Shown here one piece after another: positions 1 to 64,000 of a stretch of 64,000 nt of DNA. A program made the translations under genes and the position numbers. The number at the start of each line of letters is the position of its first letter. The stretch's first letter is position 1. The DNA comes from an uncultured Verrucomicrobiae bacterium (GTDB lineage: Bacteria; Verrucomicrobiota; Verrucomicrobiia; Limisphaerales; Palsa-1400): NCBI GenBank assembly GCA_963707025.1, contig CAVPOM010000004.1, positions 256,001-320,000 on the forward strand. Reading direction: 5' to 3'. A model generated the notes under the pieces. It was not told where the DNA came from. It saw nothing but the letters and a program-made list of their open reading frames with translations, and did not search any database.

Positions 1-319
1 AAAAGCGGTGCCGGAAGATTTCGGCGCGCGGGTCAATGGAGCCGGTTCCACTGACGATGACGCGCAGATTGTATTCGGCCAGGCCGCGTTTGAGGCGGCG
101 GCGGCGGTATTTGGCCGGCCCCGGCCCCAGGTTGACGGGGAACGAATTGACGGTGCGCGCGCCGCACATCACCGCGTCGGCAGTGGCGCGCAGTTCCAAC
201 AGATGTTGCTGGTCGCGCCGGCTGCCAAAGGGGACGAAACGGCGGCTGGCCGGGGCGATTTTGCCGTCGGCGGTCATGGCGACGTTAAGGAAAACGAAGG
301 GGAGTAGGGGGGGGGCCAT
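1..319 (-). CDS. RibD C-terminal/DHFR-like reductase (5' part; runs off the window start)
   Basis: My translation from ATG at 319: MAPPLLPFVFLNVAMTADGKIA...DQQHLLELRATADAVMCGARTV...LRVIVSGTGSID, which has the RibD_C motifs AxTxDGKI and RxxADAVxxGxxT. Confidence 0.85.
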   Translation of the reverse strand, partial: MAPPLLPFVFLNVAMTADGKIAPASRRFVPFGSRRDQQHLLELRATADAVMCGARTVNSFPVNLGPGPAKYRRRRLKRGLAEYNLRVIVSGTGSIDPRAEIFRHRF

Positions 320-657
320 AACTGAAATTAAGTGAAATCAAGTGAAAAAAGCGCTGGCGCTGTCAACCGCGAAAATGGCGAAATACGCGAACTCCCGGTG
401 GAAAGGCGGAGTAATGGAGTGGGGGAGTGATGGTCAAGGTTGACCAAAATGGTTTGACCATTACGCCCCTGGCCTGGATCTCGGACTGTCGCTACGCCTC
501 TCACCGCAGCTAGTGTAACCATAGAGTATAAGTTTGTCAAGCCCGGGTTGCGAAATCATCGCGCGGTGGAAGATAATCGAATTGACGGCTTGATTTTGGG
601 TGGCGGGGGCGATACGTTCTTTGGCGGGGGCCGATTGCAACAATAAATGCCAACTTC

Positions 658-1017
658 ATGAATCATCCTGCGGTTTTCATTTTCACGGCGATCCTCGGCA
701 CCATTGCCGGGGCCTTCTCGCAGCGGTTTCGCGCCTCCGGGGCGATGGCCCTGATGTTGCCGATGGCGCCGGGATTGGCTTGTTGGCTGACTGTGGCGGG
801 GCATTGGGGTTGACAGGATCTGATGCCGGTGCTCATGGTGAGCATCCTCTGCCTGATGACGCCGTTTGCGGTCATGTACGGCTTCCACGCGCGGCGCAAA
901 GCGCCGGAGCGGGCGCTGGCCTGGGCCGGGTTGGTGCTGTCGCTGGTGGTGTTTGTTCCTTTTGTCATGGTGATGATTGTCTCAGCCCTGAACCTCGGAG
1001 CGGCCTTCTGCCGTTGA
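658..1017 (+). pseudogene. Small hydrophobic membrane protein interrupted by an in-frame TGA at 811-813
   Basis: MNHPAVFIFTAILGTIAG...HWG*QDLMPVLMVSILCLMTPFAVMYG...; hydrophobic segments continue in the same frame on both sides of the stop. Confidence 0.45.
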
Positions 1018-1260
1018 CATGGCGGTGGACAAGCACGGATGTCACGGCTCGAGTCTCGCCCTGCCGCGGAAGAGAATGCAAAAAGAAGAACCCTCACCTT
1101 GGTCCTCTCCCGCGGGGAGAGGAGAGAGCAAGCGGCCGTCGTGGGTGGCTGGCTGGTTGTAGGGGCAATGCAGGGGAGGGGTGTTCGGGATTCGAGGGCT
1201 CGAACGGAGTCTCGCCCTACCGGGGGTGGAGAAGGTGGATGAACTACGGAGGGGGTTTGG

Positions 1261-1680
1261 CTAAGGCAATACTTGGATGGTGTCGCCGGGTTGGAGGGGC
1301 ATGTCCTCGCCGTTGAGGAGGGCGCTGGCCTTGATGTCGGTGGGGATGCCGTCGCGGATGACGCGGATGAGGCGGGGATTGAGATAGCCGGTGTAGTCGG
1401 CCGCGACGATGGCTTTGGCCAGGGTCAGTTCTTCGGTCCAGGGGATGATGGAGTTGCGCACCTCGCCGGTGACGTGGACGATTTTGGGCTTGGGACCCGA
1501 TTGTGCCAGGGCCTGCTCCTGGCCGGCGACGTAGGCTTGCTGGGCCTCGAGGCGGGCGCGGCTTTTTGTCTCGCAGCCGGTCGCGAAGGAAAGGAGTATT
1601 GACAAGAGGGCGGCGAGGCGAAGCCACGGCCAAAGCGATTTTGAAAATGACCGGAGGAATGTCAGGGGAATGTTTGTCAG
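1261..1680 (-). CDS. SLBB-domain lipoprotein (start uncertain)
   Basis: Lipobox-like FATGC, then VHVTGEVRNS...LTLAKAIVAA...LQPGDTIQV, typical of SLBB domains. Confidence 0.7.
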   Translation of the reverse strand: MTNIPLTFLRSFSKSLWPWLRLAALLSILLSFATGCETKSRARLEAQQAYVAGQEQALAQSGPKPKIVHVTGEVRNSIIPWTEELTLAKAIVAADYTGYLNPRLIRVIRDGIPTDIKASALLNGEDMPLQPGDTIQVLP

Positions 1681-1800
1681 GGGAATGGAAAGCGCCGACC
1701 GGACGCCGCAGCGCGGCGTCCCTACCACCCAAGACCGACGCCTCGCAAAGGAAAGAAGGCTGACGGCGGAATCCTGGCAGGACAGAACCATAAAAGAGTT

Positions 1801-2283
1801 TTAACAGCTTGTCGGGACTTGTTGCAGGACTTCCACGCAATGGGGTATGGAGGCGGCGACGAAGCCCAGGCATTCCACCGCGCCAGCGGGCTTGCCGGGG
1901 AGACAAATGACCAGGGATTGATCCACCACGGCGGCCAGGTTGCGGGAGAGGATGGCGTTTTTGGTGATTTTCATGGATTCCAAACGCATGACTTCGCCGA
2001 AACCGGGGAGTTCGCGCGAGGCAATTTCGCGGATGGCTTCGGGGGTGAGGTCGCGCAGGGCGACGCCGGTGCCGCCGGTGGTGAGGACCAGATGGCAGCC
2101 CTGGCCGATTTGCCCGCGGATGGCGCGCTGGATTTCTCCCTTGTCGTCGGGGACGAGAGTGTGGGCGGCGACGCGCCAGCCGTAGCCGCGCGCCGCCTGC
2201 TGCAAGGCCGGGCCGCCCAGGTCCTCATACTCGCCCCGCGCGGCGCGGTCGGAGATGGTGATGATGCCGGCGTTTATTTGCAT
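1801..2283 (-). CDS. mog: Molybdopterin adenylyltransferase (MogA/MoaB family)
   Basis: TISDR, VPDD, TTGGTG..RDLTPEA, LPGFGE, LPGKP motifs. Confidence 0.92.
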   Translation of the reverse strand: MQINAGIITISDRAARGEYEDLGGPALQQAARGYGWRVAAHTLVPDDKGEIQRAIRGQIGQGCHLVLTTGGTGVALRDLTPEAIREIASRELPGFGEVMRLESMKITKNAILSRNLAAVVDQSLVICLPGKPAGAVECLGFVAASIPHCVEVLQQVPTSC

Positions 2284-2741
2284 GGGGCCCGGCTTTTTGT
2301 TTTTGACACGAGTTTGATCCCGGTGATGCTCATCGTTTTGTCAACGGCTTTGCACATGTCGTAAATGGTCAAGGCGGCGACGCTGACGGCGGTGAGGGCC
2401 TCCATCTCGACGCCGGTCGGGGCGGTGATGGTGGCCGAGGCGGTGATGACGACGCGGTCGCGGCTGGGCGGGATATGGAAATCCACGGCGCAATGGGTGA
2501 GGGACAAAGGATGGCACAAGGGGATGAGGCCGGCGGTTTTTTTGGCGGCCATCAGGCCGGCCAGGCGGGCGGTGGCCAGGACGTTGCCCTTGGCGATGCG
2601 CTGTTTTTCCAGGGCGGCGAGGGTGGCGGGTTGAAGGCGGATTTCGCCGCGGGCGACGGCGTGGCGGCAGAGGGCGGGCTTGGCGGAAACGTCCACCATT
2701 CTGGCAGCGCCGGCGGCGTCGAGGTGCGAGAATTTTTTCAT
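2274..2741 (-). CDS. moaC: Cyclic pyranopterin monophosphate synthase
   Basis: FSHLD..G.ARMVDVSAK, LIPLCH, TGVEMEAL, YDMCKAVD. Confidence 0.95.
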   Translation of the reverse strand: MKKFSHLDAAGAARMVDVSAKPALCRHAVARGEIRLQPATLAALEKQRIAKGNVLATARLAGLMAAKKTAGLIPLCHPLSLTHCAVDFHIPPSRDRVVITASATITAPTGVEMEALTAVSVAALTIYDMCKAVDKTMSITGIKLVSKTKSRAPCK

Positions 2742-3517
2742 GGGTCCGCGGCCGGGCCGGCCACGCTCTCCTGCCATTCAACCACGGCGGCGCGCATTTG
2801 TTGTCCCAAACCCCAGTTTTTTTTCACATGGCGCGGGATGTAGCCGGGGGAAGTTCCGAGCAGATCGGTGACGACGAGGATTTGGCCGTCGCAATCGGAA
2901 CCGGCGGCGATGCCGATGGTGGGGATGGGAATCTGCCGGGTGATTTCGCGGGCGACGGGCGGGGTGACCAGTTCCAAAACCAGGGCGAAGGCGCCGGCTT
3001 GGGCCAGGGCCTGGGCGTCGGCCAGGAGGTTGTCCCGTTCGGTGTCGGTTTTGCCTTTGACGTGGTAGCCTTTTTCTTCCAGCACGCTTTGCGGGAGCAT
3101 TCCCAAATGGCCCAGGAACGGAATGCCGTCGGCCAAAATGGCGCGCGCTTGGGGGAGGATGGCGCGGCCGCCCTCGGCTTTGACCGCCTCGGCGCCGGCG
3201 GCGATGAGACGGCGGGCGGTGGCCAGGGCCTGGGCCGGAGACTGGTAAGAATGAAAGGGCATGTCGGCGACCAGGAGGGCCTGGGGCTTGGCGCGGGCGG
3301 CGGCGCGGACGTGATGTTCCATTTCGGCGAGGGTGACCAGGGTGGTGTCGGGGTAGCCGAGCACGACCATGCCGAGGGTATCGCCGACCAGAATCAAGGG
3401 GATGCCGGCGTCGTCGAGCAGCCTGGCCATGGGATAATCGTAGGCGGTGAGGGCGGCGATGCGGCGGCGGTTTTTCATGCCGCGAATGCCGGCGGCGGTG
3501 ATTTTGGTGGTGCTCAT
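2738..3517 (-). CDS. panB: 3-methyl-2-oxobutanoate hydroxymethyltransferase
   Basis: LTAYD, LVGDTLGM, ADMPF, GHLG.LPQ, IPTIGIAAG..CDGQILV. Confidence 0.95.
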   Translation of the reverse strand: MSTTKITAAGIRGMKNRRRIAALTAYDYPMARLLDDAGIPLILVGDTLGMVVLGYPDTTLVTLAEMEHHVRAAARAKPQALLVADMPFHSYQSPAQALATARRLIAAGAEAVKAEGGRAILPQARAILADGIPFLGHLGMLPQSVLEEKGYHVKGKTDTERDNLLADAQALAQAGAFALVLELVTPPVAREITRQIPIPTIGIAAGSDCDGQILVVTDLLGTSPGYIPRHVKKNWGLGQQMRAAVVEWQESVAGPAADP

Positions 3518-3521
3518 CAGA

Positions 3522-4544
3522 TTAGTGTTCCCCCGCAAAACTGGCGAGCAATTCGCCCGGGGTGACGGTGGCGGTGCCGATTTTGCCCACCACCACCCCG
3601 GCGGCGTGGTTGGAGAAAAACGCGGCCTCGACGGGCGTCGCTCCCGCCACGATGGCCAGGGTGAAAGAGGCGATGACGGTATCGCCCGCGCCGGAGACAT
3701 CGAAAACTTCGCGGGCGGCGGTGGGGACATGGAAGGGTTGCTGGCCGCGCTGGCAGAGGAGAAGGCCCTGTTCGCCGAGGGTGATGAGGAGCAGGGCCGG
3801 TTGCAGCTCCGCCAGCAGCTTGTCAGCCACGCGCTGCAACCCGGCGTCCTTGGACGGTTCGGCGCCGTGGAGGTCGTCGGGAAGGCCGGCCAGTTCAAAG
3901 GCTTCCTTGCGGTTGGGGGTCAGGAGGGACAGGCCGGACAAGTCCAAACGATGGGAGGGCTTGGGGTCCACGCTGAGCCAGACTCCGCGCGCGCGGCACA
4001 ATCGCCTGGCCTCGTCCAACAGCGGCTGGGTGATGACGCCTTTGGCGTAGTCGCCCAGGATCAAGGCGTCGGCGCGCTGGAGCGATTTGGCCAGGGCGGC
4101 CAGGAGGCGGGCGGTGGTTTTGTCATCCACGTCGCCGGCGGATTCGCGGTCCACCCGCACCACTTGCTGGCGATGGGCGACGATGCGGGTCTTGATGCTG
4201 GTCAGGCGATTGGGGCAGGCGAGAATGCCCGAACAAGCCACCCCATCCTGCGAGAGCAATTGCCGGAGCCGGCCCGCGGCGTCGTCGTGACCGGAGACGC
4301 CGAGCAAATCGGTGGCGACGCGCAAGTGGGCCAGGTTGCGGGCCACATTGCCCGCGCCGCCGGGAATGAAACTCTCGCGCTCAAATTCCACGACGGGCAC
4401 GGGGGCTTCGGGGGAGATGCGGGCGACCGTGCCCCAGAGGAATTGGTCCAGCATAACGTCGCCCAGCACCGTCACCCGGGCGCGGCTGGCGGCGGAAAGC
4501 AGTTGGCGGACGCGGGAGAGAGGAAGATTTTTGCTCATGGCCAT
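3522..4544 (-). CDS. rfaE1: D-glycero-beta-D-manno-heptose-7-phosphate kinase (RfaE/HldE domain I)
   Basis: GDVMLD, RISPEAPVPV, GGAGNVA, DYAKG, TPN..E, DVSGAGDTV. Confidence 0.92.
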   Translation of the reverse strand: MAMSKNLPLSRVRQLLSAASRARVTVLGDVMLDQFLWGTVARISPEAPVPVVEFERESFIPGGAGNVARNLAHLRVATDLLGVSGHDDAAGRLRQLLSQDGVACSGILACPNRLTSIKTRIVAHRQQVVRVDRESAGDVDDKTTARLLAALAKSLQRADALILGDYAKGVITQPLLDEARRLCRARGVWLSVDPKPSHRLDLSGLSLLTPNRKEAFELAGLPDDLHGAEPSKDAGLQRVADKLLAELQPALLLITLGEQGLLLCQRGQQPFHVPTAAREVFDVSGAGDTVIASFTLAIVAGATPVEAAFFSNHAAGVVVGKIGTATVTPGELLASFAGEH

Positions 4545-4679
4545 GGCGAAAAAGCGGCGCGCGATCCGACAAAGGCATTCCAAGGCATGTGGCCGGCGAG
4601 ACGCCGGGCACTGCGGGCGAGGACGCCCGCGCTCCCAAGAAAACTTTCAGATGCGCGGCTAAAGCTCATGGTTGTGATA

Positions 4680-5477
4680 CTAGGCGTCATTGGCCAAAAA
4701 GGCGGTGAGCGGGCTGGTCGGGCTGGCGGCGGTTTGCGGGGAGGACAGGCCGATTTCGTGGGCGTCGCGCCCGGCCTGGACGGCGGCCATGAAGGCGCGG
4801 GCCATGCGGCAGGGATCGCCGGCCACGGCAATGGCGGTATTGACCAGCACGGCGTCGGCGCCCATTTCCATGGCTTGGGCGGCATGGCTGGGGGCGCCGA
4901 TGCCGGCATCCACGACGACGGGCACGACGGCTTGCTCGATGATGATGCGGAGTTGTTCGCGGGTGTCCAGACCGCGGTTGGAGCCGATGGGCGAACCCAG
5001 GGGCATGACGGTGGCGACGCCGGCATCCTGCAATCGTTTGGCCAGCACGGGATCGGCGTTGATGTAGGGCAGAACGACGAAGCCTTCCTTGACCAGGATT
5101 TCGGCGGCGGCGAGGGTTTCGACGGGATCGGGCAGGAGATAGCGCGGGTCGGGATGAATTTCCAGTTTGATCCAATTGGGCAGTCCGGCGGCCAGGGCCA
5201 GGCGCGCCAGGCGGACGGCTTCGGCGGCGTTGATGGCGCCGCTGGTGTTGGGGAGAAGGAGGTATTTTTTGGGATCAACGAATTCGAGGATGTTGGCGAA
5301 GGGATCGCCCTGGCCGGAGAGATCGGCGCGGCGCAGGGCCACGGTGACGATTTGCGTGCCGCTGGCCGCCAGGGCATCGCGCATCAATTCGGGCGAGGAA
5401 AATTTGCCGGTGCCGATGAGGAGCCGGGACTGGAACTCCCGGCCGGCAATGAGCAGCGGTGTGGGCAGCGAAAACAT
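4680..5477 (-). CDS. thiG: Thiazole synthase
   Basis: [43 protein letters not shown]. Confidence 0.96.
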
Positions 5478-5778
5478 CGGGGGAAGATAACGCGAGGTGC
5501 GGCGGGGTTGAAAGTGTAAAGTGCGATTCTTGCGGGCCGGAAGGTGTTTGGCGGGACGCCAAACACGGCGTGCGAGACGCACGCGCTCCCCGAAACCGCC
5601 GTTGCCCGGCCAGATCCGCTGAAGAGTGAAAGGATTGGGAGCGCGACCGTCCCGGTCGCGGTGGGGAGCATCCCGCGCCCCACTTCTTCTCCGATTTGTT
5701 CCCTTGCCTTTGCCTTCGCATGGGCAATCATTTCTCCGTGGTGCCGGTGGCATGAAGGGTTTTCTCTTCGATGAAAGA

Positions 5779-6027
5779 TCATTTGAACGGAAGGCCATGC
5801 CGCTGCGGTGACGGGAATGGAGCCGGACAGGCCGAGAACAGTTTAACCAAGCCAACGGCTCCGCGGCGTGTGGCCGGTTTTGGGGTCAGCACAATGCTGT
5901 TTTTGCCGTCGCGCATGGGCCGGACTTCAAGCAGCCCTCCGCGCGACAAGCCGGAGACATCCCGCCACCATTTGGGCAGCGTGATTTGCCCCGCTTTAGA
6001 AACCGTCATGGTGTCGAGAGCTTTCAC
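5779..6027 (-). CDS. AbrB/MazE/SpoVT-family DNA-binding protein (antitoxin-like)
   Basis: [16 protein letters not shown]...G.LLEV, the AbrB swapped-hairpin signature; the overlapping downstream ORF (MIFH..., start 5782) shows no recognisable PIN toxin. Confidence 0.75.
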
Positions 6028-6083
6028 ACATTGAGGATTCCTTAAAAGGGGGCATCTGCCAACCTGGAGAATTGGTTTTACAG

Positions 6084-6107
6084 CGGCGGGCATAGACCGC
6101 CGCTACA
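6084..6107 (-). repeat. GTAG-type REP palindrome
   Basis: CGGCGGGCATAGACCGCCGCTACA, nearly identical to the REP at 52009-52034. Confidence 0.7.
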
Positions 6108-6259
6108 AAGACAGAGCTAACTGCAGCCGCTGTTATCCTGTATAGAGGACATACTTGTATGTGTAAGTGCCACAGCCGCAGGCATATAGGATAAGTAAAA
6201 CATACTTTTTCTCAACGGTTTTAGAGTGATCGTCATTCTTTGGCTGATTATAGGGCGAT

Positions 6260-6460
6260 CTATGATTCTGCACAAGTTCTAAGCATCGCCAAGGCCTTTT
6301 CCGAGAACATATGCATTTCGGTCCCTGGTTGGAAAAGAGCCGTTGGCCCTTGGTGGACCAAAACATGTGCAGGGACCTCGGGGATCATGTGCCCAGAGTC
6401 GTCAATGACGACGGGGCAATAACCCAAGCCTTGCCATTTTACTGTTAGAACTAGTGCCAT
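6260..6460 (-). CDS. Hypothetical small protein in lower-GC islet (may extend to 6133 via a frameshift)
   Basis: ATG ORF preceded by an AT-rich upstream region; no recognisable domain. Confidence 0.3.
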   Translation of the reverse strand: MALVLTVKWQGLGYCPVVIDDSGHMIPEVPAHVLVHQGPTALFQPGTEMHMFSEKALAMLRTCAES

Positions 6461-6972
6461 AATATTTTTCTTGATGCCAACTACAAAATTCTTGTATTCA
6501 CCTTACATAGCTACAAAAGCGGCCATTTTGTTCCCGCTTTCTTCATACCTGCCAAATTGCCCCGGCTTTTTCCAAATTTGCCAGATCCGACGCAACGCTT
6601 GAGGCGGAGATCAATCCCCTCACCTATGTATTGCTAGTCAGAGGGGTAAAATGTCGGAAACAAAATGGCCCGACAGCCGCTTTTTTTATTGTAGGCTCCC
6701 GCCACATTGGGGATTTCGTTCCTGACGGGCCACAAACCCATAAAGCACCCCGCACCTGTGGTGGAAGTAGGAAAAAAGTTCCCATCCCCCCTTAACGAAC
6801 TCCATTCAATGCTAAACCGCACAATTCTCATCCCTATTTTTATCGTTCCTGGGGCCAAAAATTGCAATTTCCGCAGGGCGACAGGCCCACATGCAACGTT
6901 GTCGCATAGGAAAACGACTAATTGGCATGGTTCATGCGAAAGGTACAAAACCTGCTACGCAATTAGGTTGAA

Positions 6973-7482
6973 ATGCCTGGCGAACAGACCAAACGGGCCA
7001 CAAGACGGGTATCAAGTCGTCCCTGGCGGCGTGCCGTGCTCCAAGCGCCGGGGGTTTGGAGGATACTTTACGATTATGCGCGGAAGATAATCCGTGAGCG
7101 GGCCCATGAGAAGGAATTCCCAGAATCAATAGCTGGACACCTCCAAGAACTTTGTCTGTGCGTTGCGGACCCTCGTTTAATGTGCACCGACGGGCGCGAG
7201 AGCGAAATCTACCGGTTCACCTTCGCACGGGCATTCATGCCTGAACCCGAGCTGTTCCTGGAGTTCCTGAACGAACTCGTCCGGTTTCGCCGCCGATTGA
7301 ACCTGATTGTGCTTGCCTTGACAGACTACCCAGAGATCAGCTACATGGATAATCACGGAAAAATTGTTATCAAGGACGTGAACACCGCCGAGAACAAAGA
7401 AATCGTCTATTTCATAAAGGAGGAATTTGGAACAGAACGTCACCGACGTAGCAGTAGCCAGGGCTCGGCAGCGCCTGTCTGA
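6973..7482 (+). CDS. Hypothetical protein
   Basis: 169-aa ORF with protein-like composition, converging on nrdJ at a hairpin. Confidence 0.55.
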   Translation: MPGEQTKRATRRVSSRPWRRAVLQAPGVWRILYDYARKIIRERAHEKEFPESIAGHLQELCLCVADPRLMCTDGRESEIYRFTFARAFMPEPELFLEFLNELVRFRRRLNLIVLALTDYPEISYMDNHGKIVIKDVNTAENKEIVYFIKEEFGTERHRRSSSQGSAAPV

Positions 7483-7542
7483 GAAGGAACGGCGGCGTGG
7501 AGCCAGTAAAAGTATGCCGCTTAGTGCGAAGGCAAAACCGAC

Positions 7543-7580
7543 AAAAAAGTAGGCCCGGAACGTCAGTTCCAGGCCTCTTT
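7543..7580. terminator. Probable bidirectional intrinsic terminator
   Basis: AAAAAAGT-AGGCCCGGAAC...GTTCCAGGCCT-CTTT between convergent genes. Confidence 0.55.
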
Positions 7581-7604
7581 GCTATGAATAAGTTGTAAAA
7601 GTTA

Positions 7605-10600
7605 TCAGGAGCAACCGAGGCTTTCGCCGCAGTTGAGGCACTTGAAGCAGGCGCCGTTGCGCACGGCGACGTGGCCGCACTTGGGACAGGTGGGGGCGTC
7701 TTGCTGGAAATGGGCCAAGCTCTGGCTCAAGGGATCCATCGTGCGGCCGGAGGGCGGAGCTTGGGGATGACCGCCGTCATGGCCGTTGCCATTGCCCCGG
7801 TCTTTGGGTTGCAGACCGCGGCCGGGGGCAAGCAGGAGGTCGGTGTCGTCGGCAATCGGCAGGTCAGGGACGGGGCGGTTCAATTTTTTTTTGACCTCTT
7901 GTTCCAGGCCGGGCATGTGCATTTCGGTTTGGGCGCGCGCGCCGCCGTTGGCCTCGGCATAGCCGGGAACAAACTGGTAGCCCAGCCAGCGGAAGACATA
8001 ATCAATGATGGAGGAGGCGTTGCGGATGTCGGGATTTTTGGTGAAGCCGGAAGGCTCGAAGCGCTGATGGGCGAACTTTTTGATAAGGGCCTCGAGAGGC
8101 ACGCCGTATTGCAAGGCCAGGCTGGTCAGGGTGCCAATGCTGTCCATCAGACCGCCGATGGTGGAACCCTCCTTGGCCATGGTGATAAACAATTCGCCGG
8201 GCTGGCCGTCGCCGAACAGGCCGACGGTGAGGTAGCCTTCGTGGCCGGCAATGTCAAATTTATGAGTGACAGCGGTGCGGGTGTCGGGGAGGCGGCGGCG
8301 GAGGGGCTGGCCGGTCTGGGCCTGGAGTTTGCCGAGCTGGGCTTCCAAATCCTTGAGGTGGGCGGCGGCGGCTTCGGGGGCGCCTTCGTTGGTTTTTTGG
8401 GTGTTGAGGGGCTGGGAGCGTTTGGAGCCGTCGCGGTAAATGGCGACGCATTTGAGGCCCATTTTCCAGGCCTGGATGAAGGCGTCCTGGATGTCCTGGA
8501 CGGTGCAGTTGTGCGGGAGGTTGACGGTCTTGGAAATGGCGCCGCTGATGAAGGGCTGGGCGGCGGCCATCATTTTCAGGTGGGCCTGGTAGCTGATGCT
8601 GCGCTGGCCGCGAAAGGCCTTGAAGGCGCAATCGAAGACGGGGAGGTGCTCCGGCTTGAGGCCGGAGGGGATGGCGGCGCCGTTTTCCTGGACGTCCTCG
8701 ATGGTGTCGAAGCGGGCGACATGGGCGATGATGGCGGCGATTTCCGGTTCGGCGTAGTGGAGGCGGCGGAGGGCGTCGGCCACGCCGCGGTTGACGATTT
8801 TGAGGCTGCCGCCGCCCGCGAGCAATTTATACTTTACAAGGGCGATGTCCGGCTCCACGCCGGTGGTGTCGCAATCCATGAGGAAGGCGATGGTGCCGGT
8901 GGGGGCGAGCACGGTGACCTGGGCGTTGCGGCAGCCGGATTGCCGGGCGCGCTCCAGGGCGCGGCTCCAGGTCAGGCGGGCCTCGTCCTTGAGATAGGCG
9001 AATTCGCTGCTGGGATGAATGTCTTCGACGGCCTGGCGGTGCAATTGAATGACGTCCAGAGTGGAGGCGATGTTGTCGGGGCCGAGAGGCTGGGGGACAT
9101 GGGCGCAACGGGCGTCGCGGTAGCCTTGGAAGGGTCCCATGAGGGAGGCGATGCGGGCGGATTGCTCGTAGGCGTGGCTGGTCATGATGGCGGTGACGGC
9201 GCCGGCCAGGGCGCGGCCTTCGTCGGAATCATAGGGCAGGCCGTAGCTCATGATGAGGGATCCCAGGTTGGCATAGCCCAGGCCGAGGGTGCGGAAGAGG
9301 TGGGAGTTTTCGGCGATTTCCTTGGTGGGATAGCTGGCATTGTCAACAAGAATTTCCTGGGCGGTGATGAAAAGGCGCACGGCCGCCTTGAAGCGCCCGA
9401 TGTCGAACCGGCCGTCGTCGCGCTTGAACTTGAGCAGATTGAGGGAGGCCAGATTGCAGGCGGTGTTGTTGAGAAAGACGTATTCGGAGCAGGGATTGGT
9501 GGAATGGATCGGCTCGGTGCATTTGCAGGTGTGCCATTTTTGGATGGCGCCGTCATACTGCAAGCCGGGATCGCCGCAGGTCCAGGCGCCTTCGGCGATT
9601 TTGCGCAGGAGGGTGGCGGCGTCCTTTTTCTGGAGGGGAGCGCCGTCGGTGACGCGGCGGGTCCACCATTCCCGGCCTTCGATGGCGGCCTGCATGAATT
9701 GGTCGGTGACGCGGACGGAGAGGTTTTCGTTTTGGTACATGACGCTGCCGTAGGCATCGCCATTGTAAGAGCCATCGTAGCCTTGTTCGATCAAGGCCCA
9801 GGCTTTCTTTTCCTCGATTTGCTTGGCGTCAATGAATTCTTCGATGTCGCCGTGCCAGTCGCGCAGGGTGTTCATCTTGGCGGCGCGGCGGGTTTTGCCG
9901 CCGGACTTGACGACGCTGGCAACCTGGTCATAAACCCGGAGAAAAGAAAGGGGACCGCTGGGGTGGCCGCCGCCGCTGAGTTTTTCCCTGCCGGACCGGA
10001 TGGGGGTGAGGTCGGTGCCGGTGCCGGAGCCGTATTTGAAGAGCATGGCCTCGCTGTGGGCCAGATGCATGATGCTCTCCATGTTGTCCTCCACCGATTG
10101 GATGAAGCAGGCGCTGCCCTGGGGATATTCGTATTGGGTGCGGGCGCGTTCGGCCGCGCCGGTCTGCCGATTGGTGAACCAGCCGCCGCGGGAGGAGGAT
10201 TGGCCGACGCGGTATTGATGGAACAGGCCGACGTTGAACCAAACCGGGGAATTGAACGCGCCGTATTGGTTGAGGCACAGCCAGGCCAGTTCCTCGTAAA
10301 ACACCTCGCCGCCCGCCTGGTCGAAATAGCCGTCGCGCACGCCCCAATCGGCCAGGGTGCGGCAGACCCGGTGGATAAGCTGGCGGACGGAGGTTTCCCG
10401 TTCGCCGGTGTGCTGTTCGCCGTAAAAGTACTTGGAGACGACGACCTTGGTGGCCAGCTCGGACCAGGACTTGGGGACCTCGACGTTCTCTTGTCGGAAA
10501 ATGACCTTGCCGGTGTCGTCGGTGATTTCCGCGGTGCGCCTGTCCCATTCGATTTGGTCGAAGGGCTTGAGGTTGGGGTCGCTGAAAACCCGTTCCAAGG

Positions 10601-10706
10601 GAAGGGATTGGGCGGAGGCGGCCGGGCGGGGGACGGAGGCGGCATCGGGGCGCCGGGAGTCTTGAGTTTTGACAGGAGATTGGGTTTGATCAGGTGCAAC
10701 CATCAT
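7605..10706 (-). CDS. nrdJ: Class II (vitamin B12-dependent) ribonucleotide reductase
   Basis: FNSPVWFNVG, SACFI, GGKTRRAAKM, TNPCSEY, ACNLASLNL, APTGTI, YRDGSK; C-terminal TSCPD-like domain and CPKCG...CLNCG. Confidence 0.96.
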   Translation of the reverse strand: MMVAPDQTQSPVKTQDSRRPDAASVPRPAASAQSLPLERVFSDPNLKPFDQIEWDRRTAEITDDTGKVIFRQENVEVPKSWSELATKVVVSKYFYGEQHTGERETSVRQLIHRVCRTLADWGVRDGYFDQAGGEVFYEELAWLCLNQYGAFNSPVWFNVGLFHQYRVGQSSSRGGWFTNRQTGAAERARTQYEYPQGSACFIQSVEDNMESIMHLAHSEAMLFKYGSGTGTDLTPIRSGREKLSGGGHPSGPLSFLRVYDQVASVVKSGGKTRRAAKMNTLRDWHGDIEEFIDAKQIEEKKAWALIEQGYDGSYNGDAYGSVMYQNENLSVRVTDQFMQAAIEGREWWTRRVTDGAPLQKKDAATLLRKIAEGAWTCGDPGLQYDGAIQKWHTCKCTEPIHSTNPCSEYVFLNNTACNLASLNLLKFKRDDGRFDIGRFKAAVRLFITAQEILVDNASYPTKEIAENSHLFRTLGLGYANLGSLIMSYGLPYDSDEGRALAGAVTAIMTSHAYEQSARIASLMGPFQGYRDARCAHVPQPLGPDNIASTLDVIQLHRQAVEDIHPSSEFAYLKDEARLTWSRALERARQSGCRNAQVTVLAPTGTIAFLMDCDTTGVEPDIALVKYKLLAGGGSLKIVNRGVADALRRLHYAEPEIAAIIAHVARFDTIEDVQENGAAIPSGLKPEHLPVFDCAFKAFRGQRSISYQAHLKMMAAAQPFISGAISKTVNLPHNCTVQDIQDAFIQAWKMGLKCVAIYRDGSKRSQPLNTQKTNEGAPEAAAAHLKDLEAQLGKLQAQTGQPLRRRLPDTRTAVTHKFDIAGHEGYLTVGLFGDGQPGELFITMAKEGSTIGGLMDSIGTLTSLALQYGVPLEALIKKFAHQRFEPSGFTKNPDIRNASSIIDYVFRWLGYQFVPGYAEANGGARAQTEMHMPGLEQEVKKKLNRPVPDLPIADDTDLLLAPGRGLQPKDRGNGNGHDGGHPQAPPSGRTMDPLSQSLAHFQQDAPTCPKCGHVAVRNGACFKCLNCGESLGCS

Positions 10707-10825
10707 AAGCCAGCGTTCTAGTTAATTGTTTATCCCAAGTTTTTAAATGTCGCACGATTTTTACAATCGGCCAAGTGCCACTCTTTTTATTACAGACAGC
10801 CTTCGGCAGCAAAAGGCTGGCAGCA

Positions 10826-10874
10826 GCCCACATATAGTGGGGGTGAGGTGCAGTTTAGCCCCACATATGGTGGT
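10826..10874. promoter_or_regulatory. Tandem NrdR boxes upstream of nrdJ
   Basis: GCCCACATATAGTGGG (10826-10841) and CCCCACATATGGTGGT (10859-10874), 33 bp apart, resembling the acaCwAtATaTwGtg NrdR consensus. Confidence 0.75.
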
Positions 10875-11574
10875 TGCAAGCATTTTCTTGAAAAAAGTTA
10901 TCGCCGGGTTTTTCCCAGCAGAAACCGGCCGTTGGGCTTGCGGGAGAGGACATTGGGCGGGTTGGTGAACAGGTTCTTCCTGGCGATGTGAATAACTCCG
11001 CCCCCCCCCTGGCCCATAAAAAACACCTTGATTTGGCTTGATTGCCTTGATCGGTAGTGCTCGTTCTTTTTGAATGTAAGATGTTGAAGGAAAACAGCTT
11101 GTGTATAAATTGCAGCGAATAATGGGCTTGATTGGCGAATTTCGGCATTGGCAGGCGTGCCAGGCGGCCATTTATTGCCATTTCGGTCATTACGGCGGAG
11201 CAATCTGGAAATGAGGCGCAAAGGAGCGCAAAGAACACAGGGAAGATCATGCGAGGTCAATCTTTCTGCTCCGGGAAGTGGCCGCGCGCGCCGCGGCCGG
11301 GTGGGCGCCTCCACCCGCACGCCACCCCTGACTGTTCCGGCGTTTCTCACGCTGGTAATTGAGCCATAGGTTCTAATTTTTGTCAAGGCCGGTTTCGTTG
11401 GCTGCGGGAAATGTCCTTGCCGGGCTTTTGGCGTGCCAGAAACTCACTGGGGATTGGGGTGATGTACCGATCGGCCGGCGCGGTTGACAACGGGCGGCGG
11501 GCGTGGCATGGTTTCGCCGTCGTTAGTGGCAGAGACGTTTTACGTGGAAAAAATAACAGCGAACACGAATTCCC

Positions 11575-11994
11575 ATGACCAGCACACTCGTTCAACCGTA
11601 TTTATTCTTCGGGGGCCGCTGCGAAGAGGCGCTCGAATTCTACCGCGCCGCTCTGGGCGCGCAGGTGGATTTTCTCATGCGCTACAAGGAAAGTCCGGAA
11701 CCGACTCCTCCCGGCATGCTGCCGGCGGGCTTTGAGAACAAAGTCATGCACAGCACCTTCCGCATCGGCGGAACCACGCTAATGGCTTCCGACGGATGCG
11801 AGGCCGGACCGCGCTTCGAGGGCTTTTCGCTCTCGCTGGCCGTGCCGACGGAGGCGGAGGCGGATCGCGTCTTCGCGGCTCTGGCCAAAGGCGGCCAGGT
11901 GAAGATGGCTCTGGCCAAGACGTTTTGGTCACCGCGCTTCGGCATGCTGACGGACCGCTTCGGGATCGGCTGGATGGTCAGTGTGGCGGCTTAA
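11575..11994 (+). CDS. VOC family PhnB/YjdN-like protein
   Basis: [47 protein letters not shown]. Confidence 0.9.
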
Positions 11995-13575
11995 CGCCGG
12001 GCTTTGGGACGGCGGGCGTGGGAGCGGCGGAACCGGCCGGCGGAAGCGCGGTCGCGAGCGTGGCGGGCGGAGCGGGCGGGCGGGCGAGCGGACGTGGAGG
12101 TGGATTTCTTGAGCTTGGGACGCTCGCGCTCGGGGCTTTGTTCCCGCTCGCGGGCGCGCAGGACAATGGGGCAGCCTTCGTAGCCGAAGGCGGCGCGCAT
12201 TTGGTTGGAGAGGTATTTTTTTGTACTGGCCGGAGAACAAGTTTTCCTTGTTGACAAAGAGGAGAAAGACGGGCGGGGACGGGTTGACCTGGGTGGCGTA
12301 GAAGAATTTCAAACGATGCCCGGCCGCGCTGGCCGGCTGGCGGCGCTCGATGGCGTCCTGCAGGGTCCGGTTCAAAATGCCGGTGGGAATCTTCTGGCGC
12401 AGTTGGGCGGTGACGTAACGGATGGATTCGAGCAGGCGATCCAGATGAAAGCCGGTTTTGGCGGAGGTGAAAATGACCGGGGCGTAATCGAGGAAGAAAA
12501 GCTGCTCCTGCACCCAGCCGCCAAATTCGCCCAGGGTGAGGGGCGGGGCGTCCTGGCCCTCACGGCGATGAGTGCGGCGCTTTTCCTCGCGGTGGGCCTC
12601 CTTGCGGGCGGCGTCCACCTCCGGGCCGATCAGGTCCCATTTGTTGACAACGATGAGGCAGGCCTTGTTCCGCTCCACGATTTTCCCCGCGACTTTTTTG
12701 TCCTGGGAAGTCACGCCGGCCTGGGCGTCAATCATCAGGACGGCGATGTCGCAGCGGGCGATGGAATCCTCGGTGCGTTTGACGCTGAAGTACTCGACCG
12801 AATCGTCAATGCGCCGCTCCTGCCGGACGCCGGCGGTGTCAATGAGAATATAGTCCTGGCGCGCGCCGTCCGTTTCGACGGAGAAGGGCACGTCCACCGC
12901 GTCGCGCGTGGTGCCGGGGATGGGGGTGACGATGACGCGTTTGGAGTGGGTCAGCGCGTTGATGAGGGAGGACTTGCCGACGTTGGGCCGGCCGATAATG
13001 GCCAGCTTGAGAGGGGGAACGGGGGGCGGCGCGCCCGGGGTTTCCGGGGCGGAAGCGGTTTCCTTGGGCAGGAGCGCGACGGCGGCGTCCATGAGGTTGC
13101 TGATGCCGCGCTGGTGGATGGCGCTGACGGGGAAATTTTGGGCAAAGCCCAGTTCGGTGAACACGTCCGCGGCGGCTTCGGACTGGTCGTTGTCGGCCTT
13201 GTTGATGGCGACGAGGACCGGTTTGCCCGCCCGGCGCAAGCGCTGGGCGACTTCGCGGTCCAAGGGGACGACGCCTTCCTGCAAATTGACGACGAGGAGA
13301 ATGACGGTGGCGGATGCAATGGCCAGTTCGACTTGCTCGAAGGCGGCCTGGACGATGACATCGCGGGCTTTTTCGCCGCGCAACAGGCCCAGACCGCCGG
13401 TGTCCACCAGGGTGAAGGAGCGTCCGTTCCACTCGGCCTGGACGCTGATGCGGTCGCGCGTCACGCCCGGCTCGTCGTGGACGATGGCGATGCGGCGGCC
13501 GGCGATGCGATTGAACAGGGCCGACTTGCCGACGTTGGGCCGGCCGACAATGGCGATGAGATTGGGGGAAGCCAT
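11991..13575 (-). CDS. der: Ribosome biogenesis GTPase Der/EngA (apparent +1 frameshift in T7 run at 12216-12222)
   Basis: Two GRPNVGKS P-loops, DTGG and DTAG, NKAD and NKWD; the KH-like C-terminus ([17 protein letters not shown]) continues in another frame. Confidence 0.93.
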
Positions 13576-13635
13576 GGGGGAGGATAGAGCGGGGCGGGGG
13601 GCGTGGCACGAACTAATGTCAAGGGTGGCGGCGGA

Positions 13636-13778
13636 GGGGTGCATTTCAGATTTTTGGGTTCCCCTCTTAATCTTGCTCCTAATCTTAATCCTAATCCCAT
13701 CGCCCTCCCGCATTCGGATTAAGAGCAAGATTAAGATTACGATTAAGAAAGAAGACCCCAAAATGCGAAATGCGCCCC
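13636..13778. repeat. MITE-like palindromic element with internal GATTA(A/G) hexamer arrays
   Basis: Ends GGGGTGCATTTCAGATTTTTGGG and CCCCAAAATGCGAAATGCGCCCC form imperfect IRs; flanked by a possible CGGA duplication. Confidence 0.6.
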
Positions 13779-13862
13779 CGGAGGAGGGGCGCATCTTGAC
13801 ACTGCTACCGGAGTCAGGCGCAAGAAGGCTACAGGAGTGCGCCCGTCCTCGGGGAATGGCGC

Positions 13863-15350
13863 TTAAATAAGGGAAGCCTTTCTTTTGGCCCGGGCCAGAC
13901 GGCGGCGTTTATTGCGGCTCCAGGGCTGGCGGTATTGATGCCGCGATTTGTTCAAATGGGGGTATTTGGATCGTTTCTTGACAGCGCGCGGCTCCGCTCT
14001 TCCCGGACGCCTGGGCACCAGATCGGTCGCCAGCCTTCGGAGCAGCCGCTGCCATAATTGGCGGCGCCGTCCCCCTTTGTTCCGGGCGTGTCCGAGTTGT
14101 GCCAGTGCCTGCGTCCATTGCCGGAAGGCGTCCAGGCTGCCTTTGAAACTGATCCGATCCAAGTCCACGTTCTGGCTTTGCGCGGCTTCGGCCATGATCC
14201 AGCGCAGGAAATTATGGGCGGTGAGGAAGAGCAGGAGTTCTTTCTCCACCATGCGGGGACAGAGGCAATGCAGGCTCTGCATGCCCAGGGTGGTTTTGAG
14301 ATCGTCCAGGCACAGTTCCATGCGCCAGCGCCGGGCATAAGCGGCCGCCAGTTCCTCCGCTGGAAAAAGCGCCGCATCCAACAGGGTCGTGACCAGGGTC
14401 AGGTGGCGGGTGCGGAAGCCGGCCCGGCTCAGGCGCGCGCGCAGCACCCGCACCGTGATCTGCGGCGGCAGTCCGAGCCATTCCAGGAACGAAAGCAGGG
14501 GCGAAGGCCGGCCGGGTTTGGACCAGGTAAAGAGCGCGTCCCAGTGACCCAGGCGTTGGCGGGCCTGGCGGAAATCCACCTTGCGGTTGCGCACGGAGAC
14601 CCGCGCGAGCAAATCCACGCCCAGGAGTTGGAGGACGGCGGCGATAATATAAACCCCATAGGCGCGGTCGCCCAAGAGGATGTCGCCGGGGTGCAAAGCC
14701 GAGCGCAAGCCGTGGAGAAACAGAGCCAGTTCGGAGGAGCGCAGGCTGCCGGTGGCTTTGGCCAAAAGGGCGCCGCTGGCGGCGGAGAACAGAGCCACCA
14801 CGCGCAGGTGGGGAAAGCCGCCGCCGGGCTGCAGGCTTTGGCTGGGGGGAAAGGCCGCCCGATTGGCCGGGGTGTCGGGCAGGTGGGTGCCGCTGCCATC
14901 GACCGCTTTCAACGGGCGGCCCTGTAGCAGCGTACTGGCCGGGGCGCGCTTTTCGGCGCTGTCGGCGCTGGCCGCGAAGGCTTGCTCCAGCAAGGCCAGG
15001 GGGAGTTTGGCGCGGGCCTGGCAATAGGCGCTGCTGTCCGGCTCCGGTTCCGGGCCTTGGACCAAGGCCAGCAGGGCCTGCACCTGAAGGACGACGTGGC
15101 GGCAGGAAGTGTTGGCTTGGAAGACTGGCCAGACCCAGCACCACCAGGTGCGAACCAGAGTGTAAACCTGCTCGCGGGAGTAGTCGCCGGCGGCCGGTTT
15201 TCGCAGGAGGTCGGTGGGCAAGGCGGGAGCCAGGCGGTCCTCGATCTGACTCAAGGTGGCGTGACGGAGGCGCGCCAGGCTGTGGGCACAGCGGCGGCCC
15301 GCCGCCGCCAGACGGGGCCGCCAGGCCGGGAAGAAGGGGGTGTCGGGCAT
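13863..15350 (-). CDS. IS4-family DDE transposase
   Basis: [29 protein letters not shown] (Y-R-E-K-like signature), C-terminal RPGR.EPRAVK. Confidence 0.9.
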
Positions 15351-15374
15351 AAGGCGGTATATATACCGCCTTAT
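15349..15374. promoter_or_regulatory. Perfect 26-bp palindrome between the divergent IS genes (candidate operator)
   Basis: ATAAGGCGGTATATATACCGCCTTAT overlaps the transposase ATG and abuts TTGACA at 15374-15379. Confidence 0.55.
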
Positions 15375-15399
15375 TGACACGTCTGCTACTCTTTTCTTT

Positions 15400-15747
15400 A
15401 TGCCGACTCACAAAACAACCCGGCCAGCCCAATGGCAGGCCCAATACGCCCAATTACGCGACCGGCTGGCCAGAACCGGCTGGATCAGCGAGGGCTACGT
15501 GCAAGACCGCGGCCCCGGAGCAGGCGGCCCTTGTTATCAGTGGACCCGCAAGGTCAAAGGCAAAACGGTCAGTGTCGCTCTCTCCAAAGAACAATATGAG
15601 TGGCTCCATGACGCCATTGCCGAGTGGCGGGAGGTGCAAGCCACCATCAAAGCCATGCAACGCTTGAGCCGTCAAGTCTTGTTTGAAACCATCCCGCATC
15701 CCCCGCGTCGTAAGAGGCTGGGTAAGAAAGTTTTAGGTCTTATTTAA
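15400..15747 (+). CDS. IS-associated small basic protein (DUF6788-like)
   Basis: GPCYQWTRKVKGKTVSVALSKEQ...AIAEWR motif typical of DUF6788; stop codon lies inside the right IR. Confidence 0.7.
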   Translation: MPTHKTTRPAQWQAQYAQLRDRLARTGWISEGYVQDRGPGAGGPCYQWTRKVKGKTVSVALSKEQYEWLHDAIAEWREVQATIKAMQRLSRQVLFETIPHPPRRKRLGKKVLGLI

Positions 15748-15949
15748 GCGCCATTCCCCGTCCTCGGGCGCAGCAGCGTGGGAAGCATGGGGCGCCGGTG
15801 ATCTTTCTGCGCACCCAAAGAATCCCCGGCTTGCTGCGGCCGGGGACGGCCGCACTCCGCCAGCAGCAGCGTCAAGCTGCGCCGCCGGTGGAGCGGGGCA
15901 AATGTTCCGCATTGCTTCCCGGACGATTTTGGGATAGGACACCAAAACC

Positions 15950-17152
15950 ATGACCACCAAAATGCGTTTCTATTCCATTCTGCTGCTGCTGCCGTTGTTG
16001 GCCGGGTGCGCCACTCCAAAACTCCCCGGCGTGGGCGCGGCCATGCAAAGGGCGGTGGATGCCCGTGAGATCTCCGGCGCCGTCACCATGGTCGTGACCA
16101 AGGATAAAGTGATTCATTTGGAAACGACCGGGCTGGCGGACATCGCCGCCCAAAAGCCCATGCAGGCGGACACCGTGTTCTGGATCGCCTCGATGACCAA
16201 GCCCATCACCGCCGTCTCCGTGCTGATGTTGCAGGATGAGGGCAAACTCAACGTGGCGGATCCCATCGCGAAATATATCCCGGCGTTTGCCAGCCTGAAA
16301 ACTCCCTCCGGCCAACCCGCCAATCTCACCCTTGCCCAGGTGCTGACCCACACCTCCGGCCTGGGCGAAGGCGATGCCAATGCCGCGCACAACGCGCATA
16401 CCCTGGCCGACATGATCCCGCTCTATCTGGCCGCGCCCATGCAATACGAGCCGGGGTCAAAATGGAGATACACGCAATCGGGCATCAACACGGCCGCGCG
16501 CGTCGTCGAGGTGGTCAGCGGGATGTCCTTCGATGTCTTCGTCCAGCGGCGCATCCTTGATCCGCTCGGCATGAAGCACACCACTTTCTATCCCGCGAAC
16601 ATGCCGTCCGCGCATCTGGTCGTGGCTTACAAAAAAGACCAGGCCACCGGCGCGCTGGTGGTGGCGCCGCCGCTGGGCGATTTCGGGGCGGCCGGCCATC
16701 CGCCGTTCGGCAATGGCGGGCTTTTCTCCACCGGCCCCGATTATGCCCGCTTCTGTCAGATGCTCCTTGGCGGGGGCGTGAGGGAGGGCAAACGCTATCT
16801 CAGTCCGGCGGCCATGAAGCTGCTCACCACCGTCCAAACCGGCAGCCTGCCCACCGGCTTTTTCCAATCGGCCGAATATGGCCAATACGGTGAAAACTAC
16901 GGTTGGGGAATTGGGACCTGCATCCTGCGCGCGCCGCATCCGGGAGTCGCGGCCATGCTCTCCGCCGGCACCTTTGGCCACGGCGGCGCGTGGGGCACGC
17001 AGGCATGGATGGATCCGGTGTTTGGCGTGGCTTACGTGCTCATGGTGCAGCGCTCCAATTTTGGCAACAGCGACGCCAGCGGGGTTCGCCGCGCCTTTCA
17101 ACAAGCGGCGGCCGATGCGCTGCCGCAGAAAACTTTTTCCGCAATTCCTTGA
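15950..17152 (+). CDS. Serine hydrolase, beta-lactamase class C-like lipoprotein
   Basis: Lipobox LAGC; SMTK (SxxK), LTHTSG, GGLFST..DY, FGHGGAWGT. Confidence 0.9.
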   Translation: MTTKMRFYSILLLLPLLAGCATPKLPGVGAAMQRAVDAREISGAVTMVVTKDKVIHLETTGLADIAAQKPMQADTVFWIASMTKPITAVSVLMLQDEGKLNVADPIAKYIPAFASLKTPSGQPANLTLAQVLTHTSGLGEGDANAAHNAHTLADMIPLYLAAPMQYEPGSKWRYTQSGINTAARVVEVVSGMSFDVFVQRRILDPLGMKHTTFYPANMPSAHLVVAYKKDQATGALVVAPPLGDFGAAGHPPFGNGGLFSTGPDYARFCQMLLGGGVREGKRYLSPAAMKLLTTVQTGSLPTGFFQSAEYGQYGENYGWGIGTCILRAPHPGVAAMLSAGTFGHGGAWGTQAWMDPVFGVAYVLMVQRSNFGNSDASGVRRAFQQAAADALPQKTFSAIP

Positions 17153-17227
17153 GCAACGCGCTCGTGAAAAAATGGCAGGCAAGAACCTGTCGCTCTCCAA
17201 CAATGATGAACAAATTCCCCGAAGCCT

Positions 17228-18073
17228 ATGCAAACCACACGCCGCCAGTTTATCCAATCCGGGCTTGTTTGTGCCGCCGGCTTGACCGTCAGTCCGCACA
17301 TCGCCTGGGCCGCTGATCAGCCGAAAACCGTGTCCCTCGGATTCCAACTTTACACGGTGCGCGGCGAATTTGCCCGGAACGTCCCGGACACGATCAAGAC
17401 GCTCGCGCAAATCGGCTACCGCGGAGTCGAGTTTTGGGATTACAGCGGCACGCCCAATGTTTATCAGCACTATTCCGCCGCCGATTTGCGCAAAATCCTC
17501 GATGAAAATGGCCTGAAGTGCTGCGGCATGCATGTGACGTTGGAGGCGTTGGCAGGGGACAAGCTCAAGCGCACGATCGAAAACAACCAGACCCTCGGCA
17601 ATATCTACATCAACCTGGTCATGGCTCCGGACCTCATGAAATCGGAGTCCGGCATTGGCGAGTTGGCCGCGCTGTTGAACAAAACCTCCAGCGAATGCCG
17701 GGCGCAAAACATGGTGGCCGGCTATCATTGTCACGCGTTCGACTTCGCCCTGATCAATGGCCGCTTCGCCTGGGAAATCCTTTTCCGCCGGCTCAAGCCC
17801 GAGGTCAACATGCAGCTCGATGTCGGCAACTGCCTGTCGGGCGGCGGCGACCCCATTGCCATGTTCAAGGAATTCCCGGGCCGCTCCTGGACCGTTCACA
17901 TCAAGGAATACAAGGAAAAGACCTTCGACAGCGATTTTTACAAGGAAGTGTTCCACCTTTGCGAAACGACGTGTGCGACCAAATGGTATATCGTCGAAAT
18001 GGGCAGCGATGACGGCACCGGCTTCGAGGTGCCGCGCCAGGCGCTCGCCAAACTCCACAGCCTCGGCAAATAA
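17228..18073 (+). CDS. Tat-exported sugar phosphate isomerase/epimerase (TIM barrel)
   Basis: TRRQFI Tat motif; QLYTVR, GYRGVEF, YH.H..DF, QLDVG, VHIKE. Confidence 0.88.
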   Translation: MQTTRRQFIQSGLVCAAGLTVSPHIAWAADQPKTVSLGFQLYTVRGEFARNVPDTIKTLAQIGYRGVEFWDYSGTPNVYQHYSAADLRKILDENGLKCCGMHVTLEALAGDKLKRTIENNQTLGNIYINLVMAPDLMKSESGIGELAALLNKTSSECRAQNMVAGYHCHAFDFALINGRFAWEILFRRLKPEVNMQLDVGNCLSGGGDPIAMFKEFPGRSWTVHIKEYKEKTFDSDFYKEVFHLCETTCATKWYIVEMGSDDGTGFEVPRQALAKLHSLGK

Positions 18074-18075
18074 CC

Positions 18076-19683
18076 ATGAAAACCAGCCATGCCACCCCTT
18101 CGCCTTCGGCGGCAGGGACGGTGCCGCCCGCCTGCCCCGCCCCGCGCGCGGGCCGCCTTTCGCGCCGCAAATTCATGCTCGCCAGCGGCGCCGCGGCCGC
18201 TTTTGCCATCGTGCCGCGCCACGTTCTTGGCGGAGCGGGATTTGTCCCGCCCAGCGAAAAGATTACCCTGGCCTGCATCGGTTGCGGGACGCAGGGGCTG
18301 CGCGAGCTGGTGGACCTGCTGCCGGTGCCGGAAATCCAAATCGTGGCCGTTTGCGATCCCGTCAAGGACAGCCACGATTACTTGGACTGGTCCAGCGACG
18401 GCTTGCGCGCGGCCATCGCCAAAGGCATGGGCAAACCGGATTGGCGGCGCGGGCGGGGCGGTGTTCCCGGAGGCCGCGACATCGCCAGGGAACTCATCGA
18501 AACATTTTACGCCGGCCAGCGGTCTTCGGAAAAATTCAAGGGCTGCAACCCCTACGCCGACTTCCGCCAATTGCTTGACCGGGAGAAGGACCTCAACGCC
18601 GTCAAAATCATGACGCCCGATCATCTGCACGCGACCATTGCCCTGGCCGCGATGAAGCAAGGCAAGCATGTGCTCATGCACAAGCCACTGGCCAATCGCT
18701 TGCAGGAAGCCCGCTGGGTCATCGAAACCGCGCGCAAAACCAAAGTCGCCACTCATTTCCTGGCGGCCAACGACGGCGCCGACATTCGGAGGATCAAAAG
18801 CTGGATTGACGACGGCGCCATCGGGACGCTGAGCGAGATTCACAATTGGACCAACCGCCCCGTCTGGCCGCAATATGGCGCCCTGCCAACCGACACGCCT
18901 CCGGCCCCGGCCGATTTTGACTGGCCGCTGTGGCTTGGGCCTTGCACCGACCGTCCCTATCATCCGCATTACACCCACATGGTGTTTCGCGGCTGGTATG
19001 ATTTCGGGGGCGGCGCGCTCGCCGACATGGGCCACTACAGCCTTTGGTCCGTCTTCAAGCTCTTCGATCTGGACTCCCCGGTCTCCGTCGAATCGCGTCC
19101 CAGCCACGTCTGCGCGCTCAACGGCAACGTGGCCATCACCGTCAAAAACGACTGGTCCTTTCCCGACGCCTGTGTCATCCGCTTCAAATTCGCCGCTAAA
19201 GGTCCGCGCCCGCCCGTGGATCTCTTTTGGTACGACGGCTCCATGAAACCGCCCACCCCCGGGGAATTGGAAACCGACGGCCATGAACTCGCTGCCGAAG
19301 GGCTGATGTTTGTTGGCGACAAAGGAAAAATCCTGGCCGATTTTCGCGGGGAAGACCCGCGCCTCATTCCCGCCGGGAAGATGCGCGATTATCTGGCGGC
19401 CCGGAATCTGCCCGCGCCGCCTCCCTCGCCTCGCGACCTCGGCCCAGCCCAGCGCCGCGCGATCAACCGGTGGGTGGCCGCCTGCAAAGGCGGCCCGGCG
19501 ACGGACGGCGACTTTCTCCAAGGCGGGCCCATCTCCGACGCCTTCAACCTCGCGGCCGTCTCGCTGCGTCTGGGTGGCCGGAAACTGGTCTTTGACACTG
19601 CCGCCATGCGCATCACCAATCTCGCCGAAGCCAACCGCCATCTCACCCGCGAATATCGCCAAGGCTGGGAACTGCCAGGTTGA
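18076..19683 (+). CDS. Tat-exported Gfo/Idh/MocA oxidoreductase
   Basis: SRRKFM; IGCGTQG, TPDHLH, KPLA, WLGP, RGWYDFGGGALADMG.Y, REYRQGWEL. Confidence 0.9.
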   Translation: MKTSHATPSPSAAGTVPPACPAPRAGRLSRRKFMLASGAAAAFAIVPRHVLGGAGFVPPSEKITLACIGCGTQGLRELVDLLPVPEIQIVAVCDPVKDSHDYLDWSSDGLRAAIAKGMGKPDWRRGRGGVPGGRDIARELIETFYAGQRSSEKFKGCNPYADFRQLLDREKDLNAVKIMTPDHLHATIALAAMKQGKHVLMHKPLANRLQEARWVIETARKTKVATHFLAANDGADIRRIKSWIDDGAIGTLSEIHNWTNRPVWPQYGALPTDTPPAPADFDWPLWLGPCTDRPYHPHYTHMVFRGWYDFGGGALADMGHYSLWSVFKLFDLDSPVSVESRPSHVCALNGNVAITVKNDWSFPDACVIRFKFAAKGPRPPVDLFWYDGSMKPPTPGELETDGHELAAEGLMFVGDKGKILADFRGEDPRLIPAGKMRDYLAARNLPAPPPSPRDLGPAQRRAINRWVAACKGGPATDGDFLQGGPISDAFNLAAVSLRLGGRKLVFDTAAMRITNLAEANRHLTREYRQGWELPG

Positions 19684-19700
19684 TGAAGAACCGGGTCGCC

Positions 19701-20666
19701 TCAAGGCAGCGCCACGCCGCCGCCGGCCACGTTGCTTTTGTCAAACAGGCGCGTGCCCAGGACGATTTTTTTTGGGACCGATTGCCCGTGGAGAATCTTC
19801 AGGGCGGCCGCGACGGCCTCCGCGCCACCGGTCGGATAGCGGAAGGTCGCGTCAAGTATTCCTTGCCGGACATAGGCCACGCCCTCCTGCGGCAGGGCGT
19901 CAATGCCCACGAAGAGGATGTTGTCGCGCCCGGCGGCCTTGGCGGCCAGATACGCGCCGTGCGCGCCCGGATCGTTGTGGGCGTAAACCAGGTCAATCCG
20001 GTCGAAACGCGACAGGGCGGATTCCATCTCCGTGCGTGCCTCCGGTTCGAGCCATTTCATGTCGGCCTGGAAAATAACGTCGATGCCCGAACCGGCGAGG
20101 GCGTCGCGAAAGCCGTTGTGCCGGTCCTGGCCGGGGATGGAAGTCATCAGGCCCATCAACTCGACGACCTTGCCCTGGCCGCCGAGTTTTTTGACGATCC
20201 ATTGTCCGGCGGCCTGGCCGATTTTCTTATTGTCAGCGCCGATGAAACAAGTGTACTTGTCACCGAGGACGGCGCGATCCAGGACGATGACCGGGATGCC
20301 GGCGTCCAGGGCGCGGGCCACGGGTTCGGTGAGGGGTTGGGCTTCTTTGGGGCTGATGAGGATGAGATCCACTTTGGCGCTGACCAACTCCTCCAGGTGG
20401 GAACGCTGTTTGAGGGTGTCGTTTTGCGCGTCCTTGAAGATGACGCTCAGTTCGGGATGTTGGGCGGCGGCGCTGCGGATGTCCTCGTTCATCTGCACGC
20501 GCCACGGCTCGCCCAGGTTGCACTGGGACATGCCGATGGTGTAATGCCGGGCCGCGCCGGCGGCGGGCGGTTTGGCATCGGAATCGGCACGGTTGCAGCC
20601 GGCCCAGGGCGCGGCCAGCAAGGGCAAGGCAAGCAGGGGAAAAATTTGCAGGAATGGTTTGCGCAT
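19701..20666 (-). CDS. Sugar ABC transporter substrate-binding lipoprotein (RbsB-like)
   Basis: WAGC lipobox; EPWRVQMN, IPVIVLDR, GADN, YAHND, GIDAL. Confidence 0.9.
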   Translation of the reverse strand: MRKPFLQIFPLLALPLLAAPWAGCNRADSDAKPPAAGAARHYTIGMSQCNLGEPWRVQMNEDIRSAAAQHPELSVIFKDAQNDTLKQRSHLEELVSAKVDLILISPKEAQPLTEPVARALDAGIPVIVLDRAVLGDKYTCFIGADNKKIGQAAGQWIVKKLGGQGKVVELMGLMTSIPGQDRHNGFRDALAGSGIDVIFQADMKWLEPEARTEMESALSRFDRIDLVYAHNDPGAHGAYLAAKAAGRDNILFVGIDALPQEGVAYVRQGILDATFRYPTGGAEAVAAALKILHGQSVPKKIVLGTRLFDKSNVAGGGVALP

Positions 20667-20674
20667 GTTTTTAT

Positions 20675-21688
20675 TCAGGTCCGCCGGCGCCGCTGCGTCA
20701 GGACCGCGGCGACAATAATGACGCCGGTGAGAACCAGACGGCCCGCCTCGGGGACGGCGTTAATGCTCAGGATCTTATCCAGATAGCCAATAGTCAGCAC
20801 GCCCAGCAAAGTCAAACCCATCCCGCCGCGTCCGCCCATCAGGCTGGTGCCGCCGATGACCACCATGGCGATGGCGGCCAATTCGTAACCGGCGCCGGCC
20901 TCCGGATCGCCTTGCTGCTCCTGGGCCGCCTGGCAGAGTCCGGCCACGGCCGCAAACAGGCCGGAGGCGGCGTAGGCGCACGCCTTGGCGCCGATGACCG
21001 GGACGCCCGACAGGCGCGCTGCTTCTTCGTTGCCGCCGATGGCGTAGAGGTAGCGGCCCCATCGGTGCCGGGACAAGGCCAGCCAGGCCAGGGCCAGACA
21101 AATCATAAATATGACCGTCACCATGGAAAGGTTTCCGCCCAGGATGCGATGATCAATGGCGCGAAACAGCGCCGGCACCTCCACGTAGCGATAGGCGCCG
21201 CCGGCAGTTTGCACGGCCGTCGAGACTTTCATCCCGCCCGAGGCGTACTTGGCCAGACCCCGCGCGAAAACCATCATGGCGAGGGTGGCGATGAAAGGTT
21301 GCACACGCCAGGCCGCTGTAATCAATCCCGCGACCAGGCCGCAGGCGGCGCCGATGGCCAGGCTGGCGGGCACGACTTCCCAGGCCGGCCAGCTCCAGTG
21401 AATCGCCATTTTCGCGGCGCAGACCGCCGTCAAGGCCACCAGGCTGCCGACGGCCAGATCAATCCCGCCGGAAATGATGACCAGCGTCATGCCGCAGGCC
21501 AGGATGCCATAAACCGATGCCTGGCGGAGCGTGTCGCGATGGGTGCCGATTTTGAAAAACGCGCCGTCGGCATTGCACACCGCCCCTGCGGCCAGCACCA
21601 GCACCAGCGCCAGCAAAGCCCGCCCACCGGCGCTGCCCAGAAACGATTTCCAGGCGGGCGGCGGCGAAGCGGGCACAGTGTCGTTCAT
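20675..21688 (-). CDS. Sugar ABC transporter permease (RbsC-like)
   Basis: GMTLVIISGGIDLAVGS, PFIATL, GRYLYAIGGNEEAARLSG, YELAAIA.VVIGGTSL.GG. Confidence 0.92.
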   Translation of the reverse strand: MNDTVPASPPPAWKSFLGSAGGRALLALVLVLAAGAVCNADGAFFKIGTHRDTLRQASVYGILACGMTLVIISGGIDLAVGSLVALTAVCAAKMAIHWSWPAWEVVPASLAIGAACGLVAGLITAAWRVQPFIATLAMMVFARGLAKYASGGMKVSTAVQTAGGAYRYVEVPALFRAIDHRILGGNLSMVTVIFMICLALAWLALSRHRWGRYLYAIGGNEEAARLSGVPVIGAKACAYAASGLFAAVAGLCQAAQEQQGDPEAGAGYELAAIAMVVIGGTSLMGGRGGMGLTLLGVLTIGYLDKILSINAVPEAGRLVLTGVIIVAAVLTQRRRRT

Positions 21689-23226
21689 GAGATGTCGGCC
21701 GCCCGTCCCATCGCGGCGGCAAGGACGGCTTGCGGTGTCGCCTGGCCGCGGGCCAGTTCGGCGGTGACGCGCCCCCGGTGCAGCACGATGACGCGGTCGC
21801 TCAATGTCAATAATTCGGGCATTTCCGACGTGATGAGCAAAATGGCCATGCCCTGGGCGGTCCATTGGTCCACCCATTGGTATATTTCCCTTTTTGCGCC
21901 GACATCAATGCCGCGAGTCGGCTCATCGAGCAGGAGCAGGCGGGGCCGGGTGTGCAACGATTTGGCCAGCGCCACCTTTTGCTGGTTGCCGCCGGAAAGG
22001 GTGCCGGCTTCCACCTCCAGCGACGGGGCGCGCAGCCGCATGGGACCGGTCATTTGTTCGGCGGCGGCGCGTTCGCGGGCCGGACGACGCCAGCCGCCTG
22101 GCGAAAGGGCGCGCAGGCCGGCCAGGGTGGCGTTGGCGGTGACGGACATCGAGAGCACCAGGCCGGTGGCCTTGCGGTCGTTGGTCAGAAGGGCAACGCC
22201 GGAGGCGATGGCTTTTCGGGGCGAGGCAAAATGAGCCGGGAGGCCATCTATTTGCGCCGACCCGCTGGTGCAGGAACCATAGGCGCCGAACAAGCCGAGA
22301 AAGAGTTCGCTGGCCCCGGAACCTCGCAGCCCGCCAAGGCCAACGACTTCCCCGGCGCGGGCCGACAAGGAAATCTGTTCGACAGCGGGCCGGGCGGAAA
22401 AACCCGCGGGAAAGACGCTGAAATTCTCCAGGCGCAGGCGCTCCGCGCCGGGATGGGGGACACGGCGCGGGAATTGTTCGCCCAAATCGCGTCCCACCAT
22501 CCACTGGATCAACTGCGACGCCGGCACTTCGGCGGCGGGCGCCGAGCCGATCCACCGGCCGTCGCGCAGCACGGTAATGCGGTCGGCCAGGCGCTCGATT
22601 TCCTCCATTTTATGGGTGATATAAACAATGGCGCAGCCGCGCGCCTTGAGCGATTGGATCCAGGCGAAGAGCCTGGCGGCTTCGGGCGCATTGAGGGCGC
22701 TGGTCGGCTCGTCCATGACAATGACCCTGGCCTCCTGGCTGAGGGCCTTGGCAATTTCGATGAGCTGCCGGATGGCGGCGGGGAACTTTTCCACCGGCTG
22801 GTGGACATTGATGTCCAGGCCGAGCTGGCCCACCCAATGCCGGGCGGCTTGCGGCTGTTGCGCCCTGGGCACAAAACCGGCCAGGGCCGGCGTGCGGCCG
22901 AGAAAAAGATTGTCCGCCACGCTCATGGCGCCGATGAGCGACAATTCCTGGTGAATGACCGCCACCCCCAGCGCGCCGGCCTGGAGCGGATTGCGCGGAC
23001 GCACTTCGCGGCCCGCGATTTCCAGGCGGCCTGCAAAGTCGGTGTGGATGCCGGCGAGGATCTTGATCAAGGTGCTTTTGCCCGCGCCATTTTCCCCGGC
23101 CAGAACGTGAACCTCGCCCGCGCGGCATTCCATTTTGACATCCTGCAAGACGGTTACTGGCCCGAATCTCTTGGTGATGCCGGACATGCGCACCAAAGGC
23201 GGCTGCTTGGAACTGGCTTCGGGCAT
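21685..23226 (-). CDS. Sugar ABC transporter ATP-binding protein (RbsA-like, two NBDs)
   Basis: GENGAGKST, DEPT twice, LSGGNQQK. Confidence 0.93.
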   Translation of the reverse strand: MPEASSKQPPLVRMSGITKRFGPVTVLQDVKMECRAGEVHVLAGENGAGKSTLIKILAGIHTDFAGRLEIAGREVRPRNPLQAGALGVAVIHQELSLIGAMSVADNLFLGRTPALAGFVPRAQQPQAARHWVGQLGLDINVHQPVEKFPAAIRQLIEIAKALSQEARVIVMDEPTSALNAPEAARLFAWIQSLKARGCAIVYITHKMEEIERLADRITVLRDGRWIGSAPAAEVPASQLIQWMVGRDLGEQFPRRVPHPGAERLRLENFSVFPAGFSARPAVEQISLSARAGEVVGLGGLRGSGASELFLGLFGAYGSCTSGSAQIDGLPAHFASPRKAIASGVALLTNDRKATGLVLSMSVTANATLAGLRALSPGGWRRPARERAAAEQMTGPMRLRAPSLEVEAGTLSGGNQQKVALAKSLHTRPRLLLLDEPTRGIDVGAKREIYQWVDQWTAQGMAILLITSEMPELLTLSDRVIVLHRGRVTAELARGQATPQAVLAAAMGRAADIS

Positions 23227-23282
23227 TTAGGTGGATTTGATTTCGCGCATGCCACCCAAGCTTGACTTCCGGCGGTCGGGAA

Positions 23283-23528
23283 TTACAAGCCAAAATGGCG
23301 TTTGGCAAACTCGTGGCCGGAGCCGGTTTTGAGATATTCTTCAAATTTCTGCGCCAACTCCAACTTCTCAAAAGCGGCGTAAGATTTTACTCCCCACGGC
23401 TTCAATTCTGAGGTGTGAGGGCATTTGCCGGCGTTGTGCTCCGCAAGGCGGCGTTTAAGAGCGTCGGTGTGGCCCCGGTAAAATTGGCCGGGCATGGCAA
23501 CACTCACCAGGATGCAGGTATAAAACAT
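23283..23528 (-). CDS. Small GIY-YIG nuclease family protein (partly degenerate motif)
   Basis: FYTCIL...FYRGHT..LKRRLAEHNAG...T....PW...A..FEEYLKTGSG. Confidence 0.75.
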   Translation of the reverse strand: MFYTCILVSVAMPGQFYRGHTDALKRRLAEHNAGKCPHTSELKPWGVKSYAAFEKLELAQKFEEYLKTGSGHEFAKRHFGL

Positions 23529-23614
23529 AAGCGTGAATCCATACAAAGGATGGCCTGTCATCCGTAGCTCGGAACCCGGTCGCACGGCAGCCCTACTTCG
23601 CTCCGCGGACGGAG

Positions 23615-23845
23615 CTACGGAGGGCACCATCCTCCGCTCGGAACCTGCGGGTTGGCGAAGCGTTCCTGCGGCGTCAAACCCGTCATACCCACGTAAACAC
23701 ACGGTTTCTTCGGGTCCCGCCTTGGGTTTTCAGCCCGGACCATTCGGATTTTGCCCACTGCCGGGGCGAGCAGCACGAAGTAAACGTTGTGGTGAAGCTC
23801 CTGTTGACGGCCGTGGAGGTGTCGCTTGAGGGTGCGGCGCTTCAT
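23615..23845 (-). pseudogene. Truncated GIY-YIG-like protein
   Basis: HHNVYFVLL...KKPCVYVGMTGLTPQERFAN, then ends in palindromic repeat sequence. Confidence 0.55.
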
Positions 23846-23902
23846 TCACCTTTTTCGCTGATCGAGTTCAAGACGGGGGCGGGTTGCATCAGGCTCATGA
23901 TC

Positions 23903-24085
23903 TCATTGTGGCCAGTTCCCATTCTCCATCGAGTTGCCCGGTTCCACCACCACATGCTGGATACGTCTCCGGTTCCAGGCATAAACAATATGCACCAAGC
24001 CGCCCCTCGTTTGAATCACCGCCTGGTAGGAAAATACCTTGCCCGCCTCGTTTTCCAAGATCAATGCGGCCCAGCCGTTTTCACG
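23903..24085 (-). pseudogene. C-terminal fragment of a BNR-repeat exo-sialidase-like protein
   Basis: My translation: WAALILENEAGKVFSYQAVIQTRGGLVHIVYAWNRRRIQHVVVEP..NWPQ*, resembling the SYP..IQT.DG.VH..Y.W.R..I.H.V terminus. Confidence 0.6.
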
Positions 24086-24103
24086 CAGTAACCGGAGCCT
24101 GGA

Positions 24104-25324
24104 CTAACCTCTATTTCGCCGGGCGTCCCAGTTGTGGTCGCGAATAATCTGGTCGAATTTGGCTTTTGGCTCGAAATCGGCCGGCACCATTTTGAACTTC
24201 ACCAGATAATTGCATACATCGCGCAATTGCCGCACCTCGTTGCGTTTGGTGTTGACTGTGTTGGCGGGAATGGCCTGAAAGTCGGCAACGTATTTTAGCA
24301 GGGCCGTTTTCACTTTTTGATAGGTGGCGTCGTCGCTCGCGTAGCAAAGTGATTCTGCATAGCGCAGTGTCTGCTCCAGGGATTGACTCGGGGCGGTCAT
24401 TTTGTCGGCGTCCGCGCGGACGCTGGCGGCGATTTCGGCGCGCTTGGCCGCGGTGGCTTTGGACGTCAAATAACCATCGTCACCGCCCTGGGCCGCGCGC
24501 GGCGGCAGGAGGCGATACCAGATATTGCGAAAGCGGACCGGGTTGCCATGGTCCTGGAGCTTGAGCGGTCCAGAGTCGGGGAAATGACTGGGCTTGGCGC
24601 GCGCCATGTGCCCGGTCTCGCCCTCGATGATGGCGTGATCCTGCACGGCAACGCCGTTCTCAAAAACCGTGACGTAGCCGGCCTCCACCAATTGGCCATC
24701 CTCGGCGTAGAGCGGACGCCGGAAAATAATGTCGTAGGTTTGGAACTGGCCGGGCGGCAGGAGCGCGTTGGCCATGGGCGCATGCTGCCCATAGACGGCT
24801 CCCGCCATGCCATCTGCGTAAGTCGGGTTCTTGTAATTATCCAGCACTTGCACCTCGACCAGGCCCATCAGGAACACCCCGCTGTTGCCCCGGCCCTGGC
24901 TGGTGCCTTCGACCCGCGTGGGCGAGGCCCATTCCACGTGCAATTGACAGTCGCCGATATTCTCCTTGGTTCGGATGTAACCCGATCCCGGCACGCATTC
25001 CATCGCGCCGTTTTTTATGACCCATTTGGTCGGTTCGTGCCGGGCGTTGTCGGCCTCCCATTTGGAAAGGTCGGTGCCGTCAAAAAGGATGATGGCGTCC
25101 GAAGGCGGCTTGCCCGGTTGGTCCGGGCTGCCGAACGTGCCCGGCGTGACGATAAGCGGCTGCGGGCGGTTTTGGTCGTGAACTTCCCACGGGTGATGTT
25201 CATCCGGCGGGTCGCCATAAAAGGAGTGTTCGCGGTAAACTCCATCTGGCGCCGTCTGTCCCAACGCCGCCGTAGCGGTCGTGAGCAGTCCAAGCAACAA
25301 TGGCAAAGTGGAATGTGTTTTCAT
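24104..25324 (-). CDS. Secreted DUF1080 / 3-keto-disaccharide hydrolase domain protein
   Basis: Signal peptide; PPSDAIILFDG, QLHVEW, QGRGNSGVF, EVQVLD, LQDHGNPVRFRNIW. Confidence 0.9.
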   Translation of the reverse strand: MKTHSTLPLLLGLLTTATAALGQTAPDGVYREHSFYGDPPDEHHPWEVHDQNRPQPLIVTPGTFGSPDQPGKPPSDAIILFDGTDLSKWEADNARHEPTKWVIKNGAMECVPGSGYIRTKENIGDCQLHVEWASPTRVEGTSQGRGNSGVFLMGLVEVQVLDNYKNPTYADGMAGAVYGQHAPMANALLPPGQFQTYDIIFRRPLYAEDGQLVEAGYVTVFENGVAVQDHAIIEGETGHMARAKPSHFPDSGPLKLQDHGNPVRFRNIWYRLLPPRAAQGGDDGYLTSKATAAKRAEIAASVRADADKMTAPSQSLEQTLRYAESLCYASDDATYQKVKTALLKYVADFQAIPANTVNTKRNEVRQLRDVCNYLVKFKMVPADFEPKAKFDQIIRDHNWDARRNRG

Positions 25325-25546
25325 AAAAACATTGAGTAATTAATGGGCACGATTGGCACCGCGGTTAAAAAAGCGGCGTTATTATGCGTTCGGCCAATCC
25401 GTTGGTCGAGAGAAATGATCAGCCCGAAAAACCGGCAAAACTGGCCTGGTGGGGGCAAAGACTGGCCCTGGAAGGACGGTGATTTTGTATTCAAAAATCC
25501 GAATTGTCCCCAATCTGTCCCCAAATGTCGATACTTTCGAAAACTG

Positions 25547-25575
25547 TATGGTGGAGGCGGCGGGAGTTGAACCCG
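25547..25575 (-). repeat. att site (duplicated tmRNA 3' end)
   Basis: TATGGTGGAGGCGGCGGGAGTTGAACCCG, identical to 36284-36312. Confidence 0.95.
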
Positions 25576-25680
25576 ATTTTAGCGTTCGCGGCCATTCGCA
25601 AAAAGAGCGTTTACATAGGGAGAATTTGCGCGTTGTGAAAATCACGTCAAGAATAGATACGAACCAAAGCGAAAGTTTTT

Positions 25681-25788
25681 TGTGTGGAATTGTGTGGAAA
25701 AAAAGGCTGCGGGTTTTATGCCCGCGTCCCGGCCAATGATTTGCTTTTCCATGCTTTTCCAAACAGATTCCACACAGATTCCACACAG
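25681..25788. promoter_or_regulatory. Integrase arm-type binding repeats
   Basis: TGTGTGGAA twice (25681, 25691) and inverted TTCCA(A/C)ACAG three times (25757-25788); the same 9-mer occurs twice at 36222 and 36233. Confidence 0.75.
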
Positions 25789-26279
25789 TCTCACCGTGAC
25801 ATGCTGGCCCGGCCCGGAATGGCCGCCCGCCTGCCCCGGCCCGCTCATGCTCACCATGATGGAGGTTGCGCCCCGGCCTGCCCGCGCGGACCTGGCCGGC
25901 GTTCACTCCCGGCAATGCGCGGGCCTGCCCGGCTTGCCCCGGCCCGGTCGTTTGGCCGTGCCGCGTTCATTCCGGGCGATTGCGCGGACTGCCCGCGCGG
26001 TTCACTTGCCCCGCGCGGCCCGGCTGGCACGTCCAAAGGTTGGTAAAGCCGTTTGGGAAGGATTGCCACCAGGACGCATTTTGTTGGCAGGGGGGCTGTC
26101 ATCATGCCGCCCGGCCCGCAATCGCCTGCCCTTGCCCGCCGTTTGGAAGCCACGCGGCCCATTTTCTTGAACGTGTGAACGCGCCGGTCGGCAATCGGTG
26201 GGGGATTCGACACCAGGGGCGGCTCACCAGGTTTGATCGGCGGAAAGGTAGGAGAGTAATTCGCCTGGCCCGCCTGGCG

Positions 26280-26639
26280 TCATTGATATGTCGCCCATTG
26301 TGCGCGGGCATTCCGCGTGTCCGCCCGCCCGTCAAGCCACGCGAGATAATTCCGCATGTCGAATTGAACGAAAATGACTTCAACGCCACGGCTCCGCAAA
26401 TAATCCGCAAAATCCGTGTTGGCGTTTTGGCCGGCGGTGAAGTCCGCGTTGCTGTCCTGTTCACCCGCCAACAACCAATCCTCCTTGCAATCGTAAGCCG
26501 TCAAAGTCACGCGCGCGGGGATGTTGCCGCCGGCTGCAACGATTTGCTCAAATTGGCGGATTGCATCATTTGCAGTTGGCTGGCTCACGTCCAGGATGTC
26601 TGCGCCAGAATCCAGAGCACGGCAAGAAAAAAGAGGCAA
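26280..26639 (-). CDS. Hypothetical protein (island cargo)
   Basis: 119-aa ORF with globular composition, e.g. FADYLRSRGVEVIFVQFD..YLAWLDGR. Confidence 0.55.
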   Translation of the reverse strand: MPLFSCRALDSGADILDVSQPTANDAIRQFEQIVAAGGNIPARVTLTAYDCKEDWLLAGEQDSNADFTAGQNANTDFADYLRSRGVEVIFVQFDMRNYLAWLDGRADTRNARAQWATYQ

Positions 26640-27128
26640 CGATTGTCTGCCCGCGTTGCCCCGGCCCGGCCCGCCTTGCCTGGCCCGCCCTTGGCTTCCC
26701 GGCCCGGCCTGTCAATCAAAGCCCCGCCTGGCTCAATCCTGCCACAAGCCTTGCCCCTGGCATGGACTCTCTGCCCCGGCCCGCAAGGCTTCCCATAAAT
26801 CATCAATTGGAGGATACGGTCAAGCACGCATCGCCCTTGGCCGCCCCGGAAGCCTGGCACGTCCACGCGGGCGCAATTCCCGTAAAGTGGTTTTCGAGAA
26901 ACGGAGGGGGACGGCGCCCGCTGGCGATTTGCGGCCGGCCGCATTTGGATCCCCTGGCGTTCGTTTTCCCGGCCCGGAAAGGGGGGGTATAATGTCCCGC
27001 CCCGTCAATCAAAGCGCGTCCTGGGGCAAATTAGCGAATCTTTTTCAGGCGTGTTCTCTTAGACGCCTCAACAAGTATTTTAACGAGCTTGCAAACGATG
27101 GAATGGTTTGCATAATACCAATAAAGTT

Positions 27129-28578
27129 CACACCCGTCTCATAAGGGGAAAAGTCTGGTGCTGACCTGTTCATTTGCAAGGGTTTAATTGGTCTTCGGGG
27201 TAAAATGAGATTTTGATTTTTCCGAGTTTGGCTTTTGGGTTTGGTATGCGCCTGTTTGGGCGCGTGTGCTGTCCCATAGCTTTATTGGAAGCCGGGGAAA
27301 TACGCCTGCTCGGGCCGCGCCAAGTGGCGAAAGCTGCCGCCTGCTGTCCCATAGCACGCCAGCAAATTGAGCAGATCATATTTCTCCCAGAGCGCCGCCC
27401 GCAAAATCGTGAACAGCCGGGTGAAGCTGTGCGCCCAGTTGGAGAGGTGACTGAGGTAGCGCAACAGCACGTAGGTCAACAGCGCCGTCCACACCTGCCA
27501 GCGCACGGCGTTGGCGTTGTGGCCCAGAAAATCCGCCAACTGCAAGGTCTGCTTGATTTGTTTGAAGAAGACTTCGATCTGCCAGCGGCAGCGGTAAAGG
27601 TCGGCCACGCTGCGCGGACTCCACTCCAGGTTGTTGGTCAGGAAGGTCATTTCCCGTTCCTCTCCATCAATCTCGACCAGCGCCACCACCCGGCGCATCA
27701 ACTCCGGCGCGGGTTTGTTCTCGTTGCTCAGGACGATCACTTCGTCGCGCAAAATCTTCGGGTCTCTGGAGGCGGGCATTTTCCGCACCACCTCATAGCC
27801 CATGTTCTCCTTGGCCCGCGTCACCCAAAAGACCCCGCGCCCGTCCAAATCCCGCAAGTGGCCGAAGTCCACATAACCCTTGTCGAACAAGGCGATTTCG
27901 CCGCTCTTCAAGTCGGCGCACAGTTCCCGCGCCCGTCGGTTGTCGTGCTCGGCGGCAGTGTCCACAATGACAAAACCGGGCAAAAGATTCTGCAGATTCA
28001 ACCGCATATGGGTTTTGGCGGCGGCCTTGCGCCGGCGGTGCTTGGCCCAGTCCAGGCAGTTGGCCACCAGTTCCATGGTCGTGCTATCAATCACATGGAT
28101 GGGCATCTTGAAACGGAAGGCGGGGCCACGGCGCTGGCCCGCGGCAAAGCCGGGCGTCTGTGCTTTCAAATGCTCCAGGACCCGCCAGAAGAGTTGTTCG
28201 GCCATCTGGGCCGGACGCTCCCGGTTGGCGTGGGAGAGGCCGTTGCGGCTGGGGGCGCTGGCGCCGCGCAAAGTGGACAGCGGCCCGGAATGCAATTGCA
28301 GCGAGTCGCACAGATCGTTGAGTCCGATGCAATGGGTGAGTTGCGCGTCCAGCAAACTGACCGTGTGACTCCACGGACTGAAGGTGCGCGACTTATCCAG
28401 AGCCCGGTCTCCCGCGCTATTTTGGAGACTTCATGCGCAGGAATGAGATTGCAAATCTGGCGCAAAACGTTAAACCGGGACCGTGTCGGTTTGATTTTTT
28501 TGTTTTTCATGCCTGCCTTGTGGCAGGTTCAAATGGTCAAGCCAACACTTTTTTCCAATTTCCTGTGGGATGGCTGTG
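27129..28578 (-). mobile_element. IS4-family insertion sequence, copy 1
   Basis: Ends CACACCCGTCTCATAAGG / CCTGTGGGATGGCTGTG; 9-bp target duplication AATAAAGTT (27120-27128, 28579-28587); near-identical to 49398-50848. Confidence 0.95.
27282..28510 (-). pseudogene. IS4 transposase with a 1-bp deletion (GGG versus GGGG) near 28403
   Basis: Same protein as 49466-50695 but split into two frames. Confidence 0.85.
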
Positions 28579-28989
28579 AATAAAGTTCATGTCTTTGAGC
28601 CGATGAGAGACTTAATAAATCCGCAAGAACCGCAGGATATTTCCGACGCGGAAGCCACCTTGGGTTTCGAGAGGCTTTTGATTGAAGGGCTTGGGGACTT
28701 GGACAAAGACCAGACAAACCCGTTTCCGATTCCGGTTGTGGTAAAGATTTTGTCTTCATCTGATATTTTGCTCAAAACCTTTGATTTTGACGGGAGTATA
28801 ATATATTCTCATAAGCGGCGGGGCAACTCGAAGTCCTATCCAGTGAAAGAATGGCACCCCGTAGATGCCCCGGTCAGTGATGCCGCAGATTTCCTGTCCA
28901 GATATGCCAATCGCACCCACCCGGAAAGCGCATTCGCCCATACGATTATCCCATGCAGTTTTAAACATAGCAAAGCAAACTTTGGGTGA
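28579..28989 (+). pseudogene. Probable cargo ORF whose 5' end is cut by IS4 copy 1
   Basis: Open frame NKVHVFEPMRDLINPQ...KANFG* begins at the IS junction; AT-rich. Confidence 0.35.
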
Positions 28990-29070
28990 AACCCGCTCCA
29001 ACCAGGCTGATTTAATCCAGCATCCGAGTCAATCATAATGCCTTGTTTGCATCGCCCGCGCGGCCCGGCG

Positions 29071-29610
29071 TCAGGAGGCTTTGCGATTTTCCTCTGCTTC
29101 TTCAATTGAATCTATCCCGGCCCGCAACATTTTAAGAATTCTGGCGGCGGTCTCTTCCATTACAACGACCATTTCAGGGGCACGAAGTCCCTCAAGTTTC
29201 GGGGGAAGGTTATTTTGCAATTCTTGAAGCAAAACCTGTTTCTGATTGAGTGCGATGCTCCCGAAAATGCGTGACACATCGGACTTTTTCATATACAGCC
29301 CCTCGAAAAGCGCGTTCTTGTTTTCTTTCTCCTTTAGAGTCTGCAAAAGGCACAGGACTACAACATCTTCTTTGGGGGGTAATGCCTTTCCAGAAACATC
29401 CGGTTTGTTGGCTTCCAACCAAGGTTGGACTTCCCCGCAATGAATTTTGCCGTGCCGGAAGGCGAGACAGCCTTTTTTCTTGCACCATCGGAGAATTGAA
29501 ATCGTAATGCCAAGGTGGGATGACGCCTGGCCCAAAGTCTCTGCTATAAAATCCTTGGTCTTATACTCACCGCGCTTCCCTTTGGCTGTTTTCATTTTCA
29601 TCATCGGCAA
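29071..29610 (-). CDS. Putative terminase small subunit (lambda Nu1-like architecture)
   Basis: N-terminal winged-HTH-like (ASSHLGITISILRWCKKKGC...VQPWL), coiled-coil (LKEKENKNALFEGLY....V), C-terminal LPPKLEGL...E. Confidence 0.55.
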   Translation of the reverse strand: MPMMKMKTAKGKRGEYKTKDFIAETLGQASSHLGITISILRWCKKKGCLAFRHGKIHCGEVQPWLEANKPDVSGKALPPKEDVVVLCLLQTLKEKENKNALFEGLYMKKSDVSRIFGSIALNQKQVLLQELQNNLPPKLEGLRAPEMVVVMEETAARILKMLRAGIDSIEEAEENRKAS

Positions 29611-29743
29611 GGTTTAAAGTGGGGCTGGCGGCCCGGCGAAGCTACAGGCTCCGCGGAATGATTCAATTTTCAAGTTCCATCCGCCAGCCCCGGTTATGAC
29701 CAAAACGCCTCGGTTGGAATGTGAAGCGCAAAGGTCAAAGTTT

Positions 29744-30256
29744 TCATGTGTCAAATCGAATTCCGTTTTGCTCGGCGAACCTCTGAATATCGGCCTGGGC
29801 CTGGGCCAGTTGCGCCGTTTTCTGCTCAATGTAATCGGCGTAATAGCCCTTTGCCATTGGCAGGGCTGCCAAGTTCACGAATTGAGAGTATAGCTCGCCG
29901 GGCCGCGCTCCGCTTTCAATCATACCGTCCAACGCGGGATTGGCCCGGATAGGGTCATTGAGCATTCCTAAAAGTTCCTGGCCGCGCTTGATATACGCAA
30001 TGAGCAAGTCACGGCGGCGAAGCAAACCCTTCCATCGGTCTGTCAAAACTATTCCCCGCTCAATGTCCGCTTCCGCGCTCGCCAGTTCTGCTTTTATCCT
30101 TGTCTCATTTTGGAATGCCTGCGTCAATACTATTGGAATGGTTCCAGTAGGCGCGTTCCGCGCAGCCCATTCCTTTTGCCGCTCAGCAACGCCTTTCCCG
30201 CCTTCTTTTGCGAGCGAGAGAAAATCCGGGGCTTGTGGAGTAATTGTTTCACTCAT
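29744..30256 (-). CDS. Hypothetical alpha-helical/coiled-coil protein
   Basis: 170-aa ORF co-oriented in the putative late operon. Confidence 0.65.
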   Translation of the reverse strand: MSETITPQAPDFLSLAKEGGKGVAERQKEWAARNAPTGTIPIVLTQAFQNETRIKAELASAEADIERGIVLTDRWKGLLRRRDLLIAYIKRGQELLGMLNDPIRANPALDGMIESGARPGELYSQFVNLAALPMAKGYYADYIEQKTAQLAQAQADIQRFAEQNGIRFDT

Positions 30257-30270
30257 AAGTTTCGGGGTGT

Positions 30271-31059
30271 TTAGGATTCGGATTCGAGGAAGGCAATGAA
30301 AGCATCAATCATAGTTTGTTGCCGCCGGTGCATACCGCCAAAAATCCCGGATGGGGGGGGCGACATCCGCAAATTTGCAGCAAATGATTCTGCTGTCTGG
30401 CCGGGGATTTTTAAACCTTCAATGTAGTATTGACGTTCAAGCCGGTGGAGAGTTTCCGCGTCACTGCTGGACGTGGCGCAAATCCTGTTCGTTTCGACTT
30501 CGCCGAAAATCTCACATGCCAAAGCACCAAGTTGGTCCACGTCCAATCTTGCGACTTTGCGCCCTACAGGCGGAATGCTCGCCAAGCTGACCGGAATTTT
30601 GAAAGGGTCGTCATCGGTGGCCGGTCGCTGCAAACCATGAATGCCCGCGGCCATGTCCCGGCGGATGGATGCAGCCATTCTTTCGACACCGCGCAAAGAC
30701 CCGTCAACGGCTGGCCTGGCTGGCGATGCTGGCTTTGGCGGAATTGCCGATTGAAACGGCCTTGCCACATTTGCCACTGGCAATGGTGTAACCGGCAATG
30801 CGAACCTTGCCGTCCCGCCGGCGGCCTTCACTGCATCGCGGGTTTTCTGTGGTAACTCAACGGAAGGGTCGAGTTTGCGAAGCGCATCCCATTTTGCCAT
30901 AACTACTTTCATTTGCTCTTTGCGCTCAGTCCCGGAAAGCCCGGCGGCCTGATACGCGGCCCGAAAGGCGGCATCCACTACGGTATCACCTTTAGCGGCC
31001 CTAGCTTCTTGCTCCCAGACCAACACACGGCTGTAAGACGGCATCATAATCGTTTTCAT
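30271..31059 (-). CDS. Hypothetical protein with Pro-rich linker
   Basis: 262-aa ORF with two L.G.ER motifs (LSGTER, LRGVER). Confidence 0.65.
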   Translation of the reverse strand: MKTIMMPSYSRVLVWEQEARAAKGDTVVDAAFRAAYQAAGLSGTERKEQMKVVMAKWDALRKLDPSVELPQKTRDAVKAAGGTARFALPVTPLPVANVARPFQSAIPPKPASPARPAVDGSLRGVERMAASIRRDMAAGIHGLQRPATDDDPFKIPVSLASIPPVGRKVARLDVDQLGALACEIFGEVETNRICATSSSDAETLHRLERQYYIEGLKIPGQTAESFAANLRMSPPPSGIFGGMHRRQQTMIDAFIAFLESES

Positions 31060-31490
31060 CCTATAAATGCCACGGCGTTAAGCAAAACGAGCATTCTACA
31101 GGGGAAACGATTGTTAAGTTGAAGGTTGCAGGAATTGTCCTAAAGTGTTTTACGAAACATCCCGCCCTGCTGCTTTCGTAATTACCACAGCAACAAATGT
31201 GCAATAATTGGCGTGTGTTTTGTGAGTCGAAGTCCAGTTGACGGGCGGATTTTTTGAGTCCCGCCTTTCAGGTTTTTCCAGCATTGAATTAAGAGAGTGG
31301 GGGGGATGTCTTACCGTTTTTCCAGCATCTAACCTCAGTAAATTATATCAGGATTTAGCGAACTTAGGACTAAAAAACGATTTCTTTAGTCACATAGCGA
31401 ATCGGCAAAATTTCTCGGACACCCCAAGGGGAGTTAGGATGATAGCTTTCCTACCTGGGGGCCTATCGCTCACAACTCACCAGGATTGGC

Positions 31491-31973
31491 CTAACAAGTC
31501 ATAGGATTGATTGTGGCGGCCCTTGGCGGGCATGGTGGCACATTGGAGCATCCGGCCAATTCTGCGCGGCCTGGCTGGCTGATTATGCTTTGGCCCGATA
31601 GATTTAATTTGCGTGAGACTTCCGCCATGATAGCCTGGAATTCCTCGTAACTAATTCCATGCTTTCGAGCAAGTAAGGCGGTTGCTTCGTTGGGACTGCT
31701 CAAGATAAGGCCAGTTATCACGGCCAAAGCGTCAAGCAAGACCTCTGGCCGGCGGGACTCTGACAGATAAATTAGGAGCGCCCTTACGCTTTCCAAAACT
31801 TCACCCCGGATTTCGTCGGCGCTGTCGTCTTGCGGCTCTGGGTCATTGCCGGGGACACATTCAATCGGCACAAGTTGCACAGGGATGCGTTGCCCGTCTT
31901 CCCACGCTACTTCGCCACCGTCCAAAATGCGTTTCACAAAGACACGTTTTACGGATTGGCTCTGCCTTGTCAA
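31491..31973 (-). CDS. Hypothetical protein with C-terminal HTH-like segment
   Basis: ATALLARKHGISYEEFQAIMAEV resembles an HTH. Confidence 0.5.
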   Translation of the reverse strand: MTRQSQSVKRVFVKRILDGGEVAWEDGQRIPVQLVPIECVPGNDPEPQDDSADEIRGEVLESVRALLIYLSESRRPEVLLDALAVITGLILSSPNEATALLARKHGISYEEFQAIMAEVSRKLNLSGQSIISQPGRAELAGCSNVPPCPPRAATINPMTC

Positions 31974-32144
31974 TACTCAATCATCGTCTTTGGCGTCAGA
32001 TTGTGCATCAATGGCCGCGTGCAAGCGGGTCGCCCAGCTATGGACTCTGGTTGCATCTGGGTTTTCGCCGTTTTGTCTTGCCGTAATTACTGGCTTTGAG
32101 CCCCTGAAGCTGGCGGTCACAACGCAGGCAGTAAATGGCTTCAC

Positions 32145-33185
32145 TCATGGTTCAAATGCTCTGGCGGAGTTTCTTAAATTGCTCTTGCTCCTTTGCAATT
32201 TCCTCTGGCGTTTTGGTGGCAAGCGGCTTTTCGCGGGGATCATGGGAGTTACCTTCAATGCCGCTGCTCGCTTAAGGTCAATGGCAGGTTTAATCCGCTT
32301 CCCATAGAAACTCCGCGCCTGTGCAAGGTCCTGCTCAAATCGGCCGGGGTCGCCGATGAGATTATCAAATTTGAGCGCCCCTTGGTTCCTCTTGTAAGCT
32401 CCTTGGTTCGATTTCGCATTTGCGATTCCTTCACGGATTAACTTGACCACGAGCTTGAAGTCATCATGGGTGAATGGGTTCTGATGGGTGATTCCGTATT
32501 GAAGCCATTCAAACCATTGGCGCTCCCGGGCCATGTCCAAGGCAATTTCAGAGTAACCAGTGAGCTTTTGGTAAAGCTCGTGGAAGGCTTCGATCTCTTT
32601 GCCTTTGTCTTTTGGAATTTCTGAAAAAGGAGAGAGAGAGACGGGCTTTTCTTTGTCTTTTTCTTCGCCTTCTACCCTTATACCCTTATAGGATGTGGTT
32701 AGCTGATGGTTCGCTGATGGTTCGCTGATGGTTAGCTGTTGGTTACTTTGATGGTTAGGCTGATGGTTAGGTGGCTCAATGGAAACAGCAAAAAGCCTTG
32801 TGTCACAGAGCTTTGCAACCGTTCCTTTGATGGTTCCATTCTTGGCTGGTTTGAAGGTTGCAAAACCTGTTACTTTCAAAGCTTTTATCGCGCCTCTGTA
32901 TTCGCCTCTGGTTAGCCCGCATTCCCAATAATCACCTAAATAGGCTTCACCGGGCTGCAACTCATGTTCATTGTAACCTTTGGTCCACTGGGTTCGGTCC
33001 GCAATGTGCCACGCCAAGAGAAAGGCACGCGGATATTTCTTGGCGAATGCCCTTGCCTCTGGCCCGCGTGTTGCGGCAAAGAATCCCTCTGGCGGAATGC
33101 CGTCTGGATAAAGCCGTGAAGGTTGCTCTCGGCCCGCTGCATTTTCACTCTTGACAGCCGGTGTCTCTGTAGGGTAATCTGGCAT
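32145..33185 (-). CDS. Phage-type replication initiator (lambda O-like organisation)
   Basis: N-terminal wHTH-like (GLTRGEYRGAIKALK..GF), repetitive NHQ linker encoded by DNA repeats, helical C-terminal domain. Confidence 0.65.
   Translation of the reverse strand: MPDYPTETPAVKSENAAGREQPSRLYPDGIPPEGFFAATRGPEARAFAKKYPRAFLLAWHIADRTQWTKGYNEHELQPGEAYLGDYWECGLTRGEYRGAIKALKVTGFATFKPAKNGTIKGTVAKLCDTRLFAVSIEPPNHQPNHQSNQQLTISEPSANHQLTTSYKGIRVEGEEKDKEKPVSLSPFSEIPKDKGKEIEAFHELYQKLTGYSEIALDMARERQWFEWLQYGITHQNPFTHDDFKLVVKLIREGIANAKSNQGAYKRNQGALKFDNLIGDPGRFEQDLAQARSFYGKRIKPAIDLKRAAALKVTPMIPAKSRLPPKRQRKLQRSKSNLRNSARAFEP
32702..32768. repeat. Iteron array (candidate replication origin) inside rep gene
   Basis: Six GCTGATGGTT-like copies at 32702, 32713, 32724, 32735, 32747, 32759 (11-12 bp period). 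Confidence 0.7.
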
Positions 33186-33245
33186 AGAGTTAAAGTTAAT
33201 TGTTGACCTGCCGCGTGTTCTTGACAGGGAGCGCGGCGGGTTTTT

Positions 33246-33494
33246 TTATTGGCTCGGTTTCCAGGCTGTAGCAATGGAATTATTGACGGCGGATTTGATC
33301 TCCTTTTCAGGGACGGCCCGGCCGCAATTCTTGACGGCATCGGCCAGCAGGGTTTCAATCTGGCCTCGCTCCAAGTGCCGGTGCAAGTGGCGACTGACAT
33401 TGAATAAGAAGGGATGCACTCCAAGTGGTGATTTTGGGCAGGAATTGACTTTAGCTTGAAGCCACTTTGGCAGGTTGGACTGAGCGGCGTTCAT
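33246..33494 (-). CDS. Small protein resembling a primase C-terminal (PriCT-like) helical domain
   Basis: SCP....GVH.FLF.V.R.LH......I..LL......GR.VPEKEI..AV..S. Confidence 0.5.
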   Translation of the reverse strand: MNAAQSNLPKWLQAKVNSCPKSPLGVHPFLFNVSRHLHRHLERGQIETLLADAVKNCGRAVPEKEIKSAVNNSIATAWKPSQ

Positions 33495-34006
33495 GGCTTA
33501 TCCTTTTTCCGCCTCTTGGCTGCCTGGCGGCATCGCCGGCGGTATTCTTGGCTCCGCTCGCCTGGCAAAAGTGCCCGCTCGCCAAACGTCTCTGTCAAAA
33601 GATTGCCATGCTGAGAAACGGCGGCGGTTGACTTGTCAAGAAGTCTGGCTATCTTAACCCGGCTCAATCCTCTTTCTTTCATCGAAATGACTAGAAGCGC
33701 ATTCATCGCCAGCGCATCCCGTTTTTCAGGCGGCAGAGGGACAATCTTATTCGTATCTGTTTCGACAATTTGCTTTATATTGACTGCGCTTCCCAAAAAT
33801 GCGGCGTCCAAGCGAACCAACGTCAACCGCTCCAATCTGCGAACAGCCCGCACGGTAGATGCTGGCGACATGGCTTCACGCTCCTCTTTTTCCATCGTCA
33901 AGCTGGCCTGCTCCTTTTCGTCAAGGTCGGTAAATCCGTTCTTTGTTACCAACGGAACGATATTGTCACCTTCAAAGGCATATCCCGCCTGTAGTGCTTT
34001 GGGCAT
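33491..34006 (-). CDS. Hypothetical protein with C-terminal HTH
   Basis: LSRVKIARLLDKSTAAVSQH; basic tail; overlaps the next gene at ATGA. Confidence 0.6.
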   Translation of the reverse strand: MPKALQAGYAFEGDNIVPLVTKNGFTDLDEKEQASLTMEKEEREAMSPASTVRAVRRLERLTLVRLDAAFLGSAVNIKQIVETDTNKIVPLPPEKRDALAMNALLVISMKERGLSRVKIARLLDKSTAAVSQHGNLLTETFGERALLPGERSQEYRRRCRQAAKRRKKDKP

Positions 34007-34022
34007 GGCCTGGCCTTTGGCG

Positions 34023-34253
34023 TTACCGGGCGACACGGCAGGTCCGGTCCAAGTGCGCTTGCACGTCAGACAAACGAAAGCGCACCATCCTTTCGCCAAG
34101 TTTGAAATATGGCAGAATGCCTCTCGCCATGAAGTTATCTACCGTCCTTTGCGTGATCTGCAACTTGACGGCGATCTGGGCCTTTGTTAAGAGTTCTTCA
34201 CTTCCCGGCATTGCCGTTGTGTGACCGATTGGAACGGATGTATTCTTGTTCAT
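34023..34253 (-). CDS. Excisionase/AlpA-like HTH protein
   Basis: LLTKAQIAVKLQITQRTVDNFMARGILPYFKLGERMVRFRLSDV. Confidence 0.85.
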   Translation of the reverse strand: MNKNTSVPIGHTTAMPGSEELLTKAQIAVKLQITQRTVDNFMARGILPYFKLGERMVRFRLSDVQAHLDRTCRVAR

Positions 34254-34383
34254 CACCAATACGCACCATGTCAACGTGATTACAAAACTATGATGGATTT
34301 ACCGAGTAAGAACGGCTTTTTAGATAGTCGTGATTGATAGATTGTCCTTGCAATGTCTCTTGAAATGAGCGAGATTTAGGCTT

Positions 34384-34833
34384 GTGAAAAGAAAGAGCAT
34401 CAAACCTTCAGAACTGGCGGCCATGCTAAACCTGTCTCATCAGCAAGTCAGAAGGCTTGCCATTGCTGGCGGGATTCCAGAGACGATCAAAACAAACGGC
34501 GGCCATTATCGCTTTCGCAACACACCTTGCTTTACTCGGTGGGTTGCCACTGAAAAAGGCCGTCTGTATCGGCAGGATATTTTAAGAAGCGCAAAGTCAG
34601 AGGCTCACGAGCGAGCAAGAGCGGAGCAAAGCGCCTTTCAGCCTCTTTATGAGTTTAAGCGTTGGTTGAAGAAAAACCCTGTCACGCATGAGACGGCAAC
34701 TTGGGTGATTCGCAGGCTTGCAGAAGAATTGGAGCCACTGGTTAAGTATTCCGCATCGCTCAATTCGGAAATAAATGCCCGTGGCCTGAGCCTTCCCGGC
34801 AAGGGGGATATGAACACAAGGGACACCCTCTGA
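34384..34833 (+). CDS. HTH (Xis/MerR-like) DNA-binding protein, divergent from the excisionase
   Basis: KPSELAAMLNLSHQQVRRLAIAGGIP...TNGGHYRF. Confidence 0.7.
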   Translation: MKRKSIKPSELAAMLNLSHQQVRRLAIAGGIPETIKTNGGHYRFRNTPCFTRWVATEKGRLYRQDILRSAKSEAHERARAEQSAFQPLYEFKRWLKKNPVTHETATWVIRRLAEELEPLVKYSASLNSEINARGLSLPGKGDMNTRDTL

Positions 34834-34986
34834 AAACGTGCCTGGGGTCAAATGCGCTTCAAATCCGGCCCGCCTGGCGTTGCCGGTCGGTTCAAGCCCG
34901 GCCAGCCGTCAAAGGGAAGCGCGGGCTTCACTTTGCCTTTTCAAATCCATCAATTACGGGATTTCCGATAGCAGGTTTTACAGATT

Positions 34987-36213
34987 TCAGACGGCGGCAA
35001 GGGCGATGATTTTCTCGCCACTGGCGGGGGCAACGAAAAACCACGCCTGCGCATCCGACGGCCTCACAATTTCCCGGTAATTGCGGAAAATCATCGTCGG
35101 CGAATTGCCGCATTCCAAGGCCACTTGCGCGACGTTCTGAATTTGCGCCACTCGGTAGGAAATGAAACTGTGCCTGAGCGCATTCGCTTTCCAGGGAATG
35201 CCGGTTTTCTTGGATAGCCGGGCGATGGGCTTTTGCGTGTTCTTGAACCGCCAAAGTTGGCCTTCGGGTTTGGCGATGGGCAAAAGCCATTCCCGCAAAT
35301 TGGGCAGGATGGGGACAAGGCGGCGTTGCGCCGTGCCCTTGTGAGCGTGAACCGTGATATGGTTGCGTTGCAAGTCAACGTGTGACCAGTCCATACGCTC
35401 AATTTCAGAACTGCGAAGCCCGGCAAAAGCGCCAATGGCAACAAACGCCCTTGTTTCATCATCCGCCCCGGCCAAAAAGGCGGCAATCTCGTTTGGCGTG
35501 AAAATCTCAATTGCGCCAGTCCGTTTCTTTGCCGATGCGATTTTGTCAGCGTCAAGATGATCTTTCGGAATGTAACTCTGTGCCACGGCAAACCTGAAAA
35601 GTGAAATAATCGCCATGCGGTAATTGTTTCGAGTCCGGCCTGACACGTCCAAGCCCCTGAGCCAGCCGGAAATGTCCGCCTCAGTCACGTTGCCGATGTT
35701 GCACGAAAACGACTTGGCAAAAGTCCCGCAACGATTGTCCAAGTCTTTGATGTGCCGATGGGATAAGCCGTCTGCCTTTTTCGCGGCAATCATTTCCGCG
35801 CAACATTCCGCAACGGTTTTCTGCGGTGCATTCAAATTGTTGCGCTTGCGGTAAAACTTCGCGGCGTCCACTAGGGACACCGCCCTTGGCAAAAGTTTGG
35901 ACGCCTCGGCAAACTGCATTGCGGCCATTTCCAGGGGGACGCCAAAGGGCTTCAACGTCTCGACGGCCCGGATGTATGCAAGCCGGTCCTCGCCCGTCAG
36001 GTCCAGGGACACGACCTCGCCCCGCGAAAGTTCATTAACCTTCGCGGCGGCTTCGTCTTTGGCTTGCTGCGGGTCGGAAAACGACTTCACTTGCCGCTTG
36101 CCGTCCGGCCCATACCAGGCCAGCCGGTATTCGACATAATGACGATTTTTTATGCGATAGATGGTTACTGCGGCGTTGCCGCGTTTCACTTCAAGAGGAA
36201 ATATGTCTTTCAT
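34987..36213 (-). CDS. Tyrosine integrase
   Basis: AGLRSSEI (catalytic R), NALRHSFISY (H-x-x-R variant), GNSPTMIFRNY (catalytic Y); N-terminal arm-binding domain. Confidence 0.93.
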   Translation of the reverse strand: MKDIFPLEVKRGNAAVTIYRIKNRHYVEYRLAWYGPDGKRQVKSFSDPQQAKDEAAAKVNELSRGEVVSLDLTGEDRLAYIRAVETLKPFGVPLEMAAMQFAEASKLLPRAVSLVDAAKFYRKRNNLNAPQKTVAECCAEMIAAKKADGLSHRHIKDLDNRCGTFAKSFSCNIGNVTEADISGWLRGLDVSGRTRNNYRMAIISLFRFAVAQSYIPKDHLDADKIASAKKRTGAIEIFTPNEIAAFLAGADDETRAFVAIGAFAGLRSSEIERMDWSHVDLQRNHITVHAHKGTAQRRLVPILPNLREWLLPIAKPEGQLWRFKNTQKPIARLSKKTGIPWKANALRHSFISYRVAQIQNVAQVALECGNSPTMIFRNYREIVRPSDAQAWFFVAPASGEKIIALAAV

Positions 36214-36283
36214 GGTGAAATTGTGTGGAATTTGTGTGGAAAAGTCAACCTAAAAAGTTAAGTGCTTGATTTACAAGCACTTA

Positions 36284-36312
36284 TATGGTGGAGGCGGCGG
36301 GAGTTGAACCCG
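36284..36312 (-). repeat. att site overlapping the tmRNA 3' end
   Basis: Identical to 25547-25575. Confidence 0.95.
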
Positions 36313-36638
36313 CGTCCCTGACAAATTTGCCGGCCGCGACTACATGCTTAGTCAGAAGAGAGTCTCAACCGCCGGATAAGGTCCTGACGCCAATCCGGCA
36401 GTCCAGCCCGCATGAAATAGTTTCGATGAAACGCGCGCGGACTCCGCGCCTCACCTAACCTGCTGTGGCGTTCGTCCTTCGTAGCAGGTGTCCGAAGGGG
36501 AACGTCGCGGCGCATTTAGGCCGCGAGAGCTAATTCTTGGTTAGCACTTATTTTTGGTTCGATTTTTTACGAGGCCAACGAACCGTCCTCGGCATGCCGC
36601 CTCCAGCGCATCTTCCAGGTCGAAACCAGTACGCCCCC
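36286..36638 (-). ncRNA. ssrA: tmRNA
   Basis: 5' GGGGGCGTACTGGTTTCGAC; 3' GGTTCAACTCCCGCCGCCTCCACCA; G3:U acceptor wobble; tag ORF GCT AAC CAA GAA TTA GCT CTC GCG GCC TAA (ANQELALAA). Confidence 0.97.
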
Positions 36639-36706
36639 CTCCATCGGCTTTAATATCCCACACTTTGCGGCGGGTGGCGAGTTTAAAGTTTGGGCGCGGC
36701 CGGCGT

Positions 36707-36880
36707 GGGTGGCGCGGCGGGCAACGGAGTGCCCGCCCTACCTTCGCCATCCACCCGCTATGGAACTGTTATAGGTTGGGGGCAATGGCGGGGTGGCGCG
36801 GCGGGTCCCGATAATTCGGGACCCGCCCTGCCTTCCCCATCCATCCATTGCGGAACGGTTATAAGTAGGGGGAAAATGGC
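36707..36880. repeat. Two tandem ~85-90 bp units each containing a GTAG-type REP hairpin
   Basis: GGGTGGCGCGGCGGG...CCCGCCCT(A/G)CCTT.CCATCCA...GGAAC.GTTATA at 36707 and 36791. Confidence 0.65.
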
Positions 36881-38193
36881 GGGTCCGGGCGGCGGGTGAG
36901 TTTGAGGCGGGCGACGCGGGTGCCGTCCATTTCCTCGACGCCCAATTCGAAATTTCCCAGCGGGAGGGTGTCGCCCGCCTTGGGGAAGCCGCCCAGGCGC
37001 TGGGTGACCCAGCCGCTGGTGGTGGCGATGCCTTCGCTGGAGAGATTCTGGCCGACTAATTCGCCCAGCTCATGCAAGGGCAGGGCGCCGTCAATCTGCC
37101 AGGTGCTCTGGTCGCGGCGGAGGAGGAGCGGTTTTTCCTGGTCGAATTCATCCTGAATCTGGCCGACCAGTTCCTCCAGGATGTTTTCCAGGGTGGCCAG
37201 GCCGACGGTGCCGCCCCATTCGTCCACGACGATGGCGAGATGGAGTTTGCGCTCCAGAAAAAGTTGGAGGAGTTTTTCCAGCCGGGTGGTTTCGGGGACG
37301 TAAATCAATTTGCGGGCCGCGCCGCGCAAAGCGGCGCCGCTGTCGGCTTTGGCGCGCAAGGCGAATAAATCCTTGCAATGAACCACGCCGAGGGTTTTGT
37401 CCAAATTGCCGCCTTCGCAGAGTGGGAAGCGGGAGTAGTGCGATTTTTCGGCCAGCTCCAGGCATTCGGGCAGGCTGGCCTGGGTGTTGAGGCCGACGAT
37501 TTCCATGCGCGGGCGCATAACGTCGCGCACGGTGCGCCGGCTCAGGTCCAGGGCGTTGAGGATGATGTCGTGGCCCAGGCGGCTGCCGCCGGGACGGCGC
37601 TGGGTGAGCATGAGGCGCAGTTCGTCCTCGGAATGGGTGGTCAGGGGCACGGGGCCGGCTTCGATGCCGACGCGGCGGAGCAGCCATTGGGCGCAATGGT
37701 TGAGCAGCCAATTGGCCGGGTAGGAGACGCGATAAAACCAGTGCAAGGGGGCGGAGGTCCAGAGGGAAACCGGCAGGGCGCGCTGGATGGCAAACCATTT
37801 TGGCCCCAACTCGCCCAGGACGATTTGCAGGAAGGTGACCAGGGAAAAACCGACGGCAAAGGCGATGTCCGCCTGGGCCTGGGGAGAAGTGACGCCGACC
37901 CAATCGAGCGCCGGCCGGAGCAAGGCGGTGAACAGCGGCCCGGAGAGCCAGCCCAGCCCCAGGCTGGCCATGGTGATGCCCAGTTGGGTGGCGCTGAGGT
38001 AGGAGGTCAGGTTTTGCAGGATGTGCCGGGCCAGGCGCGCGCGGCGCTGGCCCAGGCCGATCAAGGCGTCCAACTGGGTGTCGCGCAATTTGACGAAGGC
38101 GAATTCGGCGGCGACGAAGAAGCCGTTGAGCAGGACGATGGCCAGGATGCCCAGAACGCGCAACCCCTGTGCAACGAAGGCGTGGCTGTCCAT
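36859..38193 (-). CDS. CNNM/CBS/CorC (hemolysin-family) membrane protein
   Basis: NGFFVAAEFA, TQLGIT..SLGLGW, GELGPK, SRFP, VVDEWGG..G..TLE..LEELVG.IQDEFD. Confidence 0.92.
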   Translation of the reverse strand: MDSHAFVAQGLRVLGILAIVLLNGFFVAAEFAFVKLRDTQLDALIGLGQRRARLARHILQNLTSYLSATQLGITMASLGLGWLSGPLFTALLRPALDWVGVTSPQAQADIAFAVGFSLVTFLQIVLGELGPKWFAIQRALPVSLWTSAPLHWFYRVSYPANWLLNHCAQWLLRRVGIEAGPVPLTTHSEDELRLMLTQRRPGGSRLGHDIILNALDLSRRTVRDVMRPRMEIVGLNTQASLPECLELAEKSHYSRFPLCEGGNLDKTLGVVHCKDLFALRAKADSGAALRGAARKLIYVPETTRLEKLLQLFLERKLHLAIVVDEWGGTVGLATLENILEELVGQIQDEFDQEKPLLLRRDQSTWQIDGALPLHELGELVGQNLSSEGIATTSGWVTQRLGGFPKAGDTLPLGNFELGVEEMDGTRVARLKLTRRPDPPFSPYL

Positions 38194-39180
38194 TTACAAA
38201 TTCACCTCCCCAAAGATGACGCGGAGGATGTCCTGCAGGCTGACCAATCCGGTCTCTCCGTGGTCGGGGCTGAAAACAACGGCCAGGCGGCAGCCGGTGG
38301 CCTGCATGCGGCGCAGGGCCTCTTCCAGGCGCAGTTCCTCGGGCAGAAAGAAGGCCGGTTCCATGTAATCCCGCGCCAGCCGGGCCGGGTCCAATTTGCC
38401 GGAGTAAAGGAGCCACTCCAGATTGATGACGCCGGCGGCCTGGCCGGTTTTTGAGTCCAGCACAGGGATGCGGTGGAAATTGCGCTGCCGGCACAAGGCG
38501 AGCACTTGGGACATCGGGGCGGAGGCGGCCACGGTGGAGGCGGCGGCCATGGGAATGGTGACGTGGCGGACGCGGAGATTTTGCAGGTCGAGCACGCGGT
38601 TGATCATGGCCTTTTCTTCGGTGGTCAGGTTGGGGGCCGATTCCTGCATGACGAAACGGAGTTCCTCGCGGCTGCCGAAGAGCCGGCCGGTGAAGGTCTT
38701 GCCGCCGGTGCAGCGGAGCAGGCCGCGGGAGAACCAGGCGACCAGCGCCACCAGCGGGGCGAGCAGGCCGTGAATGGCCCGGAAGGGCCGGGCCAAGGCC
38801 AGGGTCAGGCGGTTGGGATGCCGCAGAAAGAGGGTCTTGGGCACCAGTTCGCAGACGATGTAAAAGACAAACACGGCGGCGCCGACCACCACCAGCCAGA
38901 GGACGGGCCGGCCATGCAGCCAGTCGCGCAATTTGACCAGGGCGACGCTGAAGATGAGGAAATTGACCACGGTGTTGCCGACCAGGATGGTCCAGAGGAA
39001 ATCCTCCGGGTTTTCCAGGCAGCCGTGCAGCACCCTGGCCCGGCGGTCCCCGGCCCGCGCCAATTGGCGGATGCGAAAATGATTCAGGGCCAGCACGCCC
39101 GACTCCATCCCGGAAAAGAGGAAGGACAGGGCGGTGCAGAACAACAGGGCCAGGCCGGTCAACAAATCCTTTTCGCTCAT
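38194..39180 (-). CDS. CNNM/CBS domain protein
   Basis: FSGMESG, TILVGN, ELVPK, RIPV, GLVSLQDIL..IFGE. Confidence 0.88.
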   Translation of the reverse strand: MSEKDLLTGLALLFCTALSFLFSGMESGVLALNHFRIRQLARAGDRRARVLHGCLENPEDFLWTILVGNTVVNFLIFSVALVKLRDWLHGRPVLWLVVVGAAVFVFYIVCELVPKTLFLRHPNRLTLALARPFRAIHGLLAPLVALVAWFSRGLLRCTGGKTFTGRLFGSREELRFVMQESAPNLTTEEKAMINRVLDLQNLRVRHVTIPMAAASTVAASAPMSQVLALCRQRNFHRIPVLDSKTGQAAGVINLEWLLYSGKLDPARLARDYMEPAFFLPEELRLEEALRRMQATGCRLAVVFSPDHGETGLVSLQDILRVIFGEVNL

Positions 39181-39181
39181 A

Positions 39182-40412
39182 TTATTTTTTCTTGACTGCT
39201 TCGACGAGCAGTTCGCGGATGCGCCGCTCGTCGGCCGCCTGCACGGTCAGGCGCAGGCCGCCGACGACGACCGACTCCCCCGGGGCGGGCACGACCTGGA
39301 AGGCGTGCAGGGCCAGGCCGGACATGGTTTCCACGCCGGGCGTCTCCCCCAGGGGCGGGTATTCGCGCCGGAAATTATCCAGGCGCACGGCGCCGCCCGC
39401 CCGCCAGCGGCCCGGCCCGAGATTCTCCAGGACGGCCTGGGCCGGCTCGTGCTCGTGGTGAATCCGGCCCACCACCTCGGCCAGGATGTCCTCGATGGTG
39501 ACGATGCCGGCGGTGCCGCCGAATTCATCCCGCACGATGGCCAGGCCGCGGCGCTGGCGCTGCAAACTCTTGAGCAATTGCAGCAGATTCATGCTCTCCG
39601 GCACGAAGGAGGGGAACTCGATGACCGCGTCCAAATCCTGCTCCGGGTCCAGGAGGAGGGAGTGGGTGTTGAGCACGCCGACGATGTTGTCGGGGGTTTC
39701 ATCATACATGGGCAGGCGGCGGTGCTGGGCGCGGCGGGCGGCGGCGGCCATTTCCGCCACGGAAAGATCGTCGGAAATGCAGACCATCTGGGTGCGCCCT
39801 TTCATGACCTCGCGGGCCTGGCGGCGGTCCAGGCGGATGATTTGCAGGATGATCTCCTTCTCCCCCGCGGCCAGGGCGCCCTGCTGGAACGCCATTTCCA
39901 GCAACTCCTTGTACTCGGCGTCGGAAAGGCTGGCCGGGGCGGCCAGGGCGGCGGGGCCGACGGCGCCCAGGACGGCGTTTGTCAAGTATTGGGCGATCCG
40001 GCGCAGCGGGCGGCTGGCATTTTGCAAAAACAACATCGGGCGGGCCACCCGCCGCGACCAAAGCTCCGGGGCGCGCACCGCCATGGTTTTGGGGGCGGCT
40101 TCGCCGCCGAACAACACCGCCCAGAGCACGGCGAACATGACCCAGCGCCGGCCAGTCGCGGCGCCACACCACCCACAGCACGAGGGTGACGATGCCGGCG
40201 TTGGCGAAGCTGTTGCCCAAGGCCAGCGTGGCCAGCAGGTCCTGCGGGGTGGCGAGCAGGCGGCTGATGATTTTGCCCGCGCCGGGGGAGCGTTCCTCCA
40301 ACTGGCGCACCTGCCATTTGCCCAGCGAAAAGAGGGACGTTTCGGCCAGCGCAAAAAAGAAGCTGGCGCCGGAAAATGCGATCAGCCCCGCCAATGCCAG
40401 GATCGGCGTCAT
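39182..40412 (-). CDS. CNNM/CBS/CorC protein (apparent frameshift near 40145)
   Basis: N-terminus SFFFALAETSLFSL in frame 39702-40412; GEAAPK...DEFGGTAGIVTIEDIL in frame 39182-40354. Confidence 0.85.
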
Positions 40413-40419
40413 CGGCTGA

Positions 40420-41607
40420 TCAACCAGGTTTGCCCGCCACCGGGCCGTTGCCCGCCGGGATGATTTCCTTGAAGGCCGCCATGAAGCGCCCCATTTCGCC
40501 GGCGTCGCCCACCGAGACTCGCAGGTAGTCGTTCATGGGCGGGAAGGGCCGGCCCACCAGCACGCCCCGCTTGCGGAATTCGCCGGTGACGGTATTGACC
40601 GGACGGCGGATGTTGACCATGAAGAAGTTGGCTTGCGACGGGATGACCTCGTAGCCCAGGCCGGTGAGTTCGGCGGTCGTCTTTTTGCGCAGGTCCAGCG
40701 TCATGGCCTTGACCCTGGCCTGCGCCGCGGCGTCCTTCAACCCCGCCGCGCCGCCCCACTTGACGATGGCGTTGATGCTGGCGATGGAATGGGGCCGCAT
40801 GCGTTCGATCAACGCTTGCGGAGCAATGGCGTAACCCAGGCGCATGCCCGCCAGACCGACGATTTTTGAAAAGGTCCGCGCCACGATGACGGGCCGGCCT
40901 TCCAGCACGTATGGAACGGAGGTTTCGTAATCGGGGCTTTCCACAAAATGATGGTAGGCCTCGTCAATCAAAACCGGGATGTCGCCGGGAATGCCGTCGA
41001 GCAATTGTTTGACTTCCCTTTTGGGGACGATGACGCCGGTGGGATTGTTCGGGTTGCACAAATAGACGAAACCGATGTCGCGGCGATTGTCCTGGGTGGC
41101 CTTGATCAGGGCCGGAATGTCCTGGCGGTGGTCGGGCAGGAGGTCGAGCTGAATGGAGTCCGACTTGACGCCGCGGGCAAATTCATAGACGGTGCCGAAG
41201 GTGGGCCTGACGCCAATGACCTTCTTGCCGCCGGCCAAAAACGTTTCGTCCACCACGTCCAGGATTTCGGTGGACCCCGCGCCCAGCAGGACGTGGTCGC
41301 GGGTGACGCCGTGGTGGCCGGCGATGGTCTCGACGATGCCGCCATCGGGATAGCCGTAGCGATTGGCGTATTTGAGCGCGCCGGTCATGGCGTTGAGGAC
41401 CGATTCGGGCGGTCCGTAAGGATTTTCGTTGAAGCACAATTTGGCCAGTTGGTCGTAAGCGTCGCGGGAGAGCGGGCGGCCGTCGGAACCGGTTTCCGGG
41501 GGCATCTGGGCCAGGAGATCGGAGGAAGGGCGCAGGCCGAGGGCAGCGGCGGCGAAGGCCAGGCCGCCCATGAATTTGCGGCGGGAAACAGTGTGGTTGA
41601 CATTCAT
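40420..41607 (-). CDS. HisC-like PLP-dependent aminotransferase with Tat signal peptide
   Basis: SRRKFM Tat motif; NENPYGP, GAGSTE, CNPNNPTG, DEAY, RTFSKIVGLAGMRLGY. Confidence 0.88.
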   Translation of the reverse strand: MNVNHTVSRRKFMGGLAFAAAALGLRPSSDLLAQMPPETGSDGRPLSRDAYDQLAKLCFNENPYGPPESVLNAMTGALKYANRYGYPDGGIVETIAGHHGVTRDHVLLGAGSTEILDVVDETFLAGGKKVIGVRPTFGTVYEFARGVKSDSIQLDLLPDHRQDIPALIKATQDNRRDIGFVYLCNPNNPTGVIVPKREVKQLLDGIPGDIPVLIDEAYHHFVESPDYETSVPYVLEGRPVIVARTFSKIVGLAGMRLGYAIAPQALIERMRPHSIASINAIVKWGGAAGLKDAAAQARVKAMTLDLRKKTTAELTGLGYEVIPSQANFFMVNIRRPVNTVTGEFRKRGVLVGRPFPPMNDYLRVSVGDAGEMGRFMAAFKEIIPAGNGPVAGKPG

Positions 41608-41761
41608 AAACTTTTGGCGTGTTTTTGCGTTGGGTGGCGTGGACACGGCCGGGTTGCGGCCTGGGCGTCATGTCTGAACAAAATCAATTGCACGCGCCGC
41701 ACTCTATCCATTTCCCCGGCGGCTGACAAGCAGGAAAGGACAAGGTGGAAAACGACGATGC

Positions 41762-42477
41762 GTGCAGGACATAATTCTTCCTCGAAAGCCGTCGTGCAGG
41801 GAGAATTACCAAATTGCGTATATAGGGTTGGCCTACCCAGCAGCCTGGTTCCGCTCTCTTCTTGCGGCAAGAGCGAGGACTGGGGGAGAAGGTTAGGATG
41901 AGGGCGAAGCAAAAAGCCAAGTCAGTGGAAAAGCCCGACCTCACCCCGGCTCTCCTCCAGGAGAGGGTGTGACCTCCGCCGTCCTCACGAAATGCCAGCG
42001 CCGGGATTTGCCGGACGCGCCTGCGTCAACCCGAGGCGGGCGAAGTCTGTTCCTTCTCCCAGGGGGAGAAGGTCAGGATGAGGGTGGAGCAAAAAGGCAA
42101 GTCAGTGGAAAAGCCCGACCTCACCCCGGCCCTCTCCTCGAGGAGAGGGTGAAACATCCGCCGCCGTCGCCAAAGGCCAGGGCTGGGATGAATGGGGCGC
42201 TCCTGCACCCAACCGGAGGCGGGCGAAGTCTGTTCCTTCTCCCAGGGGGAGAAGGTCAGGATGAGGGCGGAGCAAAAAGGCAAGTCAGTGGAAAAGCCCG
42301 ACCTCACCCCGGCCCTCTCCTCGAGGAGAGGGTGAAACATCCGCCGCCGTCGCCAAAGGCCAGGGCTGGGATGAATGGGGCGCTCCTGCACCCAACCGGA
42401 GGCGGGCGAAGTCTGTTCCTTCTCCCAAGGGGAAAAGGTTAGGATGAGGGCGAGCCGCGAAAAATCATGTCCTGCAC
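41762..42477. mobile_element. MITE-like element with three tandem ~180-183 bp internal units
   Basis: Terminal IR GTGCAGGACAT / ATGTCCTGCAC; units start at 41891, 42071, 42254 (partial at 42437); homologous to 53445-53792. Confidence 0.75.
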
Positions 42478-42767
42478 CGGAAAACGCGCGCGCGCCTCTC
42501 GCTGCGGGAGGGCCGGCTGGAACAGGGTTTAAAAAACACGGGCCTGAAGCGGAGCACCGGGAGAACCAGGAGGAAATTTTTGGCGGGGTTTGGCGGCTGG
42601 CATCGCGTATTGTTAGTGACAGCACAAGCCCGCGGACGCCGAGGAGGCCGTCGGGCCGCGCACAGTTAAATCAAGATGAACGGAGATCATTGACCGGTAA
42701 TTCTTTTGCCGCCGCCGCCCAACCATCGCCGGCGGCGGCCCGGGAAGCAATGTCCCGGCCTTCACGC

Positions 42768-45689
42768 ATGAAACGAGGGCTGATCTCATTTTTGGTCGTG
42801 GCAGCAGTTTGCCAGTGCGGCGCCCCGGGCGCCCGCGGGCAGTTCAGCACGGGCAATTTTTTTAATTTTGAAACCGCGCCGGTGCGTCCGGTGGCTTTAA
42901 GCCCGGACGGCACGAAACTGGCCCTGTGCAATTTGCCCGCGGGCCATCTGGAAATCTTCGACATCACTTCCGGGGCGCCGGTTTCTTTGGCCAGCATCCC
43001 GGTGGGGATGGACCCGGTCGCGGTCAACTTTCGCACGACGAACGAAATCTGGGTGGCCAATTATATTTCCGGTTCGATCAGCCTGGTTGAGCTGGCGTCG
43101 CGGCGCGTCTTCAACACCATCGCCACCTCCAACCAGCCGTCGGACATTGTCTTCGCCGGCAACCCGCCGCAGGCCTTCGTGTCGTGCGGGCAGCCCAACC
43201 TGGTCCAGGTGTTCAATCCCCAGACCTGGCAATGGGTGGCCAATGTGGCCATTGACGGCAACCGCCCCCGCGCCCTGGCCGTCAGCCCGGACGGCGCGAC
43301 GGTCTATGCGGCCATTTTTGAATCGGGCAACGCCTCGACCATCATCGGCTCGGGCGTGGCGCAGTTGGGGAATCTGCCCAAGCCCAACGCGGTCAATTTC
43401 CCCGCCGCTCCTTCGGGCGGCCAGAATCCACCCCCGAACAGCGGGTCCAATTTCGTCCCCGCCATCAATCCGGCGCTCTCCAATGCGCCGCCGCCGCGCG
43501 CGGGCTTGATCGTGAAGAAGAACGGGGCGGGCCGCTGGCTGGATGACAACCAGGGCGATTGGACCGAATTCATCCGCGGCAGCAACGCCGCCTTCACCGG
43601 GCGGGTGCCGGGATGGGACATGCCCGACCACGACCTGGCCGTGATCAATGCCAGCAATTATGCCGTCACCTACGCCTGCGGCTTGATGAATATTTGCATG
43701 GCCGTGGCGGTCAATCCGGCCTCGGGAAAAATCAGCGTGGTGGGCACCGAGGCCCTCAACCAGCTCCGCTTTCAACCGGTGCTGCAAAGTGTTTTCCTCC
43801 GGGTCAATCTCGCCCAGGTGGATCCGCTGGCGCTGACCAACACGGTGGTGGATTTGAATCCGCATCTGGATTATCAATCGCGCCAGGTTCCTCCCGACCA
43901 GGTGATGATGTCCATTGGCGATCCGCGCGGCCTGGTCTGGAGCCCGGACGGCACGCGCGGCTATGTCACCGGCATGGGCTCGGACAATTTGGTCATCCTG
44001 GATGCGCAGGGCCATCGGGCGGGATTGACCCCGGCGATCAACCTGGGCCAGGGCCCGACCGGACTGGCGCTGGATGAAAGCCGCCACCGCCTCTATGTCT
44101 ATAACCGGTTCGACGACAGCCTCTCCACCGTGGATACGGTCGGGCAAAGCGTGGTCAGCACGCTGGCCTTGTTCGATCCGACGCCCCAGGTCATCAAGAC
44201 GGGGCGTCCTCATCTTTACAATACCCATCAAACCTCCGGTCTGGGCCAATTGGCCTGCGCCTCCTGCCATGTGGACGCGCGATTGGACCGGCTGGCCTGG
44301 GACCTGGGCGACCCGACCGACGTGATGAACGGGATCGGCACCAACTACAATTTCGCCAACTTTCCGCCGTCGCCCACCAACAATTTCCATCCCATGAAAG
44401 GCCCGATGGTGACGCTGAGTCTGCAGGATATCATCGGCCACGAACCCTTTCACTGGCGGGGGGACCGCGAAGGCCTGGAGGCCTTTGCCCAGACCTTCAC
44501 CAATTTACAAGGCATGCCGGGCGGGCTGACCACCAATCAAATGGCGGAGCTGAAGGCCTTTCTGGCCACGGTGGGACTTGGCCCCAATCCCTTCCGGCCC
44601 ATGGATAATTCGCTTCCGACCAACCTGCCGCTGACGGGAGAATTGGCCCTGGGCCGCGGCTCCCTGCCCGAAGGCGCCCCGCTGCCCAACGGCAACGCGC
44701 AGTCCGGCCAGACGGCTTTTCGCTCCACCAACGCCACCGGTTGCATTATTTGTCACACCCTGCCGGCCGGGTTGGGGACGGACAGCCAATTCAGCGGCGG
44801 CTTGTGGCGCGCCCTGGCCGTGAGCACCAACGGCTCCCATCACGCCGCGCTCATCGAGCTGCCCCGCTCTGCCAATCTCCCGTTCAAAATCCCTTCTTTG
44901 CGAAACTTGACTGATAAAACCGGCATGAGCCTGGTTTCCACGAACAGCCGCGCCGGGTTCGGTTTTCTCAACGATGGCAGTGTGGACAGCCTGGTCCGCT
45001 TTGTGCAGGACGGGTTTGGCATCACCAACGATCAAGCCACGGCCGACTTGATCGCTTTTCTGTTTTCCTTCACCGGCTCCGATTTAATCCCCGGCTCGGC
45101 CACCGACATCAACCGTTCCCCGGGATTGGCCAGCCTGGACACACCGGCGGGAGTGGGACGCCGAATCACCATCAGCGCCACCAACGACGCGCCCACATTG
45201 GATGCCATGCTCGCTCTGGCCGGCGCGCACGCCAGCCGGGTTGATCTGATCGTCAAGGGCATGAAAAACGGCGTGGCGCGCGGCTGGTTCTTCGACACGA
45301 CCAACGGCATCTTTCTCTCCGACCGCCAGGGCGAGACGTATGCGCCCGTGGCCTTGCGCGCACTGGCCGCGCCCGGCAGTGAACAAACCTACATGCTGGT
45401 CCCCAAAGGCACGGGGCTGCGCCTCGGCATTGACCGGGATTTGGACGGATACCTCGACGGCGATTTGCTCGTGCAATCCGCCGCCGCAACCTCCAACGGC
45501 CCGGCCCTCAATTGGACTTCCGTGCTGGGGCTGACTTATCAGCTTCAGTATAAAAACGACCTGGCGGATCCGGCCTGGACGACGCTGCCGCAGAGCATGG
45601 CCGGGACGGGCAACTCCATTTCCATGATTGACAACACCCTCGGGACCAATCGCGCGCGGTATTACCGCGTCACCGCAACCCAGCCCTGA
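42768..45689 (+). CDS. Secreted YVTN/YncE beta-propeller protein with two c-type heme motifs
   Basis: Signal peptide; repeated A.SPDG blades; CASCH and CIICH; FHWRGDR and FKIPSLRN resemble di-heme CCP/MauG-like motifs; C-terminal ...RYYRV module. Confidence 0.85.
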   Translation: MKRGLISFLVVAAVCQCGAPGARGQFSTGNFFNFETAPVRPVALSPDGTKLALCNLPAGHLEIFDITSGAPVSLASIPVGMDPVAVNFRTTNEIWVANYISGSISLVELASRRVFNTIATSNQPSDIVFAGNPPQAFVSCGQPNLVQVFNPQTWQWVANVAIDGNRPRALAVSPDGATVYAAIFESGNASTIIGSGVAQLGNLPKPNAVNFPAAPSGGQNPPPNSGSNFVPAINPALSNAPPPRAGLIVKKNGAGRWLDDNQGDWTEFIRGSNAAFTGRVPGWDMPDHDLAVINASNYAVTYACGLMNICMAVAVNPASGKISVVGTEALNQLRFQPVLQSVFLRVNLAQVDPLALTNTVVDLNPHLDYQSRQVPPDQVMMSIGDPRGLVWSPDGTRGYVTGMGSDNLVILDAQGHRAGLTPAINLGQGPTGLALDESRHRLYVYNRFDDSLSTVDTVGQSVVSTLALFDPTPQVIKTGRPHLYNTHQTSGLGQLACASCHVDARLDRLAWDLGDPTDVMNGIGTNYNFANFPPSPTNNFHPMKGPMVTLSLQDIIGHEPFHWRGDREGLEAFAQTFTNLQGMPGGLTTNQMAELKAFLATVGLGPNPFRPMDNSLPTNLPLTGELALGRGSLPEGAPLPNGNAQSGQTAFRSTNATGCIICHTLPAGLGTDSQFSGGLWRALAVSTNGSHHAALIELPRSANLPFKIPSLRNLTDKTGMSLVSTNSRAGFGFLNDGSVDSLVRFVQDGFGITNDQATADLIAFLFSFTGSDLIPGSATDINRSPGLASLDTPAGVGRRITISATNDAPTLDAMLALAGAHASRVDLIVKGMKNGVARGWFFDTTNGIFLSDRQGETYAPVALRALAAPGSEQTYMLVPKGTGLRLGIDRDLDGYLDGDLLVQSAAATSNGPALNWTSVLGLTYQLQYKNDLADPAWTTLPQSMAGTGNSISMIDNTLGTNRARYYRVTATQP

Positions 45690-45691
45690 CC

Positions 45692-47014
45692 ATGAAGCCC
45701 GCCCATTGCCTGATGCGCTTGGCCCTGATCGCCGGCGGATGGCTGGGGCTGGAGGCCAGCCTCCCGGCCCAGCGGGCTTTCAGCATTTCCCTCTCGCTCA
45801 CCAACCAGGCCCAACCGCTGGTCAGTTGGAACGCGCAGTCCGCCACGCCGGTGGGCGATCTGCTCATCGTGCCGCAATTTCAGGTCCTGCGCAGCGGCGA
45901 CCTCCAGAACTGGACGCCCGTGGGCAGCCTGGTCACCGGCGCGCTTCATCAAAACCTGAGCTTGGCGGATTCCAATTCCGCCGCCGCGTTTTACCGGGTG
46001 CAATCGGTCATCCGCCTGGAGTACGCGCCCTTGGACAATGTCGTGCTCACCTCCGGCCAACTGGACGGGGCGGACTTTTTCGGGGCCAGTCTGTTCAACG
46101 CCAGTTTGGACTCCGCGGAATTGGAGCAGGCCGTCCTGGCCGGGGCCGATTTGGGCAACGCCAACCTGACCGGCGCGGATTTGCTGGAGGCGGATCTGTT
46201 CGGCGTCGAAGCCGCCGGCACCACCTTTGATCTGGCCACCTTGCACGGGGCGGACGCGCGCTTTGCCGATTTCGGCGGCGCCAGCATGGTCAACACCGAC
46301 CTGAGCGACGCCGACCTGAGTTCGGCCGCGCTGGCGGGCGCGACCCTTGATTTGGCCGTTTTCCAGGGAATGATCGTGGACTCCAATACCGTCCTGGATC
46401 CCAAGCCGGCCCTGATATGGCAAATCGTCAACCAGGGCGCGCCCAACGCCGACCTGGCCGGCCAGGACCTCAGCTTCGCCGTCCTGACCAACGCCAATCT
46501 AAACGGGGCCAGGTTGAACAACGCCAACCTCACCGCCTCCGACCTGGAAGGCGCGGACATTCGCAACGCCAACCTCACCGGCGCGTTGCTCGCCTTCGTC
46601 AATTTCCAGGGAACGCTCCTCAACTCCAACACCCTGATCAATGCGCAGGCCCTGCTCGTCTGGAAAATCCTCAATCAGAATGCCGGCGCCAACGCGAACC
46701 TGGCCGGGATCAATCTGAACAGCGTCTGGCTCGTCGCGGCCAACCTGACCAACGCCGATCTGGCCGGGGCCAATTGCGGAAACTCCGAGTTTTTCCAGGC
46801 CAATTTGAACGGGGCCGACTGCGCCCACGCCATTTTCTCGCAATCGGATTTGACCAGCGCCACCCTGACCAACGCCAACCTCACCTCCGCCAGCATGACC
46901 TTTGTCAATTTGAGCGACGCCAACCTTTTCCACGCCATCACCAACGGCTGCAACTTCACCGGCGCGCTATTCACCAACACCATCATGCCCGACGGTTCCA
47001 TCCGCAATTTCTGA
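45692..47014 (+). CDS. Secreted pentapeptide-repeat protein
   Basis: Signal peptide; many A(D/N)Lxx repeats; two L(I/V)W.I.NQ inserts; C-terminal NTIMPDGS. Confidence 0.9.
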   Translation: MKPAHCLMRLALIAGGWLGLEASLPAQRAFSISLSLTNQAQPLVSWNAQSATPVGDLLIVPQFQVLRSGDLQNWTPVGSLVTGALHQNLSLADSNSAAAFYRVQSVIRLEYAPLDNVVLTSGQLDGADFFGASLFNASLDSAELEQAVLAGADLGNANLTGADLLEADLFGVEAAGTTFDLATLHGADARFADFGGASMVNTDLSDADLSSAALAGATLDLAVFQGMIVDSNTVLDPKPALIWQIVNQGAPNADLAGQDLSFAVLTNANLNGARLNNANLTASDLEGADIRNANLTGALLAFVNFQGTLLNSNTLINAQALLVWKILNQNAGANANLAGINLNSVWLVAANLTNADLAGANCGNSEFFQANLNGADCAHAIFSQSDLTSATLTNANLTSASMTFVNLSDANLFHAITNGCNFTGALFTNTIMPDGSIRNF

Positions 47015-47241
47015 CCCGCCGCCCGCTGAGGCCCTCTGACCCGCCGTGGCTTTCTCCGAAGAAATCGAGTATCGGCCCGATCCCGATGAATCGGGACCCT
47101 GCCACCCATGACGGCCGCATTGCACTGCACGGTGGTTGGAGGAGGGCGGCTGAGTTGGGGCGGCAGGCCGCCAAGGGTCTGCGCCTCGGATTCCTTCCCA
47201 ATAGGTCGTTGTCCGCTGCGCTTAATCTCGTTGCGGCCGCC

Positions 47242-48582
47242 TCATTGGGAACTGATGCGGTAGTACCGTCCGACGCTGCCTGGCTGAAAAGGTTCGCTGA
47301 AATAATACGCGCCGTTGGTCAGGGTGAGGCTTTGCAGCGGAGTCCAAACGGGGCCGGCGAGATTGGCGCAGGCTTCCACCACGATGGGGATATTGGTGGT
47401 GCCGGTGATGTTGAAGCCAAATTGACCGTTCTGCACGCCAAAGCTGCCATCGCCGGTTTGAATCAGCGGGTTCCACAGCACGGCCGGATGCCCGGTATTG
47501 GCGGAAAACTCACCCCAGCCGGTCGTGCCGGGCAAATAATAATTGGTCACGGGATCGCCTGGACCTTCTCCAACATCATTGAAAACAGACCAATCAGCGG
47601 TGGGAGCATGACCCTGGAAATAAAGACTGGTCAATTTGGAGCAGCGTGCGAAGGCGCCCTCCCCGATGCTGAGCAGGCCGCCCGCGATGGCGGCATTGGT
47701 GAGGCTGGTGCAGGTGTCGAACGCATAATTCCCGATGTTGGTGACGCTGCCGGGAATCCTGACGTTACTCAAGTTGGTGCATAAAAGGAACGCATAATCC
47801 GCTATGGTGGTGACGGTGCCGGGAATGTTGTAACTTCCGGCCTTGCCCCCTGGATATTCAAGAAGCGTAGCCTCGCGCTTGTCGAACAAGACTCCAAGCA
47901 AACTGCTATAATCTTGATTGTTTGCATCCACCGTGATCGCCGTGAGGCCGGTGCATTGAGGGAAGGCTCCCTCGATGTTGGTGACGCTGGCGGGAATCGT
48001 CACGCTGGCCAGGCTGGTACAGCCGTAAAACGCGCCGCCTCCGATACTGAGGACGCCGTTGGCGATGGTGGCGTTTGTCAGGCTCGAACAGTTCTCGAAG
48101 GCAGATTCCCCGATGGTGATGAGACTGCCGGGAATCGTGACGCTGGTCAGGCCGATGCAGTCCACGAACGCAAGCTCCCCGATGCTCAGCACGCCGCTGC
48201 CAATGGTAACGGTAGTCAGGCCGTGGGAAGTTTCGAACGCCCCCACCCCGATGTTGGTTACGCTGTCAGGAATGGTGACGTTGGTCAGGTAGTCGCAGTT
48301 GCCGAACGCATTGACGTCTATGTCGGTGACGCCTTCGGGAATAATAACACTGTCCAGGTCGGCGAGGCTCGAGAACGCGTTTGGCCCGATGATGGTAACT
48401 GGCAGGCCTGTGTCGTTCGTGGCTGGAATGGTCAGATTCCCTCCAGCGCCTGAATAACCGGTGAGGGTGACAGTGATGCCGTCAGCATTCGTCGTGAAAC
48501 TGTATTGCGCTTGGACGCCCGTCGGTGCGGCTAACAGCGCGACCATCATGGTAATTATTCCACCCAAAATCATTTTCTTCAT
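47242..48582 (-). CDS. BspA-type leucine-rich repeat surface protein
   Basis: Signal peptide; repeats LT.VTIP.SVT.IG..AF..C. Confidence 0.92.
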   Translation of the reverse strand: MKKMILGGIITMMVALLAAPTGVQAQYSFTTNADGITVTLTGYSGAGGNLTIPATNDTGLPVTIIGPNAFSSLADLDSVIIPEGVTDIDVNAFGNCDYLTNVTIPDSVTNIGVGAFETSHGLTTVTIGSGVLSIGELAFVDCIGLTSVTIPGSLITIGESAFENCSSLTNATIANGVLSIGGGAFYGCTSLASVTIPASVTNIEGAFPQCTGLTAITVDANNQDYSSLLGVLFDKREATLLEYPGGKAGSYNIPGTVTTIADYAFLLCTNLSNVRIPGSVTNIGNYAFDTCTSLTNAAIAGGLLSIGEGAFARCSKLTSLYFQGHAPTADWSVFNDVGEGPGDPVTNYYLPGTTGWGEFSANTGHPAVLWNPLIQTGDGSFGVQNGQFGFNITGTTNIPIVVEACANLAGPVWTPLQSLTLTNGAYYFSEPFQPGSVGRYYRISSQ

Positions 48583-48627
48583 GCAAAACTCCTTTTCTGT
48601 TTATTTTGATCCCTCATCCTGCCCCGC

Positions 48628-49397
48628 CTATGGGAAACTGATGACGCCGCCAATATAACCGTAGGCGTCGCAAAACCCAAATCCATAAACCTGGACTTCA
48701 AACGGCTGGGAGCTGGTAACCTTATGCGTACCCCACTCCACCGGAACTCGGGCTCCGGAATAACCACTGCTCCCAACCTGTACGAAATTGGTCCCTGCCA
48801 AGTTCGTGCTATCCAAGGCGGTCGTTGATATCGCTGATTGAGGCACAATGAGAGTCAAAAAAGTTTTGTAAGGAGCTGACTGCCCGTCAAGATAGGCTGG
48901 AATAACGATTGTGTAAGAGCTCATATAATGACCTGCTGGCGGCAACAACATCTCCAGAGGATCTCCTTCGTGTTAAGTTGATTGTCGAATTCAGCCCCAT
49001 TGGCGAATTGGGCGACTTGAATGGGTTTGTTGGCCTGGAATTGCACCCATCCTTCGAGGATGGTGTCAAAGAAATGCCCTGCCCCTAGGCTGTTGGTCAC
49101 TACACCGTTGATCGTCGTTGTGGTCACGACCGTAGCGTCATTCGCCGCAAGGACACGATAACTGTCACCGTTGGTTCGATCCGCGAAGGAAAGAGCCAAC
49201 GCTTCTGTTCCCCACGAAGCGAGAGGGAGTTGCTCCTGCACAAGCGGATTCTCATACTGAGTGTTGGTATCCGGGAGATAGGCAGCATTCGCACCGGCGA
49301 ATACTGCAATTGGATTGGTCGAAGTGATCAACGTGCCCGTCACATCGTTTGTAAACGTGATGCTGTTGATTTCATAGGTTTCTCCTTGGTTCAGGTT
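48628..49397 (-). pseudogene. C-terminal part of an IgGFc-binding-domain surface protein (IS-disrupted, frameshift near 48975)
   Basis: DVTGTLITSTNPIAVFAG, EQLP...WG, KPIQVAQF, EGDP.EM, S.QPF.VQVYGFG..DAYGY.GG. Confidence 0.8.
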
Positions 49398-50848
49398 CAC
49401 AGCCATCCCACAGGAAATTGGAAAAAAGTGTTGGCTTGACCATTTGAACCTGCCACAAGGCAGGCATGAAAAACAAAAAAATCAAACCAACACGGTCCCG
49501 GTTTAACGTTTTGCGCCAGATTTGCAATCTCATTCCTGCGCATGAAGTCTCCAAAATAGCGCGGGAGACCGGGGCTCTGGATAAGTCGCGCACCTTCAGT
49601 CCGTGGAGTCACACGGTCAGTTTGCTGGACGCGCAACTCACCCATTGCATCGGACTCAACGATCTGTGCGACTCGCTGCAATTGCATTCCGGGCCGCTGT
49701 CCACTTTGCGCGGCGCCAGCGCCCCCAGCCGCAACGGCCTCTCCCACGCCAACCGGGAGCGTCCGGCCCAGATGGCCGAACAACTCTTCTGGCGGGTCCT
49801 GGAGCATTTGAAAGCACAGACGCCCGGCTTTGCCGCGGGCCAGCGCCGTGGCCCCGCCTTCCGTTTCAAGATGCCCATCCATGTGATTGATAGCACGACC
49901 ATGGAACTGGTGGCCAACTGCCTGGACTGGGCCAAGCACCGCCGGCGCAAGGCCGCCGCCAAAACCCATATGCGGTTGAATCTGCAGAATCTTTTGCCCG
50001 GTTTTGTCATTGTGGACACTGCCGCCGAGCACGACAACCGACGGGCGCGGGAACTGTGCGCCGACTTGAAGAGCGGCGAAATCGCCTTGTTCGACAAGGG
50101 TTATGTGGACTTCGGCCACTTGCGGGATTTGGACGGGCGCGGGGTCTTTTGGGTGACGCGGGCCAAGGAGAACATGGGCTATGAGGTGGTGCGGAAAATG
50201 CCCGCCTCCAGAGACCCGAAGATTTTGCGCGACGAAGTGATCGTCCTGAGCAACGAGAACAAACCCGCGCCGGAGTTGATGCGCCGGGTGGTGGCGCTGG
50301 TCGAGATTGATGGAGAGGAACGGGAAATGACCTTCCTGACCAACAACCTGGAGTGGAGTCCGCGCAGCGTGGCCGACCTTTACCGCTGCCGCTGGCAGAT
50401 CGAAGTCTTCTTCAAACAAATCAAGCAGACCTTGCAGTTGGCGGATTTTCTGGGCCACAACGCCAACGCCGTGCGCTGGCAGGTGTGGACGGCGCTGTTG
50501 ACCTACGTGCTGTTGCGCTACCTCAGTCACCTCTCCAACTGGGCGCACAGCTTCACCCGGCTGTTCACGATTTTGCGGGCGGCGCTCTGGGAGAAATATG
50601 ATCTGCTCAATTTGCTGGCGTGCTATGGGACAGCAGGCGGCAGCTTTCGCCACTTGGCGCGGCCCGAGCAGGCGTATTTCCCCGGCTTCCAATAAAGCTA
50701 TGGGACAGCACACGCGCCCAAACAGGCGCATACCAAACCCAAAAGCCAAACTCGGAAAAATCAAAATCTCATTTTACCCCGAAGACCAATTAAACCCTTG
50801 CAAATGAACAGGTCAGCACCAGACTTTTCCCCTTATGAGACGGGTGTG
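49398..50848 (+). mobile_element. IS4-family insertion sequence, copy 2
   Basis: Same ends and sequence as 27129-28578 in opposite orientation; no target duplication. Confidence 0.95.
49466..50695 (+). CDS. IS4-family transposase (intact)
   Basis: IDSTT, FDKGY, YRCRWQIEVFFKQIKQ (YREK motif). Confidence 0.95.
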   Translation: MKNKKIKPTRSRFNVLRQICNLIPAHEVSKIARETGALDKSRTFSPWSHTVSLLDAQLTHCIGLNDLCDSLQLHSGPLSTLRGASAPSRNGLSHANRERPAQMAEQLFWRVLEHLKAQTPGFAAGQRRGPAFRFKMPIHVIDSTTMELVANCLDWAKHRRRKAAAKTHMRLNLQNLLPGFVIVDTAAEHDNRRARELCADLKSGEIALFDKGYVDFGHLRDLDGRGVFWVTRAKENMGYEVVRKMPASRDPKILRDEVIVLSNENKPAPELMRRVVALVEIDGEEREMTFLTNNLEWSPRSVADLYRCRWQIEVFFKQIKQTLQLADFLGHNANAVRWQVWTALLTYVLLRYLSHLSNWAHSFTRLFTILRAALWEKYDLLNLLACYGTAGGSFRHLARPEQAYFPGFQ

Positions 50849-51608
50849 AATAGTTATCAAGAACCACCGTACTCATAAACGAGACCCAGAAGTCGGTTCC
50901 GGCGGACGGAAAACCGATGGTGTAAAAGCCTTGGGCGTTCGTCGCGTTGGTCACGTACAGGGTCGTCAGGCCCGGCGCGTTGGTCAGCACCCATTGCCAG
51001 GAGACCGGCGGAGCCAGATTGGTCGTGTAAAAAACATCCCACATGCCGTTCGTTGCTGTAATGTTGGAAGGCTGATGAATCACGAACTCAGCCGTCGTCC
51101 CGTTGGCCAGCGCGAAGTTCGTCAGGTACAAATCATCCGGCAAGTACAACGGCAATCCGTAACTGGACACGCCGCCGCCCGAGGAATTGGTCCAGCCATT
51201 TGTCGGCAGCGGCGGCGGGTCACCGGCAATCATTGCGCCCATCCCGCCGTTGTTTGTGGCAGTCGCCACCACGGAGGCCCAATACGAGGGGTAATCCCAA
51301 TTCCGGTCGTCAATGACAAACATTTGGTTGCTGGCCGGTCCATACCCATAGACCGGCAATTGCGGAAGCCAGTCCACCGGCCACGGCGGCATGTTCAGTT
51401 GCGCGCTCCAAAACGTTCCGCTGGCGGGCACCGTGGAAAGTGGCGCCAGCGTGTCCGATTGGTTGGTGAATCCGCCGACCAGGATTTGGGCGCGGCAAAC
51501 CTGGAGTGGGCCGGGCAACCAGCCTGCCAGAATGAGAATGCCAACGCCGAATGAAGCTTTTAAAATTTGCATCTTTACCTTCCTTGGATTGCGATTTCTT
51601 GAAACCAT
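50849..51608 (-). pseudogene. N-terminal part of the IS-disrupted IgGFc-binding-domain protein
   Basis: Signal peptide; ends SAGTDFWVSF..., the start of the IgGFc-binding domain, at the IS edge. Confidence 0.75.
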
Positions 51609-51932
51609 GATTCGTAACCCAGTTGATAATATCGCCCAGGCATCGTGTGGAAAGCTCCCCTATTCTTGGCAATCACCGCCCGTTTGTTGGCCTTTTCGGG
51701 TGGTGGGGTCTTTTCGGCATGTGCTCGATGCTCGGGCTCTGCTCGGGGCCACTGCTCGGGGCCAGACCATAGTTTTGTCGAAGAAAATGCGTCATGGCCT
51801 GTAAATCCTTGAGTTATAGATGGGTCTATACAGTCCCAATATACCCTCCCACCATGAGGCCCGTGCGATACCAGCGCCCTGAGAAACCGCGCCCCAACGG
51901 CCCTCCGCCGCACTTCCTGCCATTTACCATTT

Positions 51933-52053
51933 GAGACCTCTGCAAAACGCGCGTCCACGACTGTAGCGGCGGTCTGTGACCGCCGCCAACCAGCGGAAAT
52001 AACGGTATGGCGACGGTCATAGACCGCCGCTACAGGGGTTTTGCAGAGGTCTC
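51933..52053. mobile_element. 121-bp MITE enclosing an inverted GTAG-REP doublet
   Basis: Perfect 16-bp IR GAGACCTCTGCAAAAC; CATTT direct repeat on both flanks; REPs at 51962-51985 and 52009-52034. Confidence 0.8.
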
Positions 52054-52278
52054 CATTTATCATTTCGCATTCATAATTTCCTCCACCGCCCCTCCCCTCC
52101 GTGTCCTTCGTTTCCTTCTGTTCAAAACCCTTGGTTCCTCCTGTCCATACCCTCGCGGATCACACGGATCAGGAAGACATCACCCCAGCGCTCCAGCACT
52201 CCAGCACTCCATTCACCCGGCCGTCGGACCCTGCTCCGACAACTTGGAACTTGCCGGGGGAGGGAGGCGGGATTCAAC

Positions 52279-53490
52279 ATGGGCGGCATGAAAAGCATCA
52301 AGGGTCAACCGTCCTGGCGCATCGCGTCGGATCGGGTGGAAGCTTTCGTGACGGAATTGGGCGGGCAGCTCGGGCCCATTACCTTTGACCGGCAGGGACG
52401 TAAAATCGCCCCGTACTCGGTCGCGCCTTGGGCGGAGGAGAAGCTGCCTCCGAAAACGCCGGCAATTTTGCGGGCGCTGCGCGGCGATTTTTTCTGCCTG
52501 CCCTTTGGGGGGAATGCCACGGCGTTTGACGGCGAGAAACATCCCATGCATGGGGAAACCGCCAATGCGAAATGGCGCCTGGAGGCCGAAGGGCGCGACG
52601 GCAACAGGCATGGGCTGCATTTGAGCCTCAAGACCAAGGTCCGCCCCGGGCGGGTGGACAAGGAGATTGGCCTGGTGGACGGCGAGGACGCGGTCTATAT
52701 CCGGCACACCATCACCGGCATGAGCGGTCCGATGAGCCTGGGGCATCACGCCATGCTGAAATTCCCGGAGGCGGAGGGCAGCGGGGCGATTTCGACCAGC
52801 CGGCTGGTTTATGGGCAGGTGTTCCCGGCGGTGTTCGAGCAGCCCGAATTGGGCGGTTACCCGGCGCTGAAGAGGGGCGCGGAGTTTCAAGGCTTGCAAG
52901 CCGTTGCGACGGCGGCCGGAGGCCTGGCGGACTTGAGCCGGTTCCCGGCGCGGCGGGGCTTTGACGATTTGGTCATGGTGGTCGGCGACGCCGGGCTGCC
53001 CTTGGCGTGGACGGCGGTGGCGTTCCCGCGCGAGCGGTTTGTCTGGTTCGCTTTGAAAGATCCGAAAGTGCTGCGCGAGACGGTGTTTTGGTTTTCCAAC
53101 CGCGGCCGCCATTATGCGCCCTGGAACAGCCGGCATCTCAATGTGCTGGGGGTGGAGGATGTCACCGCAAATTTTCATTTCGGCCTGGCGGAATCGGCCG
53201 GGGCAAATCCAATTTCCGAGAAAGGCTGGCCGACATGCCTGAAGCTGGATGCGGAGAAACAATTGGTGGTGAACTACATCATGGGGATTGCGCCGATTCC
53301 GGCCGGGTTTGACCGGGTGCAGGCCATTGAGCCGGGCGCGGACCAGAAATCCATCACCCTGGCGGCGGCCGGCGGACAGCAGGCGGCGGCCCGGGTTGAT
53401 TTGGGATTTCTGGCGGGAAAATCCAGGTCAGGAACCGCTGGGGGTGCAGGACATAATTCTTCCTCCAAAGCCGTCGCGCAGGGAGAATAA
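52279..53490 (+). CDS. Galactose-mutarotase-like fold hypothetical protein
   Basis: LRGDFFCLPFG, HPMHGETAN..W, GHHAML, NRGR...PWN.RH; stop codon lies in the downstream MITE. Confidence 0.7.
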   Translation: MGGMKSIKGQPSWRIASDRVEAFVTELGGQLGPITFDRQGRKIAPYSVAPWAEEKLPPKTPAILRALRGDFFCLPFGGNATAFDGEKHPMHGETANAKWRLEAEGRDGNRHGLHLSLKTKVRPGRVDKEIGLVDGEDAVYIRHTITGMSGPMSLGHHAMLKFPEAEGSGAISTSRLVYGQVFPAVFEQPELGGYPALKRGAEFQGLQAVATAAGGLADLSRFPARRGFDDLVMVVGDAGLPLAWTAVAFPRERFVWFALKDPKVLRETVFWFSNRGRHYAPWNSRHLNVLGVEDVTANFHFGLAESAGANPISEKGWPTCLKLDAEKQLVVNYIMGIAPIPAGFDRVQAIEPGADQKSITLAAAGGQQAAARVDLGFLAGKSRSGTAGGAGHNSSSKAVAQGE

Positions 53491-53792
53491 CTGCATGGCG
53501 TATATATGTTTGGCATACCCAGCAGCTTGGTCCCGCTCTCTCCTTGCGGCGCGGGCGGGGACTGGAGGAGAAGGTTAGGATGAGGGCGAGCCAAAAAGCC
53601 AAGTCAGTGGAAAGCCCGACCTCACCCCGACCCTCTCCTCCAGGAGAGGGTGGAATCTCCGCCGCCGTCGCAAAGGCCAGGGCTGGGATTTGCCGGGCGC
53701 GCCTGCACCCAGGCGGAGGCGGGCGATGTCTGTGCCTTCTCCCGGGGGAGAAGGTTAGGATGAGGGCGAGCCGCGAACACTTATGTCCTGCA
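53445..53792. mobile_element. MITE-like element, single-unit version of 41762-42477
   Basis: 12-bp IR TGCAGGACATAA / TTATGTCCTGCA; one 180-bp unit (53573-53752). Confidence 0.75.
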
Positions 53793-53859
53793 GGCTAGGC
53801 GGGATGAGCCTGTTAAATGATTTGACACAGCCGGGGCAGCGGGAGTAGTTTTGTTAATC

Positions 53860-55569
53860 ATGAATTGCGCTGGTGTGGCTTGTCTTGCGCTGGCCGCCGG
53901 GCTGCTGGCGGCCCCGGCCACGGCCCAGCCAGTCAATAATAACTTCGCCAATCGCACCGCCATCCCAGGGACCAACGTCACCGTCGCCGGCTCGCTGGCT
54001 GGAGCCACCGCGGAAGCCGGGGAACCGTTGCTGGAGGGAATTTCCAGCGGACAAACCGCCTGGTGGAGTTGGACCGCGCCGAGCAACGGGATAGTCACCC
54101 TGGCCGTCAGCTCGGCCAGTTTCAATCCCCTGGTGACCGTCTATGTGGGCGGCAGCCTGCCCGCCCTGGCCCTGGTGGCGAGCAACGATTACCTTATATG
54201 CTACAGCTATGGGGCGTGCGGCTGCCATTGGCGGATGAGGGATGCCATCACGTTCCATGTCGCCGCCGGGGAGCAGTACCAATTGGATGTGGATTCGCCC
54301 ATTATCACGGACGCCTCTTATGGGTGGCAACAACAAACCTTGCCAATTGGGGCTGACGGCGGCCCTGGAACCCTTTACTTCCTCGGCGTGAGCATGACCA
54401 CCAACATTCTTCCCGGCGGGGAGGTGAGCCTGCAACTGCAATTCACGGCCGCGCCGGCCAATGACAATTTTGCCCATCGGGCGCGGCTCACCGGATCGCG
54501 CACTCATGTCAAGGCCAACAACAACGGCGCGACGACCGAGCCGGGCGAACCGGATAAAATGGGAAATCCGGGCGGCAGTTCGATCTGGTACACCTGGACC
54601 GCCCCCGCCTCCGGCCGGGTGACACTCTCGACCAACAACGTCCCGCCCTATCTGCCCCCGTCAAATTCCGAAGGTCTTTATGGATTGGATTCCTTCAGCC
54701 TGGTCTCCGTATTATGGGAATGGGATCCATCCTGCGGAGACGCCGTTGATCAAAACCCGCCGCCGGCCTATTTTCCCGTGCTGGCGGCTTACACCGGCAC
54801 AAACGTGGCGGCGCTCACCCCCGCGAATTGTTTGCCCGTGGAGCTGGCCGGTTATCCTAATGCCATCGAGTTCGATGCCCTCAAGGGCCAGGCCTGCCAG
54901 ATTGCCGTGGATGGCAACATGGGCACGACCGGAGACATCACTCTCTACCTGGCCCTGACGACGCCCGCCGCCAACGACCTCTTCGCCAAGCGCATTCAAC
55001 TGCACGGCATTTATGTTGCGGCCAAAGGCTATAACGCCGGCGCGGTGCCGCAAGCCGGCGCGCCCGACATCGGCAATGGCTCGACCGGAAAGTTGTCGTG
55101 GTGGTCGTGGACCGCTCCGGTCAGCGGGCCGGTTTCCATTGATTTGTCCAACAGCGACTTTGCCTTCCCCGCCGCCGTCTTCACCGGCAGCGCGCTCAAC
55201 CGATTGAGCCTGGTGGCCGCCGGGGCGGGCGGCGTCTCCTTCAACGCCGTGGCGGGTCAAACCTACCAGATTGCGGTAGGCGACGCCTCCGGCCAAACCG
55301 GGGCCATCGCCCTGACCCTGCAGGCCCCGGTGGTGCAGGCTCCTTTGCTCGGGGTGATGCGTGGAGGCTCTTTCAACTCCTCGCTGCTTGACTATTCGGC
55401 CTCGCGCGGGCAGGTGCTGCTCCTGCTGCGTTCCAGCGATGGCGTCCACTGGCAGGAAGCGCAAACCGCCACCGCCTATTTCAACGGCGTGGAATTCCAT
55501 GTCAACCCTGCGCCGATGCCCCGGGGCATGCGCTACCAAGCCATCATTGTGGACCTCGTTTCCAACTAG
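53860..55569 (+). CDS. Secreted protein with three repeated N(D/N).FA.R beta-sandwich (PPC-like) domains
   Basis: Signal peptide; NNNFANR, NDNFAHR, NDLFAKR, each followed by W(W/Y).WTAP..G. Confidence 0.8.
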   Translation: MNCAGVACLALAAGLLAAPATAQPVNNNFANRTAIPGTNVTVAGSLAGATAEAGEPLLEGISSGQTAWWSWTAPSNGIVTLAVSSASFNPLVTVYVGGSLPALALVASNDYLICYSYGACGCHWRMRDAITFHVAAGEQYQLDVDSPIITDASYGWQQQTLPIGADGGPGTLYFLGVSMTTNILPGGEVSLQLQFTAAPANDNFAHRARLTGSRTHVKANNNGATTEPGEPDKMGNPGGSSIWYTWTAPASGRVTLSTNNVPPYLPPSNSEGLYGLDSFSLVSVLWEWDPSCGDAVDQNPPPAYFPVLAAYTGTNVAALTPANCLPVELAGYPNAIEFDALKGQACQIAVDGNMGTTGDITLYLALTTPAANDLFAKRIQLHGIYVAAKGYNAGAVPQAGAPDIGNGSTGKLSWWSWTAPVSGPVSIDLSNSDFAFPAAVFTGSALNRLSLVAAGAGGVSFNAVAGQTYQIAVGDASGQTGAIALTLQAPVVQAPLLGVMRGGSFNSSLLDYSASRGQVLLLLRSSDGVHWQEAQTATAYFNGVEFHVNPAPMPRGMRYQAIIVDLVSN

Positions 55570-55601
55570 GAGCCGGGTCAAAAGCGAGCGATTTTCCGGG
55601 G

Positions 55602-55770
55602 CACCCGTAATGCGTCAGCGACGGAAGGAGTCGCCGTGGGAGTGCGCCCGTCCCCGGGCGCAGCAACGTCCGGCCTCTCGTGGCACACTGCGAATCCCAA
55701 CGCCGCCGGGGCTTCGAGCGGCGCTGCGCCCGGGGACGGGCGCCACCCCTTCACTGACGCCTTACGGGTG
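55602..55770. mobile_element. MITE-like element enclosing a REP doublet
   Basis: IR CACCCGTAA(T/G)GCGTCAG(C/T)GA (18/20 match); inner REPs at 55639-55664 and 55723-55743. Confidence 0.6.
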
Positions 55771-55844
55771 GCCGCGTGTCCCGATGGCCGCCATCGCTTC
55801 AGGCTTGTCGCCGCCCTCCTTTTTCCATTAGATTGACCAGGCAC

Positions 55845-57575
55845 ATGAAAATCAAAGCTTCCTCCTCGACCCGCCAAAGCAAACCGTCTCTGCGCGCCTA
55901 TTCCGCCATCGTGCTGGACGGGCCGGAGCGCGCCCCCAGCCGCTCGATGCTTTACGCCGTCGGATTCAAAAAGGAGGATTTCAGCAAGCCGCTCATCGGC
56001 ATCGCCTCCACTTGGAGCATGGTGACGCCGTGCAACGCGCACATTGATCAACTGGCCCGCGAAGCGGAAAGCGGCGTCAACAGCGCGGGCGGCAAAGCCA
56101 TCATTTTTAACACCATCACCGTTTCCGACGGCATTTCCATGGGATCGGAAGGGATGAAGTACTCGCTGGTCTCGCGCGAGGTGATCGCCGATTCGATGGA
56201 AACGGTGGTCGGTTGCGAAGGAATGGACGGCTTTGTCGCCATCGGCGGTTGCGACAAGAACATGCCGGGGGCGTTGATCGCGATGGCGCGGCTGAATCGG
56301 CCGGCGGTGTTTGTTTATGGCGGGACCATTCTGCCCGGTTGCATCGCGGGCGATGCCCGCAAGCTGGATATCGTATCGGTCTTTGAAGCCGTCGGGGCGC
56401 ACGCCAATAAAAGAATGGACGACGCGCAACTGGAACAGATTGAGTCCTGCGCCATTCCCGGTCCCGGCTCGTGCGGCGGGATGTACACGGCCAACACCAT
56501 GGCCAGCGCCATCGAGGCCCTGGGCATGAGCCTGCCCAACAGTTCGGCGCAAAACGCCGTTTCCAAGGCCAAGCAGGAAGATTGCCGGCGCGCGGGCGCG
56601 GCGGTCCTGGCCCTGCTGGCGCAAGGCATCCGGCCCTCGGACATCCTCACCCGCCGCGCGTTTGAGAACGCCATCACGGTCGTCATCGCCCTGGGCGGTT
56701 CGACCAACGCCGTGCTGCACCTGCTGGCCATGGCCCACGCCGCCGGCGTCAAGCTCGCCCTGGACGATTTCAGCAAAATCGGACGGCGCGTCCCGGTGCT
56801 GGCCGATCTCAAGCCGAGCGGAAAACATCTCATGTCCGAACTGGTCGCCATCGGCGGCATCCAGCCCATGATGAAGACCCTTTTGCACGCCGGTTTGCTG
56901 CACGGCGGCTGCCTCACCGTCACCGGCAAAACCATGGCCGAAAACCTGGCCAACGTCCGACCCTACCCGGCCTCCCAAACAATCATCCGCCCCTTGGGCG
57001 ATCCCATCAAGAAAGACAGCCATCTGGTCATCCTCTACGGCAACCTGGCCCCGGAAGGCGCCGTGGCCAAGATCACCGGCCAGGAAGGGGCGCATTTTGA
57101 GGGAGTGGCGCGCGTCTATGATTCGGAGGAGCAGGCGCTGAAAAAGATACTGGACGGCACCATCGGGCGCGGCGACGTCGTGGTCATCCGTTTTGAAGGC
57201 CCGCGGGGCGGACCGGGCATGAGGGAAATGCTGGCTCCCACCAGCGCCATCTCCGGCCGGGGCCTGGGCCGGGAAGTCGCCCTCATCACCGACGGGCGGT
57301 TTTCCGGCGGCACGCATGGTTTTGTGGTGGGCCACATCACGCCGGAGGCTTATGGCGGCGGGCCGCTGGCCCTGGTGAAAAACGGCGATAAAATTGTGAT
57401 TGACGCCGGGCAGCGCCAGATCAACCTGCTCATCTCCGCCGCGGAAATGAAAGCGCGCCGCCGCGCCTGGCAGCCGCTCCCGCCGCGCTACACCCGCGGG
57501 GTGCTGGCCAAATACGCCAGCCACGTCACCAGCGCCTCGTTCGGCGCGGTGACGGACGCGGATTTGCAGTTGTAA
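55845..57575 (+). CDS. ilvD: Dihydroxy-acid dehydratase
   Basis: [52 protein letters not shown]. Confidence 0.97.
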
Positions 57576-57583
57576 ATCAGCGG

Positions 57584-58135
57584 ATGCAAAACCAACTCGA
57601 CATCGTGCGTGACGTTTCCGCGCGGCTCGATTCGGCGGGCATCGGTTATATGCTCACCGGTTGCATGGCGATGAATTATTACACCCAGCCCCGCCTGACG
57701 CGCTACATTGACATCGTAGTTGAGCTGCGCGCCGCCGACGCCGAACGCTTGGTTCGGCTTTTCACCCCCGACTATTATGTGTCGCGCGAAGCCGTGGACA
57801 GTTCCATCGCTCAGCAATCGCTGTTCAATGTCATTCATCTGGAAAGCGTCATCAAAGTGGATTGCATCGTGCGCAAACAAAGCGAGTATCGCCTGACCGA
57901 ATTCAATCGCCGCCAGCGGATTAAACTTGAAGACTTCCAGACTTGGATCGTCAGCAAGGAAGACCTGATCCTGTCCAAACTTTATTGGGCGAGAGATTCG
58001 CGCTCCGAACCGCAACTGCGCGACGTGAAGAATCTTGTTGCCACCGGCTGCGCTCGTGCCTACGTCGCCCAATGGACGGAGGAGCTTGGCTTGAGCAAAC
58101 TTTGGGAGGAAGTTTTGCAGGGACCACAGGAATGA
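57584..58135 (+). CDS. Nucleotidyltransferase-fold toxin-like protein, possibly inactivated
   Basis: YMLTGCMAMNYY..PR.TRYIDIVV (family pattern GS...RxTxDxD), EDLILSKL.W, QLRDV. Confidence 0.7.
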   Translation: MQNQLDIVRDVSARLDSAGIGYMLTGCMAMNYYTQPRLTRYIDIVVELRAADAERLVRLFTPDYYVSREAVDSSIAQQSLFNVIHLESVIKVDCIVRKQSEYRLTEFNRRQRIKLEDFQTWIVSKEDLILSKLYWARDSRSEPQLRDVKNLVATGCARAYVAQWTEELGLSKLWEEVLQGPQE

Positions 58136-58331
58136 TACCGCGCCAGGAATGGCCGGTCTTGTCCGGAAAAAGCTGCTGTCCCGGTCCGGGGGCGAACGCT
58201 TTATCATGGGTTCGCAATGCTTTGACGCCGCCCGCACCCTGGTTCTGGCCTCGCTTCCAGCCGGCCTGGCTCCCGACGAATTGAAGCGCCGACTTTTTCA
58301 AAGGATTTATGGCCGGCCTGCGCCATTTTGA
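58128..58331 (+). CDS. Cognate small antitoxin-like protein (expected start codon reads AGG)
   Basis: (M)NDTAPGMAGLVRKKLLSRSGGERFIMG..FDAAR.LVLASLP......LF.RIYG. Confidence 0.55.
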   Translation, partial: RNDTAPGMAGLVRKKLLSRSGGERFIMGSQCFDAARTLVLASLPAGLAPDELKRRLFQRIYGRPAPF

Positions 58332-58418
58332 CGGACTCTGGTCCTTCGCGGTGCCGGAGGCGGAATTGAAGTTGTGAAAGACGTTGATTTGGGCCTGTGT
58401 GACTGGTAAATTCGCGGC

Positions 58419-58628
58419 ATGTTCGTCGAACAAATTCGAGACCGGTTGCATAACGGATTTCAGCCCTTCACTTTGAAGTTGTCCAATGGGCGGAAATTCC
58501 GGGTGCCGCATGAGGATTTTATTGCGCTCCATCCAAAAGTCGTCGTGGTGATTGACCGGAAGGGAATTTCGCACACCATCAATCCGCTTCATATCGTTTC
58601 CATTGCTGAGGCGACGCGCCATCCATAG
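58419..58628 (+). CDS. Small hypothetical protein of a type I recall from PVC-group genomes
   Basis: FQPFTL.LSNG..F.VPH.DFI........V.......I..LHIVSI. Confidence 0.7.
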   Translation: MFVEQIRDRLHNGFQPFTLKLSNGRKFRVPHEDFIALHPKVVVVIDRKGISHTINPLHIVSIAEATRHP

Positions 58629-58687
58629 GCCCCGCGGCTTTCGGCTAGTCTTGATCGGCCGGACGATTGCTGGCAGGCTGGCGGGAT

Positions 58688-60012
58688 ATGAATCCTCCGA
58701 CTTTCAGGCCGGCGCTCCGGCAATTTTTGACTGTGCTGATCCTGCTGGCCGCTGCGTCCAGGACGCCGGCGGCCGAGGGCGGCTATGTCCGCTTCCTGCC
58801 CAACGATGGCAACAATGTCTATCCCGCCAGCGGCCTGCTCCGGCAGTGGCCCGCCGCCGGCCCCAAGGAACTCTGGCGCGCCACCCTCGGCCCGGGCAAG
58901 AGCGCGGTGATCGAAGCCGCCGGACGCGCTTTCACCGCCGCGCAGACGGAGGGAAAGCAATGGGCTTTCTGCCTCGATCCCGCCACCGGCAAAACCCTCT
59001 GGCGGACCCTGCTGGCCACCAACGAGAACCACCACCAGGTCGAAGGGCCGGTCACCTCGCCGGTCGTGGATGGCGACCGTGTTTATTGCGTCCCCTACGT
59101 AAACGACAACGGCGATATTTACAAGCTTCGCTGCCCGGTGCTCTGCCTGCGGGCCGGCGATGGCCAGGTGCTATGGAGAAGTGGGGATAATTTTGTCGCC
59201 ACCGAAGGCTCCACGCCCCTGATCGTGGGCAACACGCTCTATATCTCCTCCAGCTTCCGCGAATGCGTTCTCGTGGCGGTGGATAAGATGACCGGCCAAG
59301 TCCTTTGGGAAACCCCCGAGCCGCCGATGCGGGCCAGAAGGCCGTTTATGGCGCCGGCTCTTCTCTGACTTATCAGGTGGTCGAGGGCATTCCCCAGATT
59401 ATCGTCAGCATTTACCGCAACGACAACATGGGCGTGAACGCCCTGACCGGGGCAATCCTCTGGCACTGGCAGCTTCCGACGCCGGTTTCCTCCGGCATGG
59501 TCAGCACGCCGGTGGCGGTCGGTTCGCGGCTTTTTATGTCGGGCTTCCAGTCCCCCGGCTCGTGGGGCATCTGCCTGGACATGCAGGTCAAGGACGGGAA
59601 GATCGAGCCGGTGATCCGCACCCAGAGCAAGCTGCTGCAATGCAACGCCTATCACACCGTTTCAATTGTTGACGGCGCCGTTTATGGCTTTGGCATGGGC
59701 GCCGAACAGGAAAGCCTGCAATGCACCGACTTGGAAACCGGCGCGCTCCTTTGGGAGCAGGCCGGCCCCGACTGGAGCCGCAAAGGCAACCTCACCGTGG
59801 CCGACGGCCTGATTTTCGCTCTGACGAAAAAGGGCGAGCTGGTGCTGGCCGAGGCCAACAAGACCGGATACAAGGAGTTGGGCAGGGTCAACCCCGGCAT
59901 CCGCCTGGCCATCCCCCAGCAACAACCGACCCTCTTTAACGGCCGCCTCTACCTCCGCGGCAACGACACCGTCGTTTGCTACCAAGTCGCCGCCGCTTCC
60001 CCCGCCAAATAA
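58688..60012 (+). CDS. PQQ-like (BamB-type) beta-propeller protein (frameshift in C run near 59314-59318)
   Basis: WP..GPKELWR, CLD..TGK.LW, STP repeats; continues in frame 59305-60012 to NGRLYLR. Confidence 0.82.
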
Positions 60013-60027
60013 CGACGGGACACAGTC

Positions 60028-60060
60028 GGATTAGGATTAAGATTAAGATTAGGATTAAGA
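60028..60060. repeat. GATTA(A/G) hexamer tandem array
   Basis: GGATTAGGATTAAGATTAAGATTAGGATTAAGA, the same motif as inside 13636-13778. Confidence 0.7.
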
Positions 60061-60153
60061 ATTGGCTCCGGCCCGATGAAGCGGAAGGGACAGGGCACCG
60101 GCCAGCGCGGAGGCCATTGACCAGGGCGGGCCTGATGATACCTTGGCGGCACG

Positions 60154-60774
60154 GTGATCGCTCTCATTGACTACGATTCAGGCAATTTGCGCAGCGTGCA
60201 GAAAGCGCTGCTCAAGGCCGGCGGCGACGTGCGCCTCGCCCGCCGCCCGGAGGAAATCGCCCCGGCCCGCGCCGTGGTGCTGCCCGGCGTGGGGGCCTTC
60301 GACGATTGCCTCCACGCCCTGCAACAGCAGGAAGTGCTGGGCGCGATCCGGGAATTTATCCGCAGCGGGCGGCCCTTTCTGGGGATTTGCGTCGGCTATC
60401 AGGCGCTGTTTGAGCGCAGCGAGGAATTCGCCAGTTGCGCCGCCGGGCTGGGCATTTTTGGCGGCAAGGTGGTACGATTCGCCGAGCAGCCGGGCCTGAA
60501 GATTCCGCAAATCGGCTGGAACCAGATTGACATCACCCGCCCCGACTGTCCGCTCTACCGCGGCATTGACCCGGGCAGCTACGTTTATTTCGTCCACAGC
60601 TTTTTCCCGCGGCCGTTGGACCGGTCCATCATTGCGACCGAGACGGCTTATGGAGAAACGTTCGCGTCCTCGGTCTGGCGGGACAACGTGTTTGCCACGC
60701 AGTTTCATCCCGAAAAGAGCCAGAAGGTGGGCTTGCAACTGCTCAGGAATTTTGTCGGCCTGGCGGAGGTTTAG
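60154..60774 (+). CDS. hisH: Imidazole glycerol phosphate synthase glutamine amidotransferase subunit
   Basis: DY..GNLRSV, LPGVGAF, LGICVG.Q, PQIGWN, YFVHS, QFHPEKS. Confidence 0.96.
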   Translation: MIALIDYDSGNLRSVQKALLKAGGDVRLARRPEEIAPARAVVLPGVGAFDDCLHALQQQEVLGAIREFIRSGRPFLGICVGYQALFERSEEFASCAAGLGIFGGKVVRFAEQPGLKIPQIGWNQIDITRPDCPLYRGIDPGSYVYFVHSFFPRPLDRSIIATETAYGETFASSVWRDNVFATQFHPEKSQKVGLQLLRNFVGLAEV

Positions 60775-60884
60775 GCCTGGAAGTTCCGCGTCAGGCCGCC
60801 CAAACGGTGACCAAACCGCCGCCCGCCCCGATTATTTTTCAGAATTTTCCGCTTTAAACTTTCCACTTTGCTCTTATAGTTGCC

Positions 60885-61778
60885 ATGATGTTGAAAGAAC
60901 CGCTGCTGCAATTGGATTTGCCCGGAGTGAACAAGGTGAAGAGCGGCAAGGTCCGGGAGATTTTTGATCTGGGCGACCGGCTGCTCATTGTCGCCACCGA
61001 CCGCATTTCGGCTTTTGATTGCGTGATGCCCAACGGCATACCGCGCAAAGGCGAGGTGTTGACGCAACTGTCCTATTTTTGGTTCGATCTGCTCTCCCCG
61101 CTGGTGGCCAACCACCTGGCGGCGCGCGCCGCCGAGCCGCTGCCGCCGGAATTGCAGAAGTTTTCCGAGGCGCTGGCCCGCCGCAGCATGCTGGTGAAAA
61201 AGGCCCAACCGCTGGCCATTGAGTGTGTGGTGCGCGGTTACCTCACCGGGTCGGGCTGGAAGGATTATCAGAAAACCGGTTGTGTTTGCGGGATTAAACT
61301 GCCCACCGCGCTGCAGGATTCCTGCCGCCTGCCCGCCCCGGTTTTCACGCCGGCGACCAAGGCGGCCAGCGGCCATGACGAAAACATTTCCTTCGAGGCG
61401 GCCTGCCGCATTGTCGGGGCGGACGTGGCGGAGAAGGTGCGCGATCTGACGCTGAAAGTCTATTGTTTCGCCGCCGATTTCGCCTTGAAACGCGGCATCA
61501 TTATTGCCGACACCAAGCTCGAATTTGGCCTGCACGACGGCAATTTGATTCTGATTGATGAAGTCCTCACGCCGGACTCCTCGCGCTTCTGGCCGGCCGA
61601 CCAGTATGAGCCGGGCCGCAGCCAGCCCAGTTTCGACAAGCAGTTTGTGCGCGATTATTTGGAAACCCTTTCCTGGAACAAACAGCCCCCCGCGCCCGCC
61701 CTGCCCCAGGCGGTGGTGGCCAAAACGACGGAGAAATACCTGGAGGCCTTCCAACGGCTGACCGGAAAGGCGCTATGA
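60885..61778 (+). CDS. purC: SAICAR synthase
   Basis: [53 protein letters not shown]. Confidence 0.97.
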
Positions 61779-61909
61779 GCCGCGCGCCAGCCGGTCTGGA
61801 GTGCGGGAGCTTGCTCCCGCTTTCCGATGGCGGCGGCCAGCCGACGCGCTCCAAACCCCTCCCATTTCGGTGCCGCGCAAAATAAGCCGGCCTTGAGGCG
61901 GGCGCCGCC

Positions 61910-62830
61910 ATGCAAAATCTGGTCGAAGATTTTTTGTCCTATTTGCGCCATGAGAAGGGTTGCTCGCCGCAAACCCAAAAAACCTACGCCGCCCTGCTGC
62001 GGAATTTCACCGCCTGGGCCGCACGGCAAGGTTTGCAGGATTGGACGCAGGTGACCTTGCGCCATCTCATGGCCTTCATGGAGCAGGAGCGGACGCGCGC
62101 CCTGAAGGACGCGCCGCCCGACTCCGGGAAAAAACTCAGTTCGGAAAGCATTTACCTGCAAATCGCCGCGTTGCGCGCCTTCTATTCCTTCGCGGAGGGG
62201 GAGAAGCACCTGGGGCAAAACATCGCCGAAAACCTGTCCTTCCCGCGGCGGTGGCAGCGGCTGCCCAAATGGCTTTCCGATGCCGAAATTGAGCAACTGC
62301 TCAAACCGGAAACGGCCGCCGACCCGCGCGCCCTCTGCGACCAGGCGGTGCTGGAACTGGCCTACGCCTCCGGTTTGCGCCTGGCGGAATTGCGCGGCAT
62401 CCGCCTGGAGCAACTCCATCTGGAGGCGGGCTTCGTCACGGTCATTGGCAAAGGCAACAAGGAGCGCGTCGTGCCGCTGGGCCGCCAGGCGGTGGCCGCC
62501 ATCCGGCGTTATTTGGAGGCGGGCCGCCCGAAATTGGTGACCGCGAAGTCCCCGGCCAGTCTGTTCCTCACCCGGCGCGGCACGCCCTTTGCGGCGGTGA
62601 CGATGTGGCAGCGCATCAAGCGGCACGCCGCGCGGGCGGGCCTCGGGCGGAACATCACCCCCCACATGCTGCGCCACAGTTTTGCCACTCACTTGCTGGA
62701 ACACGGCGCGGACCTTCGCGTCATCCAGGAACTCCTCGGCCACGCCAGCATCAGCACCACCGAGGTTTATACCCATCTGGACGGCCGGCGTTTGCGCGAT
62801 GTCCACCGCAAATTCCACCCGCGCGGGTGA
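61910..62830 (+). CDS. xerD: Chromosomal tyrosine recombinase XerD/XerC
   Basis: LPK.L, ELAYASGLRLAEL, GKGNKER.VP, TPHMLRHSFATHLL..GADLRVIQELLGHASISTTEVYTH, HPR. Confidence 0.85.
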   Translation: MQNLVEDFLSYLRHEKGCSPQTQKTYAALLRNFTAWAARQGLQDWTQVTLRHLMAFMEQERTRALKDAPPDSGKKLSSESIYLQIAALRAFYSFAEGEKHLGQNIAENLSFPRRWQRLPKWLSDAEIEQLLKPETAADPRALCDQAVLELAYASGLRLAELRGIRLEQLHLEAGFVTVIGKGNKERVVPLGRQAVAAIRRYLEAGRPKLVTAKSPASLFLTRRGTPFAAVTMWQRIKRHAARAGLGRNITPHMLRHSFATHLLEHGADLRVIQELLGHASISTTEVYTHLDGRRLRDVHRKFHPRG

Positions 62831-62832
62831 AT

Positions 62833-63069
62833 TCAGCCCGCCCGACGGACGCAGAGAACTTCATCCACACGCAATGCCTCCAAGGCCCAGGCCGGCAAAG
62901 CAGTGACTTTGAACGTGTCACCCAAGGCATTGAGCACCTCCACGGCATAGCCGGGCGTTCCATCGGGAGCCTGGCATTCATCCACCAACTTTACAACATC
63001 GCCACGCCGCAAGCCCTGTTCGGGCAAATCGCAGCTTAATGCGGCTTCGGTGTAAAGTGGCAGCGTCAT
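62833..63069 (-). CDS. DUF4926-like small protein
   Basis: AL..DLPE.GLRRGDV..LVD........GY.VEV.NALG.T. Confidence 0.75.
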   Translation of the reverse strand: MTLPLYTEAALSCDLPEQGLRRGDVVKLVDECQAPDGTPGYAVEVLNALGDTFKVTALPAWALEALRVDEVLCVRRAG

Positions 63070-63112
63070 AACAACGTCTTCTTGTCCGGCAACAAGGTAA
63101 CAAAGCGGGTGC

Positions 63113-63395
63113 TTATGCTCGGCTGACCGCTCGTCCTGTGAATTCAACTCTCCCCCTCTTTAGCAAAAAATACGGCAGTTTTCTGGTGAAAGTCCGCTTT
63201 GAGCGAAGTTGCCAGTCCTAACTTGCTAATGCCATCAAGTTTCTCCATCAGCTTTGAGAAGCTGATGAAGCCGCAGACGTTGGCCAGCGGCTTTTCTCGC
63301 AGAGCGAATGTCGGGCGCAGTATTTCTTGCTCAACTTTATCCTGGCGCTCGTCAGGGGCAACGAGGAAAAGACTGATTTCAAGGTTTGGTTGAAG
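63113..63395 (-). pseudogene. Orphan C-terminal fragment of an uncharacterised, possibly nuclease-like protein
   Basis: My translation: LQPNLEISLFLVAPDERQDKVEQEILRPTFALREKPLANVCGFISFSKL...; no start codon seen. Confidence 0.5.
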
Positions 63396-63452
63396 GCGAG
63401 TCCCTGGCCATTCCGTAATTGTTTTGTGATTCCGCTATGCTAAACTTTGCCT

Positions 63453-63686
63453 ATGAGCACACTCCTTGAGATTAAAGCGGCCACGGAGGCGCTGCCGCCG
63501 GAGCAAAAAGAGGAATTATTCCGCTTTCTTGCCTCCCGTCTGCGGCCTGCCCGCTCGGCAGCCTCGGCCCCGCCAGGTGCCCGACTCGTCACCGGACCCA
63601 GCGGCACATTGCTGCTGGAAGCTCCTCCCGGCTCTCCGCCCATGACCACCCAAATGGTCAAGCAATTGCTTGAGGATTTCCCATGA
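63453..63686 (+). CDS. Antitoxin-like small protein upstream of PIN toxin
   Basis: MSTLLEIKAATEALPPEQKEELFRFL; ATGA overlap with the toxin. Confidence 0.65.
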   Translation: MSTLLEIKAATEALPPEQKEELFRFLASRLRPARSAASAPPGARLVTGPSGTLLLEAPPGSPPMTTQMVKQLLEDFP

Positions 63687-64000
63687 CCGGTTGGCTGCTG
63701 GATGTCAACGAGCTGCTGGGCTGCGGTTGGAAAAGCCACGTGAATCATGACGCTCTGATGAGGTGGCTCTTGCAGATAAATGAGTGGGCGACATGCCCCC
63801 TCTCCGAATCCGGCTTTCTGCGCATCAGCATGACAACGGCATATCGGGCAAACTTTGAGGACGCGCGAAAAACGCTCTCGACTTTGCGCGCCCTGCCTGG
63901 TCACCGCTTCCTTGCCGATGATGTTGCTGTCGCTTCGCTTCCGATTCTATTGAGCTACAAGGACACGACCGATGCTCATCTCGTCACCTTGGCGAAACGG
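63683..64000 (+). CDS. VapC/PIN-domain toxin (runs off the window end)
   Basis: My translation: MTGWLLDVNELL...H..H...WATCPLSESGFLRIS...TDAHLVTLA. Confidence 0.85.
   Translation, partial: MTGWLLDVNELLGCGWKSHVNHDALMRWLLQINEWATCPLSESGFLRISMTTAYRANFEDARKTLSTLRALPGHRFLADDVAVASLPILLSYKDTTDAHLVTLAKR

Follow-up and report, generated by a model that had tools for sequence, protein, structure and literature searches.

An island at the tmRNA gene of a Verrucomicrobiota bacterium is probably a PICI-like satellite with a predicted scaffold mimic

We conclude that the island integrated at the tmRNA gene (ssrA) in the 64-kb stretch of DNA analysed here (the window) is probably a PICI-like satellite that would be packaged by a lambda-type helper phage with a GpA terminase, and we predict that ORF262 serves as an alternative scaffold. 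To our knowledge, satellite biology is based on few clades, drawn from Proteobacteria, Firmicutes and Actinobacteria, and the mechanism of capsid redirection is understood for no more than a handful of proteins (Sid, CpmAB, Ccm, TcaP and Rcm). The features of the island and its target, by position in the window, are as follows.

25547..25575, unstranded: distal att core, a copy of the last 29 bp of the tmRNA
25681..25787: distal arm-type repeats, putatively integrase-binding, five copies of TTCCACACA in two orientations
25790..27119, unstranded: repeat-rich, mostly non-coding, GC-rich (0.60) stretch
26280-26639, minus: orphan ORF of 119 aa, the sole ORF inside that stretch
27129..28578, minus: IS4-family element with a 9-bp target duplication, outside the core genes
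28570..28989, plus: orphan cargo ORF of about 128-139 aa with no significant family, its first listed start inside the IS end
29071..29610, minus: lambda/Nu1-type small terminase subunit (TerS), winged-HTH-like domain plus long helices
29744..30256, minus: ORF170, a helical protein in the position of the coiled-coil-like gene of related elements
30271..31059, minus: ORF262, with a C-terminal X domain (aa 166-262) and an internal motif (aa about 113-140)
31491..31973, minus: ORF160, putative regulator, weakly related to packaging-adjacent HTH-type genes
32145..33185, minus: phage-type replication initiator-like ORF of 346 aa with an internal 11-bp iteron-like array
33246..33494, minus: ORF82, homologous to the N-terminal module of a longer protein of the replication region, here as a gene on its own
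33491..34099, minus: ORF202, an orphan with a possible C-terminal HTH (NCBIfam Tfx, E 0.086 at best)
34023..34274, minus: excisionase/AlpA-like HTH_17 protein
34384..34833, plus: divergently transcribed HTH_17/MerR-like regulator of 149 aa, from its position a putative repressor
34987..36213, minus: tyrosine integrase
36222..36241, unstranded: two copies of the arm-type repeat, adjoining the proximal att
36284..36312, unstranded: proximal att core, formed by the 3' end of the tmRNA gene, which is intact
36286..36638, minus: host tmRNA (ssrA), the integration target

The two att cores are identical at 29 of 29 positions (100%), and the six exact matches to TTCCACACA in the 64-kb window all adjoin the two att copies. 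The IS4 element has 44 full copies in the genome, and when the copy in the island is subtracted the net island length is 9,278 bp. It can be seen that the initial annotation, which had described identical 29-bp repeats in tmRNA, intact att sites and arm repeats, and about 9.3 kb once the IS was removed, was correct on each of these points. The GC content of the island core is 0.515 as against 0.62-0.64 in the flanks, and the GC-rich stretch at 25790..27119 is a candidate location for the packaging site. Promoter and terminator counts were equal to chance, and PADLOC returned an HTH cross-hit and nothing else. When 20 tmRNA regions of family members were inspected, none showed an empty attB with the island's left flank; a related integrase, whole or partial, occupied the same tmRNA site in seven of them, in none of the seven together with a TerS. 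Assembled contigs of four public sequencing runs contained no att-att junction across the island region; one of the runs matches the region in short patches of about 100% identity and may derive from the same strain, so that it is not independent.

The integrase matches PF00589 and phrog_1 (E 3.5e-31), and 110 of 301 class genomes contain a member of its family at E<=1e-30. HTH_17 scored above the cut-off in both the excisionase-like gene and the divergent regulator, while a MerR match (E 3.6e-4) fell below it; the integrase, excisionase-like gene and HTH proteins that had been named beforehand are all present. The PriCT-like label previously attached to the 82-aa ORF was not confirmed, as ORF82 has no Pfam, PHROG or NCBIfam match; it is 43% identical over 75 aa to the N-terminal part of the longer replication-region protein, and may be a remnant. 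We describe the 346-aa ORF as initiator-like on three grounds: members of its family weakly match three PHROG families (E 0.002-0.009, in one or two of ten members), an 11-bp repeat is present in 6.5 copies within the ORF at about 32689-32771, and its C-terminal domain is common to two phages. The window protein itself has no profile match. A metagenomic relative carries a similar repeat array in the same place, and a 74%-identical relative retains the same neighbouring genes. An initiator with iterons had been proposed, and the array was indeed found, but profile matches are weak and, compared with a database protein of 94% identity, the reading frame shifts near 32,245. The O-type initiator proposed for this island is not a trait of the family, since the relatives use O-like, DnaD-like or primase-helicase genes, and clear primase-helicases are present in several of them. 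Because ORF82 may be a remnant, the initiator ORF has changed frame and an IS has inserted, this copy of the island may be partly decayed. At a loose threshold, ORF160 has HTH-type relatives close to packaging genes, both in prophages and in one of the related elements. Homology of ORF170 with the coiled-coil genes beside ORF262 in relatives was dropped, as a leave-one-out test recovered no member.

TerS is about 176 aa long. The predicted model (pLDDT 89) has an N-terminal winged-HTH domain followed by long helices, as a TerS-like fold would have; fold searches with the model, however, gave no significant match among solved structures, with Foldseek aligning it to 1j9i at rmsd 1.9 over 54 columns and E 1.7, and VIA-align finding generic helical hairpins and nothing more, so that the fold anticipated in the initial annotation is seen in the model, with a Foldseek alignment below significance. 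The assignment as a Nu1-like small terminase is nevertheless well supported by the family, of which 45 of 115 members match phrog_57. Homologs directly precede a GpA-type TerL in phages, this gene lying no more than 4 kb downstream in 29 of 65 TerS-homolog loci, six of which were confirmed by phrog_15. The nearest relative in IMG/VR (47% identity) is from phage L244, where it heads a TerS-TerL-portal-protease-scaffold-capsid module, and the two proteins are a sister pair in the tree (SH-aLRT 98). Searches of IMG/VR with single-protein or close-alignment patterns, and of genome contigs, gave no relative of TerS or ORF262.

No TerL, portal, protease, capsid, scaffold or tape-measure marker was found in the island at E<=0.01, whereas the same markers matched six of six control phage loci. 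Likewise, PHROG searches with the island's 17 ORFs gave no structural match except weak TerS-family ones, in keeping with the earlier statement that no capsid, portal, TerL or tail gene could be recognised. Judged by Pfam and PHROG matches rather than by SatelliteFinder's own profiles, the island has the att-bounded integrase, the HTH regulation module and the small terminase subunit of a PICI, and is free of the portal, tail, holin and head-tail genes that the class excludes; the tape-measure-bearing relatives L130, L136 and L223 break the exclusion of tail genes. In the place of a primase-replicase the island offers the initiator-like ORF with its iterons, which has no profile match, and in the place of the optional capsid-morphogenesis gene it has no capsid-like gene, with the scaffold-like motif of ORF262 instead. 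It lacks the cf-PICI set (its own TerL, portal, capsid and head-tail connectors) and the TerL, portal, capsid, tail and lysis genes of an intact lambda-like prophage, and its ORFs gave no Pfam or PHROG match at E<=0.1 to the P4-like set (Psu, delta, Sid, epsilon and alpha primase). No resident helper was found, as searches of this genome (88% complete) revealed neither a GpA-type TerL nor a lambda-type portal nor a second TerS.

Five att-bounded relatives of 7.0-11.5 kb from the same taxonomic order have an int-rep-TerS layout without TerL, portal or capsid: L130 (10.3 kb), L136 (10.8 kb, at tmRNA with the same 29-bp core), L139 (7.0 kb), L223 (8.9 kb) and L226 (11.5 kb). Homologs of the island are, as these show, not all full prophages. 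A tape measure is carried by three of the five (L130, L136 and L223). L225 was left out of the att-bounded set, as the repeats around it do not correspond to the end of a tRNA. L128, automatically labelled a small element, was also dropped, its tree position being that of a prophage copy.

The relatives bear on a potential explanation that would not need to invoke a satellite, namely that the island is a lambda-like prophage that kept both ends and lost everything from TerL through the tail and lysis genes, and is now immobile or passively mobilised. This would account for a TerS that is sister to a phage TerS and not to those of other small elements, for the phage relatives of the initiator and ORF160, and for the IS insertion, the remnant-like ORF82 and the frame change; GpA prophages in decayed form are also common in this order. 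We nonetheless consider it improbable, as the layout is common to five independent att-bounded elements, the 74%-identical initiator relative has the same neighbouring genes, and the marker search found no fragment of a head or tail gene left in the island. Against it too is the X domain of ORF262, which was found in five elements without TerL, each from a different genome, and in none of the phage loci examined, and homologs of ORF262 with 57-64% identity are found in other samples. In a leave-one-out test the X-domain profile gave E 1.1e-6 among 16,720 ORFs, and within the class it was found in one of 301 genomes, that of the window itself; X-like proteins of L147, L130 and L228 matched weakly (hhalign 7.5%) and were left out of the count. 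We conclude that the X-domain distribution appears largely to refute an internally deleted prophage, in agreement with the initial view that this is not a simply eroded one. The TerS genes of the five X-domain elements are scattered over the tree, as would be expected if a single pool of satellite genes were paired with a variety of helpers.

ORF262 has no solved-structure or family match. Its single-sequence model (pLDDT 44) was set aside, ESM Atlas held no usable match, and no PDB sequence matched the X-domain profile. Its internal motif resembles the scaffold C-terminus of the phage that has the closest TerS, and when it was compared with the C-termini of 487 phage-locus proteins the top two were both scaffolds of phrog_212-type capsids. 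Other members of the family have scaffold-type motifs of two further classes, C-terminal in position and with far better scores: a profile built from four small-element-type C-termini alone found a phage protease-scaffold at E 1.6e-8, and one built from five phage scaffolds found a small-element protein at E 1.5e-5. From these comparisons we predict that ORF262 is a scaffold mimic, and the island family appears to swap at least three motif types.

A different reading accepts a genuine helper-dependent satellite in which ORF262 does no capsid remodelling, so that the island would travel in helper capsids of normal size, as monomers or concatemers, in the manner of PICMIs or VEIMEs, and the motif would be due to chance or vestigial. 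The motif was originally noticed by eye, is short and lies in the interior of the protein instead of at its C-terminal end; it scored E 0.23 when 17,252 ORFs were searched blind and a probability of 12% with hhalign, and the reciprocal search gave E values of 1e-4 to 0.017 that are partly circular. Moreover, ORF262 has no solved or family match, most known PICIs miss one of five core components, and SaPIs lack the capsid gene (PMC10085698). Against this, the motif is kept in four close homologs and selects scaffolds of one capsid type, and the C-terminal motifs of other members score much better. We regard the absence of remodelling as unlikely, although it is a reading to be taken seriously.

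Of 24 small-element loci, 16 have the AAGGAATCT motif upstream of TerS, as do 6 of 30 phage loci, where 0.001 per 600 nt would be expected by chance, and 8 of 46 viral contigs that carry it end 32-34 nt beyond it. It is thus a candidate packaging-end signal common to islands and GpA-terminase phages, which could be used to locate genome termini and further satellites. It is absent from the island in the window; of the four nearest phages three likewise lack it, the fourth being truncated upstream. The absence of this terminus-proximal motif from the present copy would suit an integrative element that is not packaged at all and moves by vesicles or conjugative helpers, its TerS-like protein being a regulator or an anti-phage inhibitor of the helper terminase, as would an integrase family that is common to many unrelated islands inserted in tRNA or tmRNA genes. 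We give this very little credence, since TerS is repeatedly accompanied in the family by scaffold-like motifs, head proteases and tape measures, and Pfam, PHROG and NCBIfam searches revealed no relaxase or conjugation gene among the 17 ORFs.

If the island is a satellite packaged by a lambda-type helper, a cycle of five hypothetical steps can be proposed alongside its established gene content, att structure and family relationships. The divergent HTH pair would keep the island switched off until a helper infects or induction occurs, whereupon Int and Xis would excise it at the tmRNA att cores. The initiator would then bind the iterons within its own gene, and the circle would be replicated with host helicase and primase. 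The island TerS, which would derive from the helper's TerS clade, could partner the helper TerL to package island DNA, by analogy with the SaPI TerS or the E. coli Rpp. Finally, on the model of SaPI1 CpmB, ORF262 would dock on the helper coat protein through its scaffold-like motif, compete with the scaffold and favour small capsids; in relatives the motif type differs and would match other helper scaffolds, and some add a tape measure. More tentatively, and with somewhat less than even confidence, we propose that the island exemplifies a satellite family, so far undescribed, in Verrucomicrobiota of soil and peat. Its members would share a modular scaffold mimic, in which a satellite-specific domain is joined to interchangeable short capsid-binding motifs taken from the scaffold of the helper in use; with it would go a TerS repeatedly captured from the same helper and, in some, a tape measure. 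If this is true, TerS clade and motif type would predict the helper capsid type; if the basic reading alone holds, the result adds one phylum to the range of PICI-like elements, a solid but unsurprising step.

More than 99.9% of 1,436 PICIs are from Proteobacteria or Firmicutes, their median size is about 9.5 kb, the SatelliteFinder model forbids tail genes, and type B PICIs lack one component (PMC10085698). Like them, the island has an integrase, HTH regulator(s), a probable replication gene and TerS in the same order, is close to the median size and is without portal, tail or holin; unlike them, it has a phage-type initiator-like gene containing iterons in place of a primase-helicase, it has no HK97-like capsid-modifying gene, and its relatives bear tape measures. 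We found no description of PICI-type satellites from Verrucomicrobiota in the open-access literature, although the supplements of PMC10085698 and PMC9618062 might list some. The claim that no satellite had been described in this lineage therefore stands for the PICI type within the literature searched, but not more widely, as VEIMEs, virion-packaged satellite-like elements, have been reported in marine Verrucomicrobia, with TerS homologs in some cases closest to those of co-occurring phages (PMC9618062). The island resembles VEIMEs as a small tyrosine-integrase element in a Verrucomicrobia genome, although as described there the Verrucomicrobia-linked VEIME module 3 has plasmid-like rep/par and TerS is in module 6 (PMC9618062). 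The earlier reading as a helper-dependent satellite with an O-type initiator is supported by the relatives and TerS, with the qualification that initiator type varies in the family.

In E. coli PICIs, Rpp hijacks the lambda/phi80 terminase (PMC9026076, PMC6739421), and Rpps are 139-154 aa long and thought to lack the TerL-binding tail (PMC9026076). The island shares a lambda-type TerS homolog with them, and most of its relatives have a layout like that of cos-rpp, with a helper-shared DNA motif about 60-130 bp upstream of TerS, although the window copy is without the family's AAGGAATCT motif. Unlike Rpp, the island TerS has its full length (about 176 aa) and shares 47% identity with a phage TerS, so it may act in stand-alone, SaPI-style fashion. 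Tape-measure-bearing satellites are known in EPIPs, which have a serine integrase and head-tail adaptors (PMC12822802), and in PLE11 (PMC12987554; its tape measure is cited in PMC12822802); three of the five complete relatives likewise pair a tape measure with TerS and no capsid, whereas the island in the window has no tape measure. In SaPI1 CpmB, an RIIK motif binds the coat protein and competes with the scaffold (PMC5644958). ORF262 similarly resembles the C-terminus of a helper scaffold in a short motif only, and differs in its length of 262 aa, its own conserved domain and the internal position of the motif. By this analogy, an abundant soil phylum seems to contain a family that arrived at the CpmB solution on its own and in plug-in form, and if so helper-satellite pairs would be predictable from sequence.

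The island at 25547-36312 is enclosed by two identical 29-bp repeats, as the initial annotation had stated, and one of the two coincides with the 3′ terminus of a tmRNA gene that is itself intact. Both 29-bp cores are flanked by TTCCACACA-type repeats, seven in all, and the window contains six exact matches, every one of them among these seven; this is the pattern that would be expected of integrase arm sites. The GC content of the island core is 51.5%, against 62-64% outside. Four VPDSG-CTERM domains, a domain type linked to Verrucomicrobiota, suggest a host of that phylum. An IS4 element of 1,450 bp with a 9-bp target duplication lies in the distal part, and net of this element the island measures 9,278 bp, close to the 9.3 kb originally estimated. 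Expansion of this IS4 is recent, with 44 full copies genome-wide that are >99% identical (window sites 27129-28578 and the 48,400-50,700 region), and a one-base difference among copies (1452/1453) fits assembly indels at homopolymers. The GC-rich stretch 25790-27119 of the island contains a single orphan ORF along with numerous imperfect repeats of the CCCGGCCCG type, and a related 24-mer recurs at 29046-29069, just downstream of terS. Reading from the tmRNA, the features of the island are as follows, those from the Xis/AlpA-like gene to ORF179 being on one strand:

Integrase gene, first
Divergent HTH gene, second
Xis/AlpA-like HTH gene
33491-34099, ORF202
33246-33494, ORF82
32145-33185, 346-aa ORF, initiator-like
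ORF55
31491-31973, ORF160
30271-31059, minus strand, ORF262, X domain (aa 166-262) and scaffold-like motif
29744-30256, ORF170
29071-29610, minus strand, ORF179, small terminase (TerS)
Cargo ORF, opposed orientation, beyond ORF179
Mostly non-coding DNA, 1.3 kb, distal to the cargo ORF

A related integrase, whole or partial, was seen directly downstream of tmRNA in seven of 20 family-level regions (L177, L179, L184, L186, L189, L191 and L192). The cargo at these sites is unrelated, and tmRNA is an integration hotspot in the host's family.

ORF179 alone matched phrog_57 at E 0.043, and its language-model neighbours were DUF1441/Nu1 clusters (0.93-0.95). Among 115 aligned relatives, 45 matched phrog_57 at E ≤ 1e-3 and only two matched Pfam Nu1 or DUF1441. 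The predicted structure (pLDDT 89) comprises a small helix-helix-hairpin domain and then long helices, and lies within 1.9 Å of the gpNu1 DNA-binding domain over 54 columns, which is close, yet not significant. The genomic context of homologs was decisive: the large terminase (TerL) is found within 4 kb downstream at 29 of 65 loci, and is phrog_15 at the loci checked. The nearest IMG/VR relative (47% identity), in phage L244, heads a TerS-TerL-portal-protease-scaffold-capsid module, and a quick tree places it as the sister of ORF179 (SH-aLRT 98). We conclude from this context and the phrog_57 matches of the relatives that ORF179 is a lambda-type small terminase, as the Nu1-like assignment had proposed. 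One source database labels close TerS homologs (P0176-P0186, the cluster of TerS homolog P0004) 'siroheme synthase', which looks like a mis-annotation.

Outside its own cluster, the 346-aa ORF has nine relatives in the databases, and its C-terminal domain is present in two 53-kb phage contigs. It contains an 11-bp array of 6.5 copies, with 6.9 copies in the same place in a 74%-identical relative. Phage O-type initiators carry iterons within their own gene, and the array resembles these. The iteron-like array proposed earlier is present; the initiator identity is more tentative, with initiator or DnaD-like PHROGs weakly matched by one or two of 10 family members. The last 38 codons are in a different frame from those of a 94%-identical protein, the switch falling at a short C run, which is likely an assembly indel because the IS copies likewise vary by one base. 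ORF82 was not recognised as the PriCT-like gene previously suggested; it aligns with the first 75 aa of a replication-region protein (334 aa) from another small element.

A TerS profile search of 401 genomes of the order gave matches in 51, and flanks were inspected for part of these. Full prophages with lambda-type (GpA-type) TerL were found, as were five att-bounded elements with integrase and TerS and without TerL, portal or capsid, markers that were detected in 6/6 control phage loci:

L130, tRNA-Leu, 10,256 bp
L136, tmRNA, 10,774 bp, same 29-bp core as the window island
L139, tRNA-Thr, 7,033 bp
L223, tRNA-Ser, 8,949 bp
L226, tRNA-Thr, 11,481 bp

About a dozen partial loci look similar. 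Replicases differ among related elements (O-like, DnaD-like, primase-helicase), and TerS genes of small elements are scattered among those of phages in the tree. Tape measures of 450-764 aa are encoded by L136 (10852-13146), L130 (10384-12066), L223 (11956-13308) and L240 (5497-6900), in which capsid and tail-tube genes were undetected; likewise, head protease-like genes occur in L149 (3327-4067), L020 (10514-11347) and L227 (16136-16957), with capsid undetected. L149 also has two scaffold-like C-terminal motifs. Among the cargo at L136:13432-14277, L225:6433-7822 and L232:6508-8017 are a TIR-like protein and gene pairs of toxin-antitoxin type (labelled by eye), possibly anti-phage. One type of prophage, in which TerS is preceded by a DNA-methylase block (L012-L016, L125-L133, L140; for example in genomes G279, G329, G385 and G617), reaches eight copies in a genome, and many of the copies break off directly behind TerS or TerL.

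The C-terminal 97 aa of ORF262 matched an L226 protein (E 6e-7), and when 16,720 ORFs were searched with a profile of these two, the best matches after them came from four additional elements without TerL (E 0.016-2.2). With the two best added by hand, the family spans five elements in five genomes; a profile built without ORF262 recovered it at E 1.1e-6, and no match was found in any phage locus examined. Close homologs (57-64% identity) occur in four other records. A gene common to TerL-less islands with unrelated TerS is predicted by a satellite lineage and not by an eroded prophage, in keeping with the earlier view that this is not a simply eroded prophage.

ORF262 is conserved at about residues 113-140, a part that looks like the C-terminal 25 residues of the L244 scaffold; this likeness was first spotted by eye. 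In a blind search of 17,252 ORFs this scaffold was the second non-self match (E 0.23; hhalign, 12%), and among 4,649 ORFs of later independent loci the third match was the scaffold C-terminus of L286 (E 0.89), whose capsid protein is of the L244 type (E 2e-32, phrog_212). The two scaffolds rank first and second of 487 C-termini tested. In the reverse search, which is partly circular, five ORF262-family proteins topped 2,797 proteins (E 1e-4 to 0.017). C-termini of L139, L148, L223 and P0175 proteins matched a phage protease-scaffold (E 1.6e-8), and five phage scaffolds matched an L149 protein (E 1.5e-5); these matches are cleaner support for the predicted scaffold mimicry. For a fourth scaffold class no island match was found.

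Searches of the genome (completeness 88%) turned up neither a GpA terminase or any further TerL, nor a lambda-type portal, nor a second TerS, and the helper is predicted to be a phage of the L244/L286 kind that comes in from elsewhere. The motif AAGGAATCT occurs upstream of the TerS HTH, at a distance of up to 600 nt, in 16/24 small-element and 6/30 phage loci (expected, 0.001), the labels being author-assigned and about 10 phage loci being near-copies of one prophage type without the motif. It is conserved upstream of TerS/TerL in GpA-terminase phages (L017, L135, L229, L231, L238, L248 and 46 IMG/VR contigs, L258-L303, with a longer form), TerL following within 2.5 kb in 23 of the 46. Eight of these contigs (seven distinct sequences) end 32-34 nt past the motif, which suggests a packaging-termination or cut-site signal of this phage group; one more stops 2 nt past it. 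This arrangement fits a cosQ-like site that precedes the cut. The window element has no copy, and either uses another packaging signal or has lost its own site; in favour of the former, the motif is likewise missing from three of the four phages nearest to it, the fourth being truncated.

We conclude that the island is real, largely intact and satellite-like. Its satellite origin is, in our judgement, quite probable, and we are less sure of the full mechanism, including capsid redirection. With an integrase, a regulator and a TerS, and with no structural genes found, its layout agrees on these points with the PICI definition of PMC10085698, in line with the initial annotation; the initiator-like ORF is a candidate replicase and ORF262 a candidate capsid modifier. 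Judged by its genes it would work like a PICI, and formal membership is probable. For marine Verrucomicrobia, PMC9618062 reports VEIMEs, and tape-measure satellites are already known (PMC12822802); no description of this island family or its apparently exchangeable scaffold-like motifs was found in the main texts of the literature searched. The position of AAGGAATCT upstream of TerS in related loci fits how cos and rpp are arranged in E. coli PICIs (PMC9026076). In SaPI1 (PMC5644958), CpmB and the helper scaffold have a C-terminal motif in common and are competitors for the coat protein; the ORF262 family may offer a parallel, with a short motif resembling the phage scaffold C-terminus.
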